Below, piece by piece: positions 1 through 64,000 of a stretch of 64,000 bases of DNA. The position numbers and the translations under genes were made by a program. Below the pieces are notes generated by a model. That model had not been told where the DNA came from and did no database searches. It saw nothing but the letters and a program-made list of their open reading frames with translations. Within the stretch, counting starts at the first letter, position 1, and the number at the start of each line of letters is the position of its first letter. The stretch covers positions 17,050,001-17,114,000 of the forward strand of contig CM106586.1 of assembly GCA_048013815.1 (NCBI GenBank). Reading direction: 5' to 3'. The stretch comes from Setoptus koraiensis (taxonomy: Eukaryota > Animalia > Arthropoda).

Positions 1-775
1 CAGGTAAGACATTCCTTCTAGCTATCAATAGAGCTATGCGATCCGACATATGCAATGTTATCCTATATATGATGTAATATATTGAGAAGTGAATGGAAAC
101 AAATATGTGACCTTCAACCACTGTATATAATGATTGGAAGAAAGATTTCCGTCCAGCAGTATAGCTGATATAAGTTCTCCAAAAGTTTATGACAACCCAT
201 ATATGAATAATATAACCATAATTCCTTGCAAATTCTTCTAGACTTTTCACAAGCTTCTTGAAGATACTTCGACTTGTCCTTTCCGCCGTTTGCTCACTGC
301 GAATTAGAGCTGATATATCGCAGCCGTCACTCTTCTTCAAGATCAAATCAAAGTAATGATAATTCAACACTCCTACCACAAATGTTGCAAAACTGTTCAC
401 GAAAAAAAAAATGTGCGGAGCAAGAATCAAGAAGCAATAACGAAACTTTTTTACTCCAGATGAGTTCTTGATTGAGCCTAAAAATATTCCTTTCGGCGAT
501 CCAGTTGCTTTGGCGACTGGATCGCCGACCATAGTGATATAAATAGTGACATAAATGAAATATCCGATCACGAGTAGTCGTAGGATTGTGTTGATTGCTA
601 GCGAATTGGTTAATTTGAGAGCACCTGTTAGTCTAAATATCAATTCGATCCAATAAATACGATCTTTCAATGTTCTTCGTGTTTCTTCATTTCTGATTTT
701 CTTCAAATTTCCAGCAACAGAAAGTTCTGGTCTCCCCTTTGAATATTCGCAATCTCGAGATTCGTCAATTGCCAT
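1..775 (-). CDS. Divergent 7-TM gustatory-receptor-like protein, copy A (5' part; runs off the left edge)
   Basis: Manual translation from ATG at 775 gives MAIDESRDCEYSKGRPELSVAGNLKKIRNEETRRTLKDRIYWIELIFRLTGALKLTNSLAIN...IYYIIYRITLHMSDRIALLIARRNVLP. It is open for 258 codons to position 1 and clearly paralogous to 2711-4000 and 4990-6330. Absent from the ORF track because there is no stop in the window. Confidence 0.85.
   Translation of the reverse strand, partial: MAIDESRDCEYSKGRPELSVAGNLKKIRNEETRRTLKDRIYWIELIFRLTGALKLTNSLAINTILRLLVIGYFIYVTIYITMVGDPVAKATGSPKGIFLGSIKNSSGVKKFRYCFLILAPHIFFFVNSFATFVVGVLNYHYFDLILKKSDGCDISALIRSEQTAERTSRSIFKKLVKSLEEFARNYGYIIHIWVVINFWRTYISYTAGRKSFFQSLYTVVEGHIFVSIHFSIYYIIYRITLHMSDRIALLIARRNVLP
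493..528. repeat. Perfect 13-bp inverted repeat (hairpin) inside copy A coding sequence
   Basis: tcggcgatccagt (493-505) and actggatcgccga (516-528) are exact reverse complements with a 10-nt spacer; not present in paralogs C or D. Confidence 0.9.
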
Positions 776-1245
776 TGTCAATCATCTATTTCTTCGTCAA
801 TTTGTGTTCTATGATATGGTAGAGATTTGAAAAGAAGGCCAAACTCAATTTCCAATCGCGGTGTGGTCGCAAGAATCACTGATGATTCTAAGGAGAATAG
901 ATTGGATTTCTCGATGTTCTATCGGAGTGCATCGACATATCTTCAATATCTTAACTTATGGACTTTGATGCACGTCCATTTCGTGTATCAAAGTATAAAT
1001 TGTACAGCCCTCGCATTTTTATCGTGTGCGCTTCGGGATTGGCTTGTCAAGATTCGGGATCAACATACATATGATCGTTTATTTCTCGTTTGATTTCTTC
1101 TATACAAACATTGCTTGACAGCTACTCTGGATATGGATAATGGTAATGAAAAATAAATTCATTACATGACAAGCGACTCCACTACACAGGTATATTTGCA
1201 CGACATTTTCTGGTAGACGGTTACGCTCAATTAAATAGTCTAGTT
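776..1245 (-). repeat. Duplicated upstream block of the receptor-like genes (homologous to about 4010-4400 and 6340-6790)
   Basis: Shared strings such as gaatagatt, tataaatt, gtcaagatt/gagatttgg. gtagacggttacgct is identical at 1213-1227 and 6760-6774. Stops interrupt the minus-strand frames checked, so it appears non-coding. Confidence 0.7.
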
Positions 1246-1450
1246 GATCACTATTCCTTGTGTTTGATGTGACATCAATTCCTAACGATAACTACATTTT
1301 CACGTGTCTCATCGGTCTAGTTGGTTTCTAGTAAGCTGTCTCGATTCTTATGATGATTTGTTATCAATTACTTCAGTGCAGAAAGGAGAGGAATAGTCGC
1401 TCGAAAATGACATTGTATTTATACCGTTACCCTGTTTAACATTTATAAAT

Positions 1451-1886
1451 AATGGATGTTCTTTACATCACGGAGATAACACGGTTGAGTAGAGATTTTC
1501 TTGATTCAAATTATTTGATTTAAATTATGATTGAAATCGTTTGGTTTGAATCAATGGTTTTAATCAATGAGAATCTAGTCACAATTGAAAATGTAATTTA
1601 AATCGTGGTTTTAATGGTCTGTAATGGTTTGATTAAAATCAACATGGTTTCAATTGAGTTTAATTCGATTTTTCCATTGCCCAGGCCTATTGAAATCACT
1701 GCGGTTGATATTAATCGCAAAAAAATCTTAGAAACCAAGATTTAAATAAAAAAAACATAACATCAACAAAGCCATTTAGACAAAAAATTCAATTTTGACC
1801 ATGACTGATTGCTTGAGCTTGCTGATTTAAATCGACAAAATCTCCACTTTAACTCCGTTATCTTCGTGATGTAAAGAACACTCATT
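1451..1886. mobile_element. MITE-like element with long imperfect terminal inverted repeats
   Basis: tgttctttacatcacg(g/a)agataac at 1457-1480 is inverted at 1857-1880, with imperfect pairing extending to about 55 bp. The interior is AT-rich and non-coding. A possible 9-bp TSD is tttataaat (1442-1450) / tttatgaat (1888-1896). Confidence 0.6.
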
Positions 1887-1889
1887 TTT

Positions 1890-2690
1890 TATGAATCACT
1901 GGGAAGACTAAACGAGTTGTTGTCTCTTTAGTCTTTGTCGGTGTTGCCACCGAAGATGAGGATACTGGCCAATAGGATGAGGGTAGATATTACATGCGTC
2001 ATTTAGACAAATATAGCCAGCGATGTTGCTGTGTTGTAATAATAGCGTTAGCAAGAGCTAACGTTTTCCCATTATTCGCAGAAGCAATGTTGATTGCAAT
2101 CGAAAGAGATAATTCTGACAACAGACTACTACAATTAGTCGTCAGATTTCGCCCCTCGTAGTCAGATGCTTGACTCATTTTTACATTGTTGAGTTATTCG
2201 GAACCATGACACTTCTCGCCACAAGTGACGATACTCAGAGGGCAATAGTCTTTTAGCGAAGGTTGGGATAGATATAAGCCAATTCATTCAGAAGTAGAGA
2301 CAATGCTTATTTATAAATTTTATAATATATTGCATAAAAATTACAAGTAATTGTGTAAACATCAGGCATCTCCGACAATGATCTGAAAATAGGTTGTTGT
2401 CCAATAACATAACGGGACAGGGACAAACAATGCAACAAATCATAGATGAACAAAATAACCGTAATCTTTTGTGGATTTCTAAGAACTACAAATCGGATTT
2501 CCAAGTGCAATTTTGACCAGCATGCAATTCGGGAAAATATTCTGCTTTCATAAAATTCTACAGTTGCGGGATAGTTGATCAAATCAGTATTATATAGAAA
2601 TGATACAAGTTTCGTGTGGATTTTTAATTGAATCACTGACACAAGGAGAGTCGGATAAATAAAAAAGTGATGACATTCATATCCTTTCAC
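1890..2690 (-). pseudogene. Degenerate receptor-like paralog, copy B
   Basis: ORF 2307-2690 ends ...RYVIGQQPIFRSLSEMPDVYTITCNFYAIYYKIYK*, aligning with GYIVGRKSLYRSLSTIPDGHIVISNHIAIYYIIYRI of copy C. There is a stop where paralogs have ATA(Ile), further stops downstream, and no N-terminal half. Extent below 2307 is tentative. Confidence 0.6.
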
Positions 2691-2710
2691 TTTGTGATGA
2701 AAATGGGCCG

Positions 2711-4000
2711 CTATGTGTAATTAAATTTGTCGACAATCCGCAGTTTTCCCACATAGGCTGATAGCTCATTCATCGTAACAACAATTGTTATAATCAATAA
2801 ATTGATAGTAATGAGTTGCCTCATACTTGGTTTGAGCCAATTCGTTGGTCCTATGCTACAGATATCTTCAACTAGACGTCTAAGTAGACGGATGTCATTC
2901 TTTTTCATCAACTCGTTAAATGCATAAGGCATTTGCTCGTTGTACGCATCTGTTGATCCAAGATGATAAGTGTTCTCCGACAGATCCAACAATAGTCGCG
3001 AATTTTCATGAATTCTCTGATATCCAAAAGTGAATATCAGCATGACAGCTATTGTTTGGGAATAATTCAACAATAGACATATGAAAACACTATGTTTTCG
3101 TGTCTCGAGGGCTTCTATGATAGTGTAGAAGCGTCTCACCATAAAAAGCACTAGATGAGTATAATTTATGAGGTAGGGTATACTAACCTGGCCTCTGATC
3201 AGTAGCATTGCATCACGAGTTTGCATGAGGGTGTCCAAAATGACTGTCATAGGAAGGACGTTTCTTCTAGCTATCAATAGAGCTATGCGATCCGACATGG
3301 CCAATGTTATCCTGTATATGATATAATATATTGCGATGTGATTACTAATAACTATATGACCGTCAGGTATTGTTGATAATGATCGGTACAAAGACTTTCG
3401 TCCAACAATATAACCGAGATAAAACCTTGGAAGCAGTACAGCAGACCAGGTATAAACTAAAACACCATATTCTCTCGCAAATCGGTGCATTCTCCCAGCG
3501 GAGTTTCTAAGGATATTGCGACTTTTCCTACCCCCCGTTCGTTCACTGTGGAGGAGAGCTAATATATCGTCTCCATCATTCTTGTTCAAGATCGAATCGA
3601 AATAATGATAATTCAACACTCCTGGCACAAATGTTGCGATATAGTTCATGAGAAGAGTGATGCTTGGAAGAATGAGCATAGTGAAATAGCGAATCATGCC
3701 AATTCCAGCCGAGTTCTTGAACGAGCTGAAATATTTTACATTCGGCAACCTAGCTTCGTTGGCGAACATACTGCAATAGATGGCATATCCGGAAATGAGT
3801 AATCGTTGGACAATGTTGATTGCTAGCGAATTGGTTAATTTGAGTGAACCTGTTAGTCTAAATATCAATTCGATCCAATAAATACGATCCTTCAATGTTC
3901 TTCGTGTTGTTTCATTTTTGATTTTCTTTGAATCGCCAGCAATGGAAATTTCCGGCCTTCTCTTTGGGCGTTCGCAATCTCGAAATTCTTTGGTGGCCAT
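2711..4000 (-). CDS. Divergent 7-TM gustatory-receptor-like protein, copy C (429 aa, intronless)
   Basis: About seven hydrophobic segments with GR-like spacing (long loop TM4-TM5; post-TM6 YQRIHENSRLLLDL). The C-terminal GPTNWLKPSMRQLITINLLIITIVVTMNEL aligns positionally with the GR TM7 TYhhhhhQF region. The ORF is certain; the GR assignment is inference. Confidence 0.7.
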   Translation of the reverse strand: MATKEFRDCERPKRRPEISIAGDSKKIKNETTRRTLKDRIYWIELIFRLTGSLKLTNSLAINIVQRLLISGYAIYCSMFANEARLPNVKYFSSFKNSAGIGMIRYFTMLILPSITLLMNYIATFVPGVLNYHYFDSILNKNDGDDILALLHSERTGGRKSRNILRNSAGRMHRFAREYGVLVYTWSAVLLPRFYLGYIVGRKSLYRSLSTIPDGHIVISNHIAIYYIIYRITLAMSDRIALLIARRNVLPMTVILDTLMQTRDAMLLIRGQVSIPYLINYTHLVLFMVRRFYTIIEALETRKHSVFICLLLNYSQTIAVMLIFTFGYQRIHENSRLLLDLSENTYHLGSTDAYNEQMPYAFNELMKKNDIRLLRRLVEDICSIGPTNWLKPSMRQLITINLLIITIVVTMNELSAYVGKLRIVDKFNYT

Positions 4001-4633
4001 TCTGAATAATCTAATTCTTTAATTTGTGCTCTACAATTCTAATTATAGTAAACATTTGAGGTCGAAACCAATGTCAACATAAAAATTCTAGCAAAAAAAT
4101 CTTGCAATTTCAACTGATTTTGTATTCACATGATTTGCTGAGAATCTCGGAAGAATAGATTAGAAGTCTCAACCTTCTATCCCAGTAAACCTGTACGTTC
4201 ATTGCGTGCAGAGAATTATAAATTATGAAGCTCATGGCTCAATATAACGTGCGCTTCGTTATTGCCTTGTCAAGATTTGGCACAAGTTTTTTGTGGGATA
4301 AGATCATTATTGGTCTATTTCTTGCTTGAATTCTTGTATCCCAACATTGATTGCCAGCTGCAATGAATATTTAGCAATCAGAGAAACACAACATACGACA
4401 ATGAAAAACTTAAACGACATATTCAGGTAGGTTTAGTCTGGATATAAACATGTAGAGCTATTACTCTAGCATAGGATTTTCGGTTGGGAGCCGAGTTTAT
4501 TCTCGCATACTGATGCCAAAGGCGCAAACCAACTTTACTCGATCAATTCAAAATGCTGAAATTGTTGTCCTACACACCCATCCTACTAAGAATGTGCTCT
4601 TCTTGTCAGCTATGGCAACATGTTACAAGGACC

Positions 4634-4993
4634 CTAAAATCTCACCACCAACGAGTGAATCTCTCGGTCCGTATGACACGCTCCGATTATAATTAGATCC
4701 TGGCCATACCAATAGGGGTACAAATATTGCGGACATTGGCACTCTGGGTGGACTGTCTCACCGTTGGCGGCTCGACGCTGCCTAGAGCCAGCCAACTGAT
4801 TTCTGTTGTGATGCAAATCACTTGTTGTTGTTGTTGTTTGCTGAATAAAATTGTTGTTGGTGTCGGCCGGTTGGTTGTTGTGACTGGAATCCGAAGCGGC
4901 CTGGTCGTTTTTGGCGATGTTGAATTGTGAGTAGAAGTTGTGCGTCATTGCTATGGGACTGATAAATACCAGGTATAAGGTGATGACATTCAT
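4634..4993 (-). CDS. Possible small secreted propeptide (119 aa, orphan)
   Basis: Hydrophobic N-terminus MNVITLYLVFISPIA, N/Q/T-rich spacer, RQRR furin-type site, then a 45-aa Cys/Tyr-containing C-terminal peptide. Its ATG overlaps the copy D stop (ATGA). Confidence 0.4.
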   Translation of the reverse strand: MNVITLYLVFISPIAMTHNFYSQFNIAKNDQAASDSSHNNQPADTNNNFIQQTTTTTSDLHHNRNQLAGSRQRRAANGETVHPECQCPQYLYPYWYGQDLIIIGACHTDREIHSLVVRF

Positions 4994-6330
4994 GTAGTCC
5001 GATTTTGTGATGAAAATGAGACGTTATGGGAAACTAAATTTTTCGACAATCTATTACCGCCCCATTTTCCCACATAGGCTGATAGCTCATTCATCGATAC
5101 AACCATTGCTATAGCTAATAAATTGAGAGTAATGAGTTGCCTCATAGTTGGTTTGAGCCAATTCGTTAGTCCGATGTTACAGACATCGTCGACTAGACGT
5201 CGAAGTAGACGAATGTCATTCTTTTTCATCAACTCGTTCAATGCAGAGGGCGTTTGCTCCAAGTAAGTCTGTAAGTAATCTGTTGTTCCGAGATAATAAT
5301 TGTTCTCTAACAGATTCAACAACAGTCGAGAATTCTCATGAATTCTCTGATATCCAACAATCACCATCATCATGAAACTTGTCGCTTGAGAATAGTTCAA
5401 CAACAGACACAAGAAAATACGATATTCCTTCTTCCAAATTGCTTCTATGATGGTGTAGAAGCGTCTCAACATGTAAAATACAGCATGAAAATAAGTTATG
5501 TACCACACTATGGTGACCTGTTTTCTGATCAGTAGCATTACATCACGAGTGTGCATAACGGTGTCCAAAATGGCTGTCATAGGCAGGACGTTTCTTCTAA
5601 CAATCAACAGAGCTATGCGATCCGACATAGACAATGTTATTCTATATATGATGTAATATATTGCGACGCTATTACAAATCAATATATGACCCTCAATTAT
5701 CGTTAATAATGATTGGAAGAAAGGTTTTCGTCTAGCAGTATAACTAATATAAAATCTTGCAAAAATTACAACAAACCATATATGAGCAAAATAGCCATGG
5801 TCTCTGGTGAGTCGGTTCATTCTTCCAGCAGAGTTTCTAAGGACACATCGACTAGTCCTGCCTGCTGTTTGTTCACTGCGGAGGTGAGCTAATATATCGT
5901 CTCCATCATTCTTGTTCAGGATCAATTCGAAGTGATGATAATTCAACACTGATACCACAAATGTTGCGACATTGGTCACGAGAATAGTAATGTTCGGAAC
6001 CACGAACATAGCAAAATATCGAATCATGTCGATTCCAGGTGAGTTTCTGAATGAGCTGTAATGCATTTCATTCCGCAACCAAACTTCTTTGGTGAAAATA
6101 TTGCAATAAATGAAATATCCGTTGATGAGTAATCGTTGGACTATGTTGATTGCTAGCGAATCCGTTAATTTGAGCGAACCTGTCAGTCTAAATAACAATT
6201 CGATCCAATAAATACGATCTTTCAATGTTCTTCGTGTTCTCTCATTCTTAACTTTTCTACAATCGCCAATACTAGAAATTCCCTGGTTTCTCTTCGGATA
6301 TTCGCAATGTCGAGACTCTTTAATCGCCAT
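4990..6330 (-). CDS. Divergent 7-TM gustatory-receptor-like protein, copy D (intronless)
   Basis: Paralog of copy C throughout. The start was set at ATG 6330 (MAIKES...) by alignment with copies A and C; the track start at 6336 is TTG. A small indel near the 3' end gives a different C-terminal tail. Confidence 0.72.
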   Translation of the reverse strand: MAIKESRHCEYPKRNQGISSIGDCRKVKNERTRRTLKDRIYWIELLFRLTGSLKLTDSLAINIVQRLLINGYFIYCNIFTKEVWLRNEMHYSSFRNSPGIDMIRYFAMFVVPNITILVTNVATFVVSVLNYHHFELILNKNDGDDILAHLRSEQTAGRTSRCVLRNSAGRMNRLTRDHGYFAHIWFVVIFARFYISYTARRKPFFQSLLTIIEGHILICNSVAIYYIIYRITLSMSDRIALLIVRRNVLPMTAILDTVMHTRDVMLLIRKQVTIVWYITYFHAVFYMLRRFYTIIEAIWKKEYRIFLCLLLNYSQATSFMMMVIVGYQRIHENSRLLLNLLENNYYLGTTDYLQTYLEQTPSALNELMKKNDIRLLRRLVDDVCNIGLTNWLKPTMRQLITLNLLAIAMVVSMNELSAYVGKWGGNRLSKNLVSHNVSFSSQNRTT

Positions 6331-7920
6331 TCTCAATCATATAATTTTTCTATAATTTTTGTTCTTTGTCTGGCTAACTCGGTTTGGTGAGGATTTTCAG
6401 GAGAGTAAACCATAAGTCTCAACCCTGTATCGCAGTGAATCTACATGCCGCCGATATTTTATGCACGTTAATTGCGTGCGTAAAAGTATAAATTGTATAC
6501 CCCTGGATCAATATTGAGTTCGCTACAGGATCGACCCATCGAGATTTGGGACAAGCGTACATGTGATGAGAGCAGTAATGCGTTGTTGTTAGATCTTGTT
6601 AGATTTCCCCGATTCTAGCATTGATTTTCAGCTATCTTCAATGTTGAGAAGCGAGAGAAACGCAGCATACGGATTCGAAAAATAGATTTCAGACTCAAAA
6701 ATAGATCACGAGACAAGCGAACACTCCACAGGTTTATATTTTGTGCAATGTTTTTTTTTGTAGACGGTTACGCTTAATCGAATAGTCTTTTCATAACTAT
6801 TTTTTAGGCTATAATCAGTTGGAATCTTTTGTACCTGGAAAGGAGGTTTACCTTGTAAGCGCAATTTTCCGTATCATCAACCATTCAATAGTTGATAAAC
6901 ATTGAGAAAAACCGGAAGAACTTGAATTGATCAAGCATCTACCGGTTTACGTCATATTTCTCTTCCTTCTTATCAGCCATGAATATATAGATGAAGTGTC
7001 ATGGCCAATAAGAAAGTAGATAAATATGACATTACCCGGTAAATGCTTGATCACTCCAAGTTATTCGGGTTTTTCTCAATATTTATTAACTATTGACGTC
7101 AAGTTTTTCGGCTATACAATTCAATGTTAATAAACCATTTGATAGTTAATGTTAACGGAGAGAAAATGGCGATCGAGGAAGCAAAGTCTGAAAATGGCTC
7201 TATCGTAAAGAAAAATTGTATTAAAAAAAATAATTGTATGGATGGGGTCCGCTTGCTCGAATGACACTTATTGGCTAGATAGCTGCTTGTCAAGCTTGGC
7301 ACATGGAGGCACTATGACGTGGGCGCGATGAGTGCACTGGGCATGCTCGCGAGATGTATCCATCGAGACGCTGGTGTAAACATGACTTCTTACAATGGCA
7401 AGCACGAATGTATCGCCTTATTCGCGAGTCGCGACAATTATTTATAACACAAAAGCAAATCATATGTTGTGTATTTGCTCTGTTGTCGGAGCACCCCCTA
7501 TGACTCACTCAAAAGTATGCACTCAAAAGACACTTGAACATTTGTGTGACATATTTGCCGTAATTGTTGGCCAAGATAAAACTGTATTATCAAGATCATT
7601 GTATTGTCAAGTCAATTATTATCAAGATACTTGTGCCCGATAAACAGCACAAATGGGACTGTGTCAATAAGGACAAACCAATGGATGGAAACGACTCTCA
7701 ACGTCTCTCTGCCTCTAATCTAATTGAAATTAGTTAATTAGGATAATCAGCAAGATTGTGTGAACGATCTCCTGTTTCGGACATTATGAGGCGCAGGTAA
7801 TTATGATAAATAAATTGGCACGTTTTGTTGTGCATCCCGAGCTGGCCTGTTGGGCGCCATCGGACAGTTAGCGGCCAGAAGACAGGCAGTTGATGATTAT
7901 TGTTCGCTCATTTACTCATC

Positions 7921-7976
7921 TCTTACAGTAAGAGTCTTACTGTAAGAGTCTTACTGTAAGAGTCTTACTGTAAGAG
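7921..7976. repeat. 14-bp tandem repeat x4 with double dyad symmetry
   Basis: tcttac(a/t)gtaagag repeated four times; both cttac-N-gtaag and gtaaga-N-tcttac are palindromic. Confidence 0.95.
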
Positions 7977-8791
7977 TCTCAGCAAGACACATCAGTGACA
8001 GGTAGCTGTAGCGAGCGGCCACTAGCGCCTAGAAACCGATTGATTGATGACGATAGCCAATGTTGATCGATATCGGCTCTAGACACGCTGAAACAAGTGC
8101 ACATAACGACACGCTAGCGACGAGTTATCTTGATGGCTCTAATTGTGGCTTGTTGTTGTTGCTTGATTGGTTCACGTTGGATACAAAGTGAGTTTTTTGT
8201 TAGTTGTAGCGAGACGAGAAAACCATCTTGAGATGATCAGTTCGCTCTCGTTATCAGATTGCAAACGGGCTGTCGATGTGTCATCAACAACATCTCAGCA
8301 AGCTGCCAGTGACGTGAGTTTTGAGTGATTGCCACCACCAATTCACACCATTCCACACCATTAATCGAAGAAATTTCCTATTTTGGCCCCGTCAACATTT
8401 TGTGTTCAGTTACAGTTAATTAACACGACACACACACACACACAATTGATTGGTGCTCACTCTAGTCAAATCTCTCTAGGCAAGTCAACATCCAGCTGAA
8501 CGCAACGAAAAATCGCTGGTTGGTTGCTTAATTACTAATTGGTTGTTCGTTGATTGTTGCTGGCGACCTGCAGCTATCGTCGCACATATTGAAAGCTGAG
8601 GAAAGTGTAACATTGGTAGCTCAATCGGATGGACAATATCAGCGGCCTAAACATTATATTGCAATTATTATAAATATTGTCTATTACTATTAATACAGTC
8701 AGAATTACTACAGTTATTTGGCCAAGCTCGACAAGTTACGACAGTTATTCGGCAAACTGTAGCTGTCCGCACAATTCAAACACAATTATAA

Positions 8792-11700
8792 ATGGAGCAC
8801 AGCTACAAGTTGATAAACAACAATGGGCCCAACAGTCCGGAGTCCATCTATGATAAGGCGAGCTTCTTTTCGCGATACGCATTCTGTTACATGCTGCCGT
8901 TGTTTAGCGGAGCCTTCAAGAGGGACATCGGCATGGACGACATTGGTGCGCCGCCCCGCGAGGACAAATCCAAGCGGCTGGGCATGAGACTGCAGCAAGC
9001 GTGGCAGCAGGAACTTTTAACCAAGGACGATCCGAGTTTTACGCGGGCCCTAATTGCGGTGTTCGGCTGGAAATTGGCCCGCTTGGCCGTGTGGGATTTC
9101 ATCAGCAAATGCATCGCCTATCCGCTGCAAGCGGTCACATTGGGCTGGCTCATTCGGGCCATCGGCGAGTACCTGATGGAAACTAATGCCCCCGCAGCGG
9201 CCATAGTTATTGTGGCAAACCCGGTCAACGCTACGCTCAACGCTACGCTCAACGCGACGCCCGTCGCGGCCATCGCCGCGCCCGTCGCAACAATCAATTT
9301 AGGCGTGGGCGTCGAAGACAACTCGGCACAGGCCTTCGCCAAGCTGTTCAACAACGTACTGTTGTGCACAACACTGCTGATACTGGCCACCATGTTGGCC
9401 GTTGTCACGTCGCATCCGTTCTTTTTTGGCTGTTACCATTTGGGCATGAAGGTGCGCATAGCGTCCTGTTACGTCATCTACAAAAAGTCGCTGCGTCTCA
9501 GCCAGGCGGCCCTGTCCAAGACAACGGTGGGCCAAATGGTGAATCTGTTGTCCAACGACGTCAACCGCTTTGACCAGGCCATCACCATGATCCCGTACCT
9601 GGTTATGGCGCCCGCTCAGGCGCTGGTCATGCTGGGCCTGTTGGCCAGCTTCTATTTGGGCGTTTATCCCACACTGGCCGCGCTGGCCACCATTCTGTCC
9701 TACGTGGCCCTGCAAACGTTAATGGGGGGCTGTTTTGGCCGATTGCGCCTAAAAACGGCCCGTCGCACCGACGAACGGGTGCGCCTAATGAACGAGATAG
9801 TGTCCTCAATCCGGGTCATCAAGATGTACTGCTGGGAGAGATCGTTTGAGCGGCTTGTGACGGAGGCGCGCGAGCGCGAGGTCAGTTGCATCGCAAAAAC
9901 GGCCGCCCTTCGCACCGTCAACACGTCGCTGTTTTTCGTCTCGTCCAAGGTGATTGTGTTCGTGGCCCTCATCACCTACATATCGCTGGGCTACACGTTC
10001 ACGCCCGAGAACGTGTTCGTCTCAATAGCGCTCTCCAATCTGGTGCGCGTCAGCCTGACGCTGTTCTTTCCCAACGCGGTGGCGCAAACCGCCGAGACGC
10101 TCATCTCGTGCCAGCGCATAAAGGTGAGTGTATAATAACTGTAATGTGTAACTGCAACACGCAATGCCCAGAGTTTTTAACAATTGATCAACTTTTGACA
10201 ATTAATCAACTTTTAACAACTAATCAACTTTTAACAATTAATCAACTTTCGGCAATTTGCGCCGCGCAGGACTTTCTGCTGCTGCCCGAAATGGACCGGT
10301 CGCCGGCCGCGCGGCGCACCTCCAACGACTCGGTCGGCTGCAAGTACGTGATCGAGCTGACGCGCGTCACCGCCACCTGGGAGCCCAATCTGGCCAACAG
10401 CTCGTACACGGTCGAGTCTATGCAAAACGCCAACGACCCGAGCCCCGCCTACGCCAACAACCTGTGCCCGGCCGTTCTCAGGGGCCTCAGTATGGCCGTG
10501 AAGCGCCGCGACCTGGTGCTGATCGTGGGCCGCGTGGGCAGCGGCAAAAGCTCGGTACTCATGTCCATGCTGGGCGAGCTGCCCATATCGAGCGGCCGCC
10601 TCGAGATCAACGGGCGTCTGTCGTACGCCTCTCAAGAGCCGTGGATTTTCTCTGGCACGGTGCGCGAAAACGTGCTCTTCGGCAAGGAGTATCACGCCAT
10701 CCGCTACAAGGAGGTAATGCGAGTATGCAATCTAGAGCGCGACATGGAGCTGTTGCCCGAGGCCGACCGCTCCATTGTGGGCGAGCGCGGCGTGTCGCTC
10801 AGCGGCGGCCAAAAGGCCCGCGTCAATCTGGCGCGCGCCCTCTATTACGACGCGGACATTTATCTGCTGGACGATCCGCTGTCGGCCGTGGACGCGTCCG
10901 TGGCCAAGCACATATTCAACAATTGCCTCAAGACATTCCTCAAGAAGAAAACCGTTGTGCTGGCCACGCATCAGCTCCAATTTCTCAGCTACGCCACCAA
11001 GGTGCTCGTGGTCGACAACACGCTGCCCGCGGCCTTCGGCACCCTCCAGGAGGTGATGGCCTCGAAGGCGTTCGAAGAGGTCAACTACAGCCGCGAGGCG
11101 TTCGAGGACGCCACCACCACCACCGCAACGGAGGGCCCCAACGACGAAAGTGACACAGGCTCGCAGGCGGACGCCACGGGCCGGCTGCGCAGCGGCTCGC
11201 AATTGGGCCAACTGTTGAACTTGCAGCCCAAAGCGGACGCGACGCTCATAGACGCCGACCGCAGCGGACCCAGCAGCTCGGAGGCCTCGGCGTCTCCCGA
11301 GGGCTCGGGCTCTCGCTCGGGCTCCCGCTCGAGCCAGTCCAACGCGGGCCAACAAATAAGCGAGGCCGTGGGCAAGATTCAAGAGAAAGACGACCGGAAG
11401 CCGGCAAGTGGGCGCCTCTTTCAGACGCAGCTCTCGTCAAATCTGAAGCTGTCGTTGTCGCCGCAAAAGAAAAAGAAAAAATCCCAAAATCTCGTTCTGG
11501 ATCCGGCGCTCACAACGAGCGACATCGTGTCTAGAAAGCCGCACCCAAAGAAGCAAGCGGGCGCCTCGAGCTCGCAGAGGCGCGGCGGCGAAAAGCTGAG
11601 CAAAATCTCTGCCGACATGTCCACATACTTGTACTATCTGTCCAACGCTGCCGGATGTTTGCTTTTCACCTGGTTCGTGCTGGCCAACTTTGTTAGTCAG

Positions 11701-13509
11701 TCGCTGTTTCATTCCACTGATTTCTGGCTGAGCTTTTGGACGGACTCGGAGCAGCGCAAGGCCATGGCCGAGCCGGCCGACAGTTTCGTGCCCGTAACAC
11801 TGATCGACCGCATGACGTTGAGCCAGATAACCGTCGTGTACGCGGGCCTAGTCTTGTCGGTGTTTGTGGCGTCGTTTCTGCGAACCGGAACACACTATTA
11901 CGGCTGCCTGCGGGCCTCCATCAACATGCACAACAAACTGTTCTCGAGCATCCTTCGGGCGCCCATGATATTCTTTGATTTTAGCCCGATAGGAATACTG
12001 CTGAATCGCATATCGCGCGACACTGGCTTCGTGGACGATCAACTGCCCACGACCGCGATGGAAATCGTCACCATATTTGTCAATGTGTTTGGCATCATCA
12101 TTGTCACGCTCATCATAAACTATTGGAACATCATACCGGCCATCATACTACTGGCGATAGCCTTCTCGTTGCGTCACTACAGCGCCCGAACCGTGCGCCG
12201 GCTAAAACAAATCGAGGGTGTCGCCAGAAGTCCCATATTTTCGCATCTGGCCAACACCCTGTCGGGCATCAGCACCATTAGAGCGTTCACAGTGCAAGAG
12301 GACTTCTTGAAACAATTTGACGACTATCAGGACACCCACTCGAGCGCCTGGTTTTTGTACATAGCCTCGGGTCGCTGGTTGACGGTGGCCATGGACTGGC
12401 TGTGTCTGTTTTTCATAACGTCGCTTGTGAGCATGGTGCTACTGACCCAATTGACCTCAACCAACGCCAGCCTCATGGGTCTGCTCGTGACGCAGGCCAT
12501 CATGCTGCCGGGGCCCTTCCAGTGGGGCATGCGACAACTGACCGAGCTGGAGAGCCAGATGACCTCGGTGCAGCGCATCAAAGAGTACAGCCAGTTGGAG
12601 TCGGAACAGAAGCCGGACTCGGGCCACTCGTCCGCAAACAAAAACTCGCCAACAACTGTTGCTGTGAGCTCCGGGCCAAAGTTTACGCCCGCTGAGGGCG
12701 AGATCATGTTCTGTGGTGTGTCGTTGAGATATTTCAAAGAAGAGGAGCCCGTCCTGAAGAATCTCAATTTTCACATTCGGCCCAGCGAGAAGGTGGGCAT
12801 AGTGGGCAGAACGGGAGCGGGCAAATCGAGCATAATGGCGCTACTGTTTCGTTTGTACGACTTCGATGGCGCCATACTCATCGATTCCGTCGACACTAAA
12901 TCAATGCCACTGACAGAGCTGCGACCCTGCATTAGTATCATACCCCAGGATCCGGTCCTATTCAGCGGATCCATCAGAAAGAATCTGGATCCGTTCAACG
13001 AGTTCACCGATCTCGATCTGTGGCGCGCGCTTAAGGCCGTCAGATTGGATCTGGTGTTCAGACAGTACAATCAACAGTTGGACTATGTCATCAATGAGGG
13101 CGGCAGCAATTTCAGTATCGGCCAGAGGCAATTGATTTGTTTGGCGCGAGCCATAGTGAGAAGAAACAAGATTTTAGTTTTGGACGAGGCCACTGCCAAT
13201 GTTGATCCAGAAACGGACACGTTCATACAGAAAACTATCAGAGATCAGTTTAACGATTGCACCGTTCTCACCATAGCCCATAGGCTCATAACTGTGATGG
13301 ATTCCGACAGAGTGCTAGTGCTGGACGCTGGCCAGGTAAGAGAGTTCGACGAACCATATAAATTGTTGCAAAACGAAAATGGTCTGCTCACTAGAATGAC
13401 CAAAAATAGCGGCCATCAGGCGGACAGATTGTACAGGATAGCCAAGACGGCGCATTTGGACAGATTGAAGCAACAGGGCCTGCCTGAGGTGATCGACCAG
13501 CAGCCATAG
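8792..13509 (+). CDS. ABCC4-like: ABC transporter subfamily C (MRP4-like, no TMD0), 2 exons: 8792-10123, 10270-13509 (about 1523 aa)
   Basis: TMD1 motifs (MVNLLSNDVNRFD, RVRLMNEIVSSIRVIKMYCWE); NBD1 GRVGSGKS/LSGGQ/YLLDD; NBD2 GRTGAGKS/FSIGQ/LVLDE. Phase-0 intron AAG|gtgagt...gcgcag|GAC (10124-10269) joins the two track ORFs in frame. Confidence 0.95.
10175..10257 (+). repeat. 18-bp minisatellite (about 4.6 copies) within the ABCC intron
   Basis: tttt(a/g)acaa(t/c)t(a/g)atcaac units start at 10175, 10193, 10211, 10229, with a partial unit at 10247. Confidence 0.92.
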
Positions 13510-14756
13510 GGATCATTCTCATCATTCCTCATCGTCGCAAACTCACTGCTACATTACTCAATAAGCTCAGGCTCAGGTTGCGAGCAAATCTTTTCTCTCG
13601 TCAACAATTCTCGATTCTATTTTTGTCAAAAAACAATATTTAAATGATTAAACTAACAAGAACGTAACTAGCGCGCTCTGTTTGCTCTAGAAACTTTGCC
13701 TTCAAATTCAATGCTCACACTGCGTCAGCATGCCATCACGACTGAAGCTCATCCCTGATGAAACGACTCTCTCTCTCTCTCTCTGCTAAATTGCAATTTC
13801 CCGGCAAATTGGATAAATTCATACTCTCTCGCACCTTACTAGGGTTCCATCGTTATTCTGCCGGAAAATCAAGTCCCATCAATGGTGGCTGCTATGCTCA
13901 CTCTGACCGGACTACAATGTCCGAACCGATGCAAATTTTAACGCTGAACTTTTAGACCAGTTAAAGTTTGGCTGCTGAACATTGCAACACTTTTCATCTT
14001 TTCCCCAATACGTGCACGTACTTGTCACACTTGTTGAATGTGGAGCAGATCGAGTTCTTGGCCAGCTTTTGATCAGATATTATCAAACCATCGCTTGCAA
14101 ATCAACCAACCATTGACTCGAGGTACTTGAGAATTGTCGACAACTGTTGTTGCCAAGTGGACATGGATTGATTTTCGACTAAAATGACCTATATAGGAAT
14201 AGCAATGTGGCGGACAAGTGCCTCGCCATGAATATCGACTGACACGAGGTTGGCTGGTTGATATTCACGGCGTGTAGAGCTATTCATGAATACAGTGGTT
14301 GGCGCGGGTTTATTGTTCATGATCTTTTGTGTTAGTCGTGAACATTCACTTGTGAACTATGACACGCTGATTCACACGCGGCAATTGACCTCGAACGCGT
14401 TTTGAACTTGGCGCTGCCGCGGAGCTCGCTTCCGGCGAACTTGAGGCGCCTCTGTTGCGCGAACAATATTGTGACCAATTGTGGCTTATTGCGGCAAGCG
14501 CCAACGCACTGCAACAACTTGTGCGATTCCGCACATGACCGGCCTAATTGCGCCTAATCTACTGCGGTGCACGCGTTGCCTTGATTAGCGCGCAACAAGT
14601 ACCTCGAGACAGCAATGCTCCGGCTAACTGCTCCACATGCTCCACATGCCCCACATTCGCGCTTAATCTGCTTAGTGTCATTTAGATATCAGTAATTATT
14701 ACATTTATTATCATCGCTTTCTCTATTATTATTATTATTTGTCACCGATTTTCACT

Positions 14757-16788
14757 ATGGACTGCCAAGGGTAAGTGACCGAGACGAGTGGCGACACGGC
14801 CACGTATAATACAACAATAATTCGCCATTAAATTAATGACATCTTTGTTTTTTCTCGCCCTCGCCAGGCACGACAACGAGCCAAGCAACGAAATATCTCA
14901 GCTCAATGTTCTTCTGTTAGACAGACGCTACAACCACGCTGTTGACGCACTACCGTCGCCCACTGGCTCTTTTAAAGTAGCACAGATTCCCGCGGTGTGC
15001 TTAGACAACCTCAAACAATTGCTCAGCCATTACAAAAACGGAATTCCGTTGCTCAAATTGGAACCCGAATACTCAAATCTATTCAAGTCAAAGTTGGAGA
15101 TTCAAGAATGGGGCTACAAAAATCTGTCGCAAATGCTAGACCTCAATAGAGACATATTCACAGTGAAGAAGATCGACAACGAAACATTGAAAAAATATCC
15201 AGAATACCTCGACGACGCTCTTGTTTTTCACAACGAGGACAACAGCGCTCGCTTTCAAGAAGTCGACTACCAGCTCAAAATTAAACTAGCGCGTCTCGTA
15301 CTCAAATTCAGTGCACAGAAGAAAATATTTCCGGTCAACAGATGGATTGAATTCTACAAACAAGAATATGATGAGCCCAATTTTACATTTGACCTAATGG
15401 ATCATGTAACACTATTCAAAATCATCACCAAAGAATTTCCCATCGAGCTATACATATCGGAGGAGCAGCCGCTCACCAACACTGACAACATCAGTAAAGA
15501 TTGTGAATCGAACGAACAACAATCCAATAACGTGCTTGCCATTGATACTGTTGAAGGACAACAACAGGTCGTAAAGGTGCCGGATATCGGTAACGAAAGA
15601 CAGGAACAAGCCAAGAGCTTTGCGGACGAAAGTGCTGCGGTATCAGTTTCAAGAATCGATAGCACAGACGGTGTGAAGGAACAGACAAGTGCAAGCGTCC
15701 AGGCCAACGACAGTACCATGGATGTAGATGTTGGTTTTATGGAGTCGACAGCGTCCGTATGCAGTGGTGATCTCACTCACACCATCACCATGTCAGATAA
15801 ATCATCCGAACGTGGTGTAAACTTGGATCATCCGTGGATTAATCTAAGTGATCCCATACAGCCTCTTGTTATTCAAGATTCTCGTCGTAATGAGGGTGTC
15901 ACAACCCAAACTCATGAAAAAGGTCTGGGGCCTATTATAGGCGCCAACCCGATTGTTTGCGCAAGGGCTCGGCCTCACAAACAAATACTAAACTGGCGAG
16001 CAAAAATGGTAAAGGATGGCAAGCACCAACTTGTTCTAGACTTGTGCTCTCAGGCTGATAAACTTCCCCCGGATGTTTGCAAGCCTGGAGATAAGTTTGT
16101 ACCTTTCAGCTTGAACCTATCCGACAGTTCATTTTCGAAAGCCAACATTCACGAAGTCACCATAGTTGCTGCAACGAATCCGAGTCACATATTTGTTAAT
16201 ATGACGCAAAGTAACGAACAAATGATGATGTTGAATAAGGAAATTTCCGGATATTTTCTCAATGCAGATCTGAGCTCATATATCGCTCCACAAGACCTCT
16301 TATACGAGGGTTTTCCTTGTCTAGTTCAAGCTATCGATGAGAAAACAAACGAAAAAGTTTGGGAGAGGTCTAAAATACATAGTTGCGACTCTAAAAGAGC
16401 GACAGTCGAATCCGTCGACTACGGTGGATTCAAAACTGTAAATCTCAGTGAAATATACCTGATACCAAAGCCATTTATATTATTACCGACTCAAGCCATT
16501 CATGTTTCTCTGATAGGCCTAAAACCAAGAGCAAGCACAGGGCGTTGGTCATCGGATGTTGGACGTAGAATCACAGATTTCAGTTGGGCCGATTATGGGT
16601 TAGATTGCTTATTTTTGAGTGAAAAAAGGAAGAATAGTCCACACGTTTCCTATGATGTTATACTGTGTGACAGACATGACGCAGACATGAGCATATTTTT
16701 GGACAAGGTGTTGTTACTCGAAGGCTTAGCCGATCTTGATACCAGCCAATCTCAAGAAATCGAAAAATGGAGAAACGCTTTGCTCTAG
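14757..16788 (+). CDS. LOTUS (OST-HTH) + Tudor domain protein, TDRD5/Tejas-like; predicted exons 14757-14770, 14868-16788
   Basis: N-terminal LKQLLSHYKNGIPLLKLEPEYSNLFKSKLEIQEWGYKNLSQML fits the LOTUS pattern, with a possible second degenerate copy. C-terminal extended Tudor (TNPSHIFV...WERSKI...VDYG...LPTQAIHVSLIGLKP). Micro-exon ATGGACTGCCAAGG|gtaagt...ctcgccag|G joins in frame. Confidence 0.75.
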
Positions 16789-16906
16789 ACTTATTACATC
16801 TAGTTACATACCATTGAGTTATACCACTGAGTTACCGATATCAGTGTCTAAATGACTTTACTAAAGTACACTATAACCTACTTTGAACATACTATTGTTT
16901 ATTCTT

Positions 16907-17449
16907 TTATTTTGCAGATACTTGTAGAGGGGTACTTTTCTGTTCAAAGAATTTGCTCGGATCAGGCGGTTGTAACTTCTCCGAGACAGCAAATGAAACT
17001 AAATCTCTTTTCATTGCGTAGGCGTCCTCACCGTCGGCATAGTACTTGGGTTCGATTTCGTTTATTTTAAATCCTAGGGTATTGGCGTACAAATTGAAAG
17101 CAGCTCTATTTGACTTCCTCACGTGAAGACTGACATATTTTGCGTTGAAACATTCTACCATAGCCCGAGCTGATTGGTCCATCAACTTTTGCGCCAGCCC
17201 CAGCCGCCTGTGTGATCTTTTGACAGCCAAACTGGTAATATGACCAGAGGGCTCTTCATCTGAATCCTCTCCCAGTTTCGCCAGAACGTATCCTACAATT
17301 TTTCCATTTTCCTCAGCGACATAGCTCAATTGTGGCCAACTTAGGCCATGATAAAAGTAATATTTCATTTGATAATTTTCCGGCAGACATTTAAGATTGC
17401 AATCTTGCATGTCGATAAGGTCCTCAGGGGCAGCACACCTGATGTTCAT
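16907..17449 (-). CDS. NAA10: N-alpha-acetyltransferase 10 (NatA catalytic subunit, Ard1), intronless
   Basis: MNIR...[30 protein letters not shown]...[24 protein letters not shown]...[20 protein letters not shown]. Confidence 0.97.
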
Positions 17450-17762
17450 TTTGGATTGTTTTCTATACCGTTGGATGTCACCAGTGATATTTCCAGTTGG
17501 TAAATGAATATATGTTCAGGTAATATGGTTAGAACGTTTGACACTATCGTGGTTGTAGAGGGTGTAAGTTTTCTGGTAGACCCGAGAGAAAAAAAAATGA
17601 TTCGACTCTTGACGATAAGATATCAAAACAATCGCACGAGTTTTTTAATGCGCGAAATTTGAACGGACTCAGTTCTTTTTCCACAAATCTCGAATATCAG
17701 CGCTGATATTTTCTAAGAGAATTATATTACTAACAATCATTCACTAACGATTTTTTTTTGTA

Positions 17763-18497
17763 TTAATTCATCTGTTTATTGACTGAAATACCTAACAACT
17801 TCTCCTGTTCCTCTATCCATTTGAAGGTTTCTTGTTTTTCACGCTCAAACTTTTCTTGCTCCTCTTTGATCGATTCTATGTATTCCTCTACTTTTTGTTC
17901 CTTTAAATTTTGACAATATTCCTCTACTAATCTCCGCAATTCCCTCTTTCTTTCAATTCTGTAAAAAGGTGTACCAATTTTAGGGCTTTCGTAATCTATT
18001 TCCAGTGCCTTACATAAGGCATCACATCTTTCTGTATGTTGCTCTCTCAGTAGCTTGATGAGCTTATTTCTTTTGTTTGCGGTGCTATTACACTTGGTTC
18101 GTATATATTTGAGTCTGTCGTGGCACTTGGATTGCCTTAATATGTCTTGAAAGTATCTTGTCTTCCAAGTTAGGAACACTATTTTACCTTCCATCGAATT
18201 ATTGATGTCGGTCGAATGGAACAGACCCAACTCTTTTAAGCCCTCCTCTATCCTACTCGTAATTATATCTCGTCTTGATGCAAAATCGTCAGTGTAGATT
18301 CTCCTTATCCAGTCATCTTGTGGCAATTGGTTCAATTTTTGTGATAGTTTGTATGCGGGCCGCAAATTATTGGGCTCAACGCGGCCAAGTCCCATCGCAT
18401 CGCCCGTCTTGAAGTATCCTGGAATTTTCTCCGGTCTATTCCAATGAAAAGGCAGCCAGTCGTTGGGCCAGCTTTTGAGGGTGACTATTCGTCTCAT
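17763..18497 (-). CDS. MRPS15: Mitochondrial ribosomal protein S15 (bonsai-like)
   Basis: WNRPEKIPGYFKTGD N-terminal motif, S15-like core (NSMEGKIVFLT...HDR...NKRNKLIKLLR), charged coiled-coil tail. An upstream exon for a transit peptide is possible. Confidence 0.8.
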   Translation of the reverse strand: MRRIVTLKSWPNDWLPFHWNRPEKIPGYFKTGDAMGLGRVEPNNLRPAYKLSQKLNQLPQDDWIRRIYTDDFASRRDIITSRIEEGLKELGLFHSTDINNSMEGKIVFLTWKTRYFQDILRQSKCHDRLKYIRTKCNSTANKRNKLIKLLREQHTERCDALCKALEIDYESPKIGTPFYRIERKRELRRLVEEYCQNLKEQKVEEYIESIKEEQEKFEREKQETFKWIEEQEKLLGISVNKQMN

Positions 18498-19081
18498 AAC
18501 TGATGAATTTTTCTATTTGCTGGACTACTTTGTCGGATTTATTGATAAGATGACAAGAATGTCCTGATTTGTCCAAGATGCACCAACAAAATAGAAAACG
18601 GTCAACCATTTGGCCCCGAGTTTTTCGTTCATGAGCGCGCGAAATTCAGATAGCGATTTTTTTTTGTGATCAGGACAGTGGGGACTCCACCAGTGACCTC
18701 CCCAATTGCGAGATGGGACCTCTCGGAGGAGAAACCGTTTAGGTGTGAGAAAGAGATGTATCGATGGGTGCAATGATGCATACACAGTTTAGATAGCAGT
18801 TAAATCACACAAGATTAAAAGAAATGTGAATCGTTGGTCTCCAACAGTAATCGGAGAGGGTGAAGCTCCCCGTAGGGAGGACGCCTCCCCACCTTCTTTG
18901 ATCACTAATTTTTTGTTGATTATTTTCCTTCTCGAACGATTTATCATCGGACACCTTGCGAGAAATATGTGTTGAAGTAGATGAACTATGAGTCAATTTT
19001 CATCGAGCGTCTTGCCCTTCGCTAGGTTAGTGTACATTTGAACATATTTACATGGACTCATTATGTCCCAAGGCCGGCCCA

Positions 19082-19820
19082 TCAACCGCGGCTTGCCTCT
19101 CTACTTGTCCTATCCGATCTATAGACCGGCGTAGAGGTCGAATTGTCCGGACTTTTCTGGTATTGAATGGCTGGGCGGTTGGCGGGCATGTTGCTGGAAT
19201 TGTGCAAATGAGAGAAAGGGATACATAGATATTGAGGTCGATAATCAATTATACCAGGTACTGTGTTCATAGAATGTGTCTAAGTAAGTTACTCACTCGT
19301 TGAAGTTCTTGAAATAAACCAATAGAGCATCATTGTATAACCTGTCCAGATCCGCATTGTTGTATTGACTTGCGTCAATAGTGCCATTGATTGAAGTCAC
19401 CTGGCGAGGCCGCTGATCAATGACATGGTCATGAATCTCTAGTATCTCGTTGATTGGTGCACTAAAATTGTTGTTATTTGTGTCATTTGAGGATACAATC
19501 GGATAGTAAACGGTGTAATTGTATCTAGGCAACAAACTGTTGTCGCTACCACTCGGCTGATTGTTTGTTGCGTTAGCTGGTGGGGATATTGTTTGGGTTG
19601 TGGTTGAGGGCGAAACCTTCAGTTTTTTACTCCTACTCACTGGCGTCTGCTGGTTGTTGTTTGCGACAATTGTCGAGTTGTAGCTTGCCTCTGTTCTTCT
19701 GAGTCTATTTGCACGATTCATGACGACGCTCTGTTGCCTCAGGGGCACAGCCATTGCGCCAACGGTGTATACGATGGTCAGTAGCACTGTCAGGTATAGA
19801 GCGAGTTTGGATTGTGTCAT
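19082..19820 (-). CDS. Orphan secreted protein, predicted exons 19820-19297 and 19193-19082
   Basis: Signal peptide MTQSKLALYLTVLLTIVYTVGAMA, RLRR site, N/T/S-rich body with several N-X-S/T sequons, and the motif ADLDRLYNDALLVYFKNFN. The apparent stop sits in GA|gtgagt, and the acceptor cccttttctctcatttgcacaattccag continues in frame to DNMPANRP...EASRG*. Confidence 0.6.
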
Positions 19821-21443
19821 CTTCGATTGGATACTTCGTAATTTGATATGATGAGATGAGGATCGCTGAAAAGTTGTTGCCGATCTGATTTGCCTGATCT
19901 TAACTGGCCTGAGTGCGTCCAATGGGGCATCGAGTCGAGTTGGATCATCCAATCTGGACGGACTTGCGAGACGTTCTTTCGCGCTCGCAAAAGATTCTAT
20001 TTTTGTTTCTGCTCGTTTCGTTGTCTCGTTGCAACAACCAGTTTTAATCGACAACTAACACTAATCACAGACAATATCATACAAGTGATTTTTTCTCGGA
20101 TTAGTTAGATTAGTTCCTAGTTGTGCCCTAGATAGAGACTTGTCTTTTGCACTGCTACCAATGAGCTAAACAGTGGCTTATTCATTGGTGGCGTTCTTTT
20201 GCTTGTCTCGTTCTAGATCGAATCGTGCCAAATCAACCTTGTGAGACTGTTTGCAACGACGAGAAAATAAATACCACCGCTGAGTCAGCTAGATAAAGTC
20301 TCTAAATAAAGGCCTGTCTGTCAGCCGTTGGCTGCAATAATAACTAATAATAGTGGTAGCGATTGAGACACAAGAGTAGCGGTATAAACGACAACATTGT
20401 AATGGAAGAAAACAGACAATAATTGATCTGCTGGCATAAGAGAGTTTTCAAAGACGAGTGATTATATTTGTTATTCTTGTATAATAGGCATTCTTGTTGC
20501 CTACTACCTTTCCTCTGGAACGCATGCACAATTCAGTGGTAGAATACCCTTGTTATGGCTTGCATTTACAAGCGTCTGTATACATTTATAAACTCAACCA
20601 CTAACTGGCAAGATAAAATAGCTGTCACACTTGCAACACTGAAAGAATCCTCTAAAAGTATAAAAGTTGCAATTCGGGAGGCTTGCACACACCTCATGTT
20701 GCATTAACAATGAAAACGTACACACGGTGAGCCGTATGTTGCCGCTAAAAACAAGTTGATCCACTGATTTTAACAGCCACAGCCACAGTCTGAACAACAA
20801 CTATTGGCATTTTGGAATTAGCCAATTAGATTTAATCAAATGTGTGTAGAGCGCCTGATCGCCAAGGTCTATTATTGTTTATCATTCATAACTGACTATG
20901 AAACTATGAAATAAATTACAATGTAGGCGAGTGGCCAGGTGATATTTTTATCAGGATACCGAAAATTTCTATCTAGCTGGCAGCGAAATATCTCTCAAGT
21001 GAGCGCTTTTAGAAAGGTAAGCATGTAGCTCGCAACAATTGTGTTGCGTAACCACAAAGTCGCTCAAATATGATGGATCTCTCTAATTAGATGGGCGACC
21101 TTTGATGTTCGGCCTGGCGGGCACAAATGAGGCCAATGCAGTTGTGCCAGTGAGCATTTGTTAGCACCGTGTTGTGGCTCGTTTGGGGCCGCTATCGTGC
21201 CTCCGAACACACAAGAAAGTTGACACATAAAACTGGCGTTTTGGCCAGCTCGCCAACACTGCCCAATATAATATCTGAAGCGCATTTGAGCACGTTACGC
21301 ACGAGCTGCTAGCTGGCTAGCCATTGTGTATATGTGCCATATTTGGTGGTCGCATTAGTGGTTTGCTTTTGCCACTAAGCAAAAGTTTAACCCACTAACG
21401 TTCTGTCTCACTTGATAATTAGCAATTGTGTTAGTGTGTTTGC

Positions 21444-21464
21444 GGGGGGGAGGGGGGCAGGGGG
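21444..21464 (+). promoter_or_regulatory. Potential G-quadruplex upstream of nompC
   Basis: G7-A-G6-CA-G5 tract about 730 bp before the nompC ATG; a CT/GA repeat follows near 21722-21760. Confidence 0.4.
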
Positions 21465-22196
21465 CCGTGGCTCATTTTAGACTACATACACATAAACACA
21501 CAGGTAATTATTAAGAAACAAATTCGTAGCCTTGCATCGGATCAATTAGACGGCCAGAACGTGCCCGGGTGGGCGCCCCACAACCGGCCTGGCCGCTGTG
21601 TCGCTGCTGATGTTACGCAACCCACTTGCCACCTGAGCGCTCTCTTTTTATCGGATATTAGGCAGAGGTATTAAATGGCGAATGGGCCCATAAACTAGTA
21701 CAAATGCTCTCTCGTGCGTAACTCTCTCTCTCTCTCTCTCTCTCCCTCTGTCTCTCTGCTGGCTGTGCGGCAATTTTTGTCGCAACGCAACATATCCGTT
21801 AACTTGGCCACCATCAACTGGGCCAATTGTCTCCTGGAGCCAGTGGGGCCCGCACTGGGCCACTGGCGAGGCGCAACAGCAAGCACTGCGGTAACGCTCG
21901 ATGACCGTAGCTTGCCGAGCCTGACCATCGCGGTGGCCTCAGTGTTTTGCATATTGCAAATCTTGCTCTGCCAGCGTCTGTGTCTCGCTGTGCGTTATTT
22001 AATTTGTCGACTGTTAAAAAGGGTTCCTGTTTTGTAGTGAGAGTTACCTCTTCAGTGCCCACACGAACTATTTATTTTGTTTTATTTGTGTGCAAGCGTG
22101 AAAATATCGCCCCCGAGTCAAATCAAGCAAAGCGAATAAATATAACTTAATAAGACCGTAGATAAGCGCCGGTCGAGCTCATAAGTGCCCAAAACA

Positions 22197-25100
22197 ATGA
22201 CGCTGAAACAATCAAACAACAGAGGTGCCGCTCGCACAACAATGTCCATGCAAATCTACGGGGGCGCCTATTTGCACAATAAGCCACTCGAGGCGCAAAA
22301 TATGGCCAATGTCAACAATGGTGTCGGTTTGCCAAATCTAAAGAGTTCGTTGTCGTCCACTCCGCTGGTGGACGACGTGTCCGCTTTGGCCTCAATGAAC
22401 ACCAATCCGAAGGAGCGATTGGGCCCCGTCAACGGCTCCAAGCCGGTCGCCGCCCGAGATGACGACACCAACAAGCCGGCGAGGACGGCCAAACACACCA
22501 AATTCAAGCTGGAGGCCAGCACAATTGAGTTTGGCAACGGCGATGTCAATCGATCTTCGCGCTCAGTTGCAAGCAAGCAACGAACAATATTAAAAAATAG
22601 CAACACGAGGCCGGCCAAACCGGAAGCGGTCATTTTGGACATTGAGCCCATAAGTGAGCCAGCGGCAGGTGCCGCCACCAGTGAGGGCCAACAACTCGAT
22701 AGTAGCAACGGCAGAAGTGTCGCCAACAAGACAACAACAGCGACAATTAGCGACAACGGTAGTGATAACAATGATAACAGCAGTGAGCCAATGATTAAGC
22801 CGGCGCGAGCGCCCCCATTGCCCGATTACGCAAGCAGCAACAGTGGCGGCGCCAGTGGCGCCAACAACAATTATCAGCAATCGTCTGGGGATCATCAGAG
22901 CAACGGAAATGGCAGCAGAGCCGCCAGTCCCATAGCGCACACAGATTATCTCATTAGCGATCCGAACATTTTGAATCAGGTGACAACAAACGGAAATTTG
23001 CGCTTGATAGCCAATCAAGACGGAGTGCTGATGGTGCCCGCCAAGTTAAAAAATGGCTCTACAGGCAGCTCGGGCAACAGCCTGGCGTCGCCGGCCACTT
23101 CCGGTTCGGCAAGCATCGATATGGGCACGGGCCAGGAGCTTGCGTTGGCCGAGTTGGCCGCAAGCTCCAACGAAAACTTCGACTACATGATACCCATCGA
23201 GAGGCGCCTGAGCGGAATGGTCAGTCCCGTGGATGCAAGCTCAATGTTTAAATTGGCGCCACCGGGCGCCATTGTCACCAAGGCGACCGCCAAAGAGAAA
23301 ACGGAACTGGCCAAGCAATTGCTAAACGCGTGCCGGCATTCCGACTGGACAATTGTGGAGCAAATATTGAACTTTGCCCGCCTGTACGGCATAGACACCG
23401 AGCTGACCAGCGAGGGAACCCGCTGGACGGCCATAATGTATGCGGCGCGCGACAATCGGGCCATGATAGTGGAGAAAATGATCAATTTGGGCCTCGACAT
23501 CAACAATCAGGCACTGGACGGCATAAGTGCGTTGCATTTGGCGTGCGCGTTTGCCCGCGAAGAGACCATCCGCGTGCTGCTGTCGGGCAACGCGGACACC
23601 CTGATCAGGGGCGGGCCGCGCGACCAGTTGCCCATACACATACTGGCCTCGAAGGCCAGCAGCAATGTGGTGGCCGCGCTGCAGTTGCTGCTCAAGGCCG
23701 GCCCGGCCAGCAGCCGGCTGGAGACGGACGCCGACGGAAACATACCGCTGATGCTGGCCGTGGGCACGGGCAATCTGGAGGTGATTTGCGAGCTGCTGCA
23801 ACAGTCCGCCAAGGAGCAGCTGCTGTGGAAGAGGCCCCCCGACGACAACAGCGCCCTCCATTTGGCGTGCATGAACAAAAACATTGACATCATCAAGATA
23901 TTCATAGAGCACAATGTCAATTTGAACATGCAAAACAAGCTCAACAAGACCGCGCTTCATCTGGCCACCGAGGACGAGAACGAGCCCATTGTGCGGCTGT
24001 TGTGCGCCGCGGGCGCGGATCCCGACGTCATGGACAAGGAGCACCAGACCCCGATACACATAGCGACGGCGCGCAGCTACCACAAACTGGTGGACATTTT
24101 GTCCGAAAAGTTCAAGGCGTCCATTATGAGCCGCACAAAGGACGGCTCGACGCTGATGCATTTGGCCAGCAACGCGTACAACAGCCAGGCCGCTATGGCT
24201 TTTATCCGCAAGGGCATACCCATTCACATGCCCAACAAGGCGGGCGCCAAGTGCATACACATGGCCTCCATACGGGGGCACGTTGAGGTGGTGAAGGCCA
24301 TAGTGGCCAAGGGCGAGAGCGTGGACTGTCGCACCAAGGACGGCCTGACGCCGCTCCATCTGGCGGTCAAGTTCGGCCAGCACGACGTGGTGGAGACGCT
24401 GCTCGGGTTGGGGGCCAATCTGCAGCTGAAGACGGGCAAGCTGGGCGAGACGCCGCTGCACATAGCGACCATGGTGAAGGACGGACAAAAGTGTGTGGAT
24501 TTGCTGATAAAGTCGGGCGCGGACGTGGACGCGGTAGAGCTGAAACAGGAAACGCCGTTGCATTTTGCGGCCCGCTTCAACAACATCGAAGCGGTGAAGC
24601 TGCTGCTGGAGGACGGCGCCAAAGTGGACTGCCAGAACGTGGACGGCGAAAACGTGTTGCACGTGTGCGTTCGCGAGTCCAACAGGCTCATTATGGACGT
24701 TATATTGGCGCACGTGATAGAGAACAGGACACCGGAAGAGGCCAAATTGTTGATAAATCAGCAGAATAAGGATGGCGAAAGTTCGTGCCACTATGCGGCC
24801 AAGCTGACCATAAGTGACAGCAACTTTGCAGAGGATCGTGAAATCATTAAATTGCTGCTGCGCCACCAAGCGGACGTGTCGCTGGAAACGTTTAAGCAGC
24901 GCGAGACGCCCGTACATTGCTGCTGTCAATCGGGCAACACCAACGTACTGCAAGAGATACAGGCCCACTTGGAGCCCGCCGACTGTCGGGTAGCGTTCAA
25001 CAAACCCGCCAAGAACGGCTGGACGCCGCTGTTTTACGCCGCCTACCAGGGTCACCCGGACATCATCAGGGTACTGCTGAACCAGAACGCGCGCAACGAC

Positions 25101-28100
25101 GCCTTCGACGAGAACGGCGAATCGCCGCTGCACGTGGCAGTGGAACGCGGCAAGGAGGACGTGGTGGACATTTTGTTGCAGCACAACGCCAATGTGAACG
25201 TGCGCAACAAGCTTGGCATGACGCCCCTCCATCTGGCGGCCAAGCTCGGCTTTAACAGCATAGTGCGCCAATTGGTGTCGGAGCACGGGGCCATTTTGGA
25301 CGCCATGACCGTAAGCAAGCAAACGCCGCTCCATCTGGCGTCCGAGTACGGCCAATTCGAGGTATGCAAGACCCTAATGAAGTTGCGCGCCGACCTCAAC
25401 GCGGCCGACAACCAAAGCCAGACGCCCGTCCATTTGGCCGCCCAGCAAAATCACGCCGAGGTACTAAAGCTGTTCCTGAACGACCGCTCCGAGCTGCTCA
25501 CCATACCCAACAAAATGGGGTACAATTGTGCCCACATTGCGGCCATGAACGGCAGTTTGTCGGTCATCAAGGAGCTGCTGCGCTTCAACCGGGACGCGGT
25601 CATCGGGGTGCGCATCAAGAAGACGGGCTCCACTACGCTGCATCTGGCCAGCGAGGGCGGTCACGCCTCCATTGTGAAGCTGCTGCTGTCCGCGGGCGCC
25701 AAGGCCAGCGACGAGAACGCGCTGGGCGAGACCGCGCTTCATTTGGCCGCAAAGCACGGCCACGTAAAGGTGCTGCACACCATCAAGACCGCCGTTGATT
25801 GGAAGATTTGTTCGCGGCGCAACGGGTTGACCGCGTTGCACGTGGCGGCCAGTTGCGGTCAGATGGAGTTTGTGGGCGAAATGTTGCGGTACCGCGTGCC
25901 GGGCGGCATCAAGAGCGAGCGGTCGGGCGTGGACCCAAAGTCGGACTATGGCGTCACTCCGCTGCATTTGGCGTCGCGAAACGGCCACGAGAGCGTGGTG
26001 CGCATGCTGCTCAACAGCGCGGGCGTCACGGTGGACGCCGCCACCGAAATAAATCGCTCCATACCGATGCATTTGGCCGCGCAGGGCGGCCACGTCAAGG
26101 TGGCCAGCCTGCTCATCAGCCGCTCGCTGGACAGTCTCATCAAGACGGACGGGCACGGGCGGACCGCGTTGCACTTTGCGGCCAGTCACGGGCACAACGA
26201 AATGGTTGAGCTGCTGCTGGGTCAGGGCGGCCCGGATCGCATGAACGCCCAGGATGATCGCGGCTGGACGCCGCTGCACTATGCGGCCCGGCACGGGTAT
26301 TTGGACGTGGTGAAGCTGCTCATTGAGCACGGCGCCGATCCGACCATGTGCAGCAAGGAGGGCAAGGTGCCGCTGTGCAACGCTGCCAACGCCGGCCACA
26401 AACAAGTGCTCAGCTACCTGTTGAAGAAGGATCACGACTCGCTAGAGCTGATGGAAAACAAACTGTTCCTCATAGACCTGATGCTGTGCTCTAAGCTCAA
26501 GAGCAACTCCAGCAATTCGGGCCAGCAGCAGCAGCAATCGACTTCCGGTCACCATCACCAGCAAGCCGGGGCGGCAACCGGAAGTGCACAGCAACAGTCA
26601 CAGTGGCAGCAGGCCAGCGATCAGATGGGCGGCAACAGGAACACGGTCAGCGGCGACTATCTGCCCATTCAGGAGTTTATATTGGTGAGCGAGGCTCCCA
26701 TTGACACAGCGGTGAAATTGGCAAAATATTACGAGAATCTGGTGGAAAAAGAAAAAGATCGCTCAAAGGATCTCGAGTGGGCCAAGGACTTTTGCGACCA
26801 AGTGGCCACCGATTTGCTATCTATAACGGCCAGCGGACTGCCCAACAACGCCAGTGCCCTGCTGCGGGCCCGCGACTACAAGAACACGGAATTTCTGGAC
26901 GTGTTGCTCGAATTGGAACGCAAGGACGTCGTGTCGCAACACGCCGTCCAAAAGTATCTGTCCAGCGTGTGGGCCGGCAATCTCAATTGGTCCGGCTGGA
27001 AATTCATAATGCTGTTCTTCGTCTTTCTCCTATGTCCGCCCGTTTGGGTAGTGGTGTCCTGCCCCATTGGGCACCGGCTCGCCAAGATACCCGTCATCAA
27101 GTTTATGTCGTATTTGGCCTCGCACATATTCTTCATAGTGCTCCTATGCATGACCACCGTCTTTGTGCCCACCTGGATACCCCTGTGGCTGTGCACCGAC
27201 ATGGTACCCCTGGCCCACGAGTGGCTGCTGGCCATCTGGTTCCTGGGCAACCTCATCTCTAACATGTCCAATCCGGCCGATCGGGCCGGTTTTGGCAGCA
27301 TCAAACTGATGGTCATGGTCATCGGTTTTGGCTCCTTCATTACGCACTGCAGCGGATTTTTGTTTCCCGAGGAGGACAGTCGCGTCGAATTGCTGTATTT
27401 GCGCAATCAAATGCTGGCCGTCGTTGTCCTACTGTCATTCATTGAATTCTTGAATTTTCTATCATTTCATCACCTGTTTGGACCGTGGGCCGTCATCATC
27501 AGGGATCTAGTGAAGGATATGATGCGATTTTTAGTGATATTGGGCATTTTTCTCATAGGTTTCTCGCTTTCCATCAGCGCCATATATGTGCCCGTGTTCA
27601 AGCCGCCCGAGGACGAAAACGCCACCCTCATATCGACCGGAATAGAGTTTCAATCGCCCGTATTCACATTCGAAATGCTCTTCTTTTCCCTGTTCGGTCT
27701 GGTGGAGCCCGACTTTATGCCACCCATGCACCTGAGTCCCTCCTATTCGAAGGTGTTCATGAAGCTCGTGTTTGGCATATACATGATGATCACTGTCGTA
27801 GTGCTCATAAATCTGCTCATTGCCATGATGTCTAACACGTATCAGCGCATTGAGGCCCGTTCTGACACAGAATGGAAATTTGGCAGGGCAAAATTAATTC
27901 GAAACATGATAAGGACCTCGCCAACGCCGTCGCCGCTCATTCTGTTTGTTGGCATATGGATTATATTGTTCAAGAAATTGCGCGAGCGTCAATTTGAGAA
28001 GCGCAAAAGAGAAAAAATGGCCGTTTCCGCCTTCAACCGGAAGGCAAGTGTGTCGACGGCCGCCTCAAAAGCGGCCAATGTATGGCTGAATAAATCGGCC

Positions 28101-28331
28101 CGATTTTCACGGGGCACTATTTCGCCCTCGTTCGGTGGCCACTCGCAACCGTCCGTGATCAATGTTGAAGTGGGCGAAGATGTTAAAAAATTAAGCGAAG
28201 TTGTCAATTGGGCCAACATAGTGAGAAAATACGGCGAGTTTGTGGGCGTCAATCAAAAAGACGACCAAGACTACGAGGAGGACGAAGAAAACAATCGCCA
28301 AGACAAGGACGAAACCACCGTGGCCGCCTGA
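22197..28331 (+). CDS. nompC: TRPN mechanotransduction channel NompC, single exon (about 2044 aa from ATG 22197)
   Basis: Very long ankyrin-repeat array followed by six TM segments; S6 VLINLLIAMMSNTYQRI and TRP box EWKFGR match TRPN. The track start at 22185 is GTG. Confidence 0.96.
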   Translation: MTLKQSNNRGAARTTMSMQIYGGAYLHNKPLEAQNMANVNNGVGLPNLKSSLSSTPLVDDVSALASMNTNPKERLGPVNGSKPVAARDDDTNKPARTAKHTKFKLEASTIEFGNGDVNRSSRSVASKQRTILKNSNTRPAKPEAVILDIEPISEPAAGAATSEGQQLDSSNGRSVANKTTTATISDNGSDNNDNSSEPMIKPARAPPLPDYASSNSGGASGANNNYQQSSGDHQSNGNGSRAASPIAHTDYLISDPNILNQVTTNGNLRLIANQDGVLMVPAKLKNGSTGSSGNSLASPATSGSASIDMGTGQELALAELAASSNENFDYMIPIERRLSGMVSPVDASSMFKLAPPGAIVTKATAKEKTELAKQLLNACRHSDWTIVEQILNFARLYGIDTELTSEGTRWTAIMYAARDNRAMIVEKMINLGLDINNQALDGISALHLACAFAREETIRVLLSGNADTLIRGGPRDQLPIHILASKASSNVVAALQLLLKAGPASSRLETDADGNIPLMLAVGTGNLEVICELLQQSAKEQLLWKRPPDDNSALHLACMNKNIDIIKIFIEHNVNLNMQNKLNKTALHLATEDENEPIVRLLCAAGADPDVMDKEHQTPIHIATARSYHKLVDILSEKFKASIMSRTKDGSTLMHLASNAYNSQAAMAFIRKGIPIHMPNKAGAKCIHMASIRGHVEVVKAIVAKGESVDCRTKDGLTPLHLAVKFGQHDVVETLLGLGANLQLKTGKLGETPLHIATMVKDGQKCVDLLIKSGADVDAVELKQETPLHFAARFNNIEAVKLLLEDGAKVDCQNVDGENVLHVCVRESNRLIMDVILAHVIENRTPEEAKLLINQQNKDGESSCHYAAKLTISDSNFAEDREIIKLLLRHQADVSLETFKQRETPVHCCCQSGNTNVLQEIQAHLEPADCRVAFNKPAKNGWTPLFYAAYQGHPDIIRVLLNQNARNDAFDENGESPLHVAVERGKEDVVDILLQHNANVNVRNKLGMTPLHLAAKLGFNSIVRQLVSEHGAILDAMTVSKQTPLHLASEYGQFEVCKTLMKLRADLNAADNQSQTPVHLAAQQNHAEVLKLFLNDRSELLTIPNKMGYNCAHIAAMNGSLSVIKELLRFNRDAVIGVRIKKTGSTTLHLASEGGHASIVKLLLSAGAKASDENALGETALHLAAKHGHVKVLHTIKTAVDWKICSRRNGLTALHVAASCGQMEFVGEMLRYRVPGGIKSERSGVDPKSDYGVTPLHLASRNGHESVVRMLLNSAGVTVDAATEINRSIPMHLAAQGGHVKVASLLISRSLDSLIKTDGHGRTALHFAASHGHNEMVELLLGQGGPDRMNAQDDRGWTPLHYAARHGYLDVVKLLIEHGADPTMCSKEGKVPLCNAANAGHKQVLSYLLKKDHDSLELMENKLFLIDLMLCSKLKSNSSNSGQQQQQSTSGHHHQQAGAATGSAQQQSQWQQASDQMGGNRNTVSGDYLPIQEFILVSEAPIDTAVKLAKYYENLVEKEKDRSKDLEWAKDFCDQVATDLLSITASGLPNNASALLRARDYKNTEFLDVLLELERKDVVSQHAVQKYLSSVWAGNLNWSGWKFIMLFFVFLLCPPVWVVVSCPIGHRLAKIPVIKFMSYLASHIFFIVLLCMTTVFVPTWIPLWLCTDMVPLAHEWLLAIWFLGNLISNMSNPADRAGFGSIKLMVMVIGFGSFITHCSGFLFPEEDSRVELLYLRNQMLAVVVLLSFIEFLNFLSFHHLFGPWAVIIRDLVKDMMRFLVILGIFLIGFSLSISAIYVPVFKPPEDENATLISTGIEFQSPVFTFEMLFFSLFGLVEPDFMPPMHLSPSYSKVFMKLVFGIYMMITVVVLINLLIAMMSNTYQRIEARSDTEWKFGRAKLIRNMIRTSPTPSPLILFVGIWIILFKKLRERQFEKRKREKMAVSAFNRKASVSTAASKAANVWLNKSARFSRGTISPSFGGHSQPSVINVEVGEDVKKLSEVVNWANIVRKYGEFVGVNQKDDQDYEEDEENNRQDKDETTVAA

Positions 28332-28783
28332 CACAAGCCCTGACACACACAATATTACAATTGATTGTAAAATAAATTTGAAATTATTGAAAATTTCTTC
28401 TTAGTGAATTCGCCGATGCTCAATCAATTCTGTCAATTTCTGCCCCAAGTTGGGCCAGTGTTCGCGTCGTTGGGCCTCCCGATGGCATCGGTACCTACAC
28501 AACTCTATGCTACTACTGTTGCCAAGAAAGGTTTCGATCTGATTGTGCATGTGTTTTATTGATTAGTTTAACAAAAGCACGATTCTAGGCACAAACACTT
28601 TATCACAAACAATCATAGAGGCTATATCATGGCCATATCGAGGCCAGGCCCCAAATTATACCTCTCTGGGTGCTTCGAATTGTTGCTCATTATTGATGCC
28701 GATTATCTCATCGATTGTCGATTGTCCCGTAATTACTTGCAATGTATTCCCAATTAGGTCCATGCTGAATTGTACCCGTGAAC

Positions 28784-29248
28784 TCAAAAGTCAGTCTCAG
28801 TGACGTCTTTCTGGCCTGTAAACACAGGCGGGAGGTGATCGCGCCAGTCTTCGCCGGACAAGGGTCGTTTGGAAGCCCATCGCCCCTTCATAGCCTCCTT
28901 GAACTTTTTGAATTTTCGAGGTTTAGTTCTACTCGATTCGTCGCTTTCTGGCGAGGAATAGGCTTCTGGGTCATCAGCCGACTCGTCCACATCAGAATAC
29001 TGGGATCGTTGATCGGGGTGTTTGCGCCTTTTAGGCCACGGAATCTTATAGCGTTCTTTAAGATCCCAAAAAATAGGTGGACCACGCGGTGGAATAATTC
29101 CAGTTGTTTTGTCACCTGGCCGACTCATAGTACCAGACGGCATATCGTATGTAGTTATTTCGTGTCCTGCAAAACTGAATTTCGCTGACACCAAGAACAC
29201 GGTCAGCGAAACTAGAAGCAGAGCACATGAATAGTTGAATTGTTTCAT
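28784..29248 (-). CDS. Orphan secreted protein family, copy 1 (154 aa)
   Basis: ATG start MKQFNYSCALLLVSLTVFLVSAKFSFA (signal peptide); Pro/charged disordered mature part with KRRK and KPRKFKKFK. The track start is an upstream TTG. Confidence 0.8.
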   Translation of the reverse strand: MKQFNYSCALLLVSLTVFLVSAKFSFAGHEITTYDMPSGTMSRPGDKTTGIIPPRGPPIFWDLKERYKIPWPKRRKHPDQRSQYSDVDESADDPEAYSSPESDESSRTKPRKFKKFKEAMKGRWASKRPLSGEDWRDHLPPVFTGQKDVTETDF

Positions 29249-29664
29249 GTTTCTGTCAATTTCAAATTTTCGAATGATAAAAATAATTTTAATGATCGCA
29301 TGCGTTGGATATTGTGGCGAACACAATTTTGATTTTCAGTTCTGATTAATTTGTTGCCACTTGGACAACTATTACTAACGTTATGTTACTCGCAACAATG
29401 TTACGCAATCGTAAACGATAAACTAAAATCACTGCCAGAAATTGAACAGTACTGCAGTATATGTTGAGCTGTCTCCATTACAGTAAATGTTAAACGGTGA
29501 TGTATCTTTTGGTCGGCTATCGTCGTCGTTCGCGTGCCGTGAAACCATTGAATTATTTAGCAATTACTCTTGAAGGGATAATGCCTACAATAATTAGCTG
29601 CTGCCATGTCTTACATGTACCATGTATCTTGCATACAAGCACACAAAAATGGATGGATTGAATG

Positions 29665-29800
29665 GGAAGCCGCGAGCGGATAATCGCTCGGATATCCAGA
29701 GCGATTTGCCTTGTTGATCGAAAAATCCAAGAAGCAGCGGCATAACAGACGCAAATAAACTCAATAGATAGACGAAAGCGGCTGAACGAAACTTGATTAA
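29665..29800. repeat. Duplicated intergenic block (second copy about 31230-31360)
   Basis: gagcggat...gatttgccttgttgatcgaaa.atcc...aaactcaata.atagacgaaag occurs between copies 1/2 and between copies 2/3 of the secreted family. Confidence 0.8.
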
Positions 29801-30130
29801 TTAATGAATCAAAAGGAACTTTCTATTAATTCTGTTTTTTTTTTGTGCGAGCGGCAACCGATTGCGGTTGATTCTGGCCCTACCACCTGATTCAATCGAT
29901 GCATACACAATTATGTGGCATCATCAAGCATTTTTGATATTGTGACAAATCGCTGTTGACGAGCGTTCAGATCTAACTTCATACAATATGTTTATTGCAT
30001 AAATATATGAATAGTGTCTACACTCTGCAAACAGTTGACGAGTTCGTTCTAATCGGACTGATGCGATTTCAAGCAATCGGAAAACTTCGCACGAGCAGTG
30101 CTTCTCTGATTTATATCAAGGCCAAGGAGG

Positions 30131-30562
30131 CTATTCTTCCTGAGAATATGCTTCACTTGCATTTGATTCGTCGTCGTTAGAGGAATACATGTGCTTTGGA
30201 CGCCTAATTTTATCTAGTAACTTCTTCTTCATGTTCCCAGCAGTCGCCCGCGCCCCATCCTTAAACTTTTGTAATTTTCCAGGTTGAGTTCTAATCGAAT
30301 CCCGGGGTCCCAACCAAAAATCGGGGTCGAGTGGAACGTCAGTCGGTTCGTCCGCATCAGAATACTGGCGACCGCGGTTTTTACGCCCTTTAAGTGACCA
30401 CGGCACAAGTTTATTTGGTTCGTCATCATCAGATGACGAACCACGCTCAATTGGTTCGCCGTCATCCCCAATTTCCAAGCTAGCAAAACTGAATCTCGCT
30501 GACACCACGAACACGGTCAGCGAAACTAGAAGCAGAGCACATAAATAGTTGAATTGTTTCAT
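30131..30562 (-). CDS. Orphan secreted protein family, copy 2 (143 aa)
   Basis: MKQFNYLCALLLVSLTVFVVSARFSFA signal peptide; QYSDADE block shared with copy 1; KKKLLDKIRRPK basic cluster. Confidence 0.8.
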   Translation of the reverse strand: MKQFNYLCALLLVSLTVFVVSARFSFASLEIGDDGEPIERGSSSDDDEPNKLVPWSLKGRKNRGRQYSDADEPTDVPLDPDFWLGPRDSIRTQPGKLQKFKDGARATAGNMKKKLLDKIRRPKHMYSSNDDESNASEAYSQEE

Positions 30563-31487
30563 TTTTTTTCCGTCAATTTCAAACTTTCGAATAATAAAAA
30601 TAATTGAAATAATCGCATGCGCTGGATATTGTGGCGAACACAATTTTGATTTTCAGTTCTGATTAATTCGCTTAACTATTACTAACGTTATGTTACGCAC
30701 AACAATGTTACGCAATCGCAATCAAGACGATAAACTAAAATCACTGCTGAAACTAAACAGTACTGCAGTCTATGTTGCAGTATATGTTGAGCCGTCTTCA
30801 GCTCGGTGAATGAAACTCTACACATAGTTATGACTTTCTGCCAGTAATAATCAAAAGTAGAGAAAAAAAAACAGAATAAATCTCGTTGATGACTCGCAAA
30901 TAGATTGGGACGGCGCTGGCTTGTCTTATGGTCGGCAATCATCGATTTTGAGTGTGCCTTGAAAACTTTTGATCATTTGGCAATCGCTCTTGTAGAAATA
31001 TCTAATAAACATGGTAAAATGAGTAGCTGTTGCCGAATGTTGCATGTGTTAACGTTTGGTAAGTTGAGATAACTCACTTTTGTTTTCAATGATTGTAGTG
31101 CAAACAGTCGTATCATTATGGTGATGTTTGAGATTTTGTTGGTGCGGATTTTTTCGTATTCAGGCCAATCATTTTCGCGAAAATCCGCAGTAAATGAAGT
31201 AAACTGTGCGCATTAATATGTGCAAACTTACTGCCCCGAGCGGATGATCTCTGAGATATCGTGGATGATTTGCCTTGTTGATCGAAAGATCCATAAAGCC
31301 TCGGCATAGAGCACGCAAAAAACTCAATAAATAGACGAAAGGAGCTAAGCGACAATTGATTGATTTTTAATTGAAAGAATTCTGAATTGTTGTTGAGAAG
31401 GCTTTAGATCGAACTTCACACAATCTGTCTAGTCAGTATCTTCTGGTTGAAGGTCTAAAGTGCAGTAGTTTCGAAAATGCCCTCCAC

Positions 31488-31814
31488 TCATTCATCTATT
31501 TCTATACGTGGTCTCTTCGGTCTGATCGTCCGTTTGGCCGGAGGCCATCGCCCCTTCATAGTCTCCTTGAACTTTTTGAATTTTCGAGGTTTAGTTCCAC
31601 TCGACTCGTCGCTTTCCGGCGAGGAATAGGGTTTTCGGGGGCCGAAACCACAATCCGTCGCTCCAGGGGGGAGCGGCTCTCCAGGAAATCCCCTTGGTGG
31701 GTCATACCTTTTAGGCTCAATCGGTTTTATAAATGTAGCAAAACTGAATTTCGCTGACACCACGAACACGGTCAGCAGAAATAAATAAGCACATAAATAG
31801 TTGAATTGTTTCAT
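31488..31814 (-). CDS. Orphan secreted protein family, copy 3 (108 aa)
   Basis: MKQFNYLCAYLFLLTVFVVSAKFSFA signal peptide; YSSPESDESSGTKPRKFKKFKETMKGRW shared with copy 1; C-terminal KRTIRPKRPR. Confidence 0.8.
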   Translation of the reverse strand: MKQFNYLCAYLFLLTVFVVSAKFSFATFIKPIEPKRYDPPRGFPGEPLPPGATDCGFGPRKPYSSPESDESSGTKPRKFKKFKETMKGRWPPAKRTIRPKRPRIEIDE

Positions 31815-43083: not shown

Positions 43084-44955
43084 TCACTTAGCGCGATATT
43101 GGGTTGCTTCTCGATATTCCGAAGCGTCTTGCCCGAAGAAATCTTCCAACTGCCAATGCAATGTTTCGAAAGTTGGCCTTTTGTTCGGATCTTTGTGCCA
43201 ACATTTCTGCATATATTCATATAGTTTATCGGGGCAGTTACTGAGCTTAGGCATTCTATAACCGTTCTCTATCTGAGTGAGGACCTCAGCATTTGTCATA
43301 CTTGGGTATGGCACTCTACCGTTGGCAATTATTTCATACAGGACTATTCCAAAGGACCAAACGTCACTCTTTATACTGAATCTGCTATAATTAGCTGCTT
43401 CCGGAGCTGTCCATTTGATTGGGAATCTGCCGCCAGCCCGAGCTTCGTATTCGGAGTCTTTAATCAATCTGGCTAATCCGAAATCTGCAATTTTGCAAAC
43501 ATTGTTTTCACCAACTAATATATTGCGAGCAGCTAAATCACGATGGACATAGTTATGCGCCTCTAGATATTTCATGCCAGACGCAATTTGAGCTGCCATT
43601 TCTATCTTTATCCTGATGTCCAATTTTTTACCTTCGGGTGTTTGCAAGTATTCAAGCAAGGCACCATTCGTCATTAGTTCTGTTATAATAAATATAGGTT
43701 CCTCTTTGGTGCACACTGCGTAAAGTCTAACCAAGTGTTTATGCTCTAGACCCTTCATAATTTGAGCTTCCGCTAGGAAGTCCTGTGGATCCATGGAGCC
43801 TTTTTTGAGAGTTTTGATTGCCACACGATCTCTATTCATGTAGAGTCCTTCGAAGACTTGACCAAATTGGCCATGTCCCAATTCTCTGCCAAAAGTCAAA
43901 TGTTTTCGATCAATTTCCCAGTGATCATAAGACAATGTAGCAGGTACATGTTTCTCTGATCTGATGCATGGATCTTTGAGAACGGTACACAAACCATCTG
44001 GCTTGCTCGAATAATGTGCAACTAAAGCTTGAATGGTCGCGAATACATTCCTTTGAGCTATGAAATAACCTCCCTGTTCCGATGATCTAATGCGATAATG
44101 TTTCACTGATGTAACAGATATTAGTTTGTTGTCATCCTTTCCTTCTTTGGGACTAAAATCACGAACTGATAGACTGAAATCATTCACTCGGCTTTCGCTG
44201 TCTCTAACTAGAAAAGATCCAATTTTATTGTCTGGTAATAATAATTTTTTTTCTGCATCCTTCCTTTTGATGGCACCAAAATACCAGATTTCATCTTGAA
44301 TAGATTTCAATTCCTTGACATAGTTCCTAGGTATGTAACCTTTTTTAGAGTTTTTGTACAATAGCCTAGCAAAAAGCCAATCTAAATCATCTGAATCACC
44401 TATAACCTCTAGATGGTCGCCTTTTTTGAAGCCTAGATCTTCTATATTGTTAGCTTCGTAATCGTACAAGGCAACAAATAATTTAACGCGACTCGCGTTA
44501 TTGAATTCTAAATTTTTGAAATCTGAATCTAATAGAGTTTTAATATTGTTGCAATTTGATTGCTGTGGTAAGTTTGACGACAAGGAATTCAATTGATTAT
44601 TATCAAACATCAGCATAGGATGATCATCTAAATCGACTAGATTTTGTTGTTGCTCTTGTTGTTGTGCTATCGAATTGTTGTTGTTTTTCGTTTGAGCTAG
44701 CAAACGATGAGCTAGTAATTTGTTTTGATTGGCACTACTTAAATGTGGATGCGGCGACATGTGAAACGTCTGATGGCTTCTCTTGGAACTGGTGGCTCCG
44801 TTGCCCCTAAGCAATAGCTTGAGATCGGAGCCATCTTGCGAGACATTAACTAGAGCATTTAGGCTGGTGTGTCCATCACTGAGCACTGGGCTGGACAATA
44901 GATTGGAATTTTTGACGCGAGTCTTACGATCGCTTTTCGATAGATGAGATCCCAT
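43084..44955 (-). CDS. Src42A: Src-family tyrosine kinase, Src42A/Frk-like, single exon (623 aa)
   Basis: MGSHLSK myristoylation start, SH3 (FVALYDY...GYIPRNYV), SH2 (WYFG...FLVRDSES), kinase ([29 protein letters not shown]), tail HWQLEDFF...EYREA. Confidence 0.95.
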
Positions 44956-45482
44956 GAGGTACTAATAGTGGTTGCAATAGCAGTAGTAAAAAAAATTATT
45001 GTATATTGTGGCGTGCAAAAATATATTCCTGGCGGAATAAATAAATTCTTCTATTGTGGATATTCGTTGATATTCGTTGTGTGTGTCCTTGTTTGTGGTG
45101 CCATAAAATAAATAACCGTTCAATTATATCATTGAAAATCTAGGTGCGGGGGCCATTATTACGAGAGTGTTTGAGGCATTGGTGACTGGATGTCGCTAGG
45201 AGAAACATTGACAATATTAAATCCGATCTGTGAATATCTGGGCATGATAAAAAACGTCTTCTAATTAATTAATACTAATTCTAATTAATTGATAGTGGTG
45301 ACGACAATGTTGTGGTGCGTGCATAAAATATCCAGTCTCCTATCTAATGTCGAACAGACAATTTCTAGTGCACGTTCGGTGATGAGGCCCGCTTCTGAGA
45401 GATTCCATGTCTGGTGCTGCTCATCCGAGTGTCGGCGATCAATGGTTCACGTGATGTCGACAAATAAATAATACCGATGGTC

Positions 45483-45547
45483 CACTGGAGGTGGGCGCGT
45501 CGAATAAATTCGATCGGCGCGTTGAATAAATTCGGTCGGCACTGGAG
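45483..45547. repeat. Two 22-bp direct repeats bracketed by an 8-bp direct repeat
   Basis: cactggag (45483-45490) gtggg [cgcgtcgaataaattcgatcgg][cgcgttgaataaattcggtcgg] cactggag (45540-45547). Confidence 0.8.
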
Positions 45548-46880
45548 CAAATGCGACGCCAAAGAGTTGGGCGCTGCTGTTCTATTGTTGTGCCCGAGTC
45601 AATGTTCGATTGCCTAAACTCGAGTGTGTGTGTGCGCGATCGAATTATCTCTGGTCCGACACGCTACGTACTAAGGTTGCGCGGCCGTGCGGGGCAGCTC
45701 GCTTTGTTCGATTGGTGGCACGAGATTGTGTTTGGCCTCTTGCACTGTTCGGCGACAAACTTTCTATTTTAAAAAATTATCCTTATCTTGAGATTGCGTT
45801 TCACTGCCCATTAGCGACACATTGTCTCTTCTGTTATCTTGTCTCTGTGTGTGTGTATATTAATGTTTGTGTTGTGTCCCAGTTGTGCGCCGAGTTTGCT
45901 TTTTCGCGCACGCACCGACCGTATGGAGAAGTAGAATATTGTGTGTGTGTGTGCGAGGCAGTATAAATGGTGGTGCTTCGAAGCAGCGAACAACAACAAA
46001 AAAGCAGTAGCCAAGTCGCAGGCCCAGCGAACCGCTGGCACAAGCACACACCGAACTAACGCTTGCGTCTTCACTGGTCTCTCGAGTCCAGCGCTCAAGT
46101 GTATGTGTGTGTGTGTGTGCGTAAAAGTATGCTGCTGCCGCAGCAGCACCAATAGAACGACTTGAAAGTAGTGCACACCCCTACAAAGTACACAATTACA
46201 TGCTGCACTGTGTCGGCCACAGTTTTACACTGGTTTGTTCTAATGTAAAAACACTGCCACTGGGGGAAGGCAGCGGCTGGCACTGGTTTACGCATTGGCA
46301 TATAGGCGCTCGCACACACACAAAAATAGAAGCATGATTTGCATTGATTCTCGCCATAAGTTCCATTATTGTTTGTGCGCTCAACACCAAACGCCGAACG
46401 CCGAACGCCGAACGACCATGATGATGACCATGATGATGACGATGAAGATGATTGGCCCAGAGCCCAAAGCATCATAATCATCATCCCTCTGTTTGTCATG
46501 ATCTGTAGCATAAGGGCAGGCAGCACCGCCAGTGGCAGCATGGCCATACTATAACATGGACACTCTGTGTACTATAGTGCCATAGTGGTACTGTGTGCCC
46601 ATTCCCAATTGCCCCTCTGCTGCTTCTTTTCTGGGCCGCCAGGGCGGCGCACCCACATTTTCGTGTGCAGTGATACAAGCGATCGGCTGCCCATCTGTTG
46701 ACACCACCCATATACATTGTATCGTCTGACAATTGAGTGAGCGGTGCCCGTCAGCTGGAAGCCTCAATTTGACCGCTCGTCGAGACGCTCCGTGCCGGGC
46801 CGAGCACCGTTGCGCCCCTGGCGGACAAAAAGAAAGCAGCCGGCAGGCGTCGGAAAAGGCGCACGCAGTGCATAATTGAA

Positions 46881-46950
46881 TTCGAATGGTTTGAAATGGT
46901 TCGAAATGGTTCGAGATGGTTCAAAATGGCTCGAAATGGTTCGAACTGGG
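46881..46950. repeat. 10-bp minisatellite x7 (consensus tcgaaatggt)
   Basis: ttcgaatggt ttgaaatggt tcgaaatggt tcgagatggt tcaaaatggc tcgaaatggt tcgaactggg. Confidence 0.92.
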
Positions 46951-49246
46951 AAATGAATCAAATGAATCTTCTTGGAAGCGGCCGTCATGCATCTCTACGT
47001 GCTTGGACGCTGGCACGTCGGCCGCTATGCATCCCGCGATGGCCGCATATATGACGGGTATCGGCAGTGGGCAACGAGCGTCTTATTCTTATCACTGCAC
47101 ACACGCACACACACACCGCCACGTACTAATGCCCATTAGCAGTGTGTGCGTGTGTGTGCGTTCTTTGTCCGGCACACCAGCCACGGTGTTTGTGGGTATA
47201 CAAACAAAAGCAAAACGAGGAGCGCGACTCACCGCGCTCTCGATATGCCCACTGTTAATATTATTGTCTCATGGTGGACTCTGCGAAAGTATTTACTGTA
47301 TATTAGTTTGTAACCGGTGGTTTTCATTATCTTGCACTGTCCACATGGGCACACGGTCAATATCAAATTATATATCTTTTATTTGTGTGTGTGTGTTTAT
47401 CATTGGCCATGGCACTTTGACCGCCGCTCGAGAGCCACACGCTTGGCCATCTTTGTCTCTCTCTCTTGCCACTTTGCGAGACTGGACTCGTTTTTAAAAT
47501 CGGACGCCAGCACCACGCGCTGGATATACACTGAGGTGGCCGCAGTGCAATCACTGGACGACGAGTGACCGTGTTATTAAAAGTGCAAAAGCTGCTGTCC
47601 ACTAGCTGACTAGTGCAGCTATTTGTGACGCTTGGACACATTAGACGTTGGCACATCTCAAGCGTCTTACAGCGTTAGATTGTGTGCAGGGATCTCAAAA
47701 ATGGTAATGGCATGATGATGACTAATCAAGAATAAACATCTCACTATAGTCATGTAACCAAATAAAGCGACCAAACACTCACACTGGTTGATTTTTATGC
47801 AACTACGAATAAGCTTAATCCTGATGCACTCGAGCGCCGCAGTGCCCAGTATAAATTGGCATTAGCTTCAAGTTCAAAACAAGACAATTTTGCAGCAGTT
47901 TGCTCGCTCTCTCTGCAGCCCGTCGCTCCAACTTGCTTATATTGTATGGTGTTTGCAAGTAGATAACAAACAACAAAGTTACCACTTGAATAGTTTTAGC
48001 TGGTGCCAACAGCAACACCATCAACATCTAGTCAAGTGGTGAGTCATGTTTGTTGTTCAGCACCATTGTCTGGTCACACAACAAATTTAATTTGACCGGC
48101 ACTCGCAGCACTGCTGCCGGTGCTGCTGCTGTTGTTGCTGCTTTTGCTGCCGATCGCTAATGCTCATGACGGTGCCAAGGAAGTCCGGGCTCGGGGCTCA
48201 CTTTTGGCCAATGGTGTCAGGCAAGTTTATCAAAAGTTTATTTGGTTGCCTCTAAAAAGCTTTACTTTTCGACATACATCATATGCCCAACGACGACATC
48301 ATGCGAAATAATGATGGTGCGCTCCAGGAAATTGATACGGGTTGATCATGATGCACCTTACGTATTGTGTGTGTGTGTGAGTGTGCTAGAGAAGTTGCAT
48401 AATAACAATTATAACATTGATCGTGTCGAGTGCAACTTCATCCTCACAAATAAACAGACTGCTGCTGCTGCTTGGCTGTTGATCTTGGTGGTTGCAATTT
48501 TCGTGATTGTTTCACAATTGACACAACTATCTATTGAAACCTGTATAGTGCCCGCAAGGCCACTTGTTGGATGTGCTCATTAGTCGCCGAAGGGCTGTTT
48601 CTGTGTGCAGTGGAAACAGTAACTAATCTGCACCTTCAACTTGGTCAGCATCGAGTTTCGTTTGCCCAGCCTCGACTACAATTATGTGACTCCGATAATC
48701 ACAGACGATCCGCTTAGCGGCATCATTTGGATGCCGACCACAGACAGTTCGAGCCGTACTTTTGACAACTTCTTTGCATCCCCTTTTTGAGACTGTCTCA
48801 TTGGACATGTGATTGGACAAATTTCGTATTCGAAACATTTGAAATTGGTAAAGTTTCGCCCTCTTTATGTGGCCCGCAAAACCGATAATAGACAGTGAAA
48901 ACATGTCGCGATATAATCAGATATAACTAATTATTGCAAGTTAGCTGTCATGAGCTTTTAGCGATATCAAATGTAGTTATCGATATTCAAAGATTGATGC
49001 AGACGAACGAAACGAGACGAACTTTTACGTAATAGACTGGCCCGCATGCGCACAATAGTCTCAGGTAGCCAGAGCAGGGAGAGGGCAACGATGTAACAAG
49101 ATGAAGAAAAGACTTGTGCGGCGGCGCCAAAATCAAATACACAACAACACATGGCAATCAAAAGATGGATGTGTGTAACTATGTTTGACAGCATTAGTGA
49201 AAATAAACGTTGAGCCACTCGTACAACCCGATCAGAGAGTATCAAA

Positions 49247-52200
49247 ATGGTTTCTAGACTAGATAGATTATTTATTTTATTGGACACCGGTTCCACGGAC
49301 GCCATCCGATTGGCAGCGGCAAACCAGCTAGGAGAAGTCCAAAGGCTTCACCCAAATGAATTGAATATTCTTATGCAACGCCTCCATGAGTATTCTGGTA
49401 AGCCATCATGGGAGACTCGTGTAGCAACTGGACACGCCATCAAGGCCATTATGAAAAATGTGGCTTTGGATAACAGAGATATTGATATTAAATTAGAATC
49501 TAATAGTGATGAATACCAAAGCATTCTGAACGATTACGTCACAAGCAAATTGAGCTATGATCAATATAAATTGCCGCAAGACAGAAGCAATAACAATGCC
49601 GAGGAAAGGGGTTGCAACTCAGTGAAGAAAGTCAAGTTGGAAGATACACCCCAATCAACTAAAACAACTGTTAATGGCGTTTGGCCTCTAGAATGGATTT
49701 GTGATGAGTATATAGATGAATTATTTCATTCATCTTGGGAAATAAGACACGGCGCTGCAATAGCACTGCGCGAAATAATCAGAACACAAGGAAGACAAGC
49801 TGGACGTAGGTATGGCATCGGATTGACGAGCCCACAGAATGACACTTTGAACCAAATATGGTTAGTAGACTTTAGCTTGAAAGTTTTAAATGCTATCTCA
49901 TTAGACAAATTTGGTGATTTTCTATTTGACCAAGTTGTGGCGCCCGTAAGAGAAAATTGTGCTCAACTATTAGGTTGCTGTCTCAAGTATATGTCAGCGG
50001 AGAACGCATGCAAATTAAATCAAGTCATTCTCAATTCTTTTGATCGGGATGAATGGGAAATCAGGCATGGCGGCATTCTAGTGCTAAAATATTGCCTCAT
50101 CAGCGCTGATTCCAGTCTAGCCAAGCAATTACTATCTGTTTCCTACGACTTCATACGCAAGAGCTTAAGTGATCCAGTTGATGATGTTTCAGCGGAAGCC
50201 GCTTCAGCTTTGGTGCCCTTAAAAGAAACTCTAATCGACACTGTGCCCGATAAAATTACTGACCTGGTCGACTTTTTGTGGAACTACCTGGAGCATCTAG
50301 ATGAATTGTCCTCTTCTACTAGCAATATTATATCGTTACTGTCAACTTTGTTGGTTGCAGACAAACAAATTATTGGTCATCAGAAATTAGCCACGCTCAT
50401 ACCAAGATTATGGCCATTTATCAGTCATCCTTCAACCTCTGTGAGAATCTCAGTCTTAAAAGCCTTATCAACTTTATTGATATCTTCAGTTAACTCTTGT
50501 GCAAGTTGGATGCCTGAGAAATTACTCTCAGAAGCCTCTAGATTAATTTTCCAACGAAGTCTGATTGAAGACGTAGAGGAAATTCATGAACTTCTTGCTA
50601 ATGTATGGAGATTGTTGGTATCAGTTGATGAAGGATCAACTAATATTATTAGTCAACAAGAAATTCTATTCAAGGCGACATTTCAATATCTAAACTACTG
50701 GATTTCACTCATGATTCATCCTGCACACCAACCTATTGATCAGTCAAACTCCATGTGGCTTTGCTGTAATTTCAAATCATCAACAAATCAAAGCTTCCCA
50801 AGTGATAAGAACGTATTCATCGCAGCATGCACATCTACCGTAGATAATCCAGAAAAACAAAAATATCAAATAACCCGGTGTCGAATGCTAGCCGCCGAGT
50901 TTTTAGGTTTACTAATTTCAAATCTAATGTATGGTTTTAATAGTACTGAGAACAAATTGACTGAGGTTGACCAGGAGCCAGATTGTCAGAAATTGAATCA
51001 ACTCGATATTTTGAAATACTTGAATGATATGTTTGTCTATTATATAGGAACGACTTCTGCAACTCAAAGGATCATATCCGGTTGGACTATAGATGCCTGG
51101 TATCAGCCCAGCACTTTTTGTTGTTTAGGCATAAAACCTTCTGGTGTCAATTTACCAGACCAGCTCAAAGATAGATTAGTTAAGGGTGTTGGAGAGACAT
51201 CGTTATATTATGATGAGGTGATTAGTAGTTTAACACGTTTACAAAATGAAGCCAAAGAATTTGTCACTCTAATAGTGAGCAACAAATTAGTAGTTAACGA
51301 TGAGATGGCCCTGATTGGAGAGGCGCGTGTCTACACCATGAATCAGATAGACAGTCTATGTAATATCAACATAGACCGAGGCCCATCTACCACCAACTCG
51401 AACTCTAAGAGTAGTTCCAAACAAAACAACATATCGAAATTTCTTGACAAGAAACAACATCTGAAAGAAGCATTCGAAAGTGTTTCAGAAAGCCAGCGAA
51501 ATCTTTCGACGGCTGTATCATGTTCTTTGGCTTATGCGATCGTATCCTGGCAAGTGAGGCCGTCCAGCATGGATTCCATCATTGAGCCACTGATGTGCTC
51601 GTTATCCACAGAGGATGACCAACTGCTACAAACAAAGTCCGTGAATCATCTTGTGGCATTAATTTTAAGCCAAAATCTCAAGAGCCCTGACATTGTTTCA
51701 TCAGTCATTGACAAGCTGATTCAAACCGTATGCGATTTCGATCTTCCAGAGTCACAAGATTCCCAGGATGCTAGCATAATTATCTATCTTGATAACTTAA
51801 GTAAAAAAGTAGAACAAAACACAAAGAAGACATCGGGTGCTAGTTTAGCTTTGACAGTCTTAGTTAGAAAAGTAGGAAAAGATCTACCCAAAAGGCTAAG
51901 TTACCTTTGGGAAATGGTTGACTATGGCATAAAACAAAACAAAACAAACGTCGGTGAGCTTTCAAAACGTCTCAAAATATTAGAGATCATAGGACCTCAC
52001 GTACATGAAGAACTACACACCCGCCTGAGCGATATAATACCAATAATTAACGATCTACTCTCATCGACTTCACCTATCATTAGACACCTTGCAGGTAGAT
52101 GTATCGCCATGTTAGCCAAAATAATGACAACAAAAACTCTGGACCTTTCTTTGCAAACCATACTTGACATGTTGGAGGCAGATGATTCTGATCTTAAGCG

Positions 52201-54316
52201 ATGTGGTGCCATCGAAGCTATAGGCTGCATGATTGATAGTTTAGAATTAGGCGTTGTTAATTTAATTTATCTATTAGTAGTTCCGGTGCTTAGGAGAATG
52301 AGTGATAAACACGACCAAGTGAGATTAACGGCCACGCACAATTTCGGTCAACTAGTGAGATTAATGCCTCTAGATACGGCAAAACCTGGTGATCTCAATG
52401 AGGAACTATTGTCCAAAAGAGAGGAAGAGAGATATTTTATTGAACAATTGCTTGACGGCAAAAAAATCGAGGATTATATTCTAGATGTACCCATTCAAGC
52501 TGAACTTAGATCTTATCAGCAACAGGGACTAAATTGGCTAGCTTTCTTGAATAAATACAATTTGCACGGAATACTTTGCGACGAAATGGGTCTTGGTAAG
52601 ACCCTCATGTCGATTTGTATGTTGGCCGGTGATCACTGGAAAAGAATGAATAATCATCTGAAAAATGAAAAAGATAAGCCAAAACCTTTACCGTCTTTAG
52701 TTATTTGTCCGCCAACTTTGACAGGCCATTGGTTGTACGAAGTAAAGAAATTCGTGCCCAACAAACAACACTTGAATCCCATAGTTTATGGCGGAACACC
52801 AGCCGAGCGTGTAAAACTTCGTGAGCGAATCTCTGACCTGATGGAGTTTCACCCTAGCTCGAACGGATCAACTGAATCGGAATCACATAGTATAAATTTG
52901 GTCATTTGCTCTTACGATATGGTCAGAAATGATATAGAGTATTTTAAAGGTATAACATGGAACTACTGCATTTTGGACGAGGGTCATATAATCAAAAACG
53001 GAAAAACAAAACTATCAAAGGCTATAAGATCCATCTCATCAGCACACAGGTTGATACTGTCCGGTACTCCAATCCAAAACAGTGTCACCGAGTTGTGGTC
53101 ACTATTTGATTTCCTGATGCCGGGTCTTCTCGGCTCGGAACGTCAATTTCACCAACGATACGCTCGCCCAATTTTGCAGAGTCGTGAGGCCAAATGCTCC
53201 TCTAAAGATCAGGAGGCCGGTGCACTGGCTATCGAAGCGCTTCATGGTCAGGTATTACCTTTCATCCTTAGGCGAAAAAAGGAAGACGTTTTAAAAGACT
53301 TGCCTCCGAAAATCATACAAGATTATTTTTGTGAGCTGAGTCCATTACAGGTTCTTCTATATGAAGATTTCACTTCAAATCGCCTTCATAACCAGGTGGG
53401 AGGACAGAGCTCTGGATCTCATAGTAGTTCTATTGTTGGAGATGAATCGAAAAAACATGTATTTCAGGCCCTTCAACATCTGAAAAATGTGTGCAATCAT
53501 CCTAAACTAGTTCTGAAGAACACTAATAATATTGGATATGAGAAAATAGAGAAAGAATTAAAACTCAATCTAGGTTCACTAGATGATATAGAGCATTCCT
53601 CGAAATTGAAGGCTTTGCGACAATTATTGCTTGATTGTGGCATCGGTAGCCCGCCATCGTCCAGTCAAGATCAAATTGTCGAAAGTGTCCTCAAACAACA
53701 TCGAGCATTGATATTTTGTCAATTAAAGTCCATGATTGATATTATAGAAAGTGACCTATTGAAACAGCATTTATCAAATGTTACCTACCTAAGGTTGGAT
53801 GGATCAGTTCCTTCTTCGCAACGACACTCACTCGTAGAACGGTTCAACAATGACCCGTCCATAGATGTTCTTCTTCTCACGACACAAATCGGTGGGCTTG
53901 GTCTGAATTTAACAGGAGCTGACACAGTTATTTTTGTAGAGCATGATTGGAATCCCACCAAAGACCTCCAAGCTATGGATAGAGCACATCGCATAGGTCA
54001 AAAGAAGGTTGTCAATGTATACAGATTAATCACTGTAGGCACTATAGAAGAAAAGATAATGGGATTGCAAAAATTTAAAACTACTATCGCAAACACTGTA
54101 ATTAGCCAAGAGAATTCTAGTATGAACACTATGAAAACAGATCAATTATTTGAACTGTTCAATCTAGATAAGTCGATGAGCGAAAAGCAAGAGGACAAGG
54201 AGGAAGAACTCAAATCCATGGCTTCCGTTTTAGAAATATTGCCTGATCTATGGGATCAGCAGCAATACGATTCAGAGTATGACCTGACAAATTTCGTAGC
54301 ATCATTGAAAGATTGA
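49247..54316 (+). CDS. BTAF1: TBP-associated Snf2 ATPase Mot1/BTAF1, single exon (1689 aa)
   Basis: MVSRLDRLFILLDTGS N-terminus, HEAT-like region, Snf2 motifs GILCDEMGLGKT, ILDEGH, LSGTPIQN, LLTTQIGGLGLNLTGAD, QAMDRAHRIGQKKVVNVYRLIT. Confidence 0.97.
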   Translation: MVSRLDRLFILLDTGSTDAIRLAAANQLGEVQRLHPNELNILMQRLHEYSGKPSWETRVATGHAIKAIMKNVALDNRDIDIKLESNSDEYQSILNDYVTSKLSYDQYKLPQDRSNNNAEERGCNSVKKVKLEDTPQSTKTTVNGVWPLEWICDEYIDELFHSSWEIRHGAAIALREIIRTQGRQAGRRYGIGLTSPQNDTLNQIWLVDFSLKVLNAISLDKFGDFLFDQVVAPVRENCAQLLGCCLKYMSAENACKLNQVILNSFDRDEWEIRHGGILVLKYCLISADSSLAKQLLSVSYDFIRKSLSDPVDDVSAEAASALVPLKETLIDTVPDKITDLVDFLWNYLEHLDELSSSTSNIISLLSTLLVADKQIIGHQKLATLIPRLWPFISHPSTSVRISVLKALSTLLISSVNSCASWMPEKLLSEASRLIFQRSLIEDVEEIHELLANVWRLLVSVDEGSTNIISQQEILFKATFQYLNYWISLMIHPAHQPIDQSNSMWLCCNFKSSTNQSFPSDKNVFIAACTSTVDNPEKQKYQITRCRMLAAEFLGLLISNLMYGFNSTENKLTEVDQEPDCQKLNQLDILKYLNDMFVYYIGTTSATQRIISGWTIDAWYQPSTFCCLGIKPSGVNLPDQLKDRLVKGVGETSLYYDEVISSLTRLQNEAKEFVTLIVSNKLVVNDEMALIGEARVYTMNQIDSLCNINIDRGPSTTNSNSKSSSKQNNISKFLDKKQHLKEAFESVSESQRNLSTAVSCSLAYAIVSWQVRPSSMDSIIEPLMCSLSTEDDQLLQTKSVNHLVALILSQNLKSPDIVSSVIDKLIQTVCDFDLPESQDSQDASIIIYLDNLSKKVEQNTKKTSGASLALTVLVRKVGKDLPKRLSYLWEMVDYGIKQNKTNVGELSKRLKILEIIGPHVHEELHTRLSDIIPIINDLLSSTSPIIRHLAGRCIAMLAKIMTTKTLDLSLQTILDMLEADDSDLKRCGAIEAIGCMIDSLELGVVNLIYLLVVPVLRRMSDKHDQVRLTATHNFGQLVRLMPLDTAKPGDLNEELLSKREEERYFIEQLLDGKKIEDYILDVPIQAELRSYQQQGLNWLAFLNKYNLHGILCDEMGLGKTLMSICMLAGDHWKRMNNHLKNEKDKPKPLPSLVICPPTLTGHWLYEVKKFVPNKQHLNPIVYGGTPAERVKLRERISDLMEFHPSSNGSTESESHSINLVICSYDMVRNDIEYFKGITWNYCILDEGHIIKNGKTKLSKAIRSISSAHRLILSGTPIQNSVTELWSLFDFLMPGLLGSERQFHQRYARPILQSREAKCSSKDQEAGALAIEALHGQVLPFILRRKKEDVLKDLPPKIIQDYFCELSPLQVLLYEDFTSNRLHNQVGGQSSGSHSSSIVGDESKKHVFQALQHLKNVCNHPKLVLKNTNNIGYEKIEKELKLNLGSLDDIEHSSKLKALRQLLLDCGIGSPPSSSQDQIVESVLKQHRALIFCQLKSMIDIIESDLLKQHLSNVTYLRLDGSVPSSQRHSLVERFNNDPSIDVLLLTTQIGGLGLNLTGADTVIFVEHDWNPTKDLQAMDRAHRIGQKKVVNVYRLITVGTIEEKIMGLQKFKTTIANTVISQENSSMNTMKTDQLFELFNLDKSMSEKQEDKEEELKSMASVLEILPDLWDQQQYDSEYDLTNFVASLKD

Positions 54317-54640
54317 TATATGATAAAAGAACATTAAAATAGAACAATATCAGAAAAATTGGAGATACAACACTAGTTTCAGTATCAGAGAAAAAGATGT
54401 ACCTCTCTCGCTATGGCTCGATAAACGTTAGTTACTTCTGCTTCGTTCCTCTGCTAGTAAGCTTGGCGGCGACATATTTTTATGCGCCCCTCCGCTGTCC
54501 GAGATAACATCAGACGCGCTTTTGGTTCATTGATAAAAACTATACATGTATCGTGCATAAATCATGTTCTTCATCAACATTTTCATTTCATTCTGTTGAC
54601 ACACAATATTGTTTGCAAATAAACCTCCAATTATACAAAC

Positions 54641-55271
54641 ATGGATGTTGTAGCCGACATCCTCAATTATGAAAAACAAAAACTGGACTTCTATGCCATT
54701 TTAAACTGTTCCCATTCATCTTCCGTAAGTGAAAACAATTTTTATCGATGGTGTCGAGTACGGTATCGATGTCGATCATCCATAATGAATCGCTAAACAT
54801 ACTTTCATCTGTTGTTCGATTATTTTTTCTGAATATTCAACCCGACAGACGGAGCAGATACTCGCGGAATACAGAGTTAAGGCCCTTCAATTGCATCCAG
54901 ATAAAAATCTCGACAAACCTGATTGTGTTGATCAATTCAGGCAGCTTCAAAGAGCTAAAGATACTCTGTGTGATAAGGAAAAACGAAAGTCTTATGACAA
55001 ATGGCTGCAATCCGGCATAACAATTGACTTCGAAAGATGGCTTGCAATGAATGCAAGTCATTCCATGCATTGGGCACCGAGAACTGTTAGCACCAGGCTC
55101 ATGGTGGAGGAAGACAATTCCAGTCGCATAAGATCTACAGCTACATCGATGGATCGAGACCTGACGAATAACAGGGCTGATCAGAGTAACCCAGCCCTCT
55201 TCCAGGCACCATGGAGATCAGAGGATTCGAGTTCATCTTTGTTGAGAAGATTCAGAAATTACCAAATCTAA
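54641..55271 (+). CDS. DNAJC12: J-domain co-chaperone DNAJC12/Jdp; exons 54641-54724 and 54849-55271
   Basis: MDVVADILNYEKQKLDFYAILNCSHSSS|gtaagt...cgacag|TEQILAEYRVKALQLHPDKN (HPD motif)...YDKWLQSGI...SMHWA; phase-0 124-nt intron. Confidence 0.88.
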
Positions 55272-55540
55272 TGTCAACTAAATCATTGGGAATGAATGAG
55301 CGTATGTTAGTCTGGGAATGAATTCAATGAAACCTTTCGTTACAGTATTTGCATTAATAGTTTCGAACTTTTGACATGCTTGGGTTGATTCTTAAAAAAG
55401 AAAAAAATAATAATTGTGTGTATCAGAGCACCTTGAGTGAAAGTAGAACAGAGAAACTATTATCCCCATATCTCTGGACAGCGATCTCCAATTTATTTTG
55501 ATTCAATCATTGTAACTCATTGACACGTACTACCGAGGAA

Positions 55541-64000: not shown

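Follow-up and report, generated by a model that had tools for sequence, protein, structure and literature searches.

The window, a 64,000-nt stretch of Setoptus koraiensis DNA, contains four related gene units at its left end, all on the minus strand. The ORFs and tblastn searches bear out the composition given in an earlier note: two full copies (C and D), one copy cut by the window edge (2-781) and one pseudogene (2295-2505). Copy C (2711..4000, stop codon at 2711-2713) is an intact intronless gene that encodes a predicted 7TMIC subunit of 429 aa. Copy D (4990..6336) is likewise an intact intronless ORF; its product has 446 aa when read from the ATG at 6330 and 448 aa from the TTG at 6336, which is the listed ORF start. 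The two proteins share 66% identity over 422 residues, and blastn self-comparison gives 79% DNA identity over 1391 nt. The third unit, unit 4 of the array, is represented by its first ~260 codons (2..781), which share 56% identity with residues 1-250 of C and D in tblastn. The left window edge cuts this gene and its remaining 511 nt lie further left; the full gene is a 451-aa ORF in the ORF listing (locus L005, G000:C2:17049489-17050775). The fourth unit (2295..2505), located by tblastn, corresponds to family residues ~166-237, from the end of TM3 to TM4. Three-frame translation splits it over two reading frames with stop codons, which indicates a pseudogene piece. Each single ORF aligns over its full length with its paralogs and with P0001, so the genes lack introns, as had been claimed. 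Read frame by frame, array unit 1 shows a possible intron, and array unit 3 carries an apparent frameshift in a run of T. In copy C, three-frame translation against D and DNA similarity to D beyond the stop codon of C reveal a frameshifted tail (2664..2735). The ancestral tail runs on in a different frame beyond SAYVGK, so that C terminates early with TM7b intact.

C, D and unit 4 sit in a tandem array of six genes, and the genome-wide family comprises ~10 intact genes together with fragments. At least one further genome that is compact and poor in introns also has related proteins in multi-copy families. Blastn self-comparison and a three-way alignment also identified a non-coding block common to unit 4, C and D. 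It lies ~200-350 nt upstream of the start codon of unit 4 (969..1134) and recurs upstream of C (4192..4370) and D (6461..6567), all on the minus strand. The block shows invariant runs in the three-way alignment and is a candidate promoter or 5´UTR element.

The structure model, which was built on an alignment of 43 sequences, gives seven membrane helices with TM7 in two parts, in agreement with the approximately seven hydrophobic segments noted earlier. The hydrophobicity of these segments is only moderate and some of their conserved residues are charged, which counts against the channel reading. The predicted packing of the seven helices matches the solved GR, OR and Orco structures by quantitative similarity, and the comparison with these folds that the earlier note had proposed places the model within the 7TMIC packing. 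TM4, TM5 and TM6 are long, anchor-type helices (residues 210-244, 251-299 and 303-351; 35-49 residues each; pLDDT ~90). TM7 is split into a helix at 358-382, a break at 383-392 and a helix at 393-427, and the model TM7b aligns with S7b of BmGr9 up to residue 444-446. The linker between TM7a and TM7b carries a family-specific motif, GPTNW here and WPTDW in remote relatives. The putative N-in/C-out orientation of the model, the reverse of that of a GPCR, is taken over from the structural alignment. Residues 1-40 include 13 K/R, and a signal-like segment is absent. Eight of the nine paralogs have an N-x-T/S sequon at a distance of 4 residues from the C-terminus, and six of the nine have a second one at -11.

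Thirteen structural alignments agree in their end points on a single register, which places the C and D nonamers on 436-TYLVILIQF-444 of BmGr9 (numbering from PMC11100771). Translation confirms both nonamers at the quoted places. TIVVTMNEL in C covers residues 405-413 (2762..2788, minus strand), as supported by constant end-point offsets in the 13 alignments, and AMVVSMNEL in D (5083..5109, minus strand) is assigned by paralog alignment. In this register the motif is rewritten as had been claimed: the GR signature TYhhhhhQF is absent in both copies and T alone is retained, in C alone, the first position of TIVVTMNEL being A in D. The distant relatives retain T-F/I/L-x5-Q-L, and the reduced form at the level of the family, T-F/I/L-x5-Q-L/F, differs from the canonical signature and argues for GR ancestry. 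The position of the gate glutamine is Glu in five of nine paralogs (C, L002, D, L005 and L008) and Gln in L004 and L006. Since the distant relatives keep Q, Glu is a derived state. With Q in L004 and in L006, the sister of L005, the distribution calls either for at least two changes or for a change back.

Sequence searches returned no link to GR or OR models, in line with the invisibility to standard GR HMMs that had been predicted. With Pfam 7tm_7 (PF08395; curated threshold 26.6 bits), no match appeared at E<=10 when C, D, L011, L012, P0001, P0002 and four remote relatives were scanned, nor at E<=1 with another 10 remote relatives. Pfam scans of C, D, six other members and 14 remote relatives assigned none of them with confidence to GRs, ORs or any other family, and no 7tm_6 signal was found. 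A genome-wide six-frame scan with 7tm_7 recovered just two loci, near-canonical GRs at 24 bits, neither of which belongs to the family. Searching the PDB with the family profile returned nothing beyond a chance 23-residue match to adiponectin (E 0.5). In hhalign, where the profiles are shallow, the 43-sequence profile reached a probability of 0.1 against the three-sequence L024 group of near-canonical GRs, one member of which carries PF08395, and was not significant against the GR-like ORF of L025, with the TM7 motif as the sole aligned stretch. A word-indexed protein search with C found two Logan proteins only, to which the 43-sequence alignment added none, and none of the relatives in the sources searched carries a name. 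Because a sequence-level link to GRs is lacking, homology rests on the predicted structure, the short motif and language-model features. A candidate GR-like array 1.45 Mb downstream was rejected as part of the same family, as hmmsearch with all filters off gave <=2 bits; its language-model (Atlas) features are weakly GR-like (0.88-0.90).

The 7TMIC superfamily comprises insect gustatory and odorant receptors and GR-like proteins. With a probability of about 0.8, the products of these genes are subunits from a branch of this superfamily that is restricted to one lineage and evolves fast. As in BmGr9, Gr43a, MhOR5 and Orco, the assembled protein would be a ligand-gated cation channel made of four subunits; its assembly as a tetramer, its conduction of ions, its gating by a ligand and its role in chemosensation are inferred. 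The variable helices TM1-TM4 at the N-terminal end would contain the ligand pocket, the tetramer would be held together by an anchor built from TM7a and the long extensions of TM4-TM6 into the cytoplasm, and TM7b would line the pore. In C, T405 would provide a hydroxyl ring equivalent to T436 of BmGr9, T409 would sit at the hydrophobic gate like I440, E412 would correspond to Q443, whose swing brings it into the pore when the channel is open, and L413 would act as the outer plug, equivalent to F444 of BmGr9 and L473 of Orco. Tandem duplication, frameshift and fragmentation make the family grow and decay in the manner of chemoreceptor repertoires. The GR-like receptor proposed in the earlier note is thus supported as a sequence-cryptic 7TMIC family with gene birth and death, for which a channel and chemosensory role is plausible.

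A further-reaching proposal is that a group of miniaturised, intron-poor mites, regarded as nearly devoid of GRs, relies for taste or smell mainly on this family rather than on the two near-canonical GRs, and that the pore of the family works differently. Such a pore would have four glutamates arranged in a ring in place of the gating glutamine, combined with a polar Thr or Ser at the counterpart of the inner hydrophobic gate of BmGr9, and its selectivity or gating may be altered; it could, for instance, prefer Ca2+, be blocked by protons or divalent ions, or leak in part. We regard this proposal as tentative and on balance doubtful.

A true 7TMIC fold could also serve purposes other than chemoreception, and the genes might encode channels or scaffolds with housekeeping or internal tasks, as has been proposed for GrlHz or PHTF, or proteins that sense light or temperature, as some GRs do. 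The fold by itself assigns no function, and some 7TMICs, GrlHz and PHTF among them, have no known chemoreceptor role. The family is also small, with its ~10 genes, and the paralogs are strongly conserved in the N-terminal S0 region and the TM4-IL2 region, which exceeds what a purely ligand-diversifying family might suggest. However, tandem duplication, pseudogene fragments, a pairwise dN/dS of ~0.5 inside the array (0.2-0.3 against older paralogs) and fast divergence resemble environment-facing repertoires. Identity to the relatives is only ~15-21% in a species whose SHMT is 80% identical, which also speaks against a non-chemosensory role, and we consider such a role unlikely. A new, unrelated membrane-protein family, whose fold converged with GRs and ORs or was drawn toward them by AlphaFold, would fit the blank profile searches against every GR and OR family and the only 43 sequences that underlie the model; it is very improbable. 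Least probable of all is that the window copies are decaying pseudogenes that by chance are still open, as the array dN/dS, the frameshifted tail of C, the loss of the motif threonine in D and the frameshifted or fragmented neighbouring units might suggest, whereas dN/dS is clearly <1 for all pairs, the frameshift in C falls past TM7b and leaves the channel core whole, and only about 0.4% of sequences kept an open frame in a neutral simulation with 10% divergence per lineage, yet C and D, which differ at 21% of nucleotides, L002 and L005 are all open. The open frames of C and D are therefore not due to chance, and the high dN/dS inside the array suggests that some copies may be drifting toward loss.

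On the reading of the family as a 7TMIC branch, the predicted structures suggest that this genome probably carries more chemical sensors than sequence searches count. Chemoreceptor counts underlie the argument that miniaturised specialist mites nearly gave up chemosensation, and here ~10 extra genes with a confident predicted GR/OR fold are undetected by any sequence model. If they are expressed in sensilla, current counts understate the repertoires of such animals, and the need for structure-based screens extends beyond insects. The Q/E polymorphism at the gating position in close paralogs also offers a natural series for probing the role of this residue in 7TMIC pores.

Compared with BmGr9 and Drosophila Gr43a, members of the fructose clade recognised by 7tm_7, the family shows ~10% identity, no HMM or hhalign signal, and its own linker motif between TM7a and TM7b. 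Relative to BmGr9, Y437 is replaced by I/M/F/L, I440 of the inner hydrophobic gate by Thr or Ser, Q443 by Glu in the five paralogs that include C and D, and F444 by Leu. In contrast to insect GRs, the family is without introns and thus without the ancestral phase-0 introns of GRs; the neighbouring genes in the window are likewise long single ORFs, so that the absence of introns says little about GR membership. Orco and the ORs (6C70; MhOR5, 7LIC) differ from the family, which has no 7tm_6 signal, and ORs are to our knowledge restricted to insects, so an obligatory co-receptor arrangement is without support here. Chelicerate GRs annotated in mites (Tetranychus urticae, Metaseiulus occidentalis and Aculops lycopersici) would share with the family both the animal group and the presumed role, but were detected by BLAST or InterPro, unlike this family, which also has no detectable profile similarity (hhalign, shallow profiles) to the near-canonical GRs of its own genome. 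The two near-threshold 7tm_7 loci resemble the two GRs reported in the eriophyoid A. lycopersici after exhaustive BLAST mining (PMC7738191). The family also resembles Drosophila Grl proteins and other sequence-cryptic 7TMICs that Benton and Himmel (2023; PMC9998090) found via structure screens, which are likewise taxon-restricted, invisible to GR and OR sequence models, recognised by their predicted fold and sometimes arranged in tandem, and for which fast divergence from GR ancestors was proposed.

The array of single-ORF genes, the blank Pfam scans and the GR/OR fold of the predicted structure bear out the cryptic, tandem and intronless GR-like expansion proposed in the earlier note. They support a family of sequence-cryptic, intronless, GR-like seven-transmembrane ion channels (7TMICs) that evolves via gene birth and death. 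The opening 6.4 kb of the window holds four related minus-strand units, which are the two full copies, edge partial and pseudogene that had been claimed there: copy C (2711-4000, -), an open frame of 429 codons; copy D (4990-6336, -), with 446 codons counted from the ATG at 6330; a third copy cut by the left window edge (2-781, -; residues 1-250); and a fragment of residues ~166-237 in two frames with stop codons inside (2295-2505, -). C and D share 66% protein identity over 422 aligned residues and 79% DNA identity over 1391 aligned nt, and beyond the coding region the DNA likeness fades at ~30 nt on the upstream side and 47 nt on the downstream side. Translation returns the two TM7 motifs exactly as first read, TIVVTMNEL in C (2762-2788, -) and AMVVSMNEL in D (5083-5109, -). 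In C, a 1-nt frameshift directly after SAYVGK swaps the usual tail (window 2664-2735, -) and leaves TM7b intact; the ancestral tail can still be read in a different frame, and the short one that replaces it ends with an N-Y-T sequon.

The window spans G000:C2:17050001-17114000. The complete array comprises six minus-strand units (C2:17040745-17056330), and the ORF is uninterrupted in four of them (L002, L005, C and D). Unit 1 (L013) carries an insert of ~85 nt (G000:C2:17041575-17041661, 8.3 kb left of the window), whose first bases are GTAAGT and whose last are a pyrimidine run and CAG. Frame-by-frame reading shows that its excision preserves the receptor frame, which is consistent with a candidate recent intron gain. 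The sole break in unit 3 (L009) is a frameshift in a ten-T run (G000:C2:17047169-17047174), which could reflect a true pseudogene or a homopolymer assembly error. Upstream of three array genes, by 200-350 nt, blocks at window 969-1134, 4192-4370 and 6461-6567 are still alignable, unlike the remaining spacers, which have diverged. These blocks share invariant runs, e.g. AATTTATA and GAAGCG, and may be promoter or 5'UTR elements common to the three genes.

A six-frame search of the genome found 22 family-matching places. Besides the array, five full-length copies (L004, L006, L008, L011 and L012) are dispersed over both contigs, together with the truncated L007 and several fragments. The maximum-likelihood tree contains old lineages plus one recent clade of seven genes (support 100/99), which holds every array member tested. 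L012 pairs with P0002, a relative from another sample (support 99/100); L011 and the relative P0001 form separate old branches. In pairwise comparison, C, D and L002 give dN/dS values of 0.51-0.53 with one another and 0.16-0.33 with L011 or L012. When neutral substitution was simulated on C, the frame stayed open in 0.4% of replicates at 10% divergence and in none at 20%; as 21% of sites differ between C and D, selection is keeping the frames open. The array genes are thus under selection but with relaxed constraint, as is usual in young receptor duplicates.

The expectation that standard GR HMMs would miss these genes was borne out. C, D, L011, L012, P0001, P0002 and four remote relatives had no Pfam match at E<=10, 7tm_7 (PF08395, gustatory receptors) included, and another ten remote relatives had none at E<=1. 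The family profile had no match among PDB sequences. A word-indexed search of 5.8 billion proteins returned two relatives only, both from unnamed Logan assemblies. The full profile search gave 38 matches at E<=1e-3; those looked up are all unnamed and Logan-only, most are 450-720 aa long, and they align to the C-terminal third alone (profile positions ~230-433, TM5-TM7). The remote relatives share R-L-A-x-D-I-x-x-L-W-P-T-D-W-F-x-P-D, followed by N-x-F-V-I-T-F-V-A-T-L-Q-Q-L-V-E-A. Three of them, from one sample, occupy separate loci amid intronless housekeeping genes. The SHMT of that sample is 80% identical to that of Setoptus koraiensis, whereas the receptor family shares only ~15-21% identity with the remote relatives, which indicates very fast divergence of the receptors.

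A first structural model, built from an 11-sequence alignment, was weak (pLDDT 59.5), and its top 16 Foldseek matches were all GR/OR chains. A second model from a 43-sequence alignment reached pLDDT 83.1 and pTM 0.83. Compared with all 48,161 PDB representatives, it scored 24.6 with BmGr9 (337 residues, 3.8 Å), 24.4 with Gr43a, 23.1 with MhOR5, 22.2 with AaOR10, 21.7 with AgOR28, 21.1 with the ApOR5-Orco complex and 19.9 with Gr64a; the first unrelated chain scored 9.6. A Foldseek-seeded second look gave 24.8 for Gr43a (I418A, with fructose) and 21.9 for Orco 6c70. In the same search the best GPCR scored 7.2 (rmsd 6.7 Å). The structure comparison proposed in the earlier note places the model with BmGr9, MhOR5 and Orco. 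The model shows the helix packing characteristic of the GR/OR fold, with long TM4 (210-244), TM5 (251-299) and TM6 (303-351) helices and a TM7 in two parts, TM7a (358-382) and TM7b (393-427). The nearest Atlas clusters by language-model features ('Gustatory receptor', 7tm_7, Trehalose_recp and DUF267; scores 0.94-0.96) point the same way.

The first 40 residues contain 13 K/R without a signal-like segment, and the cytoplasmic loops are K/R-rich. An N-x-T/S sequon lies four residues from the C-terminus in 8/9 paralogs, and a second at -11 in 6/9. The pattern fits a lumenal or extracellular C-terminus, which, with seven helices, would place the N-terminus in the cytoplasm.

As the output of the structural aligner is limited to the two end residues of each alignment, the pore register was read from end-point offsets. 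The offset to C is constant at +31 in five BmGr9 entries (413/444, 414/445, 415/446), +9 in three Gr43a entries, +55 in two MhOR5 entries, and +60 in Orco 6c70 and two Orco-numbered chains (8v02_A, 8v00_A). The BmGr9-Gr43a difference of 22 agrees with the reported equivalence of BmGr9 I440 and Gr43a I418 (PMC11100771). Presuming a last helix without an internal gap, C residues 405-413 would lie on BmGr9 436-TYLVILIQF-444, the position suggested for TIVVTMNEL from sequence. In BmGr9, T436 forms a hydroxyl ring within the pore, Y437 touches a lipid penetrating the pore, I440 and F444 form a double hydrophobic gate, and Q443 turns into the pore upon opening (PMC11100771). The C equivalents are T405, I406, T409 (I440), L413 (F444) and E412 (Q443). 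T405 is retained in most of the family and is Ala in D. I, M, F, L or T stands in for Y437, I440 is replaced by Thr or Ser without exception, and most members have Leu in place of F444, resembling L473 of Orco. At the Q443 position, Q occurs in L004, L006, L011, L012, P0001, P0002 and all remote relatives whose sequence includes TM7, and E in C, D, L002, L005 and L008. By this distribution of retained and changed pore positions, the family keeps a reduced yet recognisable GR signature. Glutamate is the derived state, reached via a single-nucleotide change, and the tree leaves its history inside the recent clade ambiguous.

The rest of the window carries ordinary animal genes, most of them long single ORFs, which encode an ABCC transporter, a Tudor/LOTUS protein, a NompC-like TRPN channel, an ankyrin protein, a Src-type kinase, a BTAF1-like SNF2 ATPase and an aldehyde dehydrogenase. 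Two palindromic or hairpin-forming stretches lie past the end of the receptor array and before the ABCC gene (6885-7096, 7920-7976; self-reverse-complement over 218 nt at 80% and 57 nt at 91%). The ABCC gene (8792-13509, +) has two overlapping open frames, 8792-10135 and 9886-13509, which could be due to an intron or a frameshift. The mechanosensory NompC/TRPN-like gene (22185-28331, +) is an intronless ORF of 2048 codons in which an Ion_trans domain comes after a long array of ankyrin repeats. A 2658-codon ORF (33198-41174, -) has ankyrin repeats close to its N-terminus, and its region shows 63-64% GC, compared with 36-45% around it, and a strong AT skew (-0.26 to -0.39). Ten plus-strand genes form another tandem array 1.45 Mb past the window (G000:C2:18566881-18602707; L049-L052). 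These are single ORFs of 516-601 aa, most with a shared terminal motif (...LQGYW.PI..LS..AA.VHSKVI...), and their Atlas features are weakly GR-like (0.88-0.90, a DUF3537 cluster among them). They show no sequence similarity to the receptor family, with hmmsearch scores of <=2 bits.

The putative receptors are most likely ligand-gated cation channel subunits serving chemosensation, and they sit in a genome type believed to be nearly devoid of GRs. Interest is added by this setting and by the pore, where a gating position naturally varies between Q and E and the inner gate carries a polar residue. A six-frame PF08395 scan of the genome found only two loci, both slightly below the 26.6-bit cut-off (24.5 and 24.1 bits): L024 (G000:C2:8511030-8511641), within a 635-aa ORF that scores 23.6 bits as protein and has a relative with 40% identity carrying PF08395, and L025 (G000:C1:17962326-17962826). 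Their TM7 motifs read TFSVMFIGE and TFSVMIIQL, respectively, and profile-profile comparison of this GR group with the receptor family was blank. The two loci parallel the two GRs found after exhaustive mining in the eriophyoid Aculops lycopersici (PMC7738191). For the receptor family itself, the comparable known system is the Grls of Drosophila.
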